This document shows, one piece after another, positions 1-64,000 of a stretch of 64,000 bases of DNA. The stretch's first letter is position 1. Each line of letters starts with the position of its first letter. The position numbers were made by a program, and so were the translations under genes. The stretch lies in the IMG/VR virus record IMGVR_UViG_3300014204_000145, positions 26,834 to 90,833 of that record; one strand, given 5' to 3'. The notes beneath the pieces are model-generated. The model made no database searches. It worked only from the letters and a program-made list of their open reading frames with translations, and was not told the DNA's origin. The DNA is from a virus (Duplodnaviria; Caudoviricetes).

Positions 1-1181
1 TGTTGTTTAGTACTGTCCTCAAGAGCACAAATATCAAAACCACACATAGTAAAATTATTATTCTTAACTTTTAAGCAATTCCTAATTTCTTTACCCCAAG
101 GTTTATCTACTCCTACTAAGTTACAAATCGGTTTACGATGTTGCCAACGAAGAGTATTAGTAAAACCTGATGCTAAAGAATAGACTTTCCAATCTTCATC
201 TACACATTCTATAAAACCTTCTAATAAGCCTAATCTATGTCTTAACATATATAAACTATCTAATTCTTCTAGAAAAGGATAATCATCAAACATATCCGTA
301 ATAGAAGAACAAAGACCTTGACCAAAAGGTAAAGATATTTGAGGTACTTTTTCTCCCTTTTCATTATCCTTAAAAGTAATTGGTGTCCAACCTAATGAAA
401 ATAACCATTCTTTTAATTGTACTGAAGAGTTAGGATTACCTAAAGTATAAATAGTATCAGAATCTTCTGATAGACCTAGTAATTTTAGCTCTTGTTGCCA
501 TCTTTCACCTACAACAGATAAGCTACCATCTTTCTTATAAAGTACCTTAGGAGCCTTCTTAAGCACCTTCTTAGGCATTACTTGTGAAAGCTTATTAAAT
601 TTACCTTCTAAAAGAGGTGTAATCTTACTTATAGTATCTAAACAAAGATTAATATCTAAGTCTATACCTATTTCTTCTCTGTCTCTTAAATTTTCTAATT
701 TAAAGTTGAGGTAATTAATAAGATGTTGGTAGTTTCCTTTATACAACTCATTCAAATAGTCTTTAAACTCTATATAAATTGTCTCATTTATTCTGACGTC
801 TTGTTCACATCTATGAATATAGTCTTCTAAAGGAAGTTCTGTCCAACTTGTAATAAGAGGTTTAGGAATACCTATTTCCTCTCCCCATTCTTCTAAACCA
901 TGTTTAATCTTTTGACAATGGAGATACCAAGATAAACCTATTGTATCTATTATATGCTTAGGTTGTTCTATTCCATATATTTTCTTTAATAAAGGAAAAT
1001 CAAAAGGTATAATATAATGACCTATAAAGATTGCATCTTGTTTAAAAAATTCTATAATTTGACTCTTTTCTGTTAAAGTCCCTCTCTCTGCTGAATTTAC
1101 AACTCTATATGAAAGACAGTAGATAGTTGAAGCAGATTTCAATAATCCATCTGCTTCAACATCAAATACTATCTCTTTCAT
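1..1181 (-). CDS. polA: DNA polymerase family A (T7-like), N-terminal part with 3'-5' exonuclease; runs off the left edge
   Basis: Not in the ORF track. Hand translation from ATG at 1181-1179: MKEIVFDVEADGLL (ExoI DxE), ...CEQDV (ExoIII), ...GFDICALED (motif A) near positions 15-41. Start overlaps the stop of the upstream gene (TAATG). Confidence 0.9.
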   Translation of the reverse strand, partial: MKEIVFDVEADGLLKSASTIYCLSYRVVNSAERGTLTEKSQIIEFFKQDAIFIGHYIIPFDFPLLKKIYGIEQPKHIIDTIGLSWYLHCQKIKHGLEEWGEEIGIPKPLITSWTELPLEDYIHRCEQDVRINETIYIEFKDYLNELYKGNYQHLINYLNFKLENLRDREEIGIDLDINLCLDTISKITPLLEGKFNKLSQVMPKKVLKKAPKVLYKKDGSLSVVGERWQQELKLLGLSEDSDTIYTLGNPNSSVQLKEWLFSLGWTPITFKDNEKGEKVPQISLPFGQGLCSSITDMFDDYPFLEELDSLYMLRHRLGLLEGFIECVDEDWKVYSLASGFTNTLRWQHRKPICNLVGVDKPWGKEIRNCLKVKNNNFTMCGFDICALEDSTKQ

Positions 1182-2308
1182 TATACTTCAATATATTCTG
1201 GTGTTTCAGAAAATTCTGCTGTACTTCCGTATATGACTTCTTCATAATCTTCATAAGCTGCATCCATTTCGTCTTCTTCAATAACATTAGCTATCCAAAG
1301 TTCATATAGAATACTTTCAGCTTCCCAAGGGTCTAATTCTGTCATAATATTATAAAAATCAGAAATAGACCTTATGTCATAGTCTTTAGCAAGACCTTCT
1401 GCTAAGTAAGTCTTATCCACTATTTTATGTTCATCTAAAGATTTTTCAAAAGGAGTTTTTTCTTTTTTAGAATCCCAACTTGAACCATATCCATAGTCTG
1501 AATACCAATCATCTTCATAAAGACCATCATATTTATTGTATTTGGTACTAGTACCAAAAGTAGGTACTGCATAAACTGGTTTTATGTAAGTAAAAGGATA
1601 AACATCTACTGCTGTTAATGCAATTTCAGTACAAAATTGAAGAGTTTCCTCTAATTCTTTTATACTAACCGTTTCCATATTGGTATGAGGATTATAATAT
1701 CCACAACTCATATTGAAACATGAAACACCTGCTTCTACATTAAATGCATCAGTAAAACCACCTACTACCTCTTTTCTACCATGTTTTACTAGGATATCTT
1801 GTATAGCATTTAAAAAGTCTGCTGAAACTCTTTTTTGACCTGCGTAACTTGAAGCAAAATCTTTTGCTCCTTTTCTATCTACAGAACCTATAAAACGACA
1901 GTCTGAAAAGAAATTCTCATCAAAGTAACTTGAACCTATTCCACCTGTTTCTTCACAAGAGAAAAATACAACTTTAATTGCAGGAATAGTTTCTAACAAC
2001 TTGATACACACGTAGATGCCCGATTTGTCATCTCCGCCCACACCTACTTGTTTTCCAAGGTTATCAAGAGCAAATAAACTATTATCTTTTTCATGAAGAT
2101 GATACCCATTACAGTAAGTATGTACAGTATCTAAATGACAACAAAACATCGGATATGTTTTACTTTGTCCTTTAATAACTGAGATATTACCAAAATCATC
2201 TATATTATAGGGTAGCCCCATTTTAGTAAGTGTCTCTGTTATAAACAAAGCCATTTTTGTTTCATTACCTGTTGAGGCAATTTGAAACACATCTTTCATT
2301 TTTATCAT
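1181..2308 (-). CDS. M20/M28-family zinc peptidase with acidic C-terminal extension
   Basis: HLDTV, GGDDKSG, FSCEETGGIGS and YYNPHT metal-binding motifs. Confidence 0.8.
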   Translation of the reverse strand: MIKMKDVFQIASTGNETKMALFITETLTKMGLPYNIDDFGNISVIKGQSKTYPMFCCHLDTVHTYCNGYHLHEKDNSLFALDNLGKQVGVGGDDKSGIYVCIKLLETIPAIKVVFFSCEETGGIGSSYFDENFFSDCRFIGSVDRKGAKDFASSYAGQKRVSADFLNAIQDILVKHGRKEVVGGFTDAFNVEAGVSCFNMSCGYYNPHTNMETVSIKELEETLQFCTEIALTAVDVYPFTYIKPVYAVPTFGTSTKYNKYDGLYEDDWYSDYGYGSSWDSKKEKTPFEKSLDEHKIVDKTYLAEGLAKDYDIRSISDFYNIMTELDPWEAESILYELWIANVIEEDEMDAAYEDYEEVIYGSTAEFSETPEYIEV

Positions 2309-3820
2309 TTATTCTTCTTTTAAAATTAATTCTTCTTTTTCTACTTGTTCTTCTTCTTGTGCAGTATAACAACTTGGACATAGAGTAAAGTCTCCTGAGA
2401 CTTTTTCTGAATTTGTGTACTCTCCACATAAATCGCAAAGTATTAAACCGTCTTTACAATCATCACAACATGCTAATCTTTCACCATCTAAAACTATAAC
2501 TGTTACTTCCCTCTTTTTATGATAAGTATCGCATACGTCACAGTAGAAGTAGTCCTCTTCTAAACATTTGTTACATACGTAATCACCTGAAGCTACTTCA
2601 TTTGAACTTTTAGACCAAGTACCACAATCAACACACTCATAATAACCTGCTCTTTCAGCACATCCAGAACTGCAATATACATTATTGTCTATATAAATAG
2701 AATCTTTTTTATCATGCCATTCATCACACCTATCACAAGTATTAAATCTTTCATCTCTGCACTCAATACAATACCAAGCATCATTTACCCAACAACCGTC
2801 GTCTTCATCATAGTAATCTCCACAATCATCGCAACACATTCTATTATCTTCTTCATCTTCACCATGTATATTACCACAACATTCATGAAGAATATAACTG
2901 TCATAACTATCATCCGTAGTTAAGGTGTCATCATCATTAAAATAATATAAAGTATCTGCATAAGGTACACCTGTATTTGTTATAAATTCTGCAGCTTCTT
3001 TAGAAAGGTTTTTATAGATATCTTCCCCTATTTTTTCACCTGTTGGAGATAAAACTGAATCTGAAGAGAAGTTTCTGTGTAACCAACCTTTACTTTTAGC
3101 CACTTCTTGTAGTTGTAAATTAACTGTTTCTGTGCCATATATTCTATCTAAGAAAGTAAAGCGTTCTAAACTTTCATCACCATCATCATAAGTTTTTGTT
3201 ACATCTTCCCATAATAAAGCTCTAAACAGCAGGTGCCCATTTTCATCAACACCATAAACGATTTTACAAAGAAAATCATAAAGGGCAGAATAGTTTCTAC
3301 ATCCATAAGAGCTTTCTTTTCTCATACAAGAATTTTTTAAATATTCTCCTGCTTTATCTGAAGTAGGTAATGCATATATCTTAGAAGGTGATGTACTTAT
3401 TTGATATTCTAATTCAGTATTAAGAGCTTGAATTGTATAATTAAAATGTTCTATTAAAGCATTAATCCAAACTTCTCGTTCAATATCATGCCAATGTGCA
3501 TCAGAACTACAAAACAATTCTTGTATCAGCATTATAAATTTACCTGCTTTCATAGAAGACCTACCCTCTCTTACCCACTTACCTTGGTCATTTATAGGTT
3601 GTTCTCCTTTTTTAGTGTCCCAATACGTTATATTATTCTGTTTGTTTACACAAAAATAATTAAATTGTGTATTTATATCAATATTAACAGCATATTCTGT
3701 ACACTGTGCATCTAAACAAGAAAAGGTATTGTTTAGGTCAATATCTATATGTACTCCTTTAACGATAAGTCGTATATTTTTAAACATACTGTAAACTTTA
3801 TGACTTACTACTATTTGCAT
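2309..3820 (-). CDS. Hypothetical protein with C-terminal array of about ten CxxC zinc-ribbon knuckles
   Basis: CDDC, CIEC, CDRC, CSSGC, CVDC, CNKC, CDVC, CDDC, CDLC, CPSC; N-terminal domain with SCMR...RALLW...DRIY. Confidence 0.7.
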   Translation of the reverse strand: MQIVVSHKVYSMFKNIRLIVKGVHIDIDLNNTFSCLDAQCTEYAVNIDINTQFNYFCVNKQNNITYWDTKKGEQPINDQGKWVREGRSSMKAGKFIMLIQELFCSSDAHWHDIEREVWINALIEHFNYTIQALNTELEYQISTSPSKIYALPTSDKAGEYLKNSCMRKESSYGCRNYSALYDFLCKIVYGVDENGHLLFRALLWEDVTKTYDDGDESLERFTFLDRIYGTETVNLQLQEVAKSKGWLHRNFSSDSVLSPTGEKIGEDIYKNLSKEAAEFITNTGVPYADTLYYFNDDDTLTTDDSYDSYILHECCGNIHGEDEEDNRMCCDDCGDYYDEDDGCWVNDAWYCIECRDERFNTCDRCDEWHDKKDSIYIDNNVYCSSGCAERAGYYECVDCGTWSKSSNEVASGDYVCNKCLEEDYFYCDVCDTYHKKREVTVIVLDGERLACCDDCKDGLILCDLCGEYTNSEKVSGDFTLCPSCYTAQEEEQVEKEELILKEE

Positions 3821-4133
3821 CTTTTAAAATTTTTAATTCTTCAATATTATATACTACTTTAATTCCTTTTTCTAATGCATGAGCAACTTCTATATCAGCT
3901 CCTGCAGATTCACCTGGTAATCTTAATAAAATATCACACATTTCTAACCACTGTAAGTCATATTGCATCCATACTTCCCAAGATTTAGGAGATAAAAGAT
4001 GTTGAAAAGCAACAAGTAGAGGTGCAAAAGGTGTAAATCCCAATTCAAGGATTTCATCAAATGTCGTCATTTGCGTTCGGACATTATCTATTTGGTCTCC
4101 TATGGTATAAGGAGATGCAATATAAACTTTCAT
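3798..4133 (-). CDS. Nucleoside 2-deoxyribosyltransferase-like (DUF4406/DUF1937-type) protein
   Basis: KVYIASPY...WLEMCDILLRLPGESAGADIEVAHA pattern. Confidence 0.7.
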   Translation of the reverse strand: MKVYIASPYTIGDQIDNVRTQMTTFDEILELGFTPFAPLLVAFQHLLSPKSWEVWMQYDLQWLEMCDILLRLPGESAGADIEVAHALEKGIKVVYNIEELKILKDANSSKS

Positions 4134-4147
4134 AAATTTTTATGTTA

Positions 4148-4435
4148 TTAGTTTTTAAATATGCTTCGGGGTGAAGCTCCTAAATGGTAATTGTAAGAAA
4201 TAAACTGTTTATCTAATTTAGATGTGATTTTATATTTCTTATAAACTTCTTGTATAATCTCATCTGCTATGCTATTATCTAATACATATGCATCATAATC
4301 AATATGCTTCATACCTTTATCATCAATAAAAGCTTCTTCTAATAATTTGTCAAAATCAGCAGAAGGGGTAGCTCTTAAATAAGCTTGTTGAAAAACTTCA
4401 TGCAAAGCTTTATTCTTTTTATCTAGTTTCTTCAT
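4148..4435 (-). CDS. Hypothetical protein
   Basis: 95-aa ORF in co-directional operon. Confidence 0.6.
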   Translation of the reverse strand: MKKLDKKNKALHEVFQQAYLRATPSADFDKLLEEAFIDDKGMKHIDYDAYVLDNSIADEIIQEVYKKYKITSKLDKQFISYNYHLGASPRSIFKN

Positions 4436-4685
4436 AACCTATTTTATCAATTATTTTATACCATTGTTGTCTATCACAATCATCACCTAAATTCCCAAAC
4501 ATTCTTTCATGTTCTAATATTTCTCTGCCAATTTGCTTTCGACTATGTGAATCTAAAGTATTCCAATTAGACAGAATTTCTGACACAGCATGTGATGCCA
4601 TATAAGTCTTTCTGCCTAAGGAATATCTAAAAATACACATTAAAGCCAACCATTTATCGCTGATTTTAATATCATCTCTGTTCAT
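4419..4685 (-). CDS. Hypothetical protein
   Basis: 88-aa ORF overlapping the next gene's start. Confidence 0.6.
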   Translation of the reverse strand: MNRDDIKISDKWLALMCIFRYSLGRKTYMASHAVSEILSNWNTLDSHSRKQIGREILEHERMFGNLGDDCDRQQWYKIIDKIGYEETR

Positions 4686-4691
4686 AATTTG

Positions 4692-5522
4692 TTAAAATAA
4701 AATATGATTTACTTTATTACATTTTAATTTTTCATTGTGTGTATCTTCGATAAAATGTAATTCAACTATACCTGAAGCTCTATTACCTTTATTAGTTTCA
4801 AAATGAAAACCATTACGTTTACCTTGAGTTTCTTGTTTAGCTGCAATATTTTGGATATACCACTTATTTCTTTGTTCAAGAGTATTATTTTGACATAATA
4901 CTTCGTGTCTAACAGGATGGATAAAACCATCATGAGTATGTTCTGTAATCCAAATATCTGCTGATGGATATGTAGCTTTTGAAATATCAATACCAAGAGA
5001 ACCTTTACTTCTAGTTCCCATAGAAAAAGGACTGTGACAAAAATGAATTACAAGTCTTGTTCTTTTATTTCTTAATCCTACTGGAGTATTTAAAATAATA
5101 TAACCTGTATATTCATGTATAGGCACATCTACACCACAAATAAGAGCTAATAAATCTATGTTATGATGTTTGACTATAGAATTATCATGATTACCTCTAT
5201 TCCAACTAATTATTCTATCTTTATAAGGTAAGATTATATCTTTTCTACTGTCTTCTATTACTTTGTTCGCATAATCGCTGCTATTGAATTTTTCTAATGT
5301 AGCCGTTTTACTTCCTCTTTTGTCATTAACAAATTGCATAACATCAATTGAATCTCCTCCTATTACTATATAAGCATTGGGGTTGTCATCAAGATATTTT
5401 TTTACATGTTTCCACATAGAAAACTCAGAGTCTTTATGTAAATCTGAAATCCAAACTATTGAAAAGTTCTTCTGTTCAATTTTTACTTCTAAGACTTCAT
5501 CAGATAATCTTTTTGTTATCAT
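4692..5522 (-). CDS. Calcineurin-like metallophosphoesterase
   Basis: ISDLH, GGDSID, RGNHD, HTH motifs. Start MITKRLS at 5522 preferred over the ORF track's 5627. Confidence 0.8.
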   Translation of the reverse strand: MITKRLSDEVLEVKIEQKNFSIVWISDLHKDSEFSMWKHVKKYLDDNPNAYIVIGGDSIDVMQFVNDKRGSKTATLEKFNSSDYANKVIEDSRKDIILPYKDRIISWNRGNHDNSIVKHHNIDLLALICGVDVPIHEYTGYIILNTPVGLRNKRTRLVIHFCHSPFSMGTRSKGSLGIDISKATYPSADIWITEHTHDGFIHPVRHEVLCQNNTLEQRNKWYIQNIAAKQETQGKRNGFHFETNKGNRASGIVELHFIEDTHNEKLKCNKVNHILF

Positions 5523-5855
5523 AATTAAAATATTAAAGGTTTTAAAAAGAGTAGTATACTCCCATAAGAATTTTATTTTCTGTAAAAGTATACTATTTCT
5601 TTTTAAAATCAAAATGTTATATGCCAAAACATATAATTTACCTTAAAATCACATTATTATATGTAAACACATATAATGCGGACTATTTTGAACATTATGC
5701 ATAGGTTTTGTGCATTATAATACACATTTTAGTATGATTTCTCATGCATTAAAGCATAAAATAACACTTAGTGCATTATATCTCATTCATTTTTAGTTAG
5801 TTGTATTGTTTTTGTGGGTACAAATATATAACTTAGCAACGAGTTAGCAAATATA

Positions 5856-6107
5856 CTATAAGACACTTACGTCTTTGTTTTTCGCTTTTACGTGTTGTTT
5901 TATTTTCGTGAATAGTTTTGTATATGCTTTTGATGTTTGAGCATCATTTAAAATATTGTCAAACATTAATTGAACTATTGCATTTCTCGATTTTTCAAAG
6001 TCTTTTACTTTTTCTTTTGAGAAATTTAGTTTTTGGTCTTTAAGTTGTTTCCCTATTGTTGGAGCTAAACAACTAAAATGTATTCCGAATGTCTTTTTTT
6101 GTTCCAT
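5856..6107 (-). CDS. Hypothetical protein in cassette-like unit 2
   Basis: 83-aa ORF, TAG stop, bracketed by GTTAACAAAT upstream and ATTTGCTAAC downstream (minus strand). Confidence 0.65.
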   Translation of the reverse strand: MEQKKTFGIHFSCLAPTIGKQLKDQKLNFSKEKVKDFEKSRNAIVQLMFDNILNDAQTSKAYTKLFTKIKQHVKAKNKDVSVL

Positions 6108-6140
6108 AATATTGTATTTATTAGATTAATTACTAAGTAC

Positions 6141-6235
6141 ATTTGTTAACAATTTGTAAAAAACAAAGCTGGATAGCTCTATAAAACTTGATAAGTAACG
6201 GTTAGCTTCGTTTCTTACAAGTCAACGTTACCTGC
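6141..6235 (-). other. attC-like recombination site (site 2)
   Basis: GCAGGTAAC-N6-TTGTAAGAAACGAAGCT...AGCTTTGTTTTTTACAA-N3-GTTAACAAAT; 17-bp stem with two G-T pairs; 95 bp total. Confidence 0.6.
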
Positions 6236-6239
6236 AATG

Positions 6240-6518
6240 CTAATCGACAATGTAGTCGTAAATTTTAGGATTAGCACATTTACCTTCAAGTAATTCACAG
6301 CTTGTAGGCGTGATTATTGCTGTTACGTGCGGGTGTTCATTTTCACACAACCATTTTATCAAAGGTCTTGCCGCTTTCTCAAAGGGTATTAAATGGTCTT
6401 TCTCTTTGTTGTCAATCCCGTTTCCTTCATAAAATTTACAATGAGGATAACCTCTTTCTTTGCAAGAATTCATAATTGTGCAAGTTTCTTTTTTCAAGCA
6501 ATTACTGCATTTTTTCAT
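6240..6518 (-). CDS. Hypothetical protein in cassette-like unit 1 (Cys-rich N-terminus)
   Basis: 92-aa ORF, TAG stop, bracketed by ATTACCTGC upstream and GCAGGTAAC downstream. Confidence 0.65.
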   Translation of the reverse strand: MKKCSNCLKKETCTIMNSCKERGYPHCKFYEGNGIDNKEKDHLIPFEKAARPLIKWLCENEHPHVTAIITPTSCELLEGKCANPKIYDYIVD

Positions 6519-6556
6519 TTTTATATTTGTTTTAAAATTAATACTAATAAAGCCAA

Positions 6557-6620
6557 GCAGGTAATACCTTGTATGTAAAATTCCGCTACGTTACACTTTA
6601 CATACAATCGTTCGTTATAT
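6557..6620 (-). other. attC-like recombination site (site 1)
   Basis: ATATAAC-N6-TTGTATGTAAA...TTTACATACAA-N3-ATTACCTGC; perfect 11-bp stem, same geometry as site 2. Confidence 0.55.
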
Positions 6621-6677
6621 TTCACACCACTAAGATACAAAACATTTAACAATATCAACTATTCTGATAACAGTATA

Positions 6678-6932
6678 TTATAACTCATCAATTAGTAAAA
6701 ATTTCTTTTTACTCCAAACACAATCATAATATCTTCCATTTTTACACATAAAAATCCTATAAAGATTTTTAGCTACTTTTTCTTGTGATAATACTATATA
6801 ATCACAAGTGTCAGTATGTAGTGTTCTTGCCTCTTTATTATAATATGTTCCATTATCTTTGATATTTTGGGACATACTTTGTAAAGAAACTAGCATTAAT
6901 ACTAATATTAATATAATATACTTTTTCATCAA
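6678..6932 (-). CDS. Secreted/membrane hypothetical protein
   Basis: N-terminal signal-like KKYIILILVLMLVSLQSMS. Confidence 0.6.
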   Translation of the reverse strand: MMKKYIILILVLMLVSLQSMSQNIKDNGTYYNKEARTLHTDTCDYIVLSQEKVAKNLYRIFMCKNGRYYDCVWSKKKFLLIDEL

Positions 6933-7180
6933 TCAAATTCAGCTAAAGTTTTCTCTCTGTTTTGAAGGACACAAGCCAGTGCAGATATAACATCACAAGG
7001 ATAGTTTCTAATCTTACCATTGACAATCATACAAGTATTACAACCCATAGCATCATTAAATTTAGCCTTAGTCACTTTAGGAAATAACTTTATCAATTGA
7101 ATTAATTCTTCTTCAGTAAATCCCCATTCAGATTCTCTAGGAAATGCTGAAACTACCTTTTCAATATCTATTGTTTGCAT
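6929..7180 (-). CDS. Hypothetical protein
   Basis: 83-aa ORF with 4-bp overlap to neighbour. Confidence 0.6.
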   Translation of the reverse strand: MQTIDIEKVVSAFPRESEWGFTEEELIQLIKLFPKVTKAKFNDAMGCNTCMIVNGKIRNYPCDVISALACVLQNREKTLAEFD

Positions 7181-7365
7181 ACTGTATGTTTATAACGTAC
7201 ACTTCTAATACCTAAAGTAATAATACTTAGGATAATACTAACTACAGAGATTTTAGGAGTTTCTAAAACTGTGAAGTTCCCTTTCTTTGTTTTAAGTAAT
7301 GAAAATCTACTATGAGATTTTTTGTGATAAATAACCTTAAAAGGTTTTTTTGCTATTTTTACCAT
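7168..7365 (-). CDS. Hypothetical small protein
   Basis: 65-aa ORF overlapping both neighbours. Confidence 0.5.
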   Translation of the reverse strand: MVKIAKKPFKVIYHKKSHSRFSLLKTKKGNFTVLETPKISVVSIILSIITLGIRSVRYKHTVCKQ

Positions 7366-7754
7366 AATTCTATTATTTTTTTAAGTTCTGTTACTTGTTT
7401 TTCTATCTTACTATCTGTAATAATAAGATTAACTATACTCTGATAAGCTCTTACTACATAAGATTCTTTTACCTCTCCTATAATCTCTCCTATTTTATCA
7501 TCAGTATCATCAGTGTATTCTCTAGCTAAATAAATTAATATCATTCTTTTAGAAGAGATTACTCTAGACCTATTCTTCTCTAAGAAAAATTCAGGAGGTT
7601 GAGCATAATATTGACAACCTATTTCTAAGATATCTTTAGCCCAAATAGGTTTAGATTTATGTACTTGAAAAGGTATGTTTAATTTCAGAAATAAATCTAA
7701 GATAAAATCTTGTACCTCTCCTTGAGGTAATTTTACTACTGCTGTTAAATCCAT
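7359..7754 (-). CDS. DnaA domain IV-like helix-turn-helix protein
   Basis: KRMILIYLAREYTDDTDDKIGEIIG...VVRAYQSI resembles the DnaA C-terminal signature; no AAA+ domain. Confidence 0.55.
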   Translation of the reverse strand: MDLTAVVKLPQGEVQDFILDLFLKLNIPFQVHKSKPIWAKDILEIGCQYYAQPPEFFLEKNRSRVISSKRMILIYLAREYTDDTDDKIGEIIGEVKESYVVRAYQSIVNLIITDSKIEKQVTELKKIIELW

Positions 7755-8069
7755 TTAAGCAATTAACAAGAAATCTTCCATAGTCATTATACCTTCAGCA
7801 CCATCATACTCTGTAATTTTAAAAGCCGTACCAACAGTTATCCAACGAATTACTAAATCACAAGCACCTCCACAATAGATATCTTCAATTCCTAAGTTTT
7901 CTTTTACCCAATCTTCATCAATGTCTTCTTGTCTGTTTTGCTCAACCATTTCTACTAATTTTGGGTTAAATAGTAGTTCTGGGTACTCTGTATTCCATGA
8001 ATACCATCCTGCACCAAACCCTTGTGAAATAAGCACAGCTACTTCACCATTTCTAATTACTTTTTCCAT
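7755..8069 (-). CDS. Conserved phage hypothetical protein
   Basis: VAVLISQGFGAGWYSWN...ITEYDGAE pattern familiar from phage hypotheticals. Confidence 0.65.
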   Translation of the reverse strand: MEKVIRNGEVAVLISQGFGAGWYSWNTEYPELLFNPKLVEMVEQNRQEDIDEDWVKENLGIEDIYCGGACDLVIRWITVGTAFKITEYDGAEGIMTMEDFLLIA

Positions 8070-8232
8070 ATTATTTATTTTTCTTTACTTTAGTATAAAC
8101 TTTAGTTCTTGATTTACAATTTATAAAATCATTCCACCTTTCATTTTTCTTACAAACTCTGTTGAAATATTCTGTACCGTCATCAAATTTTGCATTGAAT
8201 AAATCACCTTCTCTTATAGTGTCATCCATATT

Positions 8233-8409
8233 TTAATCTTGAAAATGTTTAATAATAGGTTCATAATCATCGTCTTCTTTATTATCTTTCCATCTTGAAA
8301 ATAACGAAAAATCTTCTTCGTCTTCATCTTCTTTCCAATGTGAAAATATATTTATTGGTTCAAAGTCGTCTTCTGAATCTTCAAGCCAATTTTTACCAAA
8401 CATTGCCAT
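8233..8409 (-). CDS. 58-aa highly acidic mini-protein
   Basis: Hand-translated: MAMFGKNWLEDSEDDFEPINIFSHWKEDEDEEDFSLFSRWKDNKEDDDYEPIIKHFQD. Confidence 0.55.
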   Translation of the reverse strand: MAMFGKNWLEDSEDDFEPINIFSHWKEDEDEEDFSLFSRWKDNKEDDDYEPIIKHFQD

Positions 8410-8553
8410 AATTCTATTTTAAATTAAAATACTCACCACACTCATTACATAAAATATCTAAAACAGGTAAATCAGGTTGAGTGTAATCATAATTAATATG
8501 TAAATTTTCTTTTTCACCACATTTAGGGCAAATGATTTCATCTTCTTCCATAG

Positions 8554-9183
8554 CTAAGGTTCTAAAAATTTTTGTGTTATAACTGTTTTAACTTCTTCAT
8601 AAGAATAGGGTGTAGGATTAAAGAAACCATCTTTTGTTCTTGTATCAACTCCAACATCTATTGCATTCCATGAGGGATGTTTATAAGAATTATGACAGTG
8701 TCCATATAGATGAAAACTGCCTCTTTCTTTACCTGCCCATGAAGCCATAGGGAAATGACACATTACAATATCTTGTTCTGCACCTTTAGCATCTTCATCA
8801 TAAACTTTTATCTCTAATATATCACAAGTTTCTAAAGGAGAAGCTTTAGCTGTATTATTTTTAATAAAACATTTATCATGATTACCTCTTATATGGTATA
8901 TTTGACCATTAAGTTGGTCTATGATTTGTTGATATTTATGAGGAGAGTCACTCCATATAAAGTCTCCTAGCATAAATACAGCATCTCCATCACTCACTGC
9001 ATCATTCCAACATCTTATCATTAAACTATTCATATCTTCAGTTGTAAGGTGTTTAGGCTTTTTAGAACCTAAATCCTTATAACTAAAGTATCTCTTAGCA
9101 TAATCCAAAATATTTGCGTGGTGAAAATGTGGGTCGGACAGAAAAAATATTCTATCTTTATTAAAAGGTGTTTTTATTCTCAT
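8554..9183 (-). CDS. Calcineurin-like metallophosphoesterase
   Basis: LSDPHFHH, LGDF, RGNHD, LYGHCH motifs. Confidence 0.85.
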   Translation of the reverse strand: MRIKTPFNKDRIFFLSDPHFHHANILDYAKRYFSYKDLGSKKPKHLTTEDMNSLMIRCWNDAVSDGDAVFMLGDFIWSDSPHKYQQIIDQLNGQIYHIRGNHDKCFIKNNTAKASPLETCDILEIKVYDEDAKGAEQDIVMCHFPMASWAGKERGSFHLYGHCHNSYKHPSWNAIDVGVDTRTKDGFFNPTPYSYEEVKTVITQKFLEP

Positions 9184-9574
9184 AATTTTTCAATTTTCTT
9201 AGTAAATATTTTGAATTCTTAGACTTACCTAATAGGTTTGTACCTTTAAATAAGTAGTATATAGCATCTTTTACATACATCTTATATAAACCATGTTTTT
9301 CAAAAAGGTTTATTTGATATCTGTACATTCCTCTTCTAACTATTATAGGAGTTCCAAGTTTAATGTTTAACTCTAAACCTAACATAGCAAAATCAAAAGA
9401 TATCATACCATATTGACCTGTATAACATACAATTCTTCTCTCTGAAGATTTGACATAACTTAAACTAACTAAGAATTCTTCAAGGTCTTTTTTAGTTAAT
9501 TTTTTATATTTAACTATCTTATGTTTACCTATTTCCATAAATTCTAATTGTTTTCCAATATCTATCAAAGCCAT
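9161..9574 (-). CDS. Hypothetical protein
   Basis: 137-aa ORF in operon; real start may be a downstream ATG. Confidence 0.55.
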   Translation of the reverse strand: MALIDIGKQLEFMEIGKHKIVKYKKLTKKDLEEFLVSLSYVKSSERRIVCYTGQYGMISFDFAMLGLELNIKLGTPIIVRRGMYRYQINLFEKHGLYKMYVKDAIYYLFKGTNLLGKSKNSKYLLRKLKNYENKNTF

Positions 9575-9725
9575 CCATACTTGAATACTCTATAATATAT
9601 CTCTGTTGTACGTAATAAAATTCTAACCAAATAATAACATTGTTACCAATATTTGTAGGAAATAGTGCAAAACGTCTTTTAAGTCTTGTATCACCCTCTT
9701 TAGGGCTCCTATCTAACCATTTCAT
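9525..9725 (-). CDS. Hypothetical small protein
   Basis: 66-aa ORF, TAATG overlap with upstream gene. Confidence 0.55.
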   Translation of the reverse strand: MKWLDRSPKEGDTRLKRRFALFPTNIGNNVIIWLEFYYVQQRYIIEYSSMDGFDRYWKTIRIYGNR

Positions 9726-9949
9726 TAATCTTGCATTGTTAAAACTTCAATTAAATTATCTAATCTTTCAATAGTATTAAACATACCTAGAGGTATTTCA
9801 TCTCCATTAAATCCACAAAGACTTACGTCACCTGTAGAGTATACTACAAGTTGTAGTCCTTCGTACAATTCTTTAGTATGTATATCACATACATCTAAAT
9901 TGATAGTACTAAAATTTCTATCTTTTAATAAATCTTTTGTTATTTGCAT
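9725..9949 (-). CDS. Hypothetical small protein
   Basis: 74-aa ORF in operon. Confidence 0.55.
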   Translation of the reverse strand: MQITKDLLKDRNFSTINLDVCDIHTKELYEGLQLVVYSTGDVSLCGFNGDEIPLGMFNTIERLDNLIEVLTMQD

Positions 9950-10395
9950 GGTATTAGTTTTAAAGCGTTAAATAAAGCTAGTTCAAGAGCATCTTCATAA
10001 GACTTTTTACAAGATATACTACACGCAGCTCCAGTTGTTTTAAAATTATTGTCTGTAACATAAATATTACAATCCCAAAGATTTTTTACACCTGAACATG
10101 GATAAATTTGGAAATGAAATTTTCTTCCTTGTTTTTCTCTTAACCACTTTTGTAAAACAGATTGTGTTGGAGCAGTACAAACAAAGTCAGGTTCAAATAT
10201 TTCTTCTGGATACAATTTTGCTCTTGTTTCTTTTGTTCGTGTATTTCTAGTAAATATCTCAGAATTACTTGCAGTAAATTGCCACCAATGATAATGAAAA
10301 TCTCTTAACTCTTTTTCTGGACTAAAACCTTCTGTACAATCTTCGTCAAACCCTTTTTCTTTAGCTAATAGTGCTGTTTTATACGATACATTCAT
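9940..10395 (-). CDS. Hypothetical protein, paralogue of 23797-24156
   Basis: Shared A-x-L-x-KEKGFD and APT motifs. Confidence 0.65.
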   Translation of the reverse strand: MNVSYKTALLAKEKGFDEDCTEGFSPEKELRDFHYHWWQFTASNSEIFTRNTRTKETRAKLYPEEIFEPDFVCTAPTQSVLQKWLREKQGRKFHFQIYPCSGVKNLWDCNIYVTDNNFKTTGAACSISCKKSYEDALELALFNALKLIPCK

Positions 10396-10396
10396 A

Positions 10397-10666
10397 TCAA
10401 TCTATTATTAAATATTTATATTGTAAGAATAATACCCCATTTAAGAAATTACTTAAAATAAGCCCTTCTGAGCTATTAGGAATATTAACTTGTTTAGTTA
10501 GGTCTATTATAATTAAACCTTGTTTATTTCGCTTAAAATTGACTTCAAAAGCCTTAAGAACATTAACACCTTCAAAGATGCTATCCAATTTCTCTTTGCA
10601 GAGATAAAGGATAGTTCTTTGAGATTGTTCTTCTTGTTGTTTTAAATAATCATTAATACTTATCAT
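10397..10666 (-). CDS. Hypothetical protein
   Basis: 89-aa ORF in operon. Confidence 0.5.
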   Translation of the reverse strand: MISINDYLKQQEEQSQRTILYLCKEKLDSIFEGVNVLKAFEVNFKRNKQGLIIIDLTKQVNIPNSSEGLILSNFLNGVLFLQYKYLIID

Positions 10667-10965
10667 AAGACATCTTTATAAGTTTTAAAACATTTACAAC
10701 AATAATTCTTTTCTTCTATAAGATAAGATTTATTACTTCTTTTACCACACCAAAAGCATTTATGAGGCCTAATAGTTAAACCTAAATTTTCAGATTCTTT
10801 ATCCCAAAAATCTATTAATCCTTGAATATGTTCTCTAATAGCAAAATGAAAATTTCTTTCCGTAGTTGTTAAATGTGGGTCATTATAAGGACTAAAAATT
10901 GCTATAGCCCCCATCAATCTTCTTTTATGATAGTTTCTTTTCTGTGCTAAAGTCTGTTTATTCAT
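10663..10965 (-). CDS. Hypothetical protein with C-terminal zinc ribbon
   Basis: CFWC...CCKC. Confidence 0.6.
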   Translation of the reverse strand: MNKQTLAQKRNYHKRRLMGAIAIFSPYNDPHLTTTERNFHFAIREHIQGLIDFWDKESENLGLTIRPHKCFWCGKRSNKSYLIEEKNYCCKCFKTYKDVL

Positions 10966-11019
10966 AATAATAATTTTAAGAATTATAACCTTCTACTTCT
11001 TCCCATTTATAATATCTAA

Positions 11020-11259
11020 TCATATACACTGTAATATTTGTTCGTAGTAAAAATCATACCAATAGTTAAACCTATCTTGGATTTCTTCTGTATAAGTTAG
11101 TTCTGTTGCTTCTATATCTAGAAACATATCGTCTTCATTATTACAAATATCTCCGCTTTCATAAAGAGTTCTTGTATGAGCTAAATTACTTGTGATTTCT
11201 ACTAGATTGATTTCTGTATCCACTATTTCAGATATTTTTCTTCCATTTGTTTCATCCAA
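11020..11259 (-). CDS. Hypothetical acidic protein
   Basis: 79-aa ORF. Confidence 0.55.
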   Translation of the reverse strand: MDETNGRKISEIVDTEINLVEITSNLAHTRTLYESGDICNNEDDMFLDIEATELTYTEEIQDRFNYWYDFYYEQILQCI

Positions 11260-11633
11260 TTTTCTACATCAAAACTTGCATCCATTTGAGATAAAATCAA
11301 ATCATTTTTAATATCTCTTATGTTAGGCATATGAGGCAATCTACTAACTTCTTCATTGATAAATTTGCTTGTTTGTCTTTCAACAGCATCATCACCACTA
11401 TAAAGATATGTATAGATATCTTCTCTTTTACATAAAACTTTTAATTGAGTATCTAATTCTTCTTCTTGTTTTCTTAATGCAAGATATTTTGTATTCAATT
11501 CTAAAATTTTCTTTTGTGCAGCATTAGGTTTAAAATTTTCACGTACTTTCTTTTCTCTGTCAGCACTGAACTCTTTCATCCTTTGCTCAAACTTATATAG
11601 TAGAGCATTTATTTGGTCTTTTGTAATTTTCAT
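11223..11633 (-). CDS. Hypothetical coiled-coil protein
   Basis: 136-aa helical ORF. Confidence 0.6.
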   Translation of the reverse strand: MKITKDQINALLYKFEQRMKEFSADREKKVRENFKPNAAQKKILELNTKYLALRKQEEELDTQLKVLCKREDIYTYLYSGDDAVERQTSKFINEEVSRLPHMPNIRDIKNDLILSQMDASFDVENWMKQMEEKYLK

Positions 11634-12406
11634 AATATATTGTATTTAATTAATAATTGTTTTACTTTTTCTATAAGTTCTTCTTTAGAACCTGTATTTT
11701 CTATAATTTCATCAAATTGATAATTATCTAAAGCTGTCTCCGATTCATGAAGTGAACCTAAATCTAATGGTGATTTAAAGAGTCTATTTATTCTAATAGT
11801 TATCCCACCTCTACTTTTAATTGCATCAGCTTCATTGATAAATCTCATATCAGATAATACCCAATCATCTCCTTCTTCGTAATTAGCAAATCTAGCTAAG
11901 CACCAAATTTGAGGATGTGTCAAATCTCTAAATAAATCGGTTCCAACGATTTGCAAAAATTGGCGATACGTCATGTGAAACTTATCTACAGTAGGGTAAT
12001 AAACTTCTTCTAAAGAATCTACATATTCTTGAGCTTCTTTTGTTGACAGAAATAGTTTATTAAAGAGTCCAAATTCTGTTGCATAATTTAATTTATAACA
12101 ACTAAAAGGTACTAGAGTTTTCTTAAACTCTTGGTCTTCTAATTGCTTCATAGTACAACCTGTTATGATACATACTATTTTCTTTAAGGGTTCTGCAAAC
12201 TTCTTATTCTTCCATTCTGAAAACATTGTTAAATGCTTATCTTTTTGAAAATCTTCAAAAGACATATTAGACCAATAACCATCTTTATCTATAGCAGGGT
12301 CGATGTTTTTTAATTGTGTTAAATATTGTATAATGCTGGTTACTAGGTCTTTACCCGAACCAGCTCTACCGTTTATTCCAATTAGGTGTATTTTATTCTT
12401 TTCCAT
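11630..12406 (-). CDS. Deoxynucleoside monophosphate (dNMP) kinase
   Basis: P-loop GRAGSGKD, RQFLQIVGTD, DMRFINE, HESE: T4 gp1/T5-like dNMP kinase pattern. Confidence 0.85.
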   Translation of the reverse strand: MEKNKIHLIGINGRAGSGKDLVTSIIQYLTQLKNIDPAIDKDGYWSNMSFEDFQKDKHLTMFSEWKNKKFAEPLKKIVCIITGCTMKQLEDQEFKKTLVPFSCYKLNYATEFGLFNKLFLSTKEAQEYVDSLEEVYYPTVDKFHMTYRQFLQIVGTDLFRDLTHPQIWCLARFANYEEGDDWVLSDMRFINEADAIKSRGGITIRINRLFKSPLDLGSLHESETALDNYQFDEIIENTGSKEELIEKVKQLLIKYNIL

Positions 12407-12410
12407 AAAT

Positions 12411-12683
12411 TTATATATTTACTTCTCTAATTTCTTTACTTGCGATTGTTCTTGAAGATATTTGTGCAGTATTTCTACTTTTAGTAACTTCTATTTTATA
12501 ATTAAGCAGAGATAACTCTCTTAATTTCATTAGACAAGGATTTGCCCAATCTATAGTTTTTTCAAACTCTTCTTTTTGTTGATTTAATTCTTTTAACTTA
12601 AAATCTATTGCTCTTAAGTTCTGTTTACTGCGACCTACTCTTTTACAAAAGTGTGCATCGTGTTGTTCTAATTTTTTCTTCAT
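12411..12683 (-). CDS. Hypothetical basic protein
   Basis: 90-aa ORF. Confidence 0.5.
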   Translation of the reverse strand: MKKKLEQHDAHFCKRVGRSKQNLRAIDFKLKELNQQKEEFEKTIDWANPCLMKLRELSLLNYKIEVTKSRNTAQISSRTIASKEIREVNI

Positions 12684-12705
12684 GTTACTTATTTATAAGG
12701 TTTAA

Positions 12706-12738
12706 TAAAAAGGGTAGAAGGACTTAACCTTCTACCCT
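12706..12738 (-). terminator. Intrinsic terminator
   Basis: AGGGTAGAAGG/CCTTCTACCCT stem followed by a T-run on the minus strand, just after 12760-13167. Confidence 0.8.
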
Positions 12739-12759
12739 GATTTTATAAATAAGCTTGTA

Positions 12760-13167
12760 TTATTTTTCTTCTTCTACTACAATAGCTAAAGTACCAAATA
12801 CACCTAATAATTTTTTAAGGGTATCTACTTCTTCTTTTAAGCCATCAATTTCTGCTTGAGTTTCTGCTGCAGCATCTTCAATATCAATTAAGGTATTTAG
12901 AGCATCTTGTACGTATGTTTCAGCATAAGCTTTACGTTCACCTGATGATTTAATAGCTTCCATATCAATTTGTACTAAAGAATCTTGGAAATCGAACATT
13001 GATTCTTCTTGAGTTTCTTTTAAAGAAGCTTTTAATTCAGCTATCTTTTTAGTTTTTAACTCGATTTGTTCTTGTACAATTTTTTCAGCATTGTCTGCGA
13101 ATAATGATACACTACGTTCGTTTGAACCTTTACGGAAATTTTGAATTTGTTTTGCTAAATTTTTCAT
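12760..13167 (-). CDS. Helical/coiled-coil protein, likely paralogue of 19050-19493
   Basis: All-helical sequence; same position downstream of a modular protein. Confidence 0.65.
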   Translation of the reverse strand: MKNLAKQIQNFRKGSNERSVSLFADNAEKIVQEQIELKTKKIAELKASLKETQEESMFDFQDSLVQIDMEAIKSSGERKAYAETYVQDALNTLIDIEDAAAETQAEIDGLKEEVDTLKKLLGVFGTLAIVVEEEK

Positions 13168-13260
13168 AAAATATAAAATTTAATTGTTAATAAATAAAAA
13201 TGATTCTTGTTAATAAATAAAATGTTAATAATAAATTTAAAGGTTGTAAAGATAATAAAA

Positions 13261-16200
13261 TTATTTAATCTTCCAATCTTTTTGTTCTTGTGTGAAATTA
13301 AATCTTTTCTTAGTAGATTTAACTTCTTTTACAGTAGGTTTAGGTACTGTAATAGTAGGAGCTACAACAGATTCCCAAGGAATTTGTGTCTCAACTCTAG
13401 GTTTTTGTGTAATAGGTTGTGGTAGTTCTGCCCATGTTATCTGAGAACTTTTCTTAGAATATATAGAGCAAGGGCCTCCATATTGTAAAAATAATCTTTT
13501 CTCATCATAAGTAGCCATTCTGAAGTTAGAGAAATTATCTCCTGTCTCTCCATCAGAAAATCCTACTTTCTTACCATTAGTATTTGTAATAAAACCACCT
13601 TCTTCTAAATTGGTATGATTAGTTTTATAAACAAAATCTTCAAATATAGTAGTACCTTCATTAGTAATACATACAACATAATTATCATCATATTCATCTA
13701 AATCGTCCCACCAATTTTTAGTTGTTGATTTAGAAGGTTTAGCTTTACCTAAATCTTTAAACCAAGCAGGCTCTGGAACTTCTGTGTAATAAGAACACTC
13801 GCACCACGAACTGTCTGTATAACTGTGTTTTTCAAAAGTACCTGCGTAATCAAAAGGAAAACTTCCTCTTCCTGTTGATAATCTAGCAACACTATTTGTA
13901 GACCATCCCGAACTTGTATACCACTTACCTACTTTACAATCTTCTAATCTTAATTGTTTAGTTTTCACTTTTTCTACTTTTTTAAATTTTTCATGATACT
14001 TTTCAAAATGTAAAACATACCCACCTTTACAAAGAGCAACTACAAAACCATTAAATTTTTCAAAAGATTCAATAGTAAGTTGTTCACCTATTTTCAAATA
14101 CGATTTTGTATGCTTAGGATGAACAGTTTCATTACCACCTGTATCAAGGGTTTCCACTATATCTCCAATATTAAAACCTTTACAAGTAGTAATTGTAGCT
14201 ACTTTTTCAACAATTTTAGGTATAGGTACATAATCTTGAGGAATTAAAACAAAGTTTGTAATACTATCATAAGGGTCTTTAATACTTGTAGCATAACCTC
14301 TTCCGTACTCAGGAAACTTTTTAGAATTATGGTGTTCACAACGTAACGATGTAGACTTATTCCACAAAGTTGCATAACTTTCTTCTATTTCTAAAACACC
14401 ACTTACATTTTCTGTATAAATAGTAGCTGTATAAGCATCACCTGTTTTAGCTCTACTAAGCATATCAGATAAAGATTCTGTACTTTTAGTAGATTTTTCT
14501 ACAACAGTCTTACTTTTACAAATATCTATTTCATCTGCTGTAGCATATCTTAATTTAGCTTCACAAGTTCCTGTAACTCTTCTAACGCCTTCTTTTGTGT
14601 ACCATTGGCAGTAAGCTTTATTATAATCTGTTATTCTTAAAACTTCACCGATAGCCAGTTCAGAAGTTGAGTCATATACCCAATCTCCAATTTTGAAATC
14701 TTTTTGTTCCATTTCTTTCATAGTAGTATCAGGTTGAGGTTCAGAAGTTAAATTAAAGAAGAAACCTGTTTTAGCCTTAGTATGAAAAGCACAGTCAGAG
14801 CATAATAAACCAGTACAACCTAAGTCAGAGAGAAAACCTAATTGTCCTATACATCCGCTAAGACTTTCTCTAGGTATTTTTTCATACCAAGTTTCTAATT
14901 CTTGTTTAGATATATTTCTTTTATCTAAAATAAGTTGAGGGTTATTTTTTTCTTGAGCTACCCTAAGAAGCACATTTTCGTCTATTGTTTCCATTGCTTG
15001 TTTAGGAGTACTTTTTCTATAAGCTTTTCCAAATTCACTATCTAAGAATTCTTGAGTACAATCAAAGTAATTGTTAGGCAATCCATCAGGGCTTTCGTGT
15101 ATACCATTATCATCTCCAATATAGTAATATTGATTATCATACCCTTCATATTGGTCAAAGCCCTCTGCTCCTTTATAGCCAAGAAATCTCATTAAATCCT
15201 TTCCACAACCATCAATTGTTCTAGGATTCATAGCTCCTTTATAAATTTCTGTTTTCATAAGTTTTATATCTTTTAACATAACTGCTTTACCTGCTTTTTC
15301 ATAAACTTCTATTTCTTCTTGAGTAGCTAGTCTTAACTTAAGTTTATTACAAGTATTTGATAATTCTCCAGCTTCCCAACCGTTTTTTATCCCTCTTATA
15401 TCTTTATAAAACTTCATGTATTTCTTAGAACTGTTTTCTTTTAGTTTGTAGACAGCATCTTGAGGTATAGAATTAAACCATTGATTTGTACCATTAGGAG
15501 AACTTAGCATAACTACATAAGAGTCTTTAGGAAATACACAATCATCAATTTGAGGTTTAGATTGTTCTTCAGGTTTAGAAACTATTTCAGCCCATTTTCC
15601 TTCTTTATAGATAACTGCTGAATTTATTTCTTTTACAAAAACATTAATTTTATTTTGTCTTATGTCTGAAAACTTTTCACAAACAGCTTTTATATTAAAA
15701 AACATTGTTCTATTCTCAAGAGTACTTACAGAGGTGAAAACAGTACCATTAGTATATCTACTTTTAATTTCGATTTCAAAAAGTTCATAGATAGGTTTAA
15801 AATCTGTTACTTCTATCCAATCAATAGCTTCACAGAATAAACCTGTTCTGAAATTACCGTCTACAAATCCAGTATTATTATTGTCTTTAGCTTTATAAAT
15901 ATATTGGCTTTTACTTTTATTTACATACCAAGTATCTAATTTTAGTTCAATAGATTTATCTTCTTTTACTTCAGCTTTATAATCTCTTATAGCATCTACA
16001 AATTTAGTAAGGTCTTCTAAGGTTTTGCACATAGGGAAATCTCCGTCTCCACGGTATCCTAATACTTCTTCTTGAAAATCTGTTTTACTAGTACTAATTT
16101 TTGCTTTAGTAAAACAAGCAGAATTATTGTTAGTAGGAGATTGTAAATAATACTCACCCACAGCTATATCAACTATATACTTTGTACCGTATAAATTAAC

Positions 16201-16497
16201 CTTATCTCCTAATTTCAAAATATCCGTTTTAGAAATTTTCTCTCCAAAAGATAGGATTTCATTTACTGTGGTTTCTTTTTGGTCAGAGTCTATACCAAGA
16301 CACCAAGTATTAAAGTACTTACTCTCATCGTTTGCACCTTTAAGTATATTATGAGAGCCTTTAAAAACCTTATATTCTGATTCAAGTGTACCTCCAATAG
16401 AACTCCAACCGAATTCGTATAGTTTACTCCAAATTTTACTGAATATATCGAAAGTTATACTCTCGTCATATTTTAAATATTTTCCTGTTAATGGCAT
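13261..16497 (-). CDS. 1078-aa mosaic protein of short repeated modules
   Basis: Recurrent F/C-K-I/V-G-D/K-W starts and R-x-A-T-x-D/E-E ends. Confidence 0.7.
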   Translation of the reverse strand: MPLTGKYLKYDESITFDIFSKIWSKLYEFGWSSIGGTLESEYKVFKGSHNILKGANDESKYFNTWCLGIDSDQKETTVNEILSFGEKISKTDILKLGDKVNLYGTKYIVDIAVGEYYLQSPTNNNSACFTKAKISTSKTDFQEEVLGYRGDGDFPMCKTLEDLTKFVDAIRDYKAEVKEDKSIELKLDTWYVNKSKSQYIYKAKDNNNTGFVDGNFRTGLFCEAIDWIEVTDFKPIYELFEIEIKSRYTNGTVFTSVSTLENRTMFFNIKAVCEKFSDIRQNKINVFVKEINSAVIYKEGKWAEIVSKPEEQSKPQIDDCVFPKDSYVVMLSSPNGTNQWFNSIPQDAVYKLKENSSKKYMKFYKDIRGIKNGWEAGELSNTCNKLKLRLATQEEIEVYEKAGKAVMLKDIKLMKTEIYKGAMNPRTIDGCGKDLMRFLGYKGAEGFDQYEGYDNQYYYIGDDNGIHESPDGLPNNYFDCTQEFLDSEFGKAYRKSTPKQAMETIDENVLLRVAQEKNNPQLILDKRNISKQELETWYEKIPRESLSGCIGQLGFLSDLGCTGLLCSDCAFHTKAKTGFFFNLTSEPQPDTTMKEMEQKDFKIGDWVYDSTSELAIGEVLRITDYNKAYCQWYTKEGVRRVTGTCEAKLRYATADEIDICKSKTVVEKSTKSTESLSDMLSRAKTGDAYTATIYTENVSGVLEIEESYATLWNKSTSLRCEHHNSKKFPEYGRGYATSIKDPYDSITNFVLIPQDYVPIPKIVEKVATITTCKGFNIGDIVETLDTGGNETVHPKHTKSYLKIGEQLTIESFEKFNGFVVALCKGGYVLHFEKYHEKFKKVEKVKTKQLRLEDCKVGKWYTSSGWSTNSVARLSTGRGSFPFDYAGTFEKHSYTDSSWCECSYYTEVPEPAWFKDLGKAKPSKSTTKNWWDDLDEYDDNYVVCITNEGTTIFEDFVYKTNHTNLEEGGFITNTNGKKVGFSDGETGDNFSNFRMATYDEKRLFLQYGGPCSIYSKKSSQITWAELPQPITQKPRVETQIPWESVVAPTITVPKPTVKEVKSTKKRFNFTQEQKDWKIK

Positions 16498-16501
16498 AAT
16501 T

Positions 16502-16972
16502 TTAATTTTTAATTATTAATGGTATTGGTTCATTAAAATCCAACGTATCTTCTATTGGAACTAAGAAATCTATTCTATTCTTATACCTTTCATTCATCTT
16601 ATCTTTTACTACCCACTTTCCATTTAAATTAGGATTAGCTGATAATATATTAATAGTATCATTGAAATTATAAAAATCAAATAAATCTCTTGATAAAGCT
16701 ACATATCGTAACTCATAATTATTAAGCTTTACTGCATCTATTTTAGTACCATCTGCAGTATTATTTTTAGTTAAGTGATACTTAGTACCAATTAAATAAG
16801 TATGTTCTATAGACTCAAGAGAATCTATTTCTAGTAGACACTCAAAGATTTGGTCTTTAAGTGATAGGTTTGTTTCTTTTAACTTTGTATTACTTTTATA
16901 TTGTTCTGCCATTGTAATAAATGAGAATAAAAAGTATATAGCACATACATAAGTTGAAATTGCTGTTTTCAT
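16502..16972 (-). CDS. 3D (Asp-Asp-Asp)/RlpA-like domain protein with N-terminal membrane anchor
   Basis: TADG...VALSRDL...WVVKDKMN...RIDFL. Confidence 0.7.
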   Translation of the reverse strand: MKTAISTYVCAIYFLFSFITMAEQYKSNTKLKETNLSLKDQIFECLLEIDSLESIEHTYLIGTKYHLTKNNTADGTKIDAVKLNNYELRYVALSRDLFDFYNFNDTINILSANPNLNGKWVVKDKMNERYKNRIDFLVPIEDTLDFNEPIPLIIKN

Positions 16973-17393
16973 AAATAAAGTTTTAAAAACTAGTACTATG
17001 TGTATTTCCTCTTAAAAAAGACAAGGCATTATCTTTTAATTAGCCACAGTGCTAGTATATTATTAAATAAATTTTAAATTTGTAGCTATAATTAATGCTC
17101 CTAGTATAGCACCTACTATAAAAGCAATACCTAGGATAATAGCACCATATAATTCTATCTTAAATCTTACTGAATCTAATTCAGGTAGTATTTTATTGTT
17201 TCTTTTCATGCATTGTCAAATATAAAGTTTTCATTAAGTCCTCATTTAATGTTAATAGTTGTTCTATAGACATATGAGCTACTATTTCATAGTCTTCATG
17301 TCCAAAAGAGTCATGATACTTAAATAAAGTATCCATAAGTTTAATTCTAATATCTTGTTCATTCATATTGGTTAAATATTAATTTGTTAATAG

Positions 17394-17474
17394 AACCCTC
17401 TGCAGGACTCGAACCTACATCTCCCACATGTTGTGGTACTCTAGCCAAAGTTGTTAAACTTGAGTTAAGAGGGT
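17394..17474 (-). tRNA. tRNA-like gene with collapsed anticodon loop (identity undetermined)
   Basis: Acceptor ACCCTCT/AGAGGGT, T-arm GTAGG-TTCGAGT-CCTGC; anticodon arm CCACA-ACA-TGTGG (3-nt loop); enlarged D-loop. Confidence 0.7.
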
Positions 17475-17497
17475 AATTGTTTTTATTTTTTAGCTAA

Positions 17498-17538
17498 TAA
17501 AAAAGCTCCTTGAATGTTTTAACTTAGACAAGGAGCTT
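17498..17538 (-). terminator. Intrinsic terminator
   Basis: AAGCTCCTTG/CAAGGAGCTT stem followed by a T-run on the minus strand. Confidence 0.7.
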
Positions 17539-17702
17539 CCAACTAATATTAACCAAAACTATATTTTAATTGAGAATTTTATATTTTCTCACTTTTCTAC
17601 CATAAAATAGTAAACATTTACCTTCTTTAGTAGTTTCTACAGAAGGCCTAAATATTTGTATTAATATTAAAAATATTATTAATACAACAAATAATGCTTC
17701 CA

Positions 17703-18203
17703 TTATAACTCTATTGTTTGAGTCTTAGTACAAGTTACAGTATAACCTCTTCTACGAAGTTCTGTAACTAATTCTTCTGAAGATATAAAATCTACAGCTT
17801 TAGATACCTTTTCTTTATGGTCTTCTATAAGACTTTCTAATATCTTTTTAGAAGGTTCTAAGATAGTAGGTATCCTTTTAGTATACTTTCTCTTAGGTAT
17901 AATAACAGGGGCTTTCACAATAATCGGCTCAGGGTTTTCAATACCCATTCTATTTGCTACCCACGCTTTAAAATCTTTTATTAAAGCTTCTCTGTCTCCT
18001 ACATATACAGCTTGTATCTTATTTCCTTTGTCATCTGCATAGCCTCTATCTTTAAGATAAGTAAAGATATAAGAACCATATAAAGGTCTCATAGAAGATA
18101 AAAGACTTCTTGGCATAAGTTTAAGATTACAATTGAAGTCTTTAAAAATCTCCATTAAAGCTTCTATTTTATTGTTCTTTTTTAATATTGATTCTTTGTT
18201 CAT
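17703..18203 (-). CDS. Hypothetical protein
   Basis: 166-aa ORF. Confidence 0.65.
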   Translation of the reverse strand: MNKESILKKNNKIEALMEIFKDFNCNLKLMPRSLLSSMRPLYGSYIFTYLKDRGYADDKGNKIQAVYVGDREALIKDFKAWVANRMGIENPEPIIVKAPVIIPKRKYTKRIPTILEPSKKILESLIEDHKEKVSKAVDFISSEELVTELRRRGYTVTCTKTQTIEL

Positions 18204-18207
18204 AATA

Positions 18208-18471
18208 TTATTTTTTAGTTAATTTTTTAATATTTCTATCTAAATATTGAAGTCTAGGTAACAAAGCACCCTCTTCATAAAAGTAACCTGTTTTCTTATC
18301 ATAACAAGCAGGTCTATTTTCTTGTAAATATCTTATAAGTTGAGTATACTCATCTACAGATATTTTATTCTTGGTTAAAAGATTAGTTGTTGCATAGCAC
18401 ATACCCCAACCTTCCATGTAAGCATTAAGATTTTCTTTTAATAGTATTAAAAGCTCTAAATCTGTTTTCAT
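18208..18471 (-). CDS. Hypothetical protein
   Basis: 87-aa ORF. Confidence 0.6.
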   Translation of the reverse strand: MKTDLELLILLKENLNAYMEGWGMCYATTNLLTKNKISVDEYTQLIRYLQENRPACYDKKTGYFYEEGALLPRLQYLDRNIKKLTKK

Positions 18472-18644
18472 AATAAATTTTATTGGTTAGGTTAATAAAA
18501 GCCTTTTACACTCATGCTTAGGAGTAGATTGTTATTCTAAATTTGATAATACAAAAAATAAGAAATCTTTAAGAATTTCATCATTAATTGGTTCAGATAC
18601 ACCCTTACCTTGAGAGTGTACTCTGATAATGCTATTTTCTAACA

Positions 18645-18929
18645 TTATCTTGCTAAGTAATGAAAAATTCTTTTAGGTGTTGGTAACAAATTTACTTTTG
18701 TTATTTCACCTTTCTTATTTCTTTCATAACTGTGTGTAATAACTTGAATAGCTCTTTCAAACTTACCCATTTTATTTATAGTTAAATTGATACCTTTAGA
18801 ATTCTTTCTAAATCTTTGAATAGGCTCTCTACGAGCTTTTCTATTAGGAAACTCGGATACATAACTTCTAATAATAGGATTAGTAACTTGACCTAATTCA
18901 TTCATTTGGATAACATAAGGTTGATTCAT
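18645..18929 (-). CDS. Hypothetical basic protein
   Basis: 94-aa R/K-rich ORF. Confidence 0.6.
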   Translation of the reverse strand: MNQPYVIQMNELGQVTNPIIRSYVSEFPNRKARREPIQRFRKNSKGINLTINKMGKFERAIQVITHSYERNKKGEITKVNLLPTPKRIFHYLAR

Positions 18930-18972
18930 AATTTTAAGTTTTTGATTTATTAATATTAATTTTAATTAGTTG

Positions 18973-19043
18973 AAGGGAGAATGGGACTCGAACCCACATA
19001 TACAACGCCATCATTGCATATTTTACCATTAAACTACCTCCCT
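18973..19043 (-). tRNA. tRNA-like gene with 8-nt anticodon loop (identity undetermined)
   Basis: Acceptor AGGGAGG/TCTCCCT, D-arm GTTT-AATGGTA-AAAT, anticodon arm TGCAA-TGATGGCG-TTGTA, T-arm GTGGG-TTCGAGT-CCCAT. Confidence 0.7.
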
Positions 19044-19049
19044 TTATTT

Positions 19050-19493
19050 TTAAGCTTCTACATCTGTAGATAGAACATTTAGCAAATCTTTATACATATC
19101 TGCTGCATCATTCATTGCTTTAATTTCATCATCTTTGATTTTACCTGCATCTTCAATCTGTTTTTCAAGAGATTTAACATTTGCTATTTTATTAGAAATA
19201 TTAGGTAAATAAGAAGAATCAATAAAGCTTTCTATAGCATCTGAAGTTTTGCAACTGTCTACATTAATAGTCATATAAGACTCTTTTAATGCTGTTTTAG
19301 CATCTTCAAGCTTATCTTGTAATTTTTCTACTGTGTTTTTAGTTGTAAATTCAATATTAGCTATTGCTTGTTCAGCATTTCTAATGTTGTTATTACACTC
19401 TTTTGTTGCTCTTACTAGAACTTTAGTAACTACAGATTTGTCATCTGTTTTTAAATACGCTAGACATTTGTCTAAGAAACTGATTTTTGCCAT
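19050..19493 (-). CDS. Helical/coiled-coil protein, likely paralogue of 12760-13167
   Basis: All-helical sequence; downstream of modular protein 19516-20937. Confidence 0.65.
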   Translation of the reverse strand: MAKISFLDKCLAYLKTDDKSVVTKVLVRATKECNNNIRNAEQAIANIEFTTKNTVEKLQDKLEDAKTALKESYMTINVDSCKTSDAIESFIDSSYLPNISNKIANVKSLEKQIEDAGKIKDDEIKAMNDAADMYKDLLNVLSTDVEA

Positions 19494-19515
19494 ACTATTG
19501 GTTTTAAATTAATTA

Positions 19516-20937
19516 TTAAAAGTTTTTAACTGTTGTTGTTGGAATTGAAATTTTCTTAAATTGTTGTATTGTTTTTAAACTGTCTGTAATGCTAGAACAA
19601 GCATCTAATTTAGCTTGATATGATTGTGTATCATACTTAGCTGAGATTTTAGGTAGTTTAGGTTTTGTAATACCAGGAAATAACTCTTCTCCTCCATAGA
19701 TTTGTTCTAAATCTTGTAAGGTTATTTTTTGATAAGGTCTAGGCTCAGTTATAACATTCCATTTCATACGGAAATGCGAATCAAACCAGCTTTTACCGTA
19801 TTCATCTAATTTAGGCATACCACATTCTTCTCTAATATAAGCAGCTCTATCTCTACCATCATATACATCAGGTTTAGGTTGTAAACCTTGTAAAGGTTCT
19901 ACAAAAGTTCTAGAAACATGTAAATCATGGCCATCAGCTATTCTAAATTTAAACCCTGCAGAATCAAAGCTTTTACTTTCCCCTTTACGATATATATTAG
20001 GTAATTCAGAGTCTTCTTCTAAAACAAAAAATTCAGGGTTATTAGAGTGTTTAGAAGCTTTGTAACATTTGTTTTTTATAAAAGCTTTGTTAGCAGCTTG
20101 ATTTGCATAAGTACAAATTACATAAAATTCTTTAGGTGTTTCAATAACTTTAGCTTTTTTAAAGTCTTCTAAAGAACAATATTTACCTTGTTCAATACAA
20201 TAGTCTAACCAATCTTTTTCTTCTTCTGTGGCTATTCTGCAAGTTCTATCAGAAGCATAAGAGCTTATATGACAAAAACTTCCATTTTCTTGCATACCAT
20301 CTTTATTATTTTTCTCTATACAAAAACTGTGTCTTGCTCTTGTAGGGTCAGCTTCAATCCCAAAATCACTAATAATAAGTATAAATTCATTATAACATGC
20401 TTTTAAAACTAAATAGTCTCCTATTTTAAAACCTTCTCTTTCTAATGGAGAAACATAAGGAGTTTTTACTGTAGGGTCAGGTATTTCATAAGCTCCTATT
20501 TCTAAATCATTATTAGCCATAGTATGATTCAAGTAAAGCTTACCTTTATCTTCAAATCTAATATCTGTGAAACTGTATTTCATACCACTTACCACAACAG
20601 CAGAGCTAATTTTACCAAACATACCAGCTCGTTTAGGAAAACAATACCATTTACCTACTTCAAATTTAGTGAGTTCTTTACCTTCACTATTATAATATTT
20701 AATAGGTTTAGGTTTTTCTGATTCTTTTAACCATTGTTCAAATTCTTGTTGGGCATCGTAACAACCCTCAGGTGTTTCAAATAAGTAGTCTATAGTAGAA
20801 GTTTTTTCTCTAATATAGTAGTGTCTTTGATAGTCTCCTTGTCCATCAAAACTTGTTTCTAATGCACCTTTACTTTGTAAAAATTCTATTATCTTAGAGT
20901 CTTTTCTACTAGAGCCTCTTATAAATCCTTTATACAT
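19516..20937 (-). CDS. 473-aa mosaic modular protein related to 13261-16497
   Basis: FEVGKWY, FKIGDYL...RIATEEEK modules; N-terminal FLxxKGA...YYI...QEF module also found inside the larger protein. Confidence 0.7.
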   Translation of the reverse strand: MYKGFIRGSSRKDSKIIEFLQSKGALETSFDGQGDYQRHYYIREKTSTIDYLFETPEGCYDAQQEFEQWLKESEKPKPIKYYNSEGKELTKFEVGKWYCFPKRAGMFGKISSAVVVSGMKYSFTDIRFEDKGKLYLNHTMANNDLEIGAYEIPDPTVKTPYVSPLEREGFKIGDYLVLKACYNEFILIISDFGIEADPTRARHSFCIEKNNKDGMQENGSFCHISSYASDRTCRIATEEEKDWLDYCIEQGKYCSLEDFKKAKVIETPKEFYVICTYANQAANKAFIKNKCYKASKHSNNPEFFVLEEDSELPNIYRKGESKSFDSAGFKFRIADGHDLHVSRTFVEPLQGLQPKPDVYDGRDRAAYIREECGMPKLDEYGKSWFDSHFRMKWNVITEPRPYQKITLQDLEQIYGGEELFPGITKPKLPKISAKYDTQSYQAKLDACSSITDSLKTIQQFKKISIPTTTVKNF

Positions 20938-21341
20938 AATCTTATTTTTAGTTAATAATTAGTTTAATTGTAAAAACTCTCTCCTAGCATTAATGTAGAT
21001 GTGTAAACACATGAAATTACCGATTTTAATAGAATATAATACTTAATGTATAAGGAAGCGTAGGAGAGAGTATGTTGTAAGAAAAAGATTAGTGATACCT
21101 ATCCTTTGAGGTATAACTCATAAATCGTTTTCTTAAAGTTTTTAATGTTTTGTTTAAAATCCAAGATTTAGTCTGATAACCTTGGGAAGAGTTGTTGTAA
21201 ATTCATGAAGTTTTACTTAAGAAGCTGCACATAGCTCCTGAATAATAAATAGTCTTAATTAAGTTGTTAGGAAGTTATAATACTTCAGTACTAAGTTAAT
21301 TTTGCCCATCAAAGGAAAACTATTTACTATTAGATTTTAAA

Positions 21342-21550
21342 AATAAGTTACTGATGATAAACATCTATATAAAACTAATCTTTTCGCACGTAAGTTCACC
21401 AAAAGATGGTTGAGTACCCGACAGTGTACTAGGTTCCGATGCGCAGTAATGTGTCTTATCTATCTTGTTTTATATTAACACCAACCAATATTCTATGCTT
21501 CTCAATCAATTGAAGCCATCCTGTTTAAGAACTTGGTTCAGTAACTTATT
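21342..21550 (-). ncRNA. Putative multi-helix structured ncRNA
   Basis: 13-bp perfect terminal stem AATAAGTTACTGA/TCAGTAACTTATT plus internal helices; no ORF; strand inferred from context. Confidence 0.5.
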
Positions 21551-21561
21551 AGATTTTAATG

Positions 21562-21634
21562 CAGCAAAGGCTGGACTTGAACCAACAACCTCCTGCAGGC
21601 CGTGCAGGTACTCCGCCAATTGAGCTTCTTTGCT
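21562..21634 (-). tRNA. tRNA-like gene with non-canonical anticodon loop (nominal GGC)
   Basis: Acceptor AGCAAAG/CTTTGCT, D-arm GCTC/GAGT, anticodon arm CCTGC-ACGGCCT-GCAGG (no U33, no purine 37), T-loop TTCAAGT. Confidence 0.7.
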
Positions 21635-21926
21635 TATCATTTATTTTTATTACGTAATTATTATAAATGAACTTAACTTCTTCACAAAGTTAAATGTTTT
21701 TAAAAACAGCACTCTTCGACTCCTCTGGTTAATGTAACTACTTTGTGCACTTTCATTACAATGGTTTGCTAAGTATAGGGTGTTGTTATGTTTTAATTTT
21801 GTTTAGTTTTATGATATTCAATATCTAAACCACATTCATAACAGTATATACCATCATAAATGCTTTGACAATTTGGACATATATGTATAAAATTGCCTTC
21901 TATTTGGTCTAATAAATCTTCATCCA

Positions 21927-22100
21927 TTATTCTAATTCTATAGGTTCATCTAACCATGTTAATTGTTTTCCTATAAGTTTTAGTGATGTCCCTTTAGGTA
22001 CATTTATATGAAAACTCATATCCCATAATCCTGGGCCTCTACGAGGTAAAGTATCATAAATATATTCATCACCATCCTCGTCAACTGCTATAAACGACAT
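21927..22100 (-). CDS. 57-aa conserved-type Bacteroidota phage protein
   Basis: Hand-translated MSFIAVDEDGDEYIY...VPKGTSLKLIGKQLTWLDEPIELE. Confidence 0.6.
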   Translation of the reverse strand: MSFIAVDEDGDEYIYDTLPRRGPGLWDMSFHINVPKGTSLKLIGKQLTWLDEPIELE

Positions 22101-22119
22101 AATTTTATGTTTTAATTGA

Positions 22120-22407
22120 TTAATAAATATCTCTTCTATGAGATTTGCTTACTTTTTGCATTCTGTGTTGAGGCTTATTGTATTTATCAGAACTAAATTC
22201 TATTCTTAATTCTGTTTCTGTATCGCACCTAAATACTATTTTACCCACATCACCTTCTCTTATTACAAATCTACCAAGTTTAGAATGGTGTTGACAATAA
22301 TGCTTTCCATTAATAATATGTACAGCATCTTTATCACAAGTAAATTTTTCTTTATAGCCAGAGGAACAACCATAAGGTGTTATTATTTTACTGAATTCAC
22401 ATTCCAT
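22120..22407 (-). CDS. Hypothetical protein with Cys/His cluster
   Basis: 95-aa ORF, CDKDA...HYCQHH. Confidence 0.55.
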   Translation of the reverse strand: MECEFSKIITPYGCSSGYKEKFTCDKDAVHIINGKHYCQHHSKLGRFVIREGDVGKIVFRCDTETELRIEFSSDKYNKPQHRMQKVSKSHRRDIY

Positions 22408-22440
22408 ATTATTAGTAATTTAATTGATTAATAATAAAAT

Positions 22441-23019
22441 AATTAATAATCTGACTCAACATATGATAATGTTGTTACCAGATAGTACCCTTTGACAATT
22501 AGTGGGTTAGTATTAATTATTATAAGAAAATAATAAACAGTAATCTTTACCTTTTAGAAAGGGATAGTCGAGGCCTCGTTTTGAATAAGTATACACTTAA
22601 ACTTCGAAATTTAGTCGGCTTCTCCAAGAGCTATACTTTACTGTTTATTATTATAAGAAAGTAACAAGTAAGGATATTTTTTTACAGTCTTCCCGAGTAA
22701 CTGTTTTACATTGGCGGTTAACTCCAAAAACTAACCTTATCAGTGAAAGTACTCACTTGTCACTATATTTTAAAAATGGTGGTAATAGCTTCAGCACTTC
22801 TGCTCTGAACCCTTTTAAGTTTAAAGTGCAGTTCGGGATACTGCATTACAGTTTTTCATTACCACCATTATTGATAAGTACATGTTTGTTTATAAATTCT
22901 TCGCATTAATATCTTGCGTGAATAACCAGGAATTGACTTTTGGTAGACTTCCTGAACTTTCTTCTACCTACATGGACTATATTTTAAAGGAGCTACTCAA
23001 CGGAACTTTATACTTATCA
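22441..23019 (-). ncRNA. Tandem array of five terminal-stem-closed putative ncRNAs
   Basis: Inverted-repeat-bounded units 22441-22518, 22529-22652, 22660-22764, 22775-22869, 22872-23019 with 2-10-nt spacers; no ORFs in the track. Confidence 0.5.
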
Positions 23020-23050
23020 TAATTCTTATCGCTGTGTTATCTTCACTCCT

Positions 23051-23797
23051 TTATTTCTTTCTATTATTTTCAAACCAAGTGTTAAATCTTTTTAACCATT
23101 CTGCTTCATTCTCTTCATCATCATTACAAGGTTCATAATAAGTTTCAGGATAAGTTATATCTTTACAACATTGCAATAACATCTTTCTAACTTCATCTTC
23201 GGTATAAGTAATTTGTTTTTGAGTTATAATAATACCCCTATCTTTAACTAATAAATCTTGTTCTACAATTGTTACAAATCCGTTTGTTAGTTTAATTTTA
23301 CCAACATTATGGTGTTGTAATCCTTTACCACCAATTTGCCCTGTTGGTATAAATCCACCACTAATAACAGTTGTATGTTCTCTAGCAACTTCAACATCCT
23401 CAAACTTACCACTTGCATTATATTGTTCAATTGCTTTTTGAATATCTTCTGGGGATATTTGGTCTTGAGTTGCTATGATTTTTTTGAACCTGTTAATGCC
23501 TTGAATAGTGTGTACCTTACCATCTATAGGGTTTAAAAATGTTATAGCATCATCGTGAATTTTTTCAACAATTATGATATTATTACCAAAATAAAGTTTA
23601 TCTGCAACTTCAATCTTTTCTTCTGGGGCAAGAGATACGAGTATCAATTCCATTGCTATAGTAGGAGTCTTGATGTTGGAGTCATAATAACCTATTTTAC
23701 CGTTTGACACTATAGAGTGTTTTAATATACAAGGATAAGCTCTATCCTCATTATCTTTTGTCTCAACCAATATAGGTCTTACTTTAATTGTTTTCAT
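23051..23797 (-). CDS. Hypothetical protein
   Basis: 248-aa ORF. Confidence 0.65.
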   Translation of the reverse strand: MKTIKVRPILVETKDNEDRAYPCILKHSIVSNGKIGYYDSNIKTPTIAMELILVSLAPEEKIEVADKLYFGNNIIIVEKIHDDAITFLNPIDGKVHTIQGINRFKKIIATQDQISPEDIQKAIEQYNASGKFEDVEVAREHTTVISGGFIPTGQIGGKGLQHHNVGKIKLTNGFVTIVEQDLLVKDRGIIITQKQITYTEDEVRKMLLQCCKDITYPETYYEPCNDDEENEAEWLKRFNTWFENNRKK

Positions 23798-24156
23798 TAG
23801 ATTAAATTATTTAAAGTGTATAATATCGCTTCATTGCAGGCTTCTGTTGGTGTGTCTAATTGGGGATGTGATTTAGCTAATTGGGTGGTTGAATCAGTTT
23901 TTTGGATATCATATTCATATCTTTTAGGGTATAGCATTACTACACTTATCCAAATCCCATGTTTCTCATATATCCACATCACAACTTCTGCTATTGTTGG
24001 GGCATCGTAATAATCAAAGTATTTTGTGCATTGTAAGGAAGGGAATTCGGAATCGTATCTTAATTCACCATCTATATTGTAATAATCACAAGATTCATTA
24101 TCAAAACCCTTCTCTTTTAATAGTTTTGCTATTTCAAATGTTACTGTTGTATTCAT
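23797..24156 (-). CDS. Hypothetical protein, paralogue of 9940-10395
   Basis: AKLLKEKGFD...APTIAEVVMW. Confidence 0.65.
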   Translation of the reverse strand: MNTTVTFEIAKLLKEKGFDNESCDYYNIDGELRYDSEFPSLQCTKYFDYYDAPTIAEVVMWIYEKHGIWISVVMLYPKRYEYDIQKTDSTTQLAKSHPQLDTPTEACNEAILYTLNNLI

Positions 24157-24710
24157 ATTATATAAGTTTAGTTAATTTAAAGTTAAAAACTCTTATTTTA
24201 TGTAACTACTCCTTTGGTTGACTACCACTAAGCATTTATAACCTCCATGTGTATTTTGGGTAGCATAGATGTCAAGTACAATACAGTATTTTCGTGTTAA
24301 TAAAATAAGAGTTATATTATTACAATATTCTGTCTTCACTTTGGGTTCCTCATCAACGAATGTGATGTGAGCCTCCATATGGACTACCACCAAAGGATTG
24401 AACAGTTTTAATTGTAATGATTATAGTATTATGTGTCTGCTATTAAAGTCGCAGATTCGTTTCAAGCTATCACATATTTCACTTCGATGACTGGTTACAT
24501 CTACATTTAATAAGGCATCTCACCTCTTTACACTGACGGTTACAGTCACCTTACATATTTCTACTAAGGCAGGTTTAAGACTTTTTAGTGTGGCTGTTTC
24601 ATAAAAACTAGCTTAAATATTTTTCTTTATAAATTATTAACAAAAGCACATTAACCGTTATGTTACAAACTGATAAATGCTGACTCTATATCTTTTTTGT
24701 TAATATATCG

Positions 24711-25004
24711 TTAATGTTTATAATAATAAGTTTTACCTGATAATCCTTCTGTTAATGAACTGTCTATTAATATTGTATCATTACACCTATTAATTTCATA
24801 TTCATAGATTTTATTAGTTGGAGCAGGTTTGATGTTAACATCACTATAAACAATATCTGTTAATATTATAATTACTATACACAGTATTGTAATTATAATA
24901 CATAATACTCCAGATAATATTTCTGTGTCCAAAAGTAATAATATTCCAAACATTAGTGTAAAAGCAGCCCCTAATAATAAGAAGCATATAAAAAATATTT
25001 CCAT
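24711..25004 (-). CDS. Membrane protein (2 TM)
   Basis: Two long hydrophobic stretches at the N-terminus. Confidence 0.6.
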   Translation of the reverse strand: MEIFFICFLLLGAAFTLMFGILLLLDTEILSGVLCIIITILCIVIIILTDIVYSDVNIKPAPTNKIYEYEINRCNDTILIDSSLTEGLSGKTYYYKH

Positions 25005-25008
25005 AATT

Positions 25009-25302
25009 TTATTTATTAGGTATTAATTCTGCACTTGCTGAAGAATATACTGTAGAGTCATTACCATATGTTATTATAGTGATTCTATCTCTAAGCATTT
25101 TTTCTTTCTCTTTATCAGTTATATCACATATAACTTCTTTATCAGCTCTTGTATTCCATACTGTTAAAGTATCATATATTGTAGCACCTACAGTATAAGA
25201 TTTAGTCTTATACATATTTGTTACTTCATAACAGTTTTTAACAAGGTCTCTTTCACAACTGTATCCTAATACAATTGTAATGAATAGTAATAATTTCCTC
25301 AT
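25009..25302 (-). CDS. Putative lipoprotein
   Basis: MRKLLLFITIVLGYSC: signal peptide ending in a lipobox-like Cys. Confidence 0.6.
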   Translation of the reverse strand: MRKLLLFITIVLGYSCERDLVKNCYEVTNMYKTKSYTVGATIYDTLTVWNTRADKEVICDITDKEKEKMLRDRITIITYGNDSTVYSSASAELIPNK

Positions 25303-25462
25303 AGTTTTATATTTTAGGTTAATAATTTCTTAGGGAAGCAAGGAGTATTGAGGTTACAAATCTCACTCCTTGCTATTTGCTACTCACTCAGTAGCCAATG
25401 TCTTACTGTACATTAGTTTAAACGTAAACTGTTCTCTGTAAGAGGAGCAACTAACCGTGTAG

Positions 25463-25533
25463 AAGTCTATACTGGATTTGAACCAGTATCCACATGCATA
25501 GGCATATGTTCTAACCAATTGATATAATAGACT
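25463..25533 (-). tRNA. tRNA-like gene with shrunken anticodon loop (identity undetermined)
   Basis: Acceptor AGTCTAT/ATAGACT, T-arm ACTGG-TTCAAAT-CCAGT; anticodon arm ATATGC-CTAT-GCATGT. Confidence 0.65.
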
Positions 25534-25723
25534 GTATTATTAAGCTTTTCACTTATTTGTGAGCACGCACTCATTTCCTTACAACTAAGTATGTAACACT
25601 GTTCGCCCTAATTTTATTTGTGTGAGTGGGCACGATTAGACATAATGATTTGCTTCTCTAAGAAGACTTATTAACATTATTTCTTCATAAAACCTCCTGT
25701 TAATTTAATTTGTAATTATGCAG

Positions 25724-25796
25724 TAGTCCATGAAGGAATTGAACCTTCGTTTAATGGTGGAAAACCATTTATCCTAACGAACTAGATGAATGGGCC
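25724..25796 (-). tRNA. tRNA-Glu(TTC), divergent
   Basis: GGCCCATTCATCTAG...AATGG-TTTTCCA-CCATT...GAAGG-TTCAATT-CCTTC-ATGGACT-A; one C-A mismatch in the acceptor stem; no encoded CCA. Confidence 0.8.
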
Positions 25797-25884
25797 GTGT
25801 TACTACTACTTTATAGTAATAGTAATTTATTAGAAAGACTATAATATCATCTATCCTTTGAGATGCTTACGTAAATAGTATTTC

Positions 25885-26187
25885 TTATTTTTTAATTAGT
25901 ATTGTGTCTATTGGTACTATTTCATACTTTACAGAATCTGCAGTATTAATAGGTATTTTCTTATAGATGATTTCTATTTGTTGCTTACCATTCATATAAT
26001 CTTTGATGTTATCAAGCTTTCTGTTATCATCATCAATTATTAAATAAGCTAATAATGCTAATAAGATTGTGATAGAGCAAATAGAGATACCATAGACATG
26101 AGTATCTTCTTGTATGTATCCATATATATTCATTACTACTAAAAGTGCAAATATTACTATGAGCCAAACTATTGCAAATGTTGTCAT
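25885..26187 (-). CDS. Membrane protein (2 TM)
   Basis: Two hydrophobic helices. Confidence 0.6.
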   Translation of the reverse strand: MTTFAIVWLIVIFALLVVMNIYGYIQEDTHVYGISICSITILLALLAYLIIDDDNRKLDNIKDYMNGKQQIEIIYKKIPINTADSVKYEIVPIDTILIKK

Positions 26188-26195
26188 AATTTTAA

Positions 26196-26885
26196 TTATT
26201 TAAGTTGTAAAGCAATTTCAGTTATTTGTAATAATGCACCATACTTAGGATTAATAAATCCTGTTAACATAGATGTAAAATGATAAATAGATAACAGAGA
26301 TAAGCTAATACATGCTGCTAAATGAGTATACTTAAATATTAAACTTAATGTATTATTACTAGCATCTGGAGCTATTTGAGGACATGAATATTCTTCTTCT
26401 CCTATTTCAACATTAGGTATAGTAAGTTGTGCTCTAGGATGACTTGGTTCATGTTTAGTATAATAATTATCATAAGTAGGATTAAGCCCTTCTCCAAATA
26501 CAGGTCTTTTAAGTGTAATATAACTTATATTCTTAGGATTAGGTTTTAATCTATTATAGAATAGCCACCAATTAAATATTGCAGATAGTGTAAGTATTAA
26601 ATAACATACAGACCATACTAATTGTTGTTTAATTAATATATCCCATACATTTACTGCAGTAGTTTTAAGACCATTAGATATTGATATAATAGCTTGTTCT
26701 ATTTTAGGAGTTAAATCCTTAATATCACTATAAGCTGTTTTAACAATATCTTTAGAGTCATTATATACTGTAGATACACCTTCTTCAACTTTAGCTGAAT
26801 GTTTATCTATTTGTTTTGTTGTTTCATTACTATATACTCCTAAGGAGAATAGTATTAATAAGATTGATAATATTGTAGTTTTCAT
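26196..26885 (-). CDS. Signal-peptide-bearing membrane protein
   Basis: N-terminal signal plus two further hydrophobic segments. Confidence 0.65.
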   Translation of the reverse strand: MKTTILSILLILFSLGVYSNETTKQIDKHSAKVEEGVSTVYNDSKDIVKTAYSDIKDLTPKIEQAIISISNGLKTTAVNVWDILIKQQLVWSVCYLILTLSAIFNWWLFYNRLKPNPKNISYITLKRPVFGEGLNPTYDNYYTKHEPSHPRAQLTIPNVEIGEEEYSCPQIAPDASNNTLSLIFKYTHLAACISLSLLSIYHFTSMLTGFINPKYGALLQITEIALQLK

Positions 26886-26964
26886 GGTTAATTAGTTATT
26901 AGTTAGTTTAGGTAATCAAGAGTATTATAAGTAAGTTAGTTTAGGTAGGAGCTTATCTAAATAA

Positions 26965-26994
26965 AGTAAAGAGTGATATTACTCACTCTTTACT
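26965..26994 (-). terminator. Intrinsic terminator
   Basis: 12-bp perfect stem AGTAAAGAGTGA/TCACTCTTTACT just after 27011-27529. Confidence 0.65.
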
Positions 26995-27010
26995 ATATAG
27001 ATTTTGTTGA

Positions 27011-27529
27011 TTATGCTTCAAATGGAGCTTTTTCAGCAACAGGTTTAGTTGTTTTTTTATCTGCTGTGAATTCTACCTCAACTGCAGGTATAGATTCTTC
27101 ATCATCTGCAAACATTGCATCTGATATTTTAGAACCTGCTGAAATAGGAAGAGGATTGTATGAAGTAATTAACAAGGCTGTTTCGCTTGTTTTAGTTGTA
27201 ACTTCTCCTACTACTATTTCGATAACTTCCCCTTTTGAAGGCATATAATCTTTTGAACGAATACCAAACGATAATGAATGGTTGGTTGCACCATTGAAAT
27301 CTCCTTCTTTACAATGTTGTTTGAACTTTGCAAGGTGGAATGCTGTCATAGCATTAACATTACCTATTGATGCTTGAATAGAACCGTCTGAGAGTTCTTT
27401 ATAAGCTTTACCCGTTAAGGCAAGGTACTGAGTATCGTTTGTAACTTTAACTTGATATTTACCTGGTTTAGTGATAAATACTCTTGATTTTGCAATGCGT
27501 TGAGCTTGCTCTAATGTTTCTACTGCCAT
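27011..27529 (-). CDS. First gene of left arm; possible ssDNA-binding-like protein
   Basis: Beta-rich core with acidic/low-complexity tail ending APFEA; function is a guess. Confidence 0.4.
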   Translation of the reverse strand: MAVETLEQAQRIAKSRVFITKPGKYQVKVTNDTQYLALTGKAYKELSDGSIQASIGNVNAMTAFHLAKFKQHCKEGDFNGATNHSLSFGIRSKDYMPSKGEVIEIVVGEVTTKTSETALLITSYNPLPISAGSKISDAMFADDEESIPAVEVEFTADKKTTKPVAEKAPFEA

Positions 27530-28433
27530 AGCTGTAATTGTTTTAATGAATTGTTTTTAATGTTTACTAAGATGTTTGATTGTTTGAAGATTATTCTAAG
27601 ATGTCTTCATCATCTTCTGTGTATATGAATACACATTGTCCATTGATTAATAGATGTTCTGCCATTGTCTTATATGTATATTAATTATTAATATCTCTAT
27701 ATAATAATAGATAGAGATTGATAAATTGATGATGTTATAATCATAAGATTAGGAGCTGTTGGTAGTCCACCCCTAGCAACACTAAGCATACAACAATTAA
27801 CTAAAGATTTAGTAAGAAGTTGTTAACATTCTTATTAACAGTTGATAATATATACAAGTCTCATGAGAAAAGTGACGGTATACATAAACCACGTAAGTCC
27901 TTGGGGGCGTTTTGAGGGGGGTCGTCTCTAATTTTGTCCATGCAGATAAAAATTAAAAATATAATTTTAACCACTAAAAATAAAAATAAAAATTTTATGA
28001 CTTTCCTGTCCGTATCTTTAGTCTCACTCTAGGATACAGCAGTATCACTAGACAGTTATGACTTCTTAGGATTAATAGGTTATTAAGAATATAATATATG
28101 TTTAAGGGAGCTTATGTGCCCCCTGTCGATTAAGTTGAGAATAAGTAATACCTGAAGATGTGGATATCAGTGGGCACTAGAATCGACTAAGCTGATGCAC
28201 TCTCTAAAGGATTTAATGTATCTGAACCAACAGTAGTTCTTACTGAAGTTTAGCTAGATTAAGGAGACTTTAGCTATCCGTGTGTAGGTATAAAAGAAAA
28301 TACCCTATAGAAAATATGAAACTGCTTACATCTCACTATCCACCGTTAGGGTATTTCTTGTAGGAGTTACACTCCAAAATATCTTTAAGAAAGATAATGA
28401 AGATGTAAGCACTACAAATATATAAACTTTTAG

Positions 28434-28441
28434 TATATTTG
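28434..28441 (+). promoter_or_regulatory. Bacteroidota -7 promoter element (TAnnTTTG)
   Basis: TATATTTG shortly upstream of ORF 28469. Confidence 0.45.
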
Positions 28442-28468
28442 CAACATAAATCTTAATTATTTTTATAA

Positions 28469-28681
28469 ATGTTTGAACATTTATTTAAAGACAGACATTC
28501 AGGATATACAGCACTAGGGAGAGATAGAAACTGTGCTCTAGCTAAAATACAATATAAATGCTATACATCTAATGTTTGTATCCCTAATCCTGAAGATATT
28601 ATTAATATAACTCCCGAGTGGGCTATACCTGAACCTGTAAATGAACCTGTAAAACTCCCTACTATTTCTTTCTCAATGTAG
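28469..28681 (+). CDS. Hypothetical small protein
   Basis: 70-aa first ORF of the right arm. Confidence 0.45.
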   Translation: MFEHLFKDRHSGYTALGRDRNCALAKIQYKCYTSNVCIPNPEDIINITPEWAIPEPVNEPVKLPTISFSM

Positions 28682-28764
28682 ATAAATACACTTGCAGGAA
28701 AACTTTTTACACTTCTAAGTGAAAATAATACACTTCAAAGTGTACACTTTATATTATATTGTAT

Positions 28765-28772
28765 TATATTTG
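28765..28772 (+). promoter_or_regulatory. Bacteroidota -7 promoter element (TAnnTTTG)
   Basis: TATATTTG upstream of ORF 28801. Confidence 0.5.
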
Positions 28773-28800
28773 TACTATATTAATTAAATAAATATACAAT

Positions 28801-29193
28801 ATGACACTAATAGACAGAAAAGAAATACCTAAAGAACTTGATTCAGTTTTCCTTCTTGCAGACACTCTTCAAGAACTTATCCCAAGACTTAATAGAAGAA
28901 AAGTATCTCTTCACTATTTAACAGGGCCTGTTTGTATGCAAGGAAAGAGATGGGCTATGCTAGAATTAAGATATTCTTATACAGCATATGCAATTGATGG
29001 TACCCCTATTAATATAACTGAAACATTACTAGCAAGAGAAGTAATGTTAAGACCTTCTCAATTAGAACGTATACAACTTGAGAAACTAAATAAAGATTTT
29101 ATGCATGATATAATGCAATATATATGTCATGATATACCAACTAACGAAGGTGTGTACTTAAAAACAACACCTTTTAAAAATATAATTAATTAA
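28801..29193 (+). CDS. Hypothetical protein
   Basis: 130-aa ORF. Confidence 0.6.
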   Translation: MTLIDRKEIPKELDSVFLLADTLQELIPRLNRRKVSLHYLTGPVCMQGKRWAMLELRYSYTAYAIDGTPINITETLLAREVMLRPSQLERIQLEKLNKDFMHDIMQYICHDIPTNEGVYLKTTPFKNIIN

Positions 29194-29204
29194 ACAGTTA
29201 TAAT

Positions 29205-29711
29205 ATGGAAACTAAATACTACACCCCTTCAATAGATGAGTTCTGTATCGGATTTGAATATGAATACTCTTTGATGGGTCATAGATTTGTAAAGGAAAAT
29301 AATACTCTAGTAAATCGCACTGAACCAGTGAAACATTGGATAAAAGGTATTGTTGAGGATATAGATACACTAAAGATGTTGGAAGTTAATTTTATAAATA
29401 CAGATAGGTTAAGAGTTAAGTATCTTGATAAAGTTGATATTGAATCTTTAGGATTTGAAGAAGAAGATTACTCTGATTTAGACATAGGTAAATTTACAAA
29501 AGTCTATGCAACATTTGGTAAGAATAAAGACACCAAACTGTATGGTGCTACACTATTTACAGGGAACATAGTAGACAGTACGTATATAAAAATAGATGGA
29601 GCAATTTCTCCAGGGCCTATCATGGGGTATTTAGGGAGAACGATATTCAAAGGTAACATTAAAAATAAAACAGAGTTAGGAAAACTTCTTAAACAATTAA
29701 ACATAATATAA
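29205..29711 (+). CDS. Hypothetical protein
   Basis: 168-aa ORF; METKYYTPSIDEFCIGFEYE...KNKTELGKLLKQL. Confidence 0.65.
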   Translation: METKYYTPSIDEFCIGFEYEYSLMGHRFVKENNTLVNRTEPVKHWIKGIVEDIDTLKMLEVNFINTDRLRVKYLDKVDIESLGFEEEDYSDLDIGKFTKVYATFGKNKDTKLYGATLFTGNIVDSTYIKIDGAISPGPIMGYLGRTIFKGNIKNKTELGKLLKQLNII

Positions 29712-30025
29712 TGGAGCTTAAATTTCCTAAGAAAATAACCATACTTGGTTATCCGTTTAAAATAACTTATAGTAAGACACATGGTGGAGGAGCATTTAAC
29801 TTCTCTACACTATCTTTAGAAATAGGTACAGAATTTATAGAGATAGACCCTATACAAACCCTATTAACTATTAATCATGAATTAATGGAGATGATATTAG
29901 AAGGCATGTATTTAAGGTATACTGAAGGAGATGCAGCAGCAGGTTGGAGATTCTCTTTTACTCATAAAGAGTTCTGTACTGCAATGGCAATATTTACAGA
30001 GAAACAAAAAGAATTTATAAAATAA
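29711..30025 (+). CDS. Small zincin-like protein
   Basis: LLTINHELME (HExxE variant) preceded by beta strands. Confidence 0.5.
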   Translation: MELKFPKKITILGYPFKITYSKTHGGGAFNFSTLSLEIGTEFIEIDPIQTLLTINHELMEMILEGMYLRYTEGDAAAGWRFSFTHKEFCTAMAIFTEKQKEFIK

Positions 30026-30030
30026 ATAAT

Positions 30031-30375
30031 ATGTGTGGAGAAGGACAAAACCCAACAGCCTACGAGAGAGTAGATGACCTTTGCTTAGATGTTTTATACG
30101 GAATAGCTAAGTATAACAGTAGTTATGATAAGATTGTACACCAAGAAGGGGATGGCTATCCTTTACAAGTAATCTTAGAGTTTCCTACCGAGACTATTAA
30201 AGAGGTGATAAGTGAACTCCTAATGAAATATACATCTTTTACAACAAATGATGACGGCACTATATCATTGTTAAATGGTATAAGAATAAGAGAAAACAAA
30301 GCATTAAAAGGTAAACAATTTAATATTGCAGAATATGAGTATTCCACAGAATTGGATAGAGAGAGCAAAGAATAA
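30031..30375 (+). CDS. Hypothetical protein
   Basis: 114-aa ORF. Confidence 0.55.
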   Translation: MCGEGQNPTAYERVDDLCLDVLYGIAKYNSSYDKIVHQEGDGYPLQVILEFPTETIKEVISELLMKYTSFTTNDDGTISLLNGIRIRENKALKGKQFNIAEYEYSTELDRESKE

Positions 30376-30598
30376 GGACTATTTTTATAACAGTTATCTT
30401 AACAGGTTTAGAACACCTAAAGAGATTGTAGATAGTTGGTTTGATAGGGCACACACTTTACAGATAGAAAATCCTGAAGAGTTTGCAAGACTTTGGAAAG
30501 AAGCTTTTGAAAAAGCACCTCCAATAGAATGGTTGATACTGCCTGAAGGAGAAGAAGAACTGAAGTTTAATAATAAGTACATTTGGGAATTAAAATAA
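30335..30598 (+). CDS. Hypothetical protein
   Basis: ATG at 30335 preferred over the TTG at 30326. Confidence 0.5.
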   Translation: MSIPQNWIERAKNKDYFYNSYLNRFRTPKEIVDSWFDRAHTLQIENPEEFARLWKEAFEKAPPIEWLILPEGEEELKFNNKYIWELK

Positions 30599-30619
30599 TT
30601 ATTAATTAAATAAATAACA

Positions 30620-30952
30620 ATGAAGAAAGAAGAAAAAGAAAGCATCAGATTTAAACCTCACAGAGGGTATATCGCTATTGCATTACCTGCAGAAGCTTAC
30701 CCTGTTGAAAACCTAGAGTTCACTTCTAAAGCAGCTTGGATGGCTATAGTAGATGAAAAAGGTAAAGAGTATGTGAATGGTGAGTTGACGGTTGTTGCCA
30801 TTGGAGAAGGAGTGGACACAGTAGCAGTAGGAGATAGAATAATTGCAGCTACACACGCTAGACTTCAGCGTATAGAAATAGAGGTAGGTACTAAGTATCC
30901 AAAATTATATTGGGTAATGAGAGAGTCTGAAATTTTAGTTATCATGGTGTAA
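30620..30952 (+). CDS. groES: GroES-like co-chaperonin
   Basis: FKPHRGYIAI...VVAIGEGVDTVAVGDRI...VMRESEIL. Confidence 0.75.
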   Translation: MKKEEKESIRFKPHRGYIAIALPAEAYPVENLEFTSKAAWMAIVDEKGKEYVNGELTVVAIGEGVDTVAVGDRIIAATHARLQRIEIEVGTKYPKLYWVMRESEILVIMV

Positions 30953-31374
30953 TGAAGAACAAGGAGAGTCTAAATATTGTAACGTTTCGTAAGAATTGTA
31001 TTGTTAAGAACAATACTCCTGAAGAATTCTTTACAGTATTTTTATCTAATCTTAATACTATCTGTGAAGTAAATAAACCTGGAGATATTAAAGTCTTAGC
31101 ATTCTTATGTGCTAAGGCTGATTTAGATGGAAGGGTTCAATTATCTTCTAAGATACGTAAAGAGATTACAGAGAAAATTGGATACTCTTCTTCTGCATTC
31201 TCTAACTCACTATCAAGACTTAAGATGACAGACACTATCACAGGAGAAGGAGGGGATTATGAAGTTAATCCCCAATACTTCTGGGATGGTACAACAGAAG
31301 AGAGAAGACAATTATTAAGAGATAGAAATTTTGATTTACTATTAAGGTTTAGAATGAACGATGTCAAAATATAA
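30952..31374 (+). CDS. RepL-like winged-helix protein
   Basis: HTH followed by YEVNPQYFWDG; typical neighbour in the crAss late module. Confidence 0.65.
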   Translation: MKNKESLNIVTFRKNCIVKNNTPEEFFTVFLSNLNTICEVNKPGDIKVLAFLCAKADLDGRVQLSSKIRKEITEKIGYSSSAFSNSLSRLKMTDTITGEGGDYEVNPQYFWDGTTEERRQLLRDRNFDLLLRFRMNDVKI

Positions 31375-31448
31375 TATAGCACAGCACTGCATTAAGTGCC
31401 GAGATGTAAAACCTCACATATCAACTAAAGAAGGTTTAGAGTGTATAT

Positions 31449-31826
31449 GTGGTTATAAAAGCAAATATGAAAAACGTACTGAAAGCAAGGCTGAGTAAAG
31501 ACGACTTTATAGTAGCCTACTTAAAAATATGGAACGGAGGACTTCAACTAACAGATAAGGAATTTTCTATTGTAGTTGAAATCGTTAAGTTGTATATGGA
31601 CTACACAGAGCAAGGAGTTAAAGACCCTGCCCTATCTGAATTAGTATTCTCACCAAAGAATATGAAAAAGGTTAAAGAGGTACTTGATATCTCTAAACAA
31701 AACTGGAACAACTATAAGAATAAGCTTATAGAAAAGAAAATAATTTTAGGAGATGAAACAGGGCCTACATTAAATCCTCTACTATATCCTAAGAAAGAAA
31801 TAACATTTGAATTTGAAATAATATAA
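31449..31826 (+). CDS. Winged-helix-like hypothetical protein
   Basis: ISKQNWNNYKNKLIEKKII...LNPLL. Confidence 0.55.
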   Translation: MVIKANMKNVLKARLSKDDFIVAYLKIWNGGLQLTDKEFSIVVEIVKLYMDYTEQGVKDPALSELVFSPKNMKKVKEVLDISKQNWNNYKNKLIEKKIILGDETGPTLNPLLYPKKEITFEFEII

Positions 31827-32188
31827 TGTATACAGACATAAGTAAAATAGGTAAGAAAGAACGCAAAGCCGTTCAAGAAAAGCAATCTCAGATTAGATTC
31901 TTCAGGAAGACTCTAGATGAGCATTGTGCCAATAAACCTGTTATAGATATGACAGAGACAGACCCAGAGAAACTACACAACACAACACAAGCTGTAGCAG
32001 GTTGGGCTTATAGGAGAGGTAAATTAATAAGAACATTAGATGAATTAGGATATGAGTTTAAAGGAGATAATGAAAGGGTTTACAGGGAAAGCCTTGAGCA
32101 AGGCAGGGCTTTTAGAGAAATATATGGAGAACAAAGCTTCCCAAAGATTAGCGATATGTCTACAGTGCCCAATACTATTGAAGACTAG
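31826..32188 (+). CDS. Hypothetical protein
   Basis: 120-aa ORF; 3' end overlaps the next ORF by 137 nt. Confidence 0.5.
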   Translation: MYTDISKIGKKERKAVQEKQSQIRFFRKTLDEHCANKPVIDMTETDPEKLHNTTQAVAGWAYRRGKLIRTLDELGYEFKGDNERVYRESLEQGRAFREIYGEQSFPKISDMSTVPNTIED

Positions 32189-32282
32189 TATGAAGTGTGA
32201 TAAAAATAAAGGTGGGTGTAATTGCTTCGTAGAAGCTAAAGTTTATTGTAATAGTTGTAAATGTCCTAAAGGAAAATGGTAA
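32052..32282 (+). CDS. Small Cys-rich protein
   Basis: RLAICLQCP...CNC...KCPKGKW. Confidence 0.65.
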   Translation: MSLKEIMKGFTGKALSKAGLLEKYMENKASQRLAICLQCPILLKTSMKCDKNKGGCNCFVEAKVYCNSCKCPKGKW

Positions 32283-32581
32283 TGAATATATTTAATAGAA
32301 TAAAAAAACTGTTTAAGAAGAATAACACAATAGCATCTAAAGATGATTGCGTAATTCTCAGGTTTCAAAGAGGTTTTATAGCAGAGAAAACCGTCTTCAG
32401 TGAAAGTGAAGCAATAGAATTTTGTCTACGACAAAACTATAAAGCATACACTTCTTTAAAGGGCTTTATCATTCAAGACTATAAAGTGTGGATAGGAAGT
32501 GCAAAAGATGTTTCTTTGAGAAACTACGGTAAAGACTATACAAATATCCCTGTATACACATACTTACAAATATCACATTAA
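32276..32581 (+). CDS. Hypothetical protein
   Basis: 101-aa ORF. Confidence 0.5.
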   Translation: MVMNIFNRIKKLFKKNNTIASKDDCVILRFQRGFIAEKTVFSESEAIEFCLRQNYKAYTSLKGFIIQDYKVWIGSAKDVSLRNYGKDYTNIPVYTYLQISH

Positions 32582-32582
32582 T

Positions 32583-33014
32583 ATGAAAATGGTAATGAAA
32601 ATGATGAAATACCAAACTCTATCAAGAGTTGTTGAAGGTAAAACACAATATATTAGTGGCTGTATAGACTACCCTTCTGTGTGGCGAGATACACACTACA
32701 GTTATATGCAATACAAAGCAATAGCTAATGAAAGAGAGTATGCAAAACGTACACACATAAAAGTACTTGTATCGGTAGGTGGGTACAATGTGGTAGATAC
32801 AGAAGGAGTCGTAGAATACCTAAACTACAAAAACTTTGATATTAAGTACCCTGAGTATGCAGGAAAACACTATGAGTTTTATGAAGGTATTGAAATAAAA
32901 GAATCAGGGTATGGCACAGGAGATGCAGGATTCTTTTTCCCTCAAGACCGAATAAGTTCTGTAACAGGAACTTATAGTATAAGACCTGATGGAACCTTTA
33001 TAAAAAAATTATGA
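32583..33014 (+). CDS. Hypothetical protein
   Basis: 143-aa ORF. Confidence 0.55.
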   Translation: MKMVMKMMKYQTLSRVVEGKTQYISGCIDYPSVWRDTHYSYMQYKAIANEREYAKRTHIKVLVSVGGYNVVDTEGVVEYLNYKNFDIKYPEYAGKHYEFYEGIEIKESGYGTGDAGFFFPQDRISSVTGTYSIRPDGTFIKKL

Positions 33015-33595
33015 AGATAGTAGAAACATTCAGTCCTGAAGCAAACTTTTGGAAAGAACACAGTCAACTAGCAGCAGCAGGGCCTATAAAGAAATTATAT
33101 GATGAGGATACTTCTAAACAAAAGATGGTATCCTCTAAACTTATGTGGTGTATAGTACTTATATGGGATAGAAATTCTTTATTCTATAACTTACCTGAGA
33201 TAGGTGAAGACAGTAAGATAGTTACGATATTTGAAGATTATTATGGTTCCTTAGAAGCATATGAATCTAATAAAGCTTTAATAAATGAAATAAAAGATTT
33301 CTATCTAAAACTTCAAGAAACTCCTGCAGAAAGAAGTGTAAGGTCTGTTGAGAAGAAGTTAGAAGAACGTGCAAAATTCTTAAATGAAACTGATTATACT
33401 TTAGGTACACCTACAGAGAAAGGGACTTGGGTAGGAGGTACAGCAGCTATATTAGATGGTATGTTAGCTAACACTAAGAAGATAACAGACTTATATGAAA
33501 CAGCTCTTAAAGCTGTAGCTACAGAAGCTTATAAATCTGATGGTATAGCAAAAGGTGGAGGACGTTCATCTGCAAGTGATGAAGAAAAGATATAA
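33011..33595 (+). CDS. Conserved helical protein; terminase small subunit candidate
   Basis: Position two genes upstream of terL; helical sequence ending KGGGRSS. Confidence 0.45.
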   Translation: MKIVETFSPEANFWKEHSQLAAAGPIKKLYDEDTSKQKMVSSKLMWCIVLIWDRNSLFYNLPEIGEDSKIVTIFEDYYGSLEAYESNKALINEIKDFYLKLQETPAERSVRSVEKKLEERAKFLNETDYTLGTPTEKGTWVGGTAAILDGMLANTKKITDLYETALKAVATEAYKSDGIAKGGGRSSASDEEKI

Positions 33596-33598
33596 ACT

Positions 33599-33841
33599 AT
33601 GATAGAACATTGGAGTAAATATAAAGAGATTGCAAAGAAGAGAGGTTTATCTATTGATACAATACAAAAGATATGTGACTCTCAGTTTGAGTTTGTTCGT
33701 AATACTATGATGGAAGGTAATGACCAATCTGTTAGATTACAATATCTAGGAGTGTTTAGAGTGGAACCTGGTAAGAGAGAAAAGGTTAAGAGAAGAAATG
33801 CTAAGATAGCAGAGATTAAAAGAAAGAAAAGGAATGGCTAA
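33599..33841 (+). CDS. IHF/HU-like DNA-binding protein
   Basis: SQFEFVRNTM...VRLQYLGVFRV, directly upstream of terL as in crAss-like phages. Confidence 0.7.
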   Translation: MIEHWSKYKEIAKKRGLSIDTIQKICDSQFEFVRNTMMEGNDQSVRLQYLGVFRVEPGKREKVKRRNAKIAEIKRKKRNG

Positions 33842-36101
33842 GATTAATAAAAGAAATGATGAAGTTAATTACGTTGATGAAAAGAAACATCAAAGGTATG
33901 TCTCTAATATTAATTTTATTCATGACATAGAAGAAATCAATCCTCTGTCTATAAAATATCTTAAGTATTGGAAAGAGGTTAAACGTAGATGTATAGAAGG
34001 TTACTGGTTTGAAGGTAAATGGATGCCAGGTTCTTTATACTTCTATATAAACTTGTGGAAGATACGTTTAAGTAAAGATAATAATGCTAAGTCTAAGGTT
34101 ATAGGGAGACCGTTTTTAAGGGACTTAGAATGGGAGAAATCTTATGTATACGCTGAAGCAAAAGGATTTTCAGGATTCTTAGAAGACAGTGAAACAACTT
34201 GTCATAGACTTATTCCTGTTGTAGAGAAGATGGAGAATTGGAGAGAATTCTACAACTTACCACCTGAAGTATTTAAACCTAACGGTAGCTTTAAAAAATA
34301 TATACCTGCTAGAGAATACTTAAGAATGACTCATACAACTGACTTAGGTAAACCCTTATTTCAGAATGGTGCAAAGAATGTTATAGACATACAAGCCAGA
34401 GGCGGGGGGAAGAGTTATGGTATGAGTGGACTTGTAGGACATAATTTTACTACAGATGGTGCTACAGATTACGATGAGTATTTTGAAGGACTTACTAATG
34501 GTAATAGAATGGCTTGTGAAACAATGGTTGGTGCTATAGATAGTGCTTACTCTAAAGATTTATTAACCAAAGTACAACTAGGTTTTGATGAATTAGTTGG
34601 AGAACAGATGTTTCAAAATGAAGCTTATCCAAGTCCTATGAAGAAAGGATACAACGGTTCTTGGTTTTCAGGAAAACAGTTTATAGAAGCTAAGGTAGAT
34701 AAGATGATAGGGGGACGTTGGAAACGTGTGGGTTCAGGTTCTATTATATATCATAGAAGTTTTAGAGATGACCCATTCTCAGGTAATGGTACACGTTGTT
34801 CTCTAATAGTATTAGAGGAGGTCGGTTTCTTTAGTAATTTAAAAGCTACTTTAGGAGCCTTAAAAGATACTACATATAACGGCCCTAATAAGTATGGGGT
34901 AATATACATGACAGGTACTGGGGGTGATATGGAAGGTGGTTCTTCCGAACAAGCTATGGAAATTTTTAATAATCCCTCAGGCTTTGATTGTCTTGAGTTT
35001 AATGATATATGGGAACAAACAGGTTCTATAGGGTACTTTGTACCTTATGAAGCAACACTTAATGAATATAGAGATTCAGAAGGAAGAACAGATTGGGTTA
35101 AAGCTAAGAACTATGTAGATATAAAAAGAGAGAATTTAAGATTAGGTAAATCTAAAAAACCTCTTTATGATGAGATGCAGAATAATCCTAGAGTACCTTC
35201 AGAAGCATTCCTTACAATGAATTCTAACATATTCCCTGTAGGTGAATTAAAAGAACATCTAGGTTGGTTAAGGTCTAATCAACATGATGCCTTTGTTAAA
35301 GGTCAAAATGGAGAATTAGTATGGGAACAAGGAGAAGGACAAGTTGCACCAAGAGTTAAATGGCTCCCTGACTTGCATGGTAAACTAACACCTTGTTGGT
35401 TTAAGATGAAGAAAGAAGATGATGCTACAGGTTGTATACAAATATGGGAGCATCCTCAAGCAGTAAATGGACAAGTGCCTTATGGACTGTATGTAGCTGG
35501 TAATGACCCTTATGACCAAGACCAATCAGTACATACAATGTCTTTAGGTTCTACTTTTATATATAAAACTTTTAATACAGAAGAAGGAATATATGAATGG
35601 CCTGTTGCAGAATATACAGCAAGACCTGCTACAGCAGAACAACATCATGAGAACGTACGTAAGCTATTAACTTATTACAATGCTACTTGTCTATACGAAA
35701 ATGAAAGAAACTCTCTTAAAATGCATTTTTCTAACAAACATTCCTTACATTTGTTAGCGAAAACTCCAACGATATTAAAATCTACGGAAGGTTCAAAAGT
35801 TCAAAGAGGTTATGGTACGCATATGACAGCACAGATAAAGGATGAGCTAGAGATATATACAAGAGATTGGTTAATGCAGGATGCAGGGGATGGTAGACTT
35901 AATCTTCATAAAATATATTCTATACCTCTATTAGAAGAGTTTATATATTACAATAAAGAGGCTAATTTTGATAGGATTATCGCAATCATGCTTACCATAT
36001 GTCATCGTATGATGAACTATCACACTAGAGTTAGTGAGGTAGTAGAAAAGAATAACGACTTTGATACTTTTTTTAAGAGGGTTAATAAATTTTATAACTA
36101 A
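33834..36101 (+). CDS. terL: Terminase large subunit
   Basis: Walker A-like ARGGGKS, Walker B LIVLEEVG, YMTGTGG, nuclease GNDPYD...DRI. Confidence 0.95.
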   Translation: MAKINKRNDEVNYVDEKKHQRYVSNINFIHDIEEINPLSIKYLKYWKEVKRRCIEGYWFEGKWMPGSLYFYINLWKIRLSKDNNAKSKVIGRPFLRDLEWEKSYVYAEAKGFSGFLEDSETTCHRLIPVVEKMENWREFYNLPPEVFKPNGSFKKYIPAREYLRMTHTTDLGKPLFQNGAKNVIDIQARGGGKSYGMSGLVGHNFTTDGATDYDEYFEGLTNGNRMACETMVGAIDSAYSKDLLTKVQLGFDELVGEQMFQNEAYPSPMKKGYNGSWFSGKQFIEAKVDKMIGGRWKRVGSGSIIYHRSFRDDPFSGNGTRCSLIVLEEVGFFSNLKATLGALKDTTYNGPNKYGVIYMTGTGGDMEGGSSEQAMEIFNNPSGFDCLEFNDIWEQTGSIGYFVPYEATLNEYRDSEGRTDWVKAKNYVDIKRENLRLGKSKKPLYDEMQNNPRVPSEAFLTMNSNIFPVGELKEHLGWLRSNQHDAFVKGQNGELVWEQGEGQVAPRVKWLPDLHGKLTPCWFKMKKEDDATGCIQIWEHPQAVNGQVPYGLYVAGNDPYDQDQSVHTMSLGSTFIYKTFNTEEGIYEWPVAEYTARPATAEQHHENVRKLLTYYNATCLYENERNSLKMHFSNKHSLHLLAKTPTILKSTEGSKVQRGYGTHMTAQIKDELEIYTRDWLMQDAGDGRLNLHKIYSIPLLEEFIYYNKEANFDRIIAIMLTICHRMMNYHTRVSEVVEKNNDFDTFFKRVNKFYN

Positions 36102-36104
36102 AAT

Positions 36105-38549
36105 ATGTCAAACGATTTTTACTCACATCACCTGTATTCAACACTACCTTCACAAATGGTAGGGTTAAATGCTAAAGATAAGTCTTGGAAAGAACAGTGT
36201 GTTTCTGCAATATGTTCTATGGGGAGTGGCCGTATATCTAATGGTCGTTCTAATTGGAACAGAAAACAGATTAACTATGATTTAGTTAATTCTATTTTAA
36301 ATGAAGCAGATTTCAACTATATACTTAATCCATATGGTGTTAAAGAGAAGATAGGTAATCAACCTGCTAAACTCCGTAACATTAATCTTATAGTTAATAA
36401 GTTAAACTTATTAAAAGGTGAAGAGATACAAAGACCTTTCCAATTTCAGGTAATAGCTACTAATGGCAATGCTATTAATGAGAAAGAGAATCAAAAGAGG
36501 GATATGCTTTTACAGGCACTTCAAGCAAGTCTTGCACAAGAACTGGGTATCTCACAAGAACCTACAATTGACCCTCAAACAGGTGAAGAGATTCCTCCTA
36601 AAACATTTGCTGAAGTTGAACAATATGCTAGATATAATCTTAAAGATATTAGAGAGCAATGGGGTAATGATTTACTTCAATACTTAAAACATGAAGAACA
36701 AATAGAATTAAAATTTAATGAGGGCTGGGAGCATGGACTCGTTACAGCAGAAGAAATATACTATATAGGTATAACTAATGGTCAACCGAGATTACGAGTC
36801 TGCAACCCCCTTAATTGTGAATTTGATAGAAATCCAGGTAATCCTAACATAGAGGATGGAGACTGGTTTAAAGAAGACCGTTGGATGACTAAGGGACAAA
36901 TCTTAGATGAATTCGGTGCTTACTTAACTGTAGAACAAATAGAAAAATTAGACAGAGGAAACTTAGCTCAAGGATTAACTAATCAAATGTTTCCAGGTTT
37001 TGCTTATACAGAATCAGATATAGCAGGATATGAAAAAGGAAATTTTGCTAATAGAAGTAAATCTAGTTCTACTCACTTTCTAGTATCACATGTTGTATGG
37101 AAATCTATGAAAGAGGTAGGATTCTTATCTTACCCTGATGAGAATGGTGTAATGCAAGAAGGTGTAGTAGATGAGACATTCACTCTTACTAAAGAGATGA
37201 AGAGAATGGGTTGGACTATTGAATGGCGTTGGATGAGTGATGTTTGGCATGGTACTAGAATAGCTCAAGATGTGTTTGTTCAAATAGAGCCTGTACCTAA
37301 TCAAATTAGAAGTATGGACACTCCTTCTGAAGTTAAATTACCTTATGTAGGTAGGGTATATAACTCTACTAACTCTGCACAAACTTCTTTTGTAGATATG
37401 ATAAAACCTCATCAATACCTTTACATAATTGTTTGGTTCCGCTTAGAAGCTGAATTAGCTAAAGCTAAGGGTAGAAAGATGGTTATGGATATTGCACAGA
37501 TACCACGTTCAGAAGGTATAGATTTAGATAAATGGATGTACTTCTTTGATAATGTTGGTATAGCTTTCATCAATTCTTTTGAAGAAGGTAAAGATAAATT
37601 CCAAGGACAAGTATCACAGTTTAATCAATTCCAATCTATTGATATGGGATTGTCTCAAGCTGTTGGTCAGTATATAGGAATTCTATCTAAGATAGAACAA
37701 ACTATAGATAAGATAGTAGGTATCACACCTCAACGTGAAGGTTCTACTCATCAGAACGAAACTGTAGGTGGTATAGAAAGAGCAGTATCAAACTCTTCTT
37801 TAATTACAGAACCTTGGTTTTACATACATAATGAAATTAAAAGAAAAGTATTAACTCAGTTATTAGAGTGTGCTAAGATGGCATATCCTAAGACTAAGAA
37901 GATACATATGATAACAGATGATGCACAAAACCTTTCTATGTCTATTGATATGGATAAGTTTGCAGATTCAGATTACGGAGTATTTGTTACTAACTCAAGT
38001 AGAGAGCATATGATACTTCAAAAATTAGAAGGTCTTGCAACACAAGCAGTAGCTTCAGGTGCAGCAGCTTTATCTGATATAGTTAAAATGTACAGAGCTA
38101 AATCTGTAGCAGAATTCTCTAAACTATTAGAAGCTTCAGAAGAGAAACGTGATGCAATGGCACAGCAACAACAACAAGTGCAACAACAAATGCAACAAGA
38201 GATGTTAGCAGCACAAGATGCAAGAGAAGATAAGAGAATGGCTTTTGATTCTAATGAAAACAGATTAGACAGAGAGGCTAAGATTAGAGAGGCTGTAATT
38301 AAAGCAACTTCTTTTGATACTGATACAGGAGAATCAGGGGAATTAGAAGCTGTTAAGTATGGTGAACTAGCTCTTAAACAAATGGATGTAGCTCAAAAGC
38401 ATTCTCATGAAGCTCAAAAGCTTTCTACTGAAATATCAGAGAAAGCTAAAGACAGAGCACTTAAAGAGAAAGAGATTGCATCTAAAGAAAAGATAGAGTC
38501 ATTAAAAGCTAAAACTGCATTGAAGAATAAAGTGGTAGGACAAAAGTAA
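36105..38549 (+). CDS. Portal protein
   Basis: 814 aa, follows terL; KLNLLKGEE, GITPQREG, C-terminal Q-rich coiled coil. Confidence 0.9.
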   Translation: MSNDFYSHHLYSTLPSQMVGLNAKDKSWKEQCVSAICSMGSGRISNGRSNWNRKQINYDLVNSILNEADFNYILNPYGVKEKIGNQPAKLRNINLIVNKLNLLKGEEIQRPFQFQVIATNGNAINEKENQKRDMLLQALQASLAQELGISQEPTIDPQTGEEIPPKTFAEVEQYARYNLKDIREQWGNDLLQYLKHEEQIELKFNEGWEHGLVTAEEIYYIGITNGQPRLRVCNPLNCEFDRNPGNPNIEDGDWFKEDRWMTKGQILDEFGAYLTVEQIEKLDRGNLAQGLTNQMFPGFAYTESDIAGYEKGNFANRSKSSSTHFLVSHVVWKSMKEVGFLSYPDENGVMQEGVVDETFTLTKEMKRMGWTIEWRWMSDVWHGTRIAQDVFVQIEPVPNQIRSMDTPSEVKLPYVGRVYNSTNSAQTSFVDMIKPHQYLYIIVWFRLEAELAKAKGRKMVMDIAQIPRSEGIDLDKWMYFFDNVGIAFINSFEEGKDKFQGQVSQFNQFQSIDMGLSQAVGQYIGILSKIEQTIDKIVGITPQREGSTHQNETVGGIERAVSNSSLITEPWFYIHNEIKRKVLTQLLECAKMAYPKTKKIHMITDDAQNLSMSIDMDKFADSDYGVFVTNSSREHMILQKLEGLATQAVASGAAALSDIVKMYRAKSVAEFSKLLEASEEKRDAMAQQQQQVQQQMQQEMLAAQDAREDKRMAFDSNENRLDREAKIREAVIKATSFDTDTGESGELEAVKYGELALKQMDVAQKHSHEAQKLSTEISEKAKDRALKEKEIASKEKIESLKAKTALKNKVVGQK

Positions 38550-38631
38550 AATCTCTATATAGGAAACAGAAAAAGTGTAAAAGGTAAACTATTTTAGTGT
38601 ACTTTAAAATTAATAAATTATATATTTGTAT

Positions 38632-39717
38632 ATGGAAACAGGAAAGACAGAACAGACTGGAGCCACAACAACAGAATTTATAGACCTTTTTGGTCTTGGT
38701 TCTGTAGACTTTAACAAGAAATCTTCGGATGTAGAAGAAGTCGAAGAAGTGGTAACAACAAACGATGGGGTTGAAAAGGTTGAAGAACTTGATGAAGAAG
38801 CCCAAGAAAAGACAGAGGTTGTAAAACCTGTGGAAACCGCAGCAGCAGAGGTTGTTGATGAAGGTGGGGAAGGAATCGAAAATATCATTACATCACTATC
38901 AGAAGTGTTTGATTTTGATGATGAGAAAGAGGTAGAGCCTACACTAGAAGGATTGAAAAATTTGATAACAGAAGCAAAGGTTGCAGCTAAACAACAAGGT
39001 ATCTCAGAATATAAAGAGAGTCTTGGAGAAAGAGGAAAAGTCTTAGCCACTATCTTAGAAACAGGAGGAACTGTAGAGGATTTCCTGAATATAGATAACG
39101 GAATAAACTTTGAAGAGATACCTCTTACAACTAGTACAGGAGAACCAATTCTAAAGAATCAACGTAATTTAGTTGAAGATTGGATGAAGACTCAGGATGC
39201 AGATGATGAAGAGATTCAAGAAAGACTCTCAGATTTAGAATCAGCAGGATTACTAGAGAAAGAAGCTAAACTAGCTCAAAAGAAACTTGTAGTATGGCAA
39301 AAGAGAAAAGAAGAAACTATTCTCCAAACTAAACAACAAGAAGCAGAGCAAGTAAAGCTGCAAAAAGAAACAGAAGCTGCTGAGTTTAAAAAGAAAGTAT
39401 TATCTACTAATGAGATTGCAGGTTTTAAACTTGATAAAGGTCAATCAGAGAAGTTATATGATTATATAACTAAAGCTGATAAACAAGGTAAGACACAGTT
39501 TCAAAAAGAAGATACAGAAGAGAACAGACTCTTATATGCTTACTTTGCAATGACAGGCTTTGATAAAGAGAAGTTATCTAGAGAGATAACAACTAAGAAA
39601 ACGATAAAGTTAAAACAAGCTTTATCTAATTACACAGATGGTAATACATCTGCAAAAGGTTCTCAGAGTATGAGAAGAGCAACAGAAGAAACTCTAAACA
39701 TACCTTGGGTTATATAA
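38632..39717 (+). CDS. Acidic scaffold-like protein
   Basis: Very acidic N-terminus, located between portal and MCP; ATG at 38632 preferred. Confidence 0.7.
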   Translation: METGKTEQTGATTTEFIDLFGLGSVDFNKKSSDVEEVEEVVTTNDGVEKVEELDEEAQEKTEVVKPVETAAAEVVDEGGEGIENIITSLSEVFDFDDEKEVEPTLEGLKNLITEAKVAAKQQGISEYKESLGERGKVLATILETGGTVEDFLNIDNGINFEEIPLTTSTGEPILKNQRNLVEDWMKTQDADDEEIQERLSDLESAGLLEKEAKLAQKKLVVWQKRKEETILQTKQQEAEQVKLQKETEAAEFKKKVLSTNEIAGFKLDKGQSEKLYDYITKADKQGKTQFQKEDTEENRLLYAYFAMTGFDKEKLSREITTKKTIKLKQALSNYTDGNTSAKGSQSMRRATEETLNIPWVI

Positions 39718-39743
39718 ACGAATAAAACTTTAATTAATATATT

Positions 39744-41210
39744 ATGAATAAAACACAGGTTTCACCGTTACAAATCTATCAATCAAGAGATTTCAGCGGA
39801 TTAACAGAAATGAATCACTTAAACAATGCTTACCTAACAGAACCAGAAAAAGTAGGTTCTGTATTAGCTTACGCTTTTGGTATCCAAGAAAACAACGTGA
39901 TTTCATTACTTACAGGAGGAATCGGTAACACTCTAACGGTAACAAACCGTGAGTATGAGTGGGACTTACATTCTCAAAGTGATAAAGCAATCGAAGTCGC
40001 AGTAGACTCAGCGAATGCAAGTGATGCAATGCCAGGTTACAATGGTCAACCAGTACAGCTTATCTTAGCTGAAAAATGGTTTGAAGTAACTGATAATATC
40101 GTAGGTGACGATGGTGTAACAACTTTACACATTATCTCAGAACCTTACCTATCAGGCAGTGCTTGGGTATACACAGGTGTTTCAACAAATGCAGACCCAC
40201 GTTCATTCGTAGATGCTGACTTATTGAAAATCGGTGCTAGATGGTCTAAAGAATTCTCTTCTGTTGAAGAATATTCTACTAAAGGTGGTGGACATGGTTA
40301 TGCTACTCCATTCAAACTTAAAAATCAATTGTCTACTTTACGTAAAACATATAAAGTAACACGTGATGCTGCGTTAGCTGTAATGGTAATCGAATTATTT
40401 GACCCTGCAGACCCTAACAAATCTACTAAACTTTGGACTAAATTAGCTGAGTGGACTGCTATGGCTTATTGGTACAGAGAAATTGATAAGATGATGATTT
40501 ACTCAACTTATAACAAAAACTCTAGTGGTTATGTTACATTACAAGGTGAGAACAAACGTCCTATCTATCATGGTGCAGGTTTCCGTGAACAAATTTCTCC
40601 TGCTAACAAACGTTTCTATACAAAACTTACTTATGAAATATTAGATGAGTTCTTGTTAGATTTATCGTATGCTGCTAACAAATGGGGTGGTAATCACAAA
40701 TTCGTTGCCTTAACAGGTAAAATGGGTATGCGTGAGTTTGACCGAGCTATTAAAGCACATGCTGCAGGTAATAACATTACTGTAACAACTGCAGGTACTT
40801 TCATCTCAGGAACAGGTGCTGAATTAAACTTCACTGGATATTTCAGAACTGTAACTTTCTTGAATGGTATTGAGTTAACAGTAAAAGAATTTGAACCGTA
40901 TGATGACATCATCCGTAACCGTGAGTTACACCCAATTACTAAGAAACCGATTGAATCTTATAGATTTACAATCTTAAACTTCGGACGTAAAAACGGTAGA
41001 GCTAATATTCGTAAAGTTGCGATGAAAGATTCTGAAATGGCTATGTGGCATGTTAATGGTTCTACAGACCCTTACGGAGGAGTTGCTAAATCAATCGGAA
41101 CTCAGCGTAGTTCAGGTATTGATGGTTATGAAGTTCACTTCTTAGCACAAATCGGTATCATGGTTGAAGACCCAACAAGTTGTGGCGAGTTAATTATGAA
41201 ATTAGCATAA
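39744..41210 (+). CDS. Major capsid protein (HK97 fold, crAss type)
   Basis: 488 aa; EYEWDL, NQLSTLRK, GAGFREQI motifs; followed by a strong terminator. Confidence 0.9.
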   Translation: MNKTQVSPLQIYQSRDFSGLTEMNHLNNAYLTEPEKVGSVLAYAFGIQENNVISLLTGGIGNTLTVTNREYEWDLHSQSDKAIEVAVDSANASDAMPGYNGQPVQLILAEKWFEVTDNIVGDDGVTTLHIISEPYLSGSAWVYTGVSTNADPRSFVDADLLKIGARWSKEFSSVEEYSTKGGGHGYATPFKLKNQLSTLRKTYKVTRDAALAVMVIELFDPADPNKSTKLWTKLAEWTAMAYWYREIDKMMIYSTYNKNSSGYVTLQGENKRPIYHGAGFREQISPANKRFYTKLTYEILDEFLLDLSYAANKWGGNHKFVALTGKMGMREFDRAIKAHAAGNNITVTTAGTFISGTGAELNFTGYFRTVTFLNGIELTVKEFEPYDDIIRNRELHPITKKPIESYRFTILNFGRKNGRANIRKVAMKDSEMAMWHVNGSTDPYGGVAKSIGTQRSSGIDGYEVHFLAQIGIMVEDPTSCGELIMKLA

Positions 41211-41224
41211 TAATAAATAAAACC

Positions 41225-41256
41225 TAAGGGGAGGTTGGGAGACCTCCCCTTATTTT
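41225..41256 (+). terminator. Intrinsic terminator after MCP
   Basis: TAAGGGGAGGT/ACCTCCCCTTA stem then TTTT. Confidence 0.85.
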
Positions 41257-41290
41257 AAAAGACAGAAATAAAATTAATTAGGAGAAGATT

Positions 41291-42103
41291 ATGATAACAA
41301 AAATTAGAAGAAAAGAAGGTAGCACCAGTTGGGGCGTTAAAGATGCCACAACAGGTATAACTAAAAATAAATACGATAACTGCTTTGATAAATGGGTACC
41401 AGGTTTAAACAGAACAACAGGTGTTTTAATGACTGGGTTAACTCCAAAAGAAGAAGTAGAGTTTGAAAAGAAACTAGGATTACCAGAGGGTAGCTTAGGA
41501 AAGAATGGAAGTTTTTGGGATAACTTCTCAATCATCATACCTGAGAAAGGTTTAGATATTGAATCAGGAGACCCACTAGGAGAACTTCAATTGAAATGTT
41601 TAAGAGCAGATTCGTCTGTTGCAGGTTCATTAGAAGATGCAATGAGAAAAGCGAATGTATCTTATATTATTACTACAGAAGGTGGTGAAGCTAAAGTACA
41701 AAACGTTAAACGTGATAGCATTGCTAAAGCTTATAAAATATATGCAGATATGACTCCTTCCGAAGTGGAAGATGCTTTATATTTGTTTGGTAAAAATCCT
41801 GATAGTACAGACTCAGAAGTGAGTAAAAATATGTTAGGAGCAATCTTAGATAAGAACCCTGAAAAATTCTTGAATGTTTTAGGAGACCCTAAGGTTAAAG
41901 ATAAAGTTTGGATGATTAAATTAATCCGAGCAGGTATAGTAAGAAAACAAGGTGTTTCTTCAGGATTCGATGTAGCATTATACTACGGAGAGATTTACTT
42001 AGGTAAAGGACTTGATGAAGCAATAGAAAAGGTAAGAGAGAAAGAGTTCTCTAATATCTTAATAGGTTTAAAGAAAGAGTACGAAGATTATAAAAAAGCA
42101 TAA
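41291..42103 (+). CDS. Conserved crAss-like protein downstream of MCP
   Basis: 270-aa ORF in syntenic position. Confidence 0.65.
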   Translation: MITKIRRKEGSTSWGVKDATTGITKNKYDNCFDKWVPGLNRTTGVLMTGLTPKEEVEFEKKLGLPEGSLGKNGSFWDNFSIIIPEKGLDIESGDPLGELQLKCLRADSSVAGSLEDAMRKANVSYIITTEGGEAKVQNVKRDSIAKAYKIYADMTPSEVEDALYLFGKNPDSTDSEVSKNMLGAILDKNPEKFLNVLGDPKVKDKVWMIKLIRAGIVRKQGVSSGFDVALYYGEIYLGKGLDEAIEKVREKEFSNILIGLKKEYEDYKKA

Positions 42104-42105
42104 TA

Positions 42106-43086
42106 ATGACAGTAAGTGACATGCATATAAGAGTAAAGGTCTATCTAGATAAAATAGATTCAGAGGCGTATCCAGAGATACTTCCTGAAGAGATAGATTT
42201 GTACCTTAATGAAGCTCAACTGCGTTTTATTAAAACTCGTTATGGTTATAACAACCCTTATGGTAAAGGATTTGAACAAAGCCAAAAGCGTGTAGATGAC
42301 TTAAAGAATCTTGTAACATTAAGATTTGCTTCTGTAACTCCTGAAGCTTCATATGTAGATATGGGGATGAATATTTACAGAGCACAACTTGATAACCTAT
42401 ACAATGATGTAGCACATACAACACCTTCTACAGAAGACTATATGTTTTTCTTAAAAGGTAGTGTAGGTAGAACAAGAGGAACTTGCTCAGATTGGCAGAT
42501 GTCTAAACAAATACAACAAGATGACATCTTTGCTATAACAGCAGACCCTTTTAATAGGCCTACAAACATTCCTTTAATCTTCTTTGAAGATAGTGATATT
42601 TGTGTGTGGGTACCAGATGATACAACAGTAAACAATTTCTCTGTATCTTTTATAAGAAAGCCTAGTGTTATTTCTTATACAGGAAATACAACTAACACGA
42701 TAAGATTAGTTGTAAGAGCAGATGCTACAGATACTTCAATTACTTTATCAGATGGTACAATTGCTGAACCTATTACAATAACAGGTGGAGTATTAACTAC
42801 AGATGAAATAGCAACAGCTATAGATACTGCAATAACAACAGCAGGTTTAGCTTTTGATAATGTTGTTGTAGCAGGAAACGTTGTTACAATATCAAGTACT
42901 CAAAACATTAGTTATCTTGTCCCTATTAACTTAAATGTTACTACGACAGCAGCTAGTGTAGATTGTGAGTTAAGTGAACATACTCATGAAGAGATTGTTC
43001 AAATGGCAGTACAGATAATCTTAGAGAATATAGAGTCTCAACGCTCTCAAACTCAAGAAGCTCTTAATGTTAGAAAAATGGAATAA
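42106..43086 (+). CDS. Head-tail ring protein with T/A-rich insertion
   Basis: PEEIDLYLNEAQ...GFEQSQKRVDDL...IRKP...CELSEHTHEEIVQMAV. Confidence 0.7.
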   Translation: MTVSDMHIRVKVYLDKIDSEAYPEILPEEIDLYLNEAQLRFIKTRYGYNNPYGKGFEQSQKRVDDLKNLVTLRFASVTPEASYVDMGMNIYRAQLDNLYNDVAHTTPSTEDYMFFLKGSVGRTRGTCSDWQMSKQIQQDDIFAITADPFNRPTNIPLIFFEDSDICVWVPDDTTVNNFSVSFIRKPSVISYTGNTTNTIRLVVRADATDTSITLSDGTIAEPITITGGVLTTDEIATAIDTAITTAGLAFDNVVVAGNVVTISSTQNISYLVPINLNVTTTAASVDCELSEHTHEEIVQMAVQIILENIESQRSQTQEALNVRKME

Positions 43087-43118
43087 AATTTTATATTAAT
43101 AACTAATAAATTACAATT

Positions 43119-44399
43119 ATGTACAAACAAGTAAATCGAGTATTAGTAGGTGACGGTGCACAAAGTGGAACTGTTACTCACTTATCAGGAATTAAAAAAG
43201 GGGATTTAGTATTGATTCGTGAGAACGGAACGATAGTAAACACTGACACTGCTTCTGCAGCTATCCCTAAATTTGAAAAAGTAACTATCGCAGCAGGTAT
43301 TGCGGATGGTATAGCTATTCTGTCTTCTCCTATCCAAGGTAACACCGTCTCTAAGTATGAGGGTGCAGCTTATGTTGCCCCAACAGAGATGGTGTTATAT
43401 TTAGGTTATAACGGAACAGCTTCTACTACTATAGCAACTGGTGCATTAACAGAATACCGTTTAAGAATCTTAAACAAAGATGCTAATCGTATCAACGGTC
43501 AACGTCAAACTTTAGTTGATGTTAACTACAAATCAGATGCATCTGAAGGTGAGTTATCTGTATTAACTAAAATGGCTAATCTTTATTATGCAAAAGATTT
43601 AGGTCATAACTATTTTGGAGACAAAGTAAAATTAGAAATTGTTTCTGATGGTACTTTCGTAGCTTCAGATAACACATTAGCAGTTGTTAAAGGTTCTGAT
43701 AAAGCAACTTTTGCTACAGCAGCTACTTATGACACAGGAACAGCATTTGCTGTAGGTGATTTAGTTCGTATCGGTGGTACTACTGCAGCATCTCCTGTAT
43801 ACACAATCACTGCAGTTGATACTTTAGAAGTAACCTTAAGTACTCCTTATCAAGGTGCAACTGAAACAGTAGCAGCAGCTAGTGTAGGTCACTTAGCAAC
43901 CCCTGCAGAATTTGGTTTCAAATTAACAGGTATCGCTCAAACTTCTAAAGTTCAACGTAATGCTAATGAACCTTTTGACCAATATGAATGGATTTTATTT
44001 GATGCAGCTTTCACAGATGCAAACGATATGTCTTCTAGTCAATACTCTGCAACTCAAACTGTAGCAGTAAAAGCTAAACCTGGAACAGGATTCTGGAAAC
44101 AAGTAGCAGATGCAGAAGAAGCAGCTAAAGGATACTTTGGAGATTCTTCTAAACGTAGATGGTTTGATCAACGAATTGACTCTAACGTAGTAGCAGGTAC
44201 AACTTACAGTTCTATCGTTATTACTCATGCAGACGTTCACGGTGGTAATTTCCAAGATAACGAAACAACTCCGTTACGTACAGAAATCTACATCCCTTAC
44301 AACACAGCACAAGGTGATTCTACTGAAGATAACTTCCGTGATGTTATGAACGGATACTTCAACACAGTACTTGGTTTCACTGCAATCGCAGCATTCTAA
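43119..44399 (+). CDS. Auxiliary capsid/structural protein
   Basis: A/T/V-rich beta protein, VNRVLVG N-terminus, followed by its own terminator; assignment by synteny. Confidence 0.6.
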   Translation: MYKQVNRVLVGDGAQSGTVTHLSGIKKGDLVLIRENGTIVNTDTASAAIPKFEKVTIAAGIADGIAILSSPIQGNTVSKYEGAAYVAPTEMVLYLGYNGTASTTIATGALTEYRLRILNKDANRINGQRQTLVDVNYKSDASEGELSVLTKMANLYYAKDLGHNYFGDKVKLEIVSDGTFVASDNTLAVVKGSDKATFATAATYDTGTAFAVGDLVRIGGTTAASPVYTITAVDTLEVTLSTPYQGATETVAAASVGHLATPAEFGFKLTGIAQTSKVQRNANEPFDQYEWILFDAAFTDANDMSSSQYSATQTVAVKAKPGTGFWKQVADAEEAAKGYFGDSSKRRWFDQRIDSNVVAGTTYSSIVITHADVHGGNFQDNETTPLRTEIYIPYNTAQGDSTEDNFRDVMNGYFNTVLGFTAIAAF

Positions 44400-44426
44400 G
44401 AGTACTACAAATAAAATAATTATATT

Positions 44427-44453
44427 AAAAGGGAGTTTTTACTCCCTTTTTTT
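44427..44453 (+). terminator. Intrinsic terminator
   Basis: AAAAGGGAGT-TTTT-ACTCCCTTTT then a T-run. Confidence 0.85.
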
Positions 44454-44489
44454 ATATCTTTACTTTATATTTACATAAATTTTTGTACT

Positions 44490-45196
44490 ATGCTTTTTTC
44501 AGAGATTATATACAACATCAAAAACCTTATCGCAGGAGGTATTCAATCCGATGACCAAGACTTATCGGATTTACAATTAGCTTATATTATTAATTACTAT
44601 AGAGCTAGATTGTTTAAACAAGAACAAGAAAAGGAAAATTAAACAAAGACTCCTACGTACAAAATCTAGGTAAAGTATCTGTAATACAAGTTGATAAAAA
44701 TGAGTGTTGCTCTGTAGACTCTTGTATATTACGTACAGAGAATAAAATACCTATGCCAATAGAATCTATATTTGGTATTAACATAACTTTTGTTGGATTA
44801 TTAAATGGGCAACCTTTTCAGTATAAAGCTCACAATGCTATGCCTTGGAAAAGAGCTGCTAAATACGTAGGAAAAGAACCAACTTACTACTATCAAAATG
44901 GTTATATCTATTTAGTAGATACGCCTACAGTAGATATAGATTGGATTAATATACAAGGTGTATTTGAGAAACCTGAGGAAGCTATGAGATTTAGAACTTG
45001 TGACTGTCCTGATAATAATGAACCTTGTTTCAATAATTTTGATTTTGAATATAAATTACCTCTACATTATGTAGATACTATTGTTAAGATGGTTACAGAG
45101 TCTGAGTTAAGATTACTAAGACTTATCCCAAGTGATACATCTAATAATGCAATAGGACAATTAGGAGAGGCAACTAAACCTGTACAGAATGGATAA
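44490..45196 (+). CDS. Ring/tail structural protein split by a -1 frameshift near 44630-44640
   Basis: MLFSEIIYNIK...YYRARLFKQEQEK stops at TAA 44640-44642; the -1 frame continues GKLNKDSYVQNLG...ECC into the tracked ORF 44753-45196. Confidence 0.7.
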
Positions 45197-45632
45197 TTGT
45201 TTAGGGCTTACACAAGCTTATAAATTTTATAAAACAAAAGTAAACTACGCACAAGAGTATCAAGTGTCTTTACAAGAGTATCGAGATATATGTAAAGAGT
45301 TTAATCAAATGGTTGTAGAAGAGGTATTAGAAGGTAAGAACTTTAAAATACCTTTTCAACTAGGAAATTTATGGATTAAAAAATACCCTATAAATTGGAA
45401 TAAACCTCCTTTAGATATTAAGGAAACATGTTTACAGAGAAAAAGAGTGTATCATACTAATCAGCATTCAGATGAATTCTATGCAGGTTGGAAATGGTCA
45501 CGAGTTGCAAAATCAACAACTAACTGTATATTCTACAGTTTTAAACCTGCTTGGACAAATATTAAGAGAGTGTCTCAAATAATGTTTCTACCTGGTGGAC
45601 ATAAAAGATTTTTTACAGAGCAAAAATTATAA
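45189..45632 (+). CDS. IHF-like protein of the tail module
   Basis: FNQMVVEEVLEGKNFKIPFQLGNLWIKK. Confidence 0.6.
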   Translation: MDNCLGLTQAYKFYKTKVNYAQEYQVSLQEYRDICKEFNQMVVEEVLEGKNFKIPFQLGNLWIKKYPINWNKPPLDIKETCLQRKRVYHTNQHSDEFYAGWKWSRVAKSTTNCIFYSFKPAWTNIKRVSQIMFLPGGHKRFFTEQKL

Positions 45633-45634
45633 TT

Positions 45635-46483
45635 ATGATATATAACTTAGAACCTTTAGATAGAGTCATAGACAAGTTAATAAGAGACTTAGGACTTGGT
45701 GCAGATGAGATACCTTATGCAGATTTTGTAGAGTGGTGTGCAGATGCTTTAGAACACATAGGTTCTTACTACCAATTTTTAGAAAAAGAATGTACTATTC
45801 TTATTTCAGATTATGAAGGACACTTACCTTGTGATTTCTATAAACCTATAAGAATGATTAAAGGTGCTCAAGTATCACCTGGTGATGGAGGATTCTATGG
45901 GGGAACATTAGTAAATCTTTTAAATGAATTGGGTATAGATTATTCTCAATTACCTGCTTACGAAAGATTTCACATCATACCTGTAGCAGGTATTGCTAAA
46001 CAAGATGTTGTTGATACTTTACAAACAAGGTTATCACAAAATAAAAATCTTATAGGCAATCCTTCTGTAAACAAATTTAGTGAAACAGATTATAATGTAA
46101 ACTTTAATAAAATTACTACATCATTTAGATATGGTGTAATACAATTACAATACTTAGCAATCCCAACAGATGAAAGAGGTTGGCCTATGGTTCCTACAGA
46201 TGTATCTTTTAGAGATGCTTTATTTTGGAAAGTAGCTTATCATGTTTCTATGAGAAATCCTAAACTTATGCAAAATCAAAGAATGCAAGATATGGAATAC
46301 TGTAGACAGATGTGGAATAAGTATTGTGTACAAGCAAGAGCTGCAGCTAACATGCCAGACCTTGAAATGTTAATAAGACTTAAAAATAATTGGTTACGTT
46401 TGTATAATACTACAGACGATGATGTAAATAACTTTGCAAGTTTAGGCAAACAACAAATGCTAAACTTTAACGGAAGAAATTAA
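45635..46483 (+). CDS. Tail ring/tubular protein
   Basis: LQYLAIPTDERGWPMVP...ALFWKV; position before the muzzle gene. Confidence 0.65.
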   Translation: MIYNLEPLDRVIDKLIRDLGLGADEIPYADFVEWCADALEHIGSYYQFLEKECTILISDYEGHLPCDFYKPIRMIKGAQVSPGDGGFYGGTLVNLLNELGIDYSQLPAYERFHIIPVAGIAKQDVVDTLQTRLSQNKNLIGNPSVNKFSETDYNVNFNKITTSFRYGVIQLQYLAIPTDERGWPMVPTDVSFRDALFWKVAYHVSMRNPKLMQNQRMQDMEYCRQMWNKYCVQARAAANMPDLEMLIRLKNNWLRLYNTTDDDVNNFASLGKQQMLNFNGRN

Positions 46484-49400
46484 TGGAAGAAGTTAACAGA
46501 TTAATAAAAGGGTTGAATACAGATGTTCACCCTTCTATGCAACCTGAGAATACAATGAGAGACTGTTGGAACTTTGTTCCAATGGATACAGGTGGTAATG
46601 CTTTTGCTGTAACTAATGAGAGTGGAACAGTACTAATGGATAATATCGTATTTCCAACTGGCTTCTCTGTAATAGGTTCTAAAGTATTAGATAACGATAT
46701 TATAGTGATATTAGCTCATGCAGATGGTTATTCTCAAGTAGGTTATATAAGAGAAGACGGAACTACTTCTCAATATCATGCAGTAGCTCCTTACAATCCT
46801 GCCACACTCTCTGTACCTAATAACAACTCTGAATTTGGTTTCTCTCTTTTGCATCCTGTAGATTGTGAGGCTAGAAAACTTATTAATGGGAATAGAATAC
46901 TATATTACACAGATAATAATGTTCCTTTTGGACAGGTTAATTTAGACAACCCTCCTGAAGTAGGTTCTGTAATAAGTACTAGTAGTTTAGCTTTTACCCA
47001 AAAAGTACCTTATATAACTATTACTAATATTAACGAAAATGTTGCTAGTACCATAAAAGCAGGGGCAGTACAATTCACAACTCGATATGTCACTTCTGCA
47101 GGAGATACTACAAATTTTGGGTTAGCGTCTAATCTAATATCTCTTACTAAGAGTTATAAAATTGATGGTGTAGACCAATATGAAGGTGCTTATGCTACAG
47201 CAGGTACTATAGGTAAATCTTTAGACTTAACAATAACTAATGTAGATACTCAATATAACGAACTAGAACTTATTGCTATTTACTATGAAGATGATATACT
47301 TAAAGCTTGTGTTGTAGAAACAATACCTATCTCAACAGATGAAATAGTAACAACATATACAGGCCCTGTTACAGAAGGAATGATAGATTTAACTTTAGAA
47401 GAGTTGAGAAAAATGTCTGTATCTTACACTAAAGCAAAATGTATAGCTCAAAAAGACAACACGCTATTCCTATCAAACTTGTCTTCCCCTAATACAGGGA
47501 ATGATGAAATGTTACAAAGAATTGCTAATAAAGTTGAGGTAAGTTACTCGGTACATGAGATACCTTTCTCAAATAGAGGAGAAACAGGAGACCAAGATTT
47601 TACAGATTATGTTGAAGAATTAAATACTCTTGAAAAAGGGTATAGAAGAAATGAAGTGTACTCCCTAGGCTTTTATCTTTTATATAAAGACGGAACAAAA
47701 AGTTATAACTATCATATACCAGGGAAAAGTATTGCAGCAACTACTGTGGGTAAAAAACCAAGTCCTACTTGGGTAACATCTTATAGAACAGGAGAACACT
47801 CTGCTATTTTAGGAACTTTTATATCTACAGTCACATATCCTAATAATCAACAGTATCCAGGTAATACTACTTCAGGAGATGATAATAGAGTAGGCATAGT
47901 TGGGCCAACAGGATTAGAAAGAAATGTAAGACACCACTTGATGCCTAGTCTAGAGATAGAACCTCACTACAGAGTTTCAAGTGGTACAACCTATATTAGA
48001 ACATTAGATTTAAGTTTTAATTTTACAGAAAATATCCCTACTAATATACTAGCAAGTGTAGATAGTATAGTTTTTACAAGAGAGAGAAGAAACACAGCTC
48101 AAAATAAATCATTACATGCACAAGGTATTATTAATAGAATGGTAGCTTCTGCAGACGATTATAATAATGACAGTTATGTAGATAACACAGTATCAGTTGG
48201 AGGAATACCTACAGGATACATAAAAACTGAAATGCCTCTATTTAATAATTTAGAGAGTATAAGTTTTACAGGAGACCAATTAGAATGGACTTCAGCCCAT
48301 ACAAACGGAGGTGTTGCGTATCCAAACTTCACTAATAATTGCTTTCCTACAGGAACTTATGCAGAGGGTACAAAACTTAACACAGAAATTTTTAATAGGC
48401 ATATCATGTTTCATTCACCTGAAACAGATTTGAATACAGAAAGTCCTGCAGTGCAAGCTGAGAACTTTCAAGGTGCTTTTTTTAATCCTTCCCTTATTTT
48501 AACAGGAACATATGAACAAAAAAGTTTTGGTTCAGACACTTGGGGAAAACTTCATGATAGTCTTATAGGTACTATAGAATACTTAGAGGACTATATGTAT
48601 GCGGATTATCATGGTTCTTTCAAGAACTATGCAACATCTCCTTTAAGCAGTCTTTCAAAACCTTCTATAGTTGCAGGTAGGACAACTTTACCTAGTGTAG
48701 ATAGAGTAGAAGAGGCTTTAGATATCTCTAATCTAGGTTTTTTAACATCAACAAGATGGAGTAATGGAGGTTTTGAAGCTGTTTGTAATACAGATTTTTC
48801 AGAAGAAGGAGGTACAACATTTAGTATAAAGAATAACATAAATGCAGAAGTATTACATGGTATTAATGACGGTATTACTGTATACGACACTTCCTATACA
48901 GAAATTATAGAAGGAAGTGGAGTAGAAGCTACCACAGGAACTTTACAAAGGATTCTGTATAATCTAGAAACAGTAAATGGAGCACAGTACAGTAGTATTG
49001 GATATGGTGAATATATTCCTATAGGAAGACGTGAAGCATATGTTATTCAACAAGGAAGTGTGGTATTTAGAACATTATATAATTATGTTGGTGGGGGAGA
49101 TACTATAATATCTAAGTATGCTTTTACTAATGGTAATTTAATACCTTACTTTCCTTTTACAAGTAAATATGGTAATTTATTTGCAGACCAAACTGCTATA
49201 AATAATCCTTCAAATCTTTTATCTAAAGTAGGAGGGGATTTAAGTTCACACAGTGAAAATGGAAGAGATGCCACTTATGTGCAAATAGATGAAATTATTA
49301 AAGGAGGAGGGAATAATCAAAAAGGGACAGCTTGCGGTTGGGATTTTAGAAGTACTACATACTTCTTTGTAGAATCTGATATAAATACGAATTTTAGACA

Positions 49401-50838
49401 TAATGATGGTGTTAATAAATACTATCCTAAAAATACTGCTATAGATGTTTTAAGTGGACATGTACCTTATTTTGGACAAAACAATCAACTATACAATAAT
49501 ATATATTCTTATGAGAATACTGTTATAACCTCTTATCCTAAAACTTCCACAACAACTATTATAAATAGTTTTGAAAATAGAACTATATACAGTGAAAAGG
49601 CCTCCTCAGATGAAACACTAGATTCTTATAGAATCATACCTCAAAACTATTACTATGACCTACCAGCTCATACAGGGCCTATTTGGGATAGTTTTGTATT
49701 ATTTAATCAACTGTTTTTACACACACCTAAGAGTCTATGGAGAACATTTGCAGAACCTGCAGCTACACTACAAGGAGCTAACATCTCTGATGTTGTACTT
49801 GGAGTAGGTGGATTGTTTGCAAGACCTTCTCAAGAGATATTTACAGCAACAGGTGGATATGGGGGAACTATATCTCAATTTGGTGGTGTGCATTCTAATA
49901 TAGGTTACATATTTCCAGATGTATTACAAGGAAAAATATTTGGACTTGTTGTAGGAGAAAACGGCCCTTACTTAAAAGAACTTTCAGAAGAGGGTATGCA
50001 ATCTTTTTACCATATTAATATGCCCTTAGAACTAACAAGTTTTTCAACAGGTTTAAATTTCAATAATGTAAATTCTCAGAACGCATACTTAATAGACAAC
50101 CCTTTCATGGGTATTGGTTTTTCAGGCGGTTATGATTTTAAATTAAAAAGATTTTGGATTATTAAACACCCTACTTATGACATTAATGATGATGTTGTTG
50201 ATGCAGGTTTTACTTTAAGTTATTCTACAATATTAAATAATTGGTTTAGTTTTCATAACTACTCTCCAAATCTTATTTGGTCTTTAGGTAATAGAACACT
50301 ATTTATACAAAATAATGATGTAAATAATAATGATACAGCAAACTGTTGGGAAATGAATCTTGGAGAAAAAGGTTCATATTTTAATGCTCCATATCCCTTC
50401 CCTTCTAAAATAAAACTTAGTTCAGCAGCAGAAATAGGTATGAATAAGGTATATCAAAATTTAGATATAAAATCATTTTCTCAAAATGGTACATTAAAAG
50501 TCAGAGATGATAACTTTAATTTAATCCAAGTGTATAACGATAAGATGAATTCAGGGGAACTTTATTTAGTGCCAGGTAATACTTTTGCACCAACTAAGAA
50601 TTTTGATGAGGTATTCTACAAGTACAGAAATGATGAGTATAGAGTAGCTATACCTAGAGATAGTGTAATAGATAATTCTGATAATATAAATATCTTAACA
50701 AATTTAGATAGTTCTCAGACTTTTAGAGAACGTATTAAAGGAATTTATGCTAACTTTGCATTAACTTATAACAATACAGACAATTATAATTTCTTTTTAA
50801 AACAAATAAATATTATATTTAACAAAAATATCAGATAA
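46483..50838 (+). CDS. Muzzle/tail stabilisation protein (P22 gp10-like)
   Basis: 1451 aa; KGLNTD N-terminus, ILYYTDN, GYRRNEVYSLG, beta-rich. Confidence 0.75.
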   Translation: MEEVNRLIKGLNTDVHPSMQPENTMRDCWNFVPMDTGGNAFAVTNESGTVLMDNIVFPTGFSVIGSKVLDNDIIVILAHADGYSQVGYIREDGTTSQYHAVAPYNPATLSVPNNNSEFGFSLLHPVDCEARKLINGNRILYYTDNNVPFGQVNLDNPPEVGSVISTSSLAFTQKVPYITITNINENVASTIKAGAVQFTTRYVTSAGDTTNFGLASNLISLTKSYKIDGVDQYEGAYATAGTIGKSLDLTITNVDTQYNELELIAIYYEDDILKACVVETIPISTDEIVTTYTGPVTEGMIDLTLEELRKMSVSYTKAKCIAQKDNTLFLSNLSSPNTGNDEMLQRIANKVEVSYSVHEIPFSNRGETGDQDFTDYVEELNTLEKGYRRNEVYSLGFYLLYKDGTKSYNYHIPGKSIAATTVGKKPSPTWVTSYRTGEHSAILGTFISTVTYPNNQQYPGNTTSGDDNRVGIVGPTGLERNVRHHLMPSLEIEPHYRVSSGTTYIRTLDLSFNFTENIPTNILASVDSIVFTRERRNTAQNKSLHAQGIINRMVASADDYNNDSYVDNTVSVGGIPTGYIKTEMPLFNNLESISFTGDQLEWTSAHTNGGVAYPNFTNNCFPTGTYAEGTKLNTEIFNRHIMFHSPETDLNTESPAVQAENFQGAFFNPSLILTGTYEQKSFGSDTWGKLHDSLIGTIEYLEDYMYADYHGSFKNYATSPLSSLSKPSIVAGRTTLPSVDRVEEALDISNLGFLTSTRWSNGGFEAVCNTDFSEEGGTTFSIKNNINAEVLHGINDGITVYDTSYTEIIEGSGVEATTGTLQRILYNLETVNGAQYSSIGYGEYIPIGRREAYVIQQGSVVFRTLYNYVGGGDTIISKYAFTNGNLIPYFPFTSKYGNLFADQTAINNPSNLLSKVGGDLSSHSENGRDATYVQIDEIIKGGGNNQKGTACGWDFRSTTYFFVESDINTNFRHNDGVNKYYPKNTAIDVLSGHVPYFGQNNQLYNNIYSYENTVITSYPKTSTTTIINSFENRTIYSEKASSDETLDSYRIIPQNYYYDLPAHTGPIWDSFVLFNQLFLHTPKSLWRTFAEPAATLQGANISDVVLGVGGLFARPSQEIFTATGGYGGTISQFGGVHSNIGYIFPDVLQGKIFGLVVGENGPYLKELSEEGMQSFYHINMPLELTSFSTGLNFNNVNSQNAYLIDNPFMGIGFSGGYDFKLKRFWIIKHPTYDINDDVVDAGFTLSYSTILNNWFSFHNYSPNLIWSLGNRTLFIQNNDVNNNDTANCWEMNLGEKGSYFNAPYPFPSKIKLSSAAEIGMNKVYQNLDIKSFSQNGTLKVRDDNFNLIQVYNDKMNSGELYLVPGNTFAPTKNFDEVFYKYRNDEYRVAIPRDSVIDNSDNINILTNLDSSQTFRERIKGIYANFALTYNNTDNYNFFLKQINIIFNKNIR

Positions 50839-52742
50839 TGGCAAATGAAAACTACTATGGAGTACAGAAAACTCCTGAAACAAAAGTAAGAGGAGGTGCC
50901 GAAATGGGTACAGGAGTCATAGGAGGTATGGGTACAGGTGCTCAACTTGGGATGAAAACAGGAAACCCCTATCTCACTGCAATAGGTGCAGTAGCAGGAG
51001 GGATGATATCTGCTTCTGCTCAAGTCTCTGGGAGAGCCGCTGAAAAAAGACAAGCAGATGCAGAAGGGTCAAGAAATATGTTTATAGAAGACCTACAAAA
51101 ACAAAAAGGTTCTCAATATGAATATATAGGTGTACAAGCTAAAAAGGGTTTAAAAGCTCGTTACGATTCTAAAGTAGAAGTAGAAAGTCTTAATGGAATA
51201 GGTGAGATTGTTTTAGATAAAAATAAGAATATTAAGTATGTATCAACAGGCGATAAACCTCATACAGAAGGAGGGGATAAACTTCCTTTTACTTTGAAAA
51301 AAGGAGATTCAGTTATTCCTACACAAGGTGATACTAAAGCTCAAGAAAAAGTATTAAGTCTTGTTAAAAGATTTAAGATTAAAGGTGACAGAATGGCAGG
51401 TAAAGAACTTGATAATATTATAGATAAACTACCTTCTGAAGAAGACTACGGTTATGAAGAAGGAGAAACAAAAAAATTCTATGCAGGAAGAGGTGGAGAA
51501 AGACCAAAAGGTATAGATGACCCTAATTCAGAAATGTATATAGGAAGATACTATACTAAAGACAGTACACCACAAGTACCACAAGAAGTAGGACAAAATT
51601 TAATAGGTGCAAAACCTAATTTAAATAGTACAGCACCTACATCAACAAGTATAAACACGAAACCACTAGGAGCTAATATAACCTCTAAAGCTGGTTTTGG
51701 AAAAGACTACACAGGTAATGCTTACCAAATGAATAATGAATCAGGAGAAGTGTCTTACATTAAAAAAGGTAAAGATAAATATGAAATGGCTAATCCTGAT
51801 GAGGCTACAGCTATTAAAAGAAATATTTTTGGTGTAAAACCTCATATAGAGCAAAATCTATCAAGTCAAGGTTTAAGCACAAGTAGTGTTCCTAATACAA
51901 CAAGTATTACAACAAAACCTTCTACATCAGACTATTCAGGTATCAATCCTGAAACAGGTAATAGATATACATCTTTAGAAGAATACCAAGGTGTTGATAA
52001 AACTTATAGTTCAATACCTACTATGAAAAATAGACAAGACCCTACTAAGTATGCTTCAGCTATTAGTAATATGATACAAGGTGCAGCACCTGCTGAACGT
52101 ACTGAAAGACGTTCTTATACTCCAAATGATATGAGATATAAGGATATGTCAGCAGAACAAAGAGCAGCTATTGTAGAACAACGTAATGCTTCTTTAGGTA
52201 GTCTAAGAGGACGTGGATTAAGTGCAGGACAAGAACAAGCTTATGCTTCACAAATTGGTGCACAAGCTATTAGAGAGTCAGGTAAAGTAAATGCTTTAGA
52301 AGCTCAAAGATATGACCAAGTTAACAATGCTAATATACAAAGTCGTAATCAAGCAGGTGCTATGAACACACAAATGGCTGCTAGATATGATGAAATAGAT
52401 GCTCAAAACAGAGCAGCTAAACAAGCTTATACAGACCAAGGTATAAAAGATATATCTCAATTTGGTCAGGTAAATGAAAACAAACGTTACATGATGGATA
52501 GAGATGCTAAGGCTTATGCTATGCAAGATAAAGCTTTAGACTTAACAGGAAGTGAACACTTTAAAATTGAGAATAAAGAGAACTGGGGTAATGTTGTTTA
52601 CAAACAAGATGAAGCAACTGGTGAGTATAAACCTACTGAAAAGGTTCATAAAGTTGGAGATGAAATCTTAACAGAAGATGGTAAGAGATTCAGATTCACA
52701 GGTAAGAGTGGTATAGGTGGTTGGGAAGAAGTAAAACAATAA
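50838..52742 (+). CDS. Ejected cargo protein
   Basis: N-terminal Gly-rich hydrophobic segment, VEVES...GE...PHTEGG motif, A/Q-rich helical C-terminus. Confidence 0.6.
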   Translation: MANENYYGVQKTPETKVRGGAEMGTGVIGGMGTGAQLGMKTGNPYLTAIGAVAGGMISASAQVSGRAAEKRQADAEGSRNMFIEDLQKQKGSQYEYIGVQAKKGLKARYDSKVEVESLNGIGEIVLDKNKNIKYVSTGDKPHTEGGDKLPFTLKKGDSVIPTQGDTKAQEKVLSLVKRFKIKGDRMAGKELDNIIDKLPSEEDYGYEEGETKKFYAGRGGERPKGIDDPNSEMYIGRYYTKDSTPQVPQEVGQNLIGAKPNLNSTAPTSTSINTKPLGANITSKAGFGKDYTGNAYQMNNESGEVSYIKKGKDKYEMANPDEATAIKRNIFGVKPHIEQNLSSQGLSTSSVPNTTSITTKPSTSDYSGINPETGNRYTSLEEYQGVDKTYSSIPTMKNRQDPTKYASAISNMIQGAAPAERTERRSYTPNDMRYKDMSAEQRAAIVEQRNASLGSLRGRGLSAGQEQAYASQIGAQAIRESGKVNALEAQRYDQVNNANIQSRNQAGAMNTQMAARYDEIDAQNRAAKQAYTDQGIKDISQFGQVNENKRYMMDRDAKAYAMQDKALDLTGSEHFKIENKENWGNVVYKQDEATGEYKPTEKVHKVGDEILTEDGKRFRFTGKSGIGGWEEVKQ

Positions 52743-52754
52743 AAATTAGGAATT

Positions 52755-55118
52755 ATGGCAGTAAATAGATTTAATAAACCTTTAGCAACAGATGTACAAC
52801 AAACTTACGTAAGTCAATTTGTGCCTCTGCCTTTTGATTTAATATCTAAAAGAATAGATAGAGAAGAAGAATCTTTTGCAAAGAACAAAGGTGCAGCAGA
52901 TGCTTTAAGAGCAGCTTTAGGTGATAAAGTCATACAATATGATAATCCTATTATGGACAGTTTTATTAATAATGCTAATACCATTATGGATGAAAAGCTA
53001 AGTCAATATAAAGGAGATTATAGACAATTAGACCAAACTACAAAAGATATTGCTAATCAATATAAACAATTCATTACAACAGGGCAAGGAGCATTATTAT
53101 TAACTAATAAAGCAACTAGAGATAAAAATATAGAAGACATAGATAAATCTAATATTGAAAGTGTTTATAAAGACCGTATCAAACAATATGATGATTTAAA
53201 CTATGAAGATGCAGGTGGTGGAGCAGCAGGTAATCAATATAGGACTACTAAAGCTTACGACTTACAAGACTTCAATAAAAAAGTAATTGAGTCTATAGAT
53301 AAATTAAAAACTGATGAGACATCAGATTCTACTTATTACATAGATGAGAACAACGGTTTAATTGTAGAAAAAGACAGCCAAACCGCTAGAGTATCAGACC
53401 CACGTATATTAGCTGCAGTAGCAACAACATTAGATACTGATGCTAATTGGAATGATATGATAAAAACACAATATAAAGTAGATTCTAGATTAGGTTATAT
53501 GCCAACAATAAATGGTAAACAATTATCCCTTGATGAATTTAGAAAATATAAATTAGACCAAGTAAAAGCTAATAAAGCTGAAGCATTTGGTTATACTCAA
53601 ACTAAAACAAAGTATGGTGTAAAAGAAACAGCAGAGCATGCTGCAAGAGGAACTAAAGAAGGTTCTGCAGATATATCACCTGCTGTTACAAACAATCAAC
53701 AACAAGCTATGACTGCTGCAGAAAGTTTAGACGGTGTAGATGGAATACAATCATATAAGAAAAATGTATCAAAATATAACGATGCTAATATAGGAGCCTT
53801 ACGAGGTATTTATACTTCTCAAAATGGAAATAAATCGGAGGAAGAGTTTAATAATACTGTATCAAAAAATATGCAATCTTATTATAAGAATACACATATG
53901 TCTTGGAATACACCTAATATGAGGAATATGTTCTTTCAAGATATAGCGAATGGGTATGTAAAAATGGAAGACTTGCAAGGGATTGTAAAAACACAAGCAC
54001 AATATGAAGACTTAAAGAAAACTGCTAAAGCTAACTTAGCTAAGAGAGAAAAGTATGAAAGAGTATATCTAGATGCTGCAAAAGATTTAGTAGGTAAAGA
54101 TATTACAAAAGAAGAGTATGCAGCTTATGAAAAACATTTTGAAGCAGCTTATGATGATAAACCTACTAAAGGTAGAAAAACAAGCGAGTTTGTAGTGTAT
54201 ACAGCACCTGAGGATGCATACAGAGACCCTACTAAAGCTAAAGCAGCAGGTATAGCTTCTGTAAGTGCTCCTGTGGCAAAAGTAATGGCAGCTTTAGATA
54301 AACAAGATGAGTTTATTAAAGGAAGAGTAGAGTACGCTAAAAACGTATCTATAAATGTTAATAGTATTAATGCTATACCTACTTTAGATAAAAGTGGTAA
54401 AGGGTATGAATACAACACTCAGAAGTGGGAAGAAGTACGTAAAGTAATGTCTACAGGAACTATGAAAGAAAATATGTTGACTAATACAGTGTTTAGTTAT
54501 GTAGATGATAAAGGTAAAGTTGTTGACGTAGAAGGTGTATCAGCTTTAGCTGATTTAGAACTTCAAAAAGATGCAACTTATCAAACCTTATTAAAAGACC
54601 CTAAAAAAGCTTCACAGGCAGCAACAGTAAAAAAAGAAAAAGAGACAGAACTATTAAGTAGTATGAACCTTATGACTTCTTTTGAGCCAGGCACAAAAGA
54701 TGCAGCTATTACAATAGGTAAATATAAAACTGTATTGAGTCCAGGTAAGAACAATCAAATGTATACTACTATATTTAGTAATATGTCAGCAGATGCTAAA
54801 GTTTTTATGAGTGTACAAAGTAATAAATTAAACTTATTAAACTCTCCTGCAGAAAGTATAAGAGTAGTAGATGGCATAGAATTAGTTTGTGACGGTAAAC
54901 CTAGTTCAGTATCTGTACAAAGTTTAGGAAATTTTGATACTAAGATAAAACTCTCTCCTGTTTACACAGCAGGTAAAGGTACTGTTATATTAACAGAAGA
55001 CCAAACAGATGAATTCTTAACTTTCATAGAAGCTGCTAAAGAAACAGGAGTTTATGGAGGACGTAAGAATTTAGAAGAATATATAAAATTAGACTTAGTA
55101 CCAAACTTTATACAATAA
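52755..55118 (+). CDS. Large virion/ejected protein of the RNA polymerase locus
   Basis: 787 aa, YVSQFVPLPFD N-terminus; synteny. Confidence 0.6.
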   Translation: MAVNRFNKPLATDVQQTYVSQFVPLPFDLISKRIDREEESFAKNKGAADALRAALGDKVIQYDNPIMDSFINNANTIMDEKLSQYKGDYRQLDQTTKDIANQYKQFITTGQGALLLTNKATRDKNIEDIDKSNIESVYKDRIKQYDDLNYEDAGGGAAGNQYRTTKAYDLQDFNKKVIESIDKLKTDETSDSTYYIDENNGLIVEKDSQTARVSDPRILAAVATTLDTDANWNDMIKTQYKVDSRLGYMPTINGKQLSLDEFRKYKLDQVKANKAEAFGYTQTKTKYGVKETAEHAARGTKEGSADISPAVTNNQQQAMTAAESLDGVDGIQSYKKNVSKYNDANIGALRGIYTSQNGNKSEEEFNNTVSKNMQSYYKNTHMSWNTPNMRNMFFQDIANGYVKMEDLQGIVKTQAQYEDLKKTAKANLAKREKYERVYLDAAKDLVGKDITKEEYAAYEKHFEAAYDDKPTKGRKTSEFVVYTAPEDAYRDPTKAKAAGIASVSAPVAKVMAALDKQDEFIKGRVEYAKNVSINVNSINAIPTLDKSGKGYEYNTQKWEEVRKVMSTGTMKENMLTNTVFSYVDDKGKVVDVEGVSALADLELQKDATYQTLLKDPKKASQAATVKKEKETELLSSMNLMTSFEPGTKDAAITIGKYKTVLSPGKNNQMYTTIFSNMSADAKVFMSVQSNKLNLLNSPAESIRVVDGIELVCDGKPSSVSVQSLGNFDTKIKLSPVYTAGKGTVILTEDQTDEFLTFIEAAKETGVYGGRKNLEEYIKLDLVPNFIQ

Positions 55119-55121
55119 AAT

Positions 55122-58100
55122 ATGCCTAAGACCTTAGAGGAATTAAGAATAGAACGTGATGCTGCTTTAAAAGCTGCAAACGAACAACAGAAAGCACAGG
55201 TAAAAGAAGATGTTAAGCAAGGTGTAATTCCACAAGAGTTACACCAAAACACTTTTAGAGCAGGTACTCTTAATGAAAGAACTACAGATGAAATTAGAGA
55301 AGCAGGGCTTGATGTTACAGAAAAATTAAATGACCCCACTTTTGATAAGAAAGCTATAGACCAATTATTTTATGATAATCAAAGTTGGTACGGTAATTTA
55401 GGTAGAAGTGTAGCAAGAGCACCTTTCGTAGGTTCTGCACAAGCTGCAAGAGGATTTACATATTTATTAGATGCAACAAGTATGTTTGGCCCTGTGTTAA
55501 CTAATATAGAACAGTTGTTTAATGAAGATGTAATAGGTGGTAAGGGTACTTGGGATAAAACAACTAATAGCTTTGCAGAATACTTAAAGGGATTAGAAGA
55601 GAACGCAAGAGCAGACCAATTCTTAGGGATGGACTCTAACTGGGCAGACCCTAGTAAAGATTATAAAGTAGAAACATTTGATAGAAACTGGTGGTCACAA
55701 GGTGTAGGCGGTGCTTTGGAGTCTGCAGTATCATTTGGAATGATAGGTGGTGGTGTTGGTATGGGTATGAAAGCTCTTGTAAGTAAAGCAGCATTAGCTC
55801 CTTTATTAGAACAAGCTGTTGTAAAAGGTGCTTCAGCACTTGCTACAAACTATGTAGAGTCTGTAATATCTTCTGACCAATTATATGATGATGTTTATAT
55901 ACAAGTACTAGATAAAACTAAAGATGAGACACAAGCTAAGAAAGCAGCTTGGACAGCTCAAAGAAAATATATACTAGAGAATAAGATATGGGCTGTAGGA
56001 GACTACATTGCCTTAGGCGGTATTTTAAGTGGTAAAGGTATGCTTGATGAAACTTTTAAAAGAAGTTTTGCTCAAAATGCTATTAAAACTGCTAAATCTG
56101 TTGGTAATGAAATGGTGGAAGAGTTTGGTCAAGATTGGAGTGCAACAGAGATAAAAAGAAATGCTCTTATTAATAATGGTATTATAAAAGAACAAGAAGG
56201 TGATGACACTCCTCTAGCTTATGCTGACCGTATGTGGTCGTTTGCTAAGAACGAAGGTTGGGAGTCGGCTTTTTGGGGTGGTGTAGGAGGCCCTATGCAA
56301 TCTTCTTTAAGTAGATTAGTAGGTATGAAAGAACTAAGACGTTCTTCAGAAGACCCAGGAATTTTTAATGAACAAGAACCTACTGCACCTTCTTCTAAAA
56401 AACCTAATGTTTCTCAAGACCCAGGTTCTTATTCAGATTGGGTTGAAGGTAAATACATGACTAAAAAACTAGATGTTGAAACTTTATCTAAAGCTAAATC
56501 AGGTGAGATAGAAATAGAATCAGGAGATTTAGATAATTATAAAATGCAACAAGAGACTTTCAAAAAAGACTATGAAAGTAATAAAGAAGCTTATGATGAA
56601 CATAAACAATATGAAAAATCTGTAGAAGATTATGGATTCAGAAAAGCTGAACATGAACAAAAAGTAAAAGAATACAATAATAAAAAAGTATTAGAAAATA
56701 CAGGAACTGTTAAACAGGCTGTAGAGGACGTACAAGCTTATATTAAATCTGAAGCAGAGTTAAAAGACTCTTATAAAAAAGCTATGGAAACAGGTGATGA
56801 TATCACTATGCAAGATATAGAAAATCAACGTATGGAAATGCTATTCTTACGTTATGCTAAAAGAGGTGCTGTAGGTGGTGGGCCAGGTTCTTTACAACAT
56901 CAATTAAAAGAAGTTGCAGAGAAGAAAGCTGAATCACCTGAAGAACAAGAACAAAAAGAGATTGCTAAAAAATTTCTAGAAGCTATTCCTGAGTTTAGAA
57001 AACAGTATATTGAAATGCTCAGAGATAAGAATAAATCTAAGATGATAGATTTTGCTTTTAAAAATAAAGCAAGATTAGCTTCTACAGAGAAAGTCTTACA
57101 AACTCTTGATGCAGAGATACAAAAAGATATATTAGAACTTGCTAATAAATCTGTTGCTACACAAGGTGAAGCAATAGACTATGATGTGCTTAAAACTGTG
57201 TCTTTAGGACAAGAAGAAATTGCACTTAAACAAGTTATAGAAAGATTAGGTAAAAATGATACTGAAGCTTCAGGTGCCTTAAAGGGTTTATTACAAAATA
57301 AAGTAGATGCTTTAGCAAAACAGAAAGATGAACTATTAGAAACTTTAAAGGAGAATCCTAAGAAATTAGATACTATCTCTAAACTTTCTAAAGAGAAAGA
57401 ATTCTTAACAAAGTTAAATAAAGACATTGCAAATAAAGCAAATGCTTATGAAGCTTATGAAGGTTATAGCCTTATGCAAAAAGGTATAGATTCAGGTGAT
57501 ATCCTTAAAAAAGCTAATAGAACTGAAGTAGACTTTTTAAATGAAGCTATAGATAAAGCAGACACTTTACAAAGAATCAAAGAGATAGATACCTATTTAC
57601 AAAGTGGAGAAGATACTTTAAATTCTTTTCAACGGAGTAGACTAGGTAAAGCAATGGCACATAAAAGAGGTGTTATAGCTTTTAAACAAAAACAAAAAGA
57701 ACAAGAATTAGAAATTAGAGAAAAAGCTAGAGAGATTATAAAAGAGAATACTAATCATATCAATGAAGAGTACCTTTCTCCTAGCAGACATATAAAAAAC
57801 TTTAAAAAGATGCTAAAAGGTTTATCTAGTGCAGAGCTAGAACAAAACAAAGAAAGCATCATGAAAGATATAGATAGTGTTATAAAATATGCTTCTGCTT
57901 ATAAAGCTACTAGTAGAGTAGAGCAAAAGATTATACAAACACTGTTAAAAAGAGAATTAGCTAAGAAAGAAATCTTAACTCAATATCTAACGGATAAAAC
58001 TATACCTCAAGTAGAAGTTCAACAAGAAGTTACTCCTTTAGATAATGTAGTAGAGAAAGTATTAGATGGTCAAGACTTAAACTCTGAAGATTTAACCACA

Positions 58101-59849
58101 CTTGCTCAAGAAGAAGTAGATGAAGTTAAAGCTGATACTCTACAAACTATAGCTACTCAAATAGCTTCTACAGAAATTGTAGAAGAAGAACTAATAGTAC
58201 CTACAACTTTAGGTATAGAATTTAGTGATGAAGTAGAAGATTTTGATATACCTGCTGAAGATGCTGCTAATAGAATTAGGTATGGTGGATTAACTTCTCA
58301 AGAGATTATTAAAGAATGGTTAGAAGAAACTTTAGATACAGATAAAGTAGGTATGAAAGTTTCTTTTCAATTAGATACTACAGCTACAGATAAAGCATCT
58401 TTAAAAGCTTTAGCAGCATATAAATCAGGAAATAGAGATAAAGAAACTTTAGCTTTTCTTCCTATTAAAACTATTATACTAGATGCACAAGGTAAAGAGC
58501 TTTACTATAAAGACAGAAGAGTAGAAGCTTACTATCCTACAACAGCTACTTTAGAAGGTGAAGATATTACTAAGAACTTAGAAGGTAGAAAAACTATTAT
58601 AAATGCAATAACTCAAGGTAAAGCACCTAAAGCTAAGATTAACTATGTAGGCTCAGGTAAATACAAAAGTACAGAAGACAACAGAAATGTAGAAGAAGTA
58701 TTTGGTAAAGGTGCTACACTACTTATGTCAGATGGACACTACTTATACGAATCATATAGTAAGAATAATAAGAAGATAGCAGAAACTAAAGGTGATAAAA
58801 TGATTTCTAATGCAGAGAATAATGGTTATATCTTTGCTAAGACTTTAGCTCCTAATGGTAAAAGTTATCCTGTGAGATTAAATGCTAGATTTTTAAATGA
58901 AAATGAGATTAACGTAATCTGGAAATCTCTAAGTAATATATTAGGAGGTCAAAATCCTGCTGCAGAATTTAAACAAAGTGGTTTTAAAGATGTTTCAAAT
59001 AGAGACGTATTAAATATGTTGATACACGTAGGGCCTAAGACTAAATATAACACTAAACCATTCTTTGTAGACTTTAAAGCAGGTGTTCTGTCTGTTGCAG
59101 GAAAAGATATACCTTTTAATAGTGTAAATGAAACTGAGATTAAAGCTTATTTAAGAGGTATGAGAAGAACTACAGATTCAAGAGCTATTAACAGCACTAT
59201 GAATAATATCAAACCTGAAGTTTTTACTTTCTTTGGTAAAGAAATACAACCTACAGATTCTTATAATTCTTTTATGTTTTCTGACAATGCTTTAGAAACA
59301 AATACTGTAGGCGAAGATGGTAAAGTATTTAAACACCCTAGAGTAGAACTTAACGATATAAGTCAATGGAGTGGTACAGAAGTTAAAATAACAAATGCAC
59401 CTGTTATTGAAACACCTACTATAACTGAAGATACTACAGCACAACCTAAAGTAGAAGGTAGAGTAAGAGGTGAGAAAGCTGCTAAACAAACTGTAGCAAA
59501 TATACAAAGTACTGTGTTAGAAGAAACTCAACAAGTTAGTCCTATTACAGAAAGTATAGATGAAAGTGTATGGGATGCTTTTAATACTTTTGGTGCTCCT
59601 GCTAATATAGCAAGTAATATTGTTAATAAGATGAAAGGTAAACAGATACTATCTAAAAGAGAATATACTATAGCTAAAGAAGAAAATTTAGAAGGATTTA
59701 ACAATTTAGACCAAAATAATGTATCTTTGGCTTTCGAGAGAGCGAAAAATGCTGTTTCACTTATTGAAGCAGGTTTCTCAGAAGGAGATATTAGAAACAT
59801 GACACAACAACAAGTTATGGAAGAAATAAAAAAAGTTTGTGAACGTTAA
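55122..59849 (+). CDS. Giant virion/ejected protein of the RNA polymerase locus
   Basis: 1575 aa; Gly-rich hydrophobic segments, EMVEEFGQ, long coiled coils; synteny. Confidence 0.65.
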   Translation: MPKTLEELRIERDAALKAANEQQKAQVKEDVKQGVIPQELHQNTFRAGTLNERTTDEIREAGLDVTEKLNDPTFDKKAIDQLFYDNQSWYGNLGRSVARAPFVGSAQAARGFTYLLDATSMFGPVLTNIEQLFNEDVIGGKGTWDKTTNSFAEYLKGLEENARADQFLGMDSNWADPSKDYKVETFDRNWWSQGVGGALESAVSFGMIGGGVGMGMKALVSKAALAPLLEQAVVKGASALATNYVESVISSDQLYDDVYIQVLDKTKDETQAKKAAWTAQRKYILENKIWAVGDYIALGGILSGKGMLDETFKRSFAQNAIKTAKSVGNEMVEEFGQDWSATEIKRNALINNGIIKEQEGDDTPLAYADRMWSFAKNEGWESAFWGGVGGPMQSSLSRLVGMKELRRSSEDPGIFNEQEPTAPSSKKPNVSQDPGSYSDWVEGKYMTKKLDVETLSKAKSGEIEIESGDLDNYKMQQETFKKDYESNKEAYDEHKQYEKSVEDYGFRKAEHEQKVKEYNNKKVLENTGTVKQAVEDVQAYIKSEAELKDSYKKAMETGDDITMQDIENQRMEMLFLRYAKRGAVGGGPGSLQHQLKEVAEKKAESPEEQEQKEIAKKFLEAIPEFRKQYIEMLRDKNKSKMIDFAFKNKARLASTEKVLQTLDAEIQKDILELANKSVATQGEAIDYDVLKTVSLGQEEIALKQVIERLGKNDTEASGALKGLLQNKVDALAKQKDELLETLKENPKKLDTISKLSKEKEFLTKLNKDIANKANAYEAYEGYSLMQKGIDSGDILKKANRTEVDFLNEAIDKADTLQRIKEIDTYLQSGEDTLNSFQRSRLGKAMAHKRGVIAFKQKQKEQELEIREKAREIIKENTNHINEEYLSPSRHIKNFKKMLKGLSSAELEQNKESIMKDIDSVIKYASAYKATSRVEQKIIQTLLKRELAKKEILTQYLTDKTIPQVEVQQEVTPLDNVVEKVLDGQDLNSEDLTTLAQEEVDEVKADTLQTIATQIASTEIVEEELIVPTTLGIEFSDEVEDFDIPAEDAANRIRYGGLTSQEIIKEWLEETLDTDKVGMKVSFQLDTTATDKASLKALAAYKSGNRDKETLAFLPIKTIILDAQGKELYYKDRRVEAYYPTTATLEGEDITKNLEGRKTIINAITQGKAPKAKINYVGSGKYKSTEDNRNVEEVFGKGATLLMSDGHYLYESYSKNNKKIAETKGDKMISNAENNGYIFAKTLAPNGKSYPVRLNARFLNENEINVIWKSLSNILGGQNPAAEFKQSGFKDVSNRDVLNMLIHVGPKTKYNTKPFFVDFKAGVLSVAGKDIPFNSVNETEIKAYLRGMRRTTDSRAINSTMNNIKPEVFTFFGKEIQPTDSYNSFMFSDNALETNTVGEDGKVFKHPRVELNDISQWSGTEVKITNAPVIETPTITEDTTAQPKVEGRVRGEKAAKQTVANIQSTVLEETQQVSPITESIDESVWDAFNTFGAPANIASNIVNKMKGKQILSKREYTIAKEENLEGFNNLDQNNVSLAFERAKNAVSLIEAGFSEGDIRNMTQQQVMEEIKKVCER

Positions 59850-59860
59850 AAATTAATAAG

Positions 59861-60343
59861 ATGTTAGATAAGAAGACAATAGATATTCTGAATTACAGAA
59901 TAAATCAAGAACAACTCTCAAGTAGAATATACGAACAGATGAGTTTGTGGTTAGATAATAAAGGTTTAAAAAACTTTGCTAAATTATATGAAAAGTATTC
60001 TAATGAAGAATTGCTTCATGCGGACTTCTCTAAGGACTTTTTATTAGCGTATGGTATAACACCTACTTTACAAAAGTTAGAGGCTCCTGAGGCATCTTTT
60101 GAATGTTTAACAGATATTATAGACCTTACTTTAGAACATGAGCAAGAGATTACAAGACAGTGTAATGAATTGAATATTTTTGCTTGTGAAACAAAACTAG
60201 GTACTTTACAAACTCTTGCTTTAAAATACTTATCAGAACAAATAGAAGAGTTAGATAAGGCACAAAATCTTTGTGACATGTCTAAGTTGACTACTGATTT
60301 AATGATATTTGATAATTATGTAGGTGAAAACCTTTTAGACTAA
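59861..60343 (+). CDS. Non-heme ferritin-like protein
   Basis: INQEQLSSRIY, NEELLHA, EHEQEI, EQIEE match the ferroxidase-centre layout of FtnA-type ferritins. Confidence 0.85.
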   Translation: MLDKKTIDILNYRINQEQLSSRIYEQMSLWLDNKGLKNFAKLYEKYSNEELLHADFSKDFLLAYGITPTLQKLEAPEASFECLTDIIDLTLEHEQEITRQCNELNIFACETKLGTLQTLALKYLSEQIEELDKAQNLCDMSKLTTDLMIFDNYVGENLLD

Positions 60344-60354
60344 AACTTTAACAT

Positions 60355-63300
60355 ATGATAAGTTGCCCTTTAAAATCTTTAAAGTCTTGGAAAAGTCTTG
60401 TTAAAGAAGTAGGAAGTACAAGTATTGCACATTCTTTGTGGGATGCTTATGAAGGTAATGTACCTCAAGAAGCTATAGATAGATATTTAGTATCTGAAAA
60501 ACCTGTACAAAAACAGACAGAAGATGTATTATTTTCTAGAGTACATCCTGCATTACAGAAAGTTAAAAATAAAGAACAATTAGAAAAAGTTATACAGATT
60601 GCTATAAAAGGTAAACCAAGTTATCAAGAAGCTTTTACACAAAGGCGTTACAGACATAATGGAGAACTCTTTATATGGGTTAAAAAGACTACTAAAAACG
60701 GTACTACAGATTTAGTTGCATATAATAAAGCATTAAAACTTATTAATAAATGGAATTATGAACTTAATCATGATATCTTTTCTTTAAGCGGAAAAGAATT
60801 TTTACCTGATGACAGAACAAATGGGTATAATTCAGGTAAGGCTTTTAAATTAGAAATTAACTATGAGCTTTTTGAAGAAGCTAGAGATATTTTAGATGGC
60901 ATGTATGATTCTTCGATATATATGAATGATGAAGACAGTCTTATAGCAAACTTATTTAAAGGAGATAAAGCATTAAAGAACTTCTCACCTATTATGAAGG
61001 ATACTTCATGGGACGATAGAAGAGCTGTTGATATGCAAAAAGAAGTAGAAATATTAGGTAGAACACTACCTAATATACCTGTTAATATAAAGAAAGGACT
61101 ATTAAGAATTCCAGGTGGACTTTCTGAAGGAACACTTTATGAAGGATTTATTAATTTATATACAGGAGCTAAAGAAGGGGTTGGAATGCATGAAGCTTTC
61201 CATGCTGTAACTCAAATGTATTTAGATGGAGAAGCAAGAGAAGACTTATATAAAGAAGCTAAAGAGATATACGGACTACAAGGTTTAGATAATGCTGAAA
61301 TAGAAGAGAGATTAGCTGAAGAGTTTAGAGACTATATGATTACTAATGAATATAGTAAAAGCTCTTTAATTAAAAAATTCTTTGATGGATTAAAACAATT
61401 GATGAACTTCTTTAGAGGTATTTTTAATATTGAAAAAGGAGAAGATTTAGATGCAGTACAAAGATTATTTAGAGATATACAACAAGGTAGATTTGCTTAC
61501 CCTCCTATTAATAGAATGAAAGGTACTAAACTACATTCAGCTATTAATACAGAGAGATTAAACTTACCTTCAGATTTAGTTCGAGATACCGTACAAGGTG
61601 CTGCTTACCAATTCTTCAAGATGTCTAACTTACCAGGTTTAAGTAGCGAATTTGATATGGCTGCTAATATGGATGGTGTAGAAAATGTGCTTGTAGACGT
61701 ATTTAATCATTTTTATGATAAAGCTGATGAGGCTGCTGAAGCAGGTAATATGGAAGTAGCTTCTAAAATAGATACAGTATTACTACCTGAAAATTGGGAT
61801 AAATTAAAACCTCTTATTTTAGCTGAAGTTACTAAATGGAACTTTACAGTATATAATGAGAAAGTAGAAGAAGATGCTGAAGAAAAACAAGAAGAGAATC
61901 TTCAAGGAGATTTAAACATAATAAATGCTGTTAACCAATCTATTAAACAGAATGCATCAGGTAATACAAAAGCTTTAGTAGCTATGTTACAAGATACATC
62001 TAAGACCTCTGCACATTTTGGTACTTATATACCAAGATTAGCAGACTTTAATAAGACTTGGTCTATATTAGTGAATGGTTTAGCTAATACAGCAGCAACT
62101 AAAAGTGCCACAAACGTTGAAAATATGCTTTCTAAGCTTAAAAAACTATCAGAGAGCTATACACCGCTTGTAGAACTTGTAACTGTCTTAGAAAGCGAGA
62201 AAACAGCTTTAAATAAGAAGATAGGTTTTTATAGAACTTTTGATAAAACATTACAGAATTATACTACAACTCTTTCAGAAGAGGTTGGTACAGATATTTA
62301 TAAGTCTAAAGTAGTAAGTTCAGATGCACAAAGTTCAGAAAAACAAATAGTAAGAGGTTGGGTTGCAGGTTACACTCAAGAGAACTTTACACAAAATGCT
62401 TTAACTAGTAAAGCTAGATTAGCACTTAATGTTGCTAAAGGGGTATTTAATTCATTATATAGTGAAGCCTTAGACATAAGACAACCTTTAACAAGAGAAA
62501 ACTACCCACTTGAAATACAAAAAGTACTTTCACATGTAGGTATCGATATGAAAGTAGAAGCAGTTAAAGATTTCTTAAACTCTTTTGGTAATACTAAAAG
62601 AAGAGATAATCTTAGAGATGCTTTAATAAAATTACAACCTTTATTCGTATCTAAAGAAGGGTACGGAAGAAAGTCTATAGATAAATACTTTGAGAGAAAA
62701 GTAACTGATAAAGAAGGTAATGTAATTAAAACCTTTGAACCTATAGAATTTAATCCTGATAGTTTCTTTTTAACAGATAACAATTCTATACTTAGTACAC
62801 TAGCTTCTTTTCAAGCTCCTCATGTAGGATTACAATCAGAAGATATGGTAAGAGGTGCTGATGGTAAGAGTTATTATAAAGTTACACTAAATAATTATGT
62901 AAGTAGAACAGTTAGTGAATGGAAAGCTGACTCATCTTTAGTAAGAGATTTAAAGAAAAAGTCTTATCATAAAGGTTCTCATTGGTTAAATATTATTGCA
63001 GATAGAATAGAAAACAAGAAAGAGTTTGGTATCAAAACTTTCTTACAAAATAAATTACAGGACTCTGAAGATGTAGGACAAATATATACAGAGTTAGAAC
63101 CAGTAGATGATACGTTAGAAAGAATGTATCGTGTACTAAAATCTTATAATGGTGATGCAGTATCTTATGGAGCTGATTATTCACCTTTAACTATTGGAGA
63201 TAAATCTGTATGGAATTTCATACATGGTATGCCTTTCTATAAACTAGGATTAAAAAGTAAAAGTGATTTAAAAACAACATCACCTATGGTATCTATATTC

Positions 63301-64000
63301 TATAATTATGCTTTAGCAGAATTAGAAAGAATTAGTTACAACTTAAAAAATCCTTCTAAAGTTGTTATATACAATAACAAATCTAAAGAATCGTTTTGGT
63401 TTAAAGAATTATCAAGAGGAGGTTCAGTTGCAGAACAATTGCAATTATTTAATGTAGATGGTTCTCTTAACTTAAACGAACAAGGTATTAAAGAATATAT
63501 TGTAAAATCTTTACAAGATACTTTAGATAAAGAGGTTAAGAAAATATACGACTTAGGTATTGTTAAAAAGAATAGCATAACAGGATTAAGTCTTGATGTA
63601 CAGATGAATTATGAAGCTGCTAAAGAAGGTGTATATCCTATGTTAAGTGATTACATCCTTAATCAAATGGTAGCTAATATTGAGACTACAATGTTATTTA
63701 CAGGAGACCCTGCATATTATAAAGATTTATCTAAACGTATACAAGAAATAACATCAACAGGAGACGGTCTTATAGAACTTGAAGGAAATATACCTAAAAC
63801 ATTTAAGTTAGGTGTAATGACTACTACAGTTCGTAATTTAAAAGAAGAAGACCCAACTTGGTATAAAAATACTAAGGAAGCTCTTGCTACAAATATAAAA
63901 TCAAGAAAGAAACTTTCTAAAGAAGCTGCAGAGCAAGAAGCTGATGAAATATTAAAACCTTATACTGAACTTAAACAAGATGACGGACAAGGTTGGATAA
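60355..64000 (+). CDS. Giant virion RNA polymerase, N-terminal part with zincin domain; runs off the right edge
   Basis: Not in the ORF track. Starts MISCPLK at 60355; HEAFH at 61189-61203; the same frame reads ...DDGQGWI at the window end (frame spot-checked); synteny with the crAss vRNAP gene. Confidence 0.75.
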   Translation, partial: MISCPLKSLKSWKSLVKEVGSTSIAHSLWDAYEGNVPQEAIDRYLVSEKPVQKQTEDVLFSRVHPALQKVKNKEQLEKVIQIAIKGKPSYQEAFTQRRYRHNGELFIWVKKTTKNGTTDLVAYNKALKLINKWNYELNHDIFSLSGKEFLPDDRTNGYNSGKAFKLEINYELFEEARDILDGMYDSSIYMNDEDSLIANLFKGDKALKNFSPIMKDTSWDDRRAVDMQKEVEILGRTLPNIPVNIKKGLLRIPGGLSEGTLYEGFINLYTGAKEGVGMHEAFHAVTQMYLDGEAREDLYKEAKEIYGLQGLDNAEIEERLAEEFRDYMITNEYSKSSLIKKFFDGLKQLMNFFRGIFNIEKGEDLDAVQRLFRDIQQGRFAYPPINRMKGTKLHSAINTERLNLPSDLVRDTVQGAAYQFFKMSNLPGLSSEFDMAANMDGVENVLVDVFNHFYDKADEAAEAGNMEVASKIDTVLLPENWDKLKPLILAEVTKWNFTVYNEKVEEDAEEKQEENLQGDLNIINAVNQSIKQNASGNTKALVAMLQDTSKTSAHFGTYIPRLADFNKTWSILVNGLANTAATKSATNVENMLSKLKKLSESYTPLVELVTVLESEKTALNKKIGFYRTFDKTLQNYTTTLSEEVGTDIYKSKVVSSDAQSSEKQIVRGWVAGYTQENFTQNALTSKARLALNVAKGVFNSLYSEALDIRQPLTRENYPLEIQKVLSHVGIDMKVEAVKDFLNSFGNTKRRDNLRDALIKLQPLFVSKEGYGRKSIDKYFERKVTDKEGNVIKTFEPIEFNPDSFFLTDNNSILSTLASFQAPHVGLQSEDMVRGADGKSYYKVTLNNYVSRTVSEWKADSSLVRDLKKKSYHKGSHWLNIIADRIENKKEFGIKTFLQNKLQDSEDVGQIYTELEPVDDTLERMYRVLKSYNGDAVSYGADYSPLTIGDKSVWNFIHGMPFYKLGLKSKSDLKTTSPMVSIFYNYALAELERISYNLKNPSKVVIYNNKSKESFWFKELSRGGSVAEQLQLFNVDGSLNLNEQGIKEYIVKSLQDTLDKEVKKIYDLGIVKKNSITGLSLDVQMNYEAAKEGVYPMLSDYILNQMVANIETTMLFTGDPAYYKDLSKRIQEITSTGDGLIELEGNIPKTFKLGVMTTTVRNLKEEDPTWYKNTKEALATNIKSRKKLSKEAAEQEADEILKPYTELKQDDGQGWI

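Follow-up and report, generated by a model that had tools for sequence, protein, structure and literature searches.

A probable two-cassette insertion of an integron-like gene-capture system in a crAss-like phage genome

Two neighbouring small genes on the minus strand of a phage genome are each preceded by a hairpin that resembles the attC site of an integron and are each enclosed by complementary core sequences, which raises the question of whether they are gene cassettes and, if so, by which enzyme they could be exchanged. In the current work, the whole stretch of DNA analysed (64,000 nt, referred to as the window, from the first base of which all positions are counted) corresponds to bases 26834-90833 of a virus record, which is complete at 90,833 bp and carries direct terminal repeats. 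The genome contains approximately 30% G+C and displays a crAss-like layout, and the major capsid protein shares 43% identity with its counterparts in gut crAss-like phages and also matches Flavobacterium and Cellulophaga phages. The two genes, here named ORF2 (6240-6518) and ORF1 (5856-6107), are located in a minus-strand block of small genes, in which they alone possess intergenic spacers at both sides. We consider it likely that positions 5844-6614 represent the insertion of two cassettes from an integron-like system of gene capture that is native to Flavobacteriaceae and their phages.

Read in the sense of the genes, that is on the minus strand, the first unit (the ORF2 cassette, 6228-6614) extends from the C of the TAAC of site 1 to the TAA of the next core and comprises site 1, a leader and ORF2, and the second unit (the ORF1 cassette, 5844-6227) comprises site 2, a leader and ORF1, up to the TAA of a TAAC at 5846-5843. 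Site 2 (6143-6234) is an intact attC-like site, consisting of TAAC (6230-6227), a spacer (6226-6221), a 17-bp stem (6220-6204 with 6170-6154), a second spacer (6153-6151) and GTTA (6150-6147). Site 1 (6558-6621) is short and partly decayed: TAAC (6617-6614) is followed by a 6-nt spacer, a stem of 11-13 bp (6607-6597 with 6579-6569; 13 bp in the geometry scan), a 3-nt spacer and a core reading ATTA (6565-6562) instead of GTTA. With lengths of 56-64 nt and 84-92 nt, the two sites carry AAC...GTT inverse cores around an imperfect hairpin, as in the definition of a classical attC site, the hairpin of which measures about 57-141 nt with spacers of about 5 and 6 nt; the window sites, with spacers of 6 and 3 nt, do show the non-canonical asymmetry that an earlier reading made from the sequence only (the sequence-only reading) had remarked upon. 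The stems are continuous and contain no extrahelical bases, G.T wobbles being their sole irregularity. In site 2, two or three G.T (G.U) pairs are present on the gene-sense strand, because of which the full stem does not form with DNA parameters; folding with RNA parameters yields a z-score of -2.7.

A literal version of the hairpin motif, which was defined post hoc, occurs at only two places in the 90.8-kb genome (0.06 expected), and in a looser scan for stems those of 8-10 bp represent background (approximately 18 expected), the 13- and 17-bp stems being clear outliers. A covariance model (R1), constructed from ten sites of other contigs with the window sites excluded from training, assigns, with both matches in gene sense, 43.6 bits (E 4e-7) to site 2 and a marginal 23.7 bits (E 0.006-0.012) to site 1, and finds nothing else significant in the 90.8-kb phage. 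Rfam searches of the window region and of four array contigs returned noise only. The ends of each unit are complementary to one another: in the ORF2 unit, 6565-6557 pairs with 6235-6227 through eight Watson-Crick pairs, and in the ORF1 unit, 6150-6137 pairs with 5856-5843 over 14 nt, of which 12 are Watson-Crick pairs, one is G.T and one is a mismatch, the G.T being at position 11 as is typical of the site family. The two hairpins put forward by the sequence-only reading are therefore confirmed by sequence, by folding and by a model built without them, and its two core pairs are likewise real. The truncated third site that it had placed at 5822-5852 is borne out in part: a core is present (5843-5856, minus strand), the TAAC of which (5846-5843) terminates the ORF1 cassette and is joined to the phage backbone, but no hairpin follows, R1 giving no match downstream. 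Upstream of the insertion in the window, no partner core exists.

ORF2 encodes a Cys-rich protein of 92 aa with matches to PHROG 16206 and 4621, both of unknown function, and ORF1 encodes an 83-aa protein, also of unknown function, for which no Pfam or PHROG match was obtained. Homologues of ORF2 with 59-95% identity occur in unrelated contigs; those of ORF1 are 73-76% identical, in addition to a chimeric copy with 98% nucleotide identity over the C-terminal half. The copy of ORF2 in contig L010, which is otherwise unrelated to the phage, is 95% identical at protein level and 91.5% at DNA level, with 15 synonymous versus 5 amino-acid-changing codon differences, and on the basis of coding comparisons ORF2 is taken to be a real gene under purifying selection. 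Both ORFs do end in TAG, as had been pointed out from the sequence, this stop being found in 11 out of 103 crude gene calls; within the family of ORF2, it falls in a conserved 3' end common to another cassette gene. Both window genes start after the core, unlike many phage cassettes, in which the gene starts in the loop.

The contigs L010, L015 and L018 are arrays of small genes, each gene being preceded by a folded site in which TAAC (usually then G) and a spacer lead into a stem of 20-26 bp with an A-rich loop, GTTA following after 2-3 nt; most of these sites span 124-127 nt. In the ten-site alignment that underlies R1, 95% of cells are paired, a figure to be read in the light of the scan by which the training sites were chosen, since this required a stem and the basal pairs are paired by construction; compensatory change is seen at 14 of the 22 pairs and one G.U pair is invariant. 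Covariation in this alignment amounts to 0.59 versus 0.15 in shuffles, a level reached by none of 500 shuffles, and controls with slid partners attain at most 45% pairing. Combining a pattern scan with R1, 82 sites were confirmed across approximately 40 viral contigs, including an array of twelve; five are present in a complete 56.7-kb phage, and three in the isolated lytic Polaribacter phage P12002L, where they lie between small genes, among which is that of a DNA methyltransferase cassette. A blastn search of one element against isolated phages gave noise only. The stems are unit-specific, and neither sigma-70-like nor Bacteroidetes promoter hexamers are conserved in the sites; a TTATTAAC-like box, considered as a promoter within sites, proved not to be a feature of them. 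In phage cassettes the start codon is often located in the hairpin loop with the frame running through the 3' arm, so that the GTT of GTTA is in frame as Val in all eight elements with an ORF starting in the loop, and in one cassette the stretch of loop and 3' arm forms part of a signal peptide. In the 56.7-kb phage (L006), it was also observed that a homologue of ORF2 lies between the copies of a 70-bp direct repeat (3855-3925 and 4355-4425), which has a hairpin of its own and is a punctuation element different from the R1 sites elsewhere in that genome.

The complementarity of unit ends is a property of the family. In 39 cassettes, the stretch of 14 nt from GTTA onwards pairs with the last 14 nt up to and including the next TAAC (the own-end rule): Watson-Crick pairs are formed at positions 5-9 in 36-39 cassettes, a G.T occupies position 11 in 29, and pairing at positions 12-14 is seen in 31-35. 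These cassettes display 35 distinct hexamers, and pairs made of ends from different cassettes average 3.2 of 10. Both window units follow the rule, which supports their description, by the sequence-only reading, as integron-type single-gene cassettes with attC-like folded sites.

The boundaries of the units were examined in contigs that share them. Homology of the ORF2 unit to L010 begins at the upstream core (6558) and runs to the contig end, exactly on TAAC, and the end cores of L010 differ from those of the window at three adjacent positions on both sides with pairing preserved, which constitutes covariation. L015, L016 and L017 carry the ORF2 unit at 81-82% nucleotide identity, with homology from 6564 and a GTTA-type core; they are mutually 98-99% identical and diverge directly after the TAAC that ends the unit (window 6230-6227); between L015 and L016 there is a further divergence upstream, at the TAAC before it. 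L018 is 98% identical to the window from 5992 through exactly 5843, the C of TAAC, and divergent thereafter. Shared units thus break at TAAC/GTTA cores, and the check suggested by the sequence-only reading turned out in its favour. An exception is the other L018 breakpoint, at window 5992, which lies inside the ORF1 coding sequence; therefore, ordinary recombination also shuffles cassette units. In L018 this segment (1393-1543, window 5992-5843) encodes the C-terminal half of ORF1 and is preceded by an N-terminal part of different sequence, the result being a chimeric cassette gene. Three short contigs (L010, L016 and L017) end or begin exactly at a TAAC core, as is expected of an assembly graph if the following sequence varies within the sample. 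As separate observations, region 1466-2037 of L010 contains a perfect 22-bp inverted repeat around an uncalled Cys-rich ORF of approximately 70 aa, and a 16-bp stem that closes a loop of approximately 215 nt without an obvious gene, possibly an empty or giant site.

Bacterial genomes were searched by a site pattern scan filtered with R1, followed by whole-genome searches, and R1 arrays were found in many Flavobacteriaceae chromosomes, R1 sites being present in 57 of the 61 genomes sampled from one family of Flavobacteriaceae type. The chromosomal arrays are composed of co-oriented sites, up to at least 55 over 124 kb. In three of the four genomes examined, a tyrosine recombinase of 376-400 aa is encoded 0.5-0.8 kb past one array end, always in the same relative orientation and co-directional with the cassette genes. 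Among NCBIfam models, 'XerA / integron integrase' fits this enzyme best, with scores that exceed the cut-off for two of the three recombinases; the integron integrase model TIGR02249 matches in two pieces with 187-204 bits versus a cut-off of 265, and, compared to VchIntIA (PDB 2a3v), the IntI-specific insertion of approximately 50 residues (199-248) is missing. A hairpin-less GTTA core, which resembles the attI of a classical integron, is positioned directly after the recombinase gene. The bacterial cassette genes are mostly of unknown function, one specifying a KAP NTPase. A tblastn comparison of phage cassette proteins with the bacterial loci found almost nothing in common, so direct exchange between the phage and bacterial pools lacks support from this search. 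Beside the recombinase, three Flavobacteriaceae genomes have a small divergent gene of 124-135 aa without Pfam match (L207 3616-3999, L208 3517-3924 and L209 2391-2765), the product of which may be an accessory factor.

Searches of the complete phage genome with PF00589, PF00239 and PF01797 retrieved no tyrosine, serine or Y1 recombinase, which extends to the whole genome what the sequence-only reading had stated for the vicinity of the cassettes. Its further proposal of a Bacteroidota attC-like/tyrosine-recombinase system acting in trans finds its counterpart in the Flavobacteriaceae arrays and their adjacent recombinase; from these we infer the action in trans. With two R1 sites approximately 390 nt apart on a replicon without integrase, the phage region corresponds to a CALIN when this is judged by R1-family sites instead of the classical attC model.

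The bacterial arrays have their genes on the strand complementary to R1, which is the canonical order of gene then site, and their top-strand site reads TAAC, 3 nt, stem, 5-6 nt, GTTA. All phage arrays that were examined have the genes on the R1 strand, mirrored relative to the bacterial ones. From the gene strands of the bacterial arrays it follows that the R1 strand is the equivalent of the attC bottom strand. On the top strand, G.T wobbles become A.C mismatches and in this manner would confer a strand bias, as extrahelical bases do in classical attC. The comparison of contigs that are 98-99% identical places the predicted crossover at TAA/C on the gene-sense strand (the slash marking the point of exchange), and the TAAC breakpoints correspond to the classical crossover, which is G/TT on the top strand and AA/C on the bottom strand. 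With the crossover at TAA/C, each phage cassette therefore owns the hairpin upstream of its gene, so that of the layout given by the sequence-only reading the single-gene units stand, but not the attribution to each gene of the hairpin downstream of it.

In gene sense, a cassette consists of a folded site with the gene behind it. In the site, TAAC and GTTA enclose a long, G.T-wobbled stem and its loop, from which they are set apart by spacers of 6 and 3 nt, respectively, and the last approximately 14 nt of the cassette pair with the approximately 14 nt from GTTA onwards. In the mechanism that we propose, the gene-sense strand, as equivalent of the attC bottom strand, would fold as single-stranded DNA, and a Xer/IntI-like tyrosine recombinase would cut and exchange the folded strand at TAA/C. 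This enzyme would be the one encoded beside the chromosomal arrays of the host family, with capture and loss of cassettes in the phage occurring in trans during infection. As the phage is devoid of a recombinase, exchange would have to depend on a host enzyme, and most candidate hosts appear to have such a recombinase. That R1-family sites recombine is a reading suggested by comparison of their sequences and structures. Because of the mirrored genes, the lack of extrahelical bases and a recombinase without the IntI-specific insertion, the system is an integron-like relative and not a classical IntI/attC system. Of the two window sites, the second looks intact and the first is both shortened and deprived of the crossover G, which is replaced by A; the distal end is without hairpin. 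This state fits a two-cassette insertion into a secondary site of the backbone, and the copy is probably now partly fixed in place.

A comparison with an empty site was impossible because no close relative of the phage was found, the best flanking protein being 71% identical. Megablast of window 4000-9000 against isolated phages yielded no close relative, tblastn of ORF2 against isolated phages no match, and the flanking phosphoesterase, when searched in viral and metagenome collections, only relatives of at most 71% identity with shuffled gene order. The sole long relative (L002) has shuffled small genes, and both ORFs are absent from it.

Several other elements were observed in the phage genome. 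Within the 333-nt intergenic region 5523-5855, upstream of the phosphoesterase gene (the true start of which is probably 5522), a 10-nt TATAATGCAC-like box occurs several times and a TAnnTTTG box of the Bacteroidetes -7 type twice, and immediately ahead of the gene a strong hairpin lies between an A tract and a T tract; this stretch may represent a regulatory region or an origin. In at least six minus-strand intergenic regions, a TTATTAAC-like box is located 14-20 nt 5' of the start codon (for example at window positions 25318, 20951, 18491, 17384 and 13186, minus strand), often directly after a terminator or tRNA-like gene, and is a candidate promoter or translation-initiation element. In regions 22441-23019 and 20976-21787, non-coding units follow one another in rows. 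Every unit has an inverted repeat by which it is closed, the G.U pairs fall on the minus strand, and a CTTATAATAAT box recurs ahead of the units, which are not R1 sites and look like small structured RNAs.

The conserved hairpins could also have their function in RNA. On this account the hairpins and the end pairing act in phage mRNA, for instance by exposing the start codon in an open loop, by contributing to processing or stability, or by terminating transcription, and unit boundaries coincide through selection for intact expression units. Such a role would fit the fact that all non-Watson-Crick pairs are G.U on the gene-sense strand and that site 2 folds with RNA and not with DNA parameters, as it would the in-frame Val of all eight loop-start elements and the presence of other stem-closed non-coding units in the phage genome. 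The genes of the bacterial arrays, however, lie on the opposite strand, where the mRNA would have A.C mismatches, yet the structure is conserved there beside a recombinase; breakpoints fall exactly at TAAC in several independent comparisons; and the evident terminators of the phage are GC-rich hairpins followed by T runs, a different structure. Since the structure is kept in bacteria, antisense to the genes and beside a recombinase, its primary role is placed at the DNA level, and we regard an explanation from RNA as unlikely; a terminator, processing or start-presenting hairpin was for the same reasons dropped as the primary role. Any RNA role of the hairpins in phages would be secondary, although, as phage hairpins are transcribed on the sense strand, it could explain part of their conservation.

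Exchange between co-infecting phages by homologous or microhomology recombination, acting on conserved regulatory cassettes and involving no dedicated recombinase, is decidedly unlikely as an explanation of the locus. The PeSLs and mini-circles of T4-type phages (PMC2839356) provide a precedent, the single small genes with their own intergenic punctuation are situated in a region of shuffled gene order relative to L002, and the L018 breakpoint inside a gene is of this kind; against this, the sequence common to crossovers is only 4-5 nt long with stems that are unit-specific, the sites have no conserved sigma-70-like or Bacteroidetes promoter, bacterial sites are associated with a recombinase and an attI-like core, and own-end complementarity has no role in such a model. 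It is very improbable that the sites are small non-autonomous transposable elements (MITE/Correia-like or of the IS200/IS605 hairpin type) which flank small genes by chance, for although a uniform size of approximately 125-135 nt, many copies per genome and long terminal inverted repeats are reminiscent of such elements, target sites are not duplicated, the copies within an array all share one orientation and alternate with single genes, the two ends of a gene pair with one another, and the phage is without Y1 transposase whereas a tyrosine recombinase sits at the bacterial array end. IS200/IS605-type elements, MITEs, translational bypassing and invertible segments were each ruled out on anatomy. 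Chance hairpins or ordinary terminators around two orphan genes have a negligible probability: the shuffle z-scores of site 1 are unremarkable and an inverted repeat of 8 bp shared by two AT-rich intergenic regions is in itself nothing unusual, but the R1 matches, the family-wide own-end rule and the exact breakpoints contradict such a reading.

Taking the two-cassette insertion as the preferred reading, a more general proposition, to which we give about even chances, is that Flavobacteriaceae and phages ranging from crAss-like to siphovirus-like share a capture system that is a sister to integrons, with a Xer-like recombinase without IntI insertion, folded sites biased by G.T wobbles, a separate 'mirror' pool in phages, and lytic phages borrowing the host enzyme. 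In cassettes of the mirror pool, the site would be upstream of the gene, and its loop and 3' arm would double as translation start and first codons; small genes would be traded by lytic phages that lack a recombinase, with the enzyme of the infected host being put to use. The prevailing view holds integrons to be bacterial, IntI-dependent and for the most part proteobacterial; here the same cassette grammar is encountered in a crAss-like phage, in many other phage contigs and, across a major family of marine bacteria, in almost all genomes sampled, where the linked recombinase is simpler and would be passed over as an integrase by standard integron surveys, since these require the IntI insertion. 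If the mechanism is true, it would explain the precise exchange of single genes by lytic phages without recombinase, such as the methyltransferase cassette of P12002L, would provide a clue, drawn from sequence, as to which host an uncultured crAss-like phage infects, and would offer a model of site evolution in which a recombination hairpin doubles as a translation start.

Complementarity of the cassette start to its own inverse core is the hallmark of integrons, and is among the features in which R1 cassettes and classical integrons agree, together with AAC/GTT inverse cores around an imperfect hairpin of which structure rather than sequence is conserved, a crossover corresponding to G/TT (AA/C on the bottom strand) and a strand asymmetry that favours folding of the bottom strand. 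Long co-oriented arrays beside a tyrosine recombinase, with a hairpin-less first site, are likewise as in sedentary chromosomal integrons. The R1-linked recombinase differs in lacking the IntI insertion of approximately 50 aa and in being co-directional with the cassettes, and the sites differ in deriving their strand asymmetry from G.T wobbles, in spacers of 6 and 3 nt and in an end pairing of approximately 14 nt; phage genes are moreover on the bottom-strand orientation of the site, the bacterial R1 arrays being canonical. Integron surveys have reported few integrons in Bacteroidetes (PMC9024848).

The recombinase-first, co-directional and repeat-punctuated layout of the Flavobacteriaceae arrays is also that of the rAID-1 arrays of Bacteroidales (Ross 2019, 10.1101/471110), as far as the available part of that source describes them, and it is to the layout that this likeness pertains. 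The rAID-1 arrangement, namely a XerD-like recombinase, then co-directional genes with repetitive intergenic sites, is seen in the Flavobacteriaceae arrays, the window being without recombinase. rAID-1 arrays contain immunity genes of gut Bacteroidales, and the same part of the source (10.1101/471110) mentions neither phage-borne arrays nor a defined folded site. PeSLs of T4-type phages (Arbiol 2010, PMC2839356) resemble the window units in that small accessory genes are punctuated by stem-loops and exchanged as modules, circular intermediates having been detected for PeSL cassettes, and are distinct in being direct repeats with a sigma-70 promoter which recombine by homology, without own-end complementarity or a dedicated recombinase; they may accordingly be seen as functional analogues only.

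In a limited literature search, no paper was found that joins the R1 site family, its recombinase and mirrored phage cassettes. Together with the rAID-1 arrays, the nearest relatives in the literature are phage CALINs (Qi 2023, PMC9892861), in which, according to the part of that paper available to us, at least two attC-type sites likewise bound single genes in a phage without integrase, and the set of which includes Polaribacter phage P12002L. In this part of the paper, a crAss-like phage is absent from the examples, and the HattCI-predicted P12002L_attC1 is the only tested phage site that was not recombined by IntI1; its oligonucleotide has an R1-like geometry (TAAC, 6 nt, stem, 2-3 nt, GTTA), whereas the validated sites recombined with IntI1, a result that agrees with a different cognate enzyme for the R1 geometry. 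Relative to the phage CALINs as described there, R1 sites form a distinct family, characterized by stems without extrahelical bases, by mirrored genes and by a linked enzyme that is not a classical IntI.

Follow-up and report, generated by a model that had tools for sequence, protein, structure and literature searches.

An apparently undescribed modular array of end-paired, putative RNA units in a crAss-like phage

The locus and the geometry of the array

The window analysed here is a stretch of 64,000 nt, bases 26834-90833 of the IMG/VR record IMGVR_UViG_3300014204_000145, which is 90,833 bp long and has direct terminal repeats. The phage is uncultured, has a GC content of 31% and encodes a crAss-type terminase and major capsid protein. 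Its capsid protein is at most 43% identical to that of any GenBank phage, and every match belongs to the Crassvirales of Bacteroidota. From the start of the window to about 27.5 kb all genes are carried on the minus strand, as are the tRNA-like genes in that half of the genome. An ORF-free gap of 643 nt (22408-23050) separates ORF248 from ORF95. The first-pass annotation had read this tract as non-coding, which is consistent with the absence of any minus-strand ORF of 30 aa or more in the gap. No Pfam or PHROG function was found for the flanking proteins. The 10 kb around the array are a patchwork of small ORFs, five minus-strand tRNA-like genes and more non-coding gaps, and a LAGLIDADG endonuclease gene is located 20 kb from the array. 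Tiled end-paired non-coding modules beside tRNA-like genes amount to about 3.5 kb in the phage and to 0.3-3 kb in relatives. The features discussed below are as follows, in window order.

21342-21550: stem-closed element of 209 nt, conserved in genome G003 with near-identical ends and an indel-rich interior
22120-22407, minus strand: ORF95, the downstream gene, whose start codon lies 30 nt after U1
22438-22521, minus strand: unit U1, 84 nt, with an 11-bp perfect terminal helix (22438-22448 with 22511-22521)
22522-22528, minus strand: U2-U1 junction, 7 nt, UUCUUAU (ATAAGAA on the plus strand), part of the 14-nt repeat 22516-22529
22529-22652, minus strand: unit U2, 124 nt, with a 15-bp perfect terminal helix
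22653-22659, minus strand: U3-U2 junction, 7 nt, UUCUUAU, part of the 14-nt repeat 22647-22660
22660-22764, minus strand: unit U3, 105 nt, with a 13-bp terminal helix that includes two G-U pairs, which exist on the minus strand only
22765-22774, minus strand: U4-U3 spacer, 10 nt
22775-22869, minus strand: unit U4, 95 nt, with a 12-bp perfect terminal helix plus one G-U pair
22872-23019, minus strand: unit U5, 148 nt, with a terminal helix of 9 bp perfect, or 11 bp with one G-U pair; the weakest unit
23051-23797, minus strand: ORF248, the upstream gene; the array begins 31 nt past its stop codon

On the minus (coding) strand the array (22438-23019, about 580 nt of non-coding DNA) consists of exactly five maximal end-to-end helices, which are 11, 15, 13, 13 and 11 bp long for U1 to U5. 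Each module is 84-148 nt long and is closed by the pairing of its own 5' and 3' ends, and the spacers from U1 to U5 are 7, 7, 10 and 2 nt. All five closed units of the first-pass annotation are present, but the bounds or stem lengths of U1 and U3 had to be corrected, and the helices of U4 and U5 extend through G-U pairs. U1 had been placed at 22441-22518, with 8 bp and a G-U-rich extension; it spans 22438-22521 with 11 perfect pairs. The bounds of U3 were retained, while its stem, given before as 10 bp with one G-U pair, became 13 bp with two. With U1 redefined, the first of the spacers originally listed as 10, 7, 10 and 2 nt shortened to 7 nt, and the other three stood.

The motif ATAAGAA (plus strand) was reported earlier in two spacers. 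It is indeed there, inside an exact 14-nt direct repeat at 22516-22529 and 22647-22660. Besides this junction repeat, the only direct repeat within the array is one 13-nt pair. The units were considered as paralogues of one another and this was dropped, their sequences being unrelated and their closing helices without a common sequence. A CRISPR array, a tandem repeat or a type III antitoxin RNA was likewise rejected, since the units lack a regular-period direct repeat of one sequence; the earlier statement that the tract is neither CRISPR nor a tandem repeat thus holds. Self-BLAST of the array and of all non-coding gaps against the genome found no second copy of any unit. Antisense matches of the units to the phage's own genes and a role of the inverted repeats as ORF brackets were both tested and dropped. 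No promoter-like or terminator-like site stood out in the array region. The Bacteroidota -7 promoter motif and sigma-70 sites were tested as unit definers and dropped, and a 16-nt motif upstream of ORF95 was dropped as a general promoter because it occurred in two copies only.

For the comparison with chance, a helix was defined as at least 11 bp with no more than two G-U pairs. Under this criterion the minus strand of the gap contained exactly five helices in one chain of five, whereas 300 dinucleotide shuffles gave a mean of 0.41 helices and a longest chain of 1. The plus strand of the gap had a chain of 2 only. Elsewhere in the phage and in nine other crAss-like genomes (about 0.86 Mb, both strands) no chain was longer than three, and one chain of three, in G006, was set aside because its units overlap small ORFs. 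Perfect inverted repeats of at least 12 bp at 30-200 nt spacing were confined to non-coding gaps in the phage genome; at the same spacing, 148 perfect repeats of 9-mers or longer were counted genome-wide. The helices of the array tile far beyond chance, and they do so strand-specifically.

In the minimum free energy fold of the whole gap, each of the five units formed a domain of its own. The pair probabilities of the closing helices on the minus strand, computed in an 861-nt context, were 0.94 for U4, 0.95 for U2, 0.89 for U1, 0.79 for U3 and 0.12 for U5, and those of U3 and U5 on the plus strand were about 0. A weak 7-bp outer pairing in the whole-gap fold could enclose U5 to U2, with a probability of 0.02 in the 861-nt context. 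The unit interiors showed no excess structure over shuffles (z from -1.9 to +1.5), and that of U2 on the minus strand was less structured than its shuffles (z +1.5). An H-type pseudoknot in U5, formed by interleaved pairings of 6+6 bp, was rejected as chance level because it appeared in 54% of shuffles. On the coding strand, G-U pairs extended three helices, those of U3, U4 and U5; on the opposite strand they extended none. For 30 tiled units in seven genomes, the G-U gain on the coding versus the other strand was 11 versus 4, with 39 versus 7 pairs gained. This asymmetry is marginal (one-sided sign test about 0.06 from 11 versus 4), and the test is somewhat biased because the units had been defined on the coding strand.

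Distribution and conservation of the units

A distant blastn search with the region against 50,697 GenBank phages returned nothing, and 31 IMG/VR relatives, selected for the similarity of their capsids, likewise gave no blastn match. In these capsid-chosen records (58-90% identity) both the region and the flanking small genes and small ORFs are missing, and therefore the region is hyperplastic. The ORF248 protein family retrieved two distant records, G033 and G032, and in both of them tiled stem-closed units were found beside the homologous gene. Just upstream of the gene, G033 (99.7 kb) has three units, which measure 85, 100 and 105 nt, are closed by stems of 13, 11 and 14 bp and stand 8 and 7 nt apart; the middle unit has the terminal helix and trailer of U3. 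In G032, units of 134, 89 and 82 nt are followed by a tRNA-like gene, and the 82-nt unit is a U1 homologue. A U3-type unit was also found in G034, in a tiled array of 135, 96 and 113 nt followed by a tRNA-like element. Homologues of ORF248 adjoin U3-type or U1-type units in G033, G032 and L126 and are absent from G034, G035 and G036. The same tiled layout was observed in the phage itself at 24157-24710 and 20938-21347, as well as in G003, G033, G032, G034 and L126. At least four other crAss-like genomes contain tiled arrays, often near tRNA-like genes. The searches for homologues across IMG/VR and the metagenomes were exact-pattern scans; one such scan of both collections, with the end of the 209-nt element, gave no match.

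Homologues of U3 were found in at least five other contigs: G033, G034 (L112), L105/L109/L118/L122 and L126. The arms AGTRACAAGTRA and TACTTGTTACT and the trailer TTCT are conserved in six sequences of four lineages, namely the window, G033, G034 (crAss-like, 25% capsid identity) and a group of phages of about 35 kb without a crAss capsid; a further copy is located in the 88.5-kb MAG contig JAGYLS010000001.1. The arms differ only at two pairs, G-U in the window copy and A-U in the others. Depending on the lineage, the 13th pair is G-C, C-G or U-A, and the interiors are unrelated between lineages. The flanks of U3-type units are asymmetric, with UAUA before the unit and UUCU after it, and the units are co-oriented with the neighboring genes in all four cases that could be read. 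Since the arms are conserved as sequence and contain one covarying pair, they fit a site recognised by a protein or acting at the DNA level equally well as an RNA helix. A match to the U3 pattern in a Nitrospirae MAG was rejected as an unrelated palindrome of heptamer repeats, and most of the 22 matches of a looser U3 pattern in IMG/VR were put down to chance.

The U1 family has three members, located in the window, in G032 (L097:11462-11543) and in the 88.5-kb contig JAGYLS010000001.1 (L126:3698-3873). The last of these is binned in an Atribacterota MAG, yet its genes include one for a crAss-type capsid as well as homologues of ORF248 and ORF119. The interior of U1 contains an inner 6-bp helix, AUCUGG/UCAGAU, and two variable hairpins. 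At three of the 11 closing pairs both sides are altered, A-U being replaced by G-C, and 100% of the cells are paired in the three sequences; U1 thus shows the compensatory pair changes by which structured RNAs are recognised. The inner helix with its G-U pair is invariant in the three sequences, and an unpaired CUAAC is conserved across the family. The two hairpin regions vary, one member having an insertion of about 90 nt. A two-sequence covariance model of U1 found no homologue in 31-34 records, and a scan of IMG/VR with the U1 core pattern found none.

In the window, U2 is positioned between U3 and U1, and the junction TTTCTTATAATAAT is present on both sides of it (22516-22529 and 22647-22660). 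In L126 a U3-type unit is followed by TTCTTATAAT and directly by a U1-type unit and a gene of the ORF248 family, with no U2. Compared across these two arrangements, U2 is a clean one-unit indel at a conserved junction. The first-pass annotation had called the array cassette-like, and the comparison bears this out: U1 and U3 are separately conserved in distant phages, and U2 is present or absent as a whole. The search of relatives for gain, loss or reordering of whole units was positive as well, with U1 and U3 found elsewhere and the indel of U2. No homologue of U2, U4 or U5 was found anywhere searched. U4 has a z of -4.3, and in its interior a 6-bp hairpin carries the 7-nt loop AUCCCGA, similar to an anticodon loop. 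Searching 31 relatives with a single-sequence covariance model of U4 gave no homologue, and the six matches of a metagenome scan with the U4 arms were discarded, all being unrelated Asn-Gly-Gly-Asn coding repeats. A scan of IMG/VR with the U5 pseudoknot pattern had no match.

Membership in known classes was examined by several criteria. Searches of Rfam 15, including ROOL, GOLLD, 6S, Y RNA, self-cleaving ribozymes and group I/II introns, gave no match at E <=10 apart from chance-level ones (E 1.4-5.5, far under the gathering scores), the sole Rfam matches. The tRNA model RF00005 had no match at E up to 10 in 22000-23500, and it scored 36-50 bits for the five tRNA-like genes elsewhere in the window. 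These five genes keep canonical acceptor and T arms, and most have abnormal anticodon loops. No T arm was found in any unit. U4 was rejected as a tRNA, since ARAGORN made a poor 'tRNA-Gly(ccc)' call only at relaxed thresholds (<=80%) and the unit has no T arm. The ends of the two kinds of element are as follows: four of the five tRNA-like genes have A1-U72 followed by U or UC, and four of the five units begin with an A that pairs with their final U, and a U comes next. The 12-bp stack of acceptor and T arm is the feature recognised by RNase P, RNase Z and CCA-adding enzymes. By analogy, we infer that the unit helices of 11-15 bp, close to this stack in length, could be substrates of the RNase P/Z type.

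Six-frame searches, in which control genomes were matched, found no Ro/TROVE gene (PF05731) in the phage or in 31 relatives. No Ro-binding helix common to the units was found, and the closing helices of U1 to U5 differ. The domains of TROVE proteins, RNase III and reverse transcriptase are absent from the phage. As for MITEs, the units have terminal inverted repeats (arms of 9-15 bp), but not several copies per genome. A possible target-site duplication flanks U2 only (TTCTTAT in the 14-nt repeat), and none is present at the other units or at the U3-type units elsewhere.

A proposed model and its alternatives

Because two modules recur, with compensated base changes, in very distant phages, we consider the array to be real, and it is apparently an undescribed modular phage RNA array. 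As judged by their homologues, the modules are separate evolutionary units, with U1 and U3 in different arrays of distant phages and U2 gained or lost whole. Their terminal helix is kept paired by selection. Short U-rich junctions of 2-10 nt lie between them, and in our reading whole units would be exchanged at these junctions among distant phages. We give about an even chance to the proposal that the locus is an array of small RNA modules that are transcribed together, conserved separately and shuffled, and that their terminal helices serve processing or stability. The array would then be transcribed with the flanking genes, and the terminal helices and junctions would act as release signals for host endonucleases or as end protection, as for tRNAs in an operon. 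Candidate enzymes would be RNase P/Z-like ones, acting on a minihelix similar to the 12-bp acceptor/T-arm stack, or RNase III. Cleavage by RNase III, which the first-pass annotation had proposed, would be a possibility, but helices of 11-15 bp are short for this enzyme and the phage does not encode it. The roles proposed in the same annotation (protein sponges, antitoxin mimics or guides) are speculative. The tRNA-like genes of the phage, in a like tiling and with like ends (A1-U as the first pair, then U), would fit the same scheme. The interior may be a fast-changing payload, probably a binder of host factors or a decoy. The conserved handle and hypervariable interior, clearest in U3, suggest that the interior is the part that bears specificity.

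The main rival to processed RNA modules, in our judgement an unlikely one, is that the units are miniature inverted-repeat mobile DNA or recombination cassettes that inserted side by side at a favoured U/T-rich target, with ends read by a recombinase and RNA folding incidental. U2 fits such an element, with inverted ends that are perfect over 15 bp, an exact flanking repeat (the 7-nt TTCTTAT within 14 nt) and its absence from the U3-U1 junction of L126. The arms of U3 are identical in phages of about 25% capsid identity and in non-crAss 35-kb phages and enclose unrelated interiors, the spacers of 7-10 nt resemble target duplications, the interiors are unstructured and the region is hyperplastic. 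Transposon ends would also yield compensated changes in inverted repeats. However, the units are single-copy per genome and direct repeats flank U2 alone, and a scan of minus-strand genes showed neither a transposase nor a recombinase. The orientation of the units always follows transcription and their conserved flanks are asymmetric, and in U1 the inner helix is asymmetric and some unpaired bases are conserved; the bias of G-U pairs toward the coding strand also argues against mobile DNA. We consider it improbable that the array is a single cis-acting structured intergenic region of the ORF248-ORF95 transcript, an mRNA stabiliser or punctuation (an exonuclease barrier or a cistron-uncoupling cleavage) that releases no free small RNAs. 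Modules are conserved apart from the flanking genes, in other orders and beside other genes, and this recurrence in different gene neighborhoods makes a purely cis-acting mRNA spacer less likely. Such a spacer would also come at the large cost of 580 nt, and U1 keeps internal helices and unpaired motifs. The position of the array does suit it, 31 nt after the stop codon of ORF248 and 30 nt before the start codon of ORF95 with no promoter or terminator standing out, as does the finding that the helices alone are non-random and the interiors are not; the 7-bp outer pairing of U5 to U2 would be in its favour too, at a probability of 0.02 only.

It is very unlikely that the units are tRNA genes that have decayed or diverged strongly, or that a Ro/TROVE protein has them as Y-RNA-like partners, and such membership has been largely refuted. 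Tests for the two classes found no Rfam match at E up to 10, no T arm, and helices of 11-15 instead of 7 bp; for Y RNAs, there is in addition no TROVE gene in the phage and 31 relatives and no closing-helix sequence common to the units. These results outweigh the tRNA-like genes with odd anticodon loops in the neighboring gaps and the anticodon-like hairpin of U4 with its ARAGORN call at the 80% threshold. They also outweigh the pairing of both ends that Y RNAs likewise have and the TROVE gene carried by a Bacteroides control genome; an early TROVE gene is present in crAss001 (PMC10136315). Chance formation of inverted repeats in AT-rich non-coding DNA has a negligible probability and was already refuted by the shuffles and the homology. 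Across the genome, helices of 9-11 bp with 30-200 nt between their arms are common, and U5 alone is unremarkable, but a chain of five was seen in none of the 300 shuffles and nowhere else in about 0.86 Mb, and the arms of U1 and U3 are conserved or compensated in their homologues.

Crassvirales rank among the most abundant phages known, and their blocks of short uncharacterised genes and non-coding DNA are unexplained. At least two module types are common to phages with about 25% capsid identity and to non-crAss-like phages. If the modules are processed RNAs, they would form a new, widespread layer of phage-host interaction and a natural case of cassette exchange between RNA genes; if they are mobile DNA instead, they would represent miniature elements of a new kind, directed at the early regions of phages. 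We tentatively put forward a broader proposal, possible but rather unlikely, in which such arrays are horizontally shuffled libraries of RNA cassettes. The terminal helix and junction would be the handle for one processing or binding factor, and the payload of 60-125 nt would be a decoy, sponge or guide against host factors. If this is true, the cassette libraries would be a phage RNA arsenal arranged like integron or CRISPR arrays and built from whole RNA genes. They would be spread across crAss-like and other phages and tied to tRNA-like genes that no longer decode.

Comparison with known systems

No described family or system with the anatomy of the array was found in the literature. In rRNA processing stalks, T7 early mRNA sites and eukaryotic snoRNA and miRNA clusters, helices bracket products that are cut from a common transcript by RNase III. 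Compared with these RNase III-processed precursors, the putative processing helices of the array are short (11-15 bp), and the phage has no RNase III. Y RNAs and the bacterial YrlA are about 100 nt long, have their 5' and 3' ends in a long stem and are often found several side by side, and phage examples exist. Unlike them, the array has no Rfam match, no TROVE gene in its lineage and no common Ro-binding helix.

The array resembles MITEs and integron attC sites in its inverted ends, variable interiors, unit lengths of 80-150 bp and arrangement of unrelated units, and U2 has direct repeats. In contrast to both, its units are single-copy and have an orientation fixed by transcription, no integrase or transposase was found, no ORF cassettes lie between the units and there is no R''/R' core motif. 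In the PeSL cassettes of T4-type phages, a promoter and terminator hairpin flank ORFs, and whole modules are exchanged (PMC2839356, PMC4122927). The array is similar to PeSL in having short conserved stem-containing motifs at module borders, hyperplastic regions and whole-module exchange, but between its conserved inverted arms lies a non-coding payload of 60-125 nt, and it has no evident promoter.

Two small RNAs of phage T4, RNAC and RNAD, are non-coding, have an unknown role and are encoded among the phage tRNA genes on one strand (PMC3014915, PMC9697503). The array differs from RNAC/RNAD and tRNA operons in several respects: it has no sequence or Rfam relation to them, it consists of five different units with more in neighboring gaps, its helices are 11-15 instead of 7 bp, it has no cloverleaf, and processing is putative here. 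RNAC/RNAD and tRNA operons are nevertheless its closest functional analogues, and they share with the array the head-to-tail arrangement of end-paired units separated by short spacers.

Further tiled domains and the pairing within U5

Besides the array of five end-paired modules U1-U5, two more tiled sets of stem-closed domains were observed on the minus strand of the window, in adjacent gaps:

One of the gaps 24157-24710 and 20938-21347, minus: tiled set with domains of 63, 59, 100 and 126 nt and spacers of 3-6 nt
The other of these two gaps, minus: tiled set with domains of 91, 58 and 96 nt

In the four-domain set, the domain of 126 nt is closed by a perfect 14-bp helix. An H-type pseudoknot considered within module U5 (22927-22968, minus; interleaved 6+6 bp), was rejected as being at chance level, since it was present in 54% of shuffles; the genome average of such interleaved 6+6 bp pairings is 2.3 per 643 nt.

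tRNA-like genes and the 209-nt element

Five tRNA-like genes and one long stem-closed element were located in the same region:

17394-17474, minus: tRNA-like gene
18973-19043, minus: tRNA-like gene
21342-21550, minus: 209-nt stem-closed element whose terminal helix has 13 bp
21562-21634, minus: tRNA-like gene
25463-25533, minus: tRNA-like gene
25724-25796, minus: tRNA-like gene

The acceptor and T arms of the five tRNA-like genes are canonical, with T loops of GGTTCRA, and the first pair is A1-U72 in four of them. Their anticodon loops are odd, containing 8 nt, 6 nt, or 7 nt without U33, and CCA is encoded in none of the five in the window.

The 209-nt element is separated from a tRNA-like gene by 11 nt. 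It is conserved in the relative G003, where the copy is 204 nt long (L049:18640-18843). The ends of the two copies are approximately 95% identical, the AACCAAGUUC/GAAUAUUGGUU helix is common to both, and indels were found in the interior.

The ORF248 family and other genes

ORF248 (23051-23797), the gene upstream of the U1-U5 array, is a member of a phage protein family with other members at L090, L091 and L126:3896 onward. The termini of the family are invariant (MKTKxVRPxLVE at the N terminus and WFENNKKK at the C terminus), and several paralogues or fragments are present in the phage genome G032. In three of five genomes having U1-type or U3-type units, homologues of U1 and U3, a family gene lies within 3 kb of them.

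The 88.5-kb contig JAGYLS010000001.1 (L126) was binned in an Atribacterota MAG labelled Candidatus Oleincola secundus. It carries a crAss-type capsid match, homologues of ORF248 and ORF119, and the RNA-module array, and appears to be the genome of a crAss-like phage, not host DNA.

Two other genes were noted. A LAGLIDADG homing-endonuclease gene is located amid replication genes just outside the window (L069:5430-6173; genome 25427-26173). In the early/middle module, an ORF of 137 aa (9164-9574, minus) has a short Crassvirus major capsid Pfam match (residues 18-64, E 2.6e-7) and is distinct from the true capsid gene at 39744-41210.

Short repeats around small ORFs

The 16-nt motif TTATTAATCAATTAAA has two identical copies, the only exact ones in the whole window:

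22419-22434, minus: TTATTAATCAATTAAA
22111-22126, minus: TTATTAATCAATTAAA

They precede the start codons of ORF95, the gene downstream of the array, and of the next small ORF by 12-14 nt. In the related 92-kb phage G006 (L070:17660-18300), small ORFs are surrounded by direct and inverted copies of CTCGCCGAGCGTTAGGGCTC, a GC-rich motif approximately 20 nt in length. This repeat system, which flanks ORFs, is a different one.
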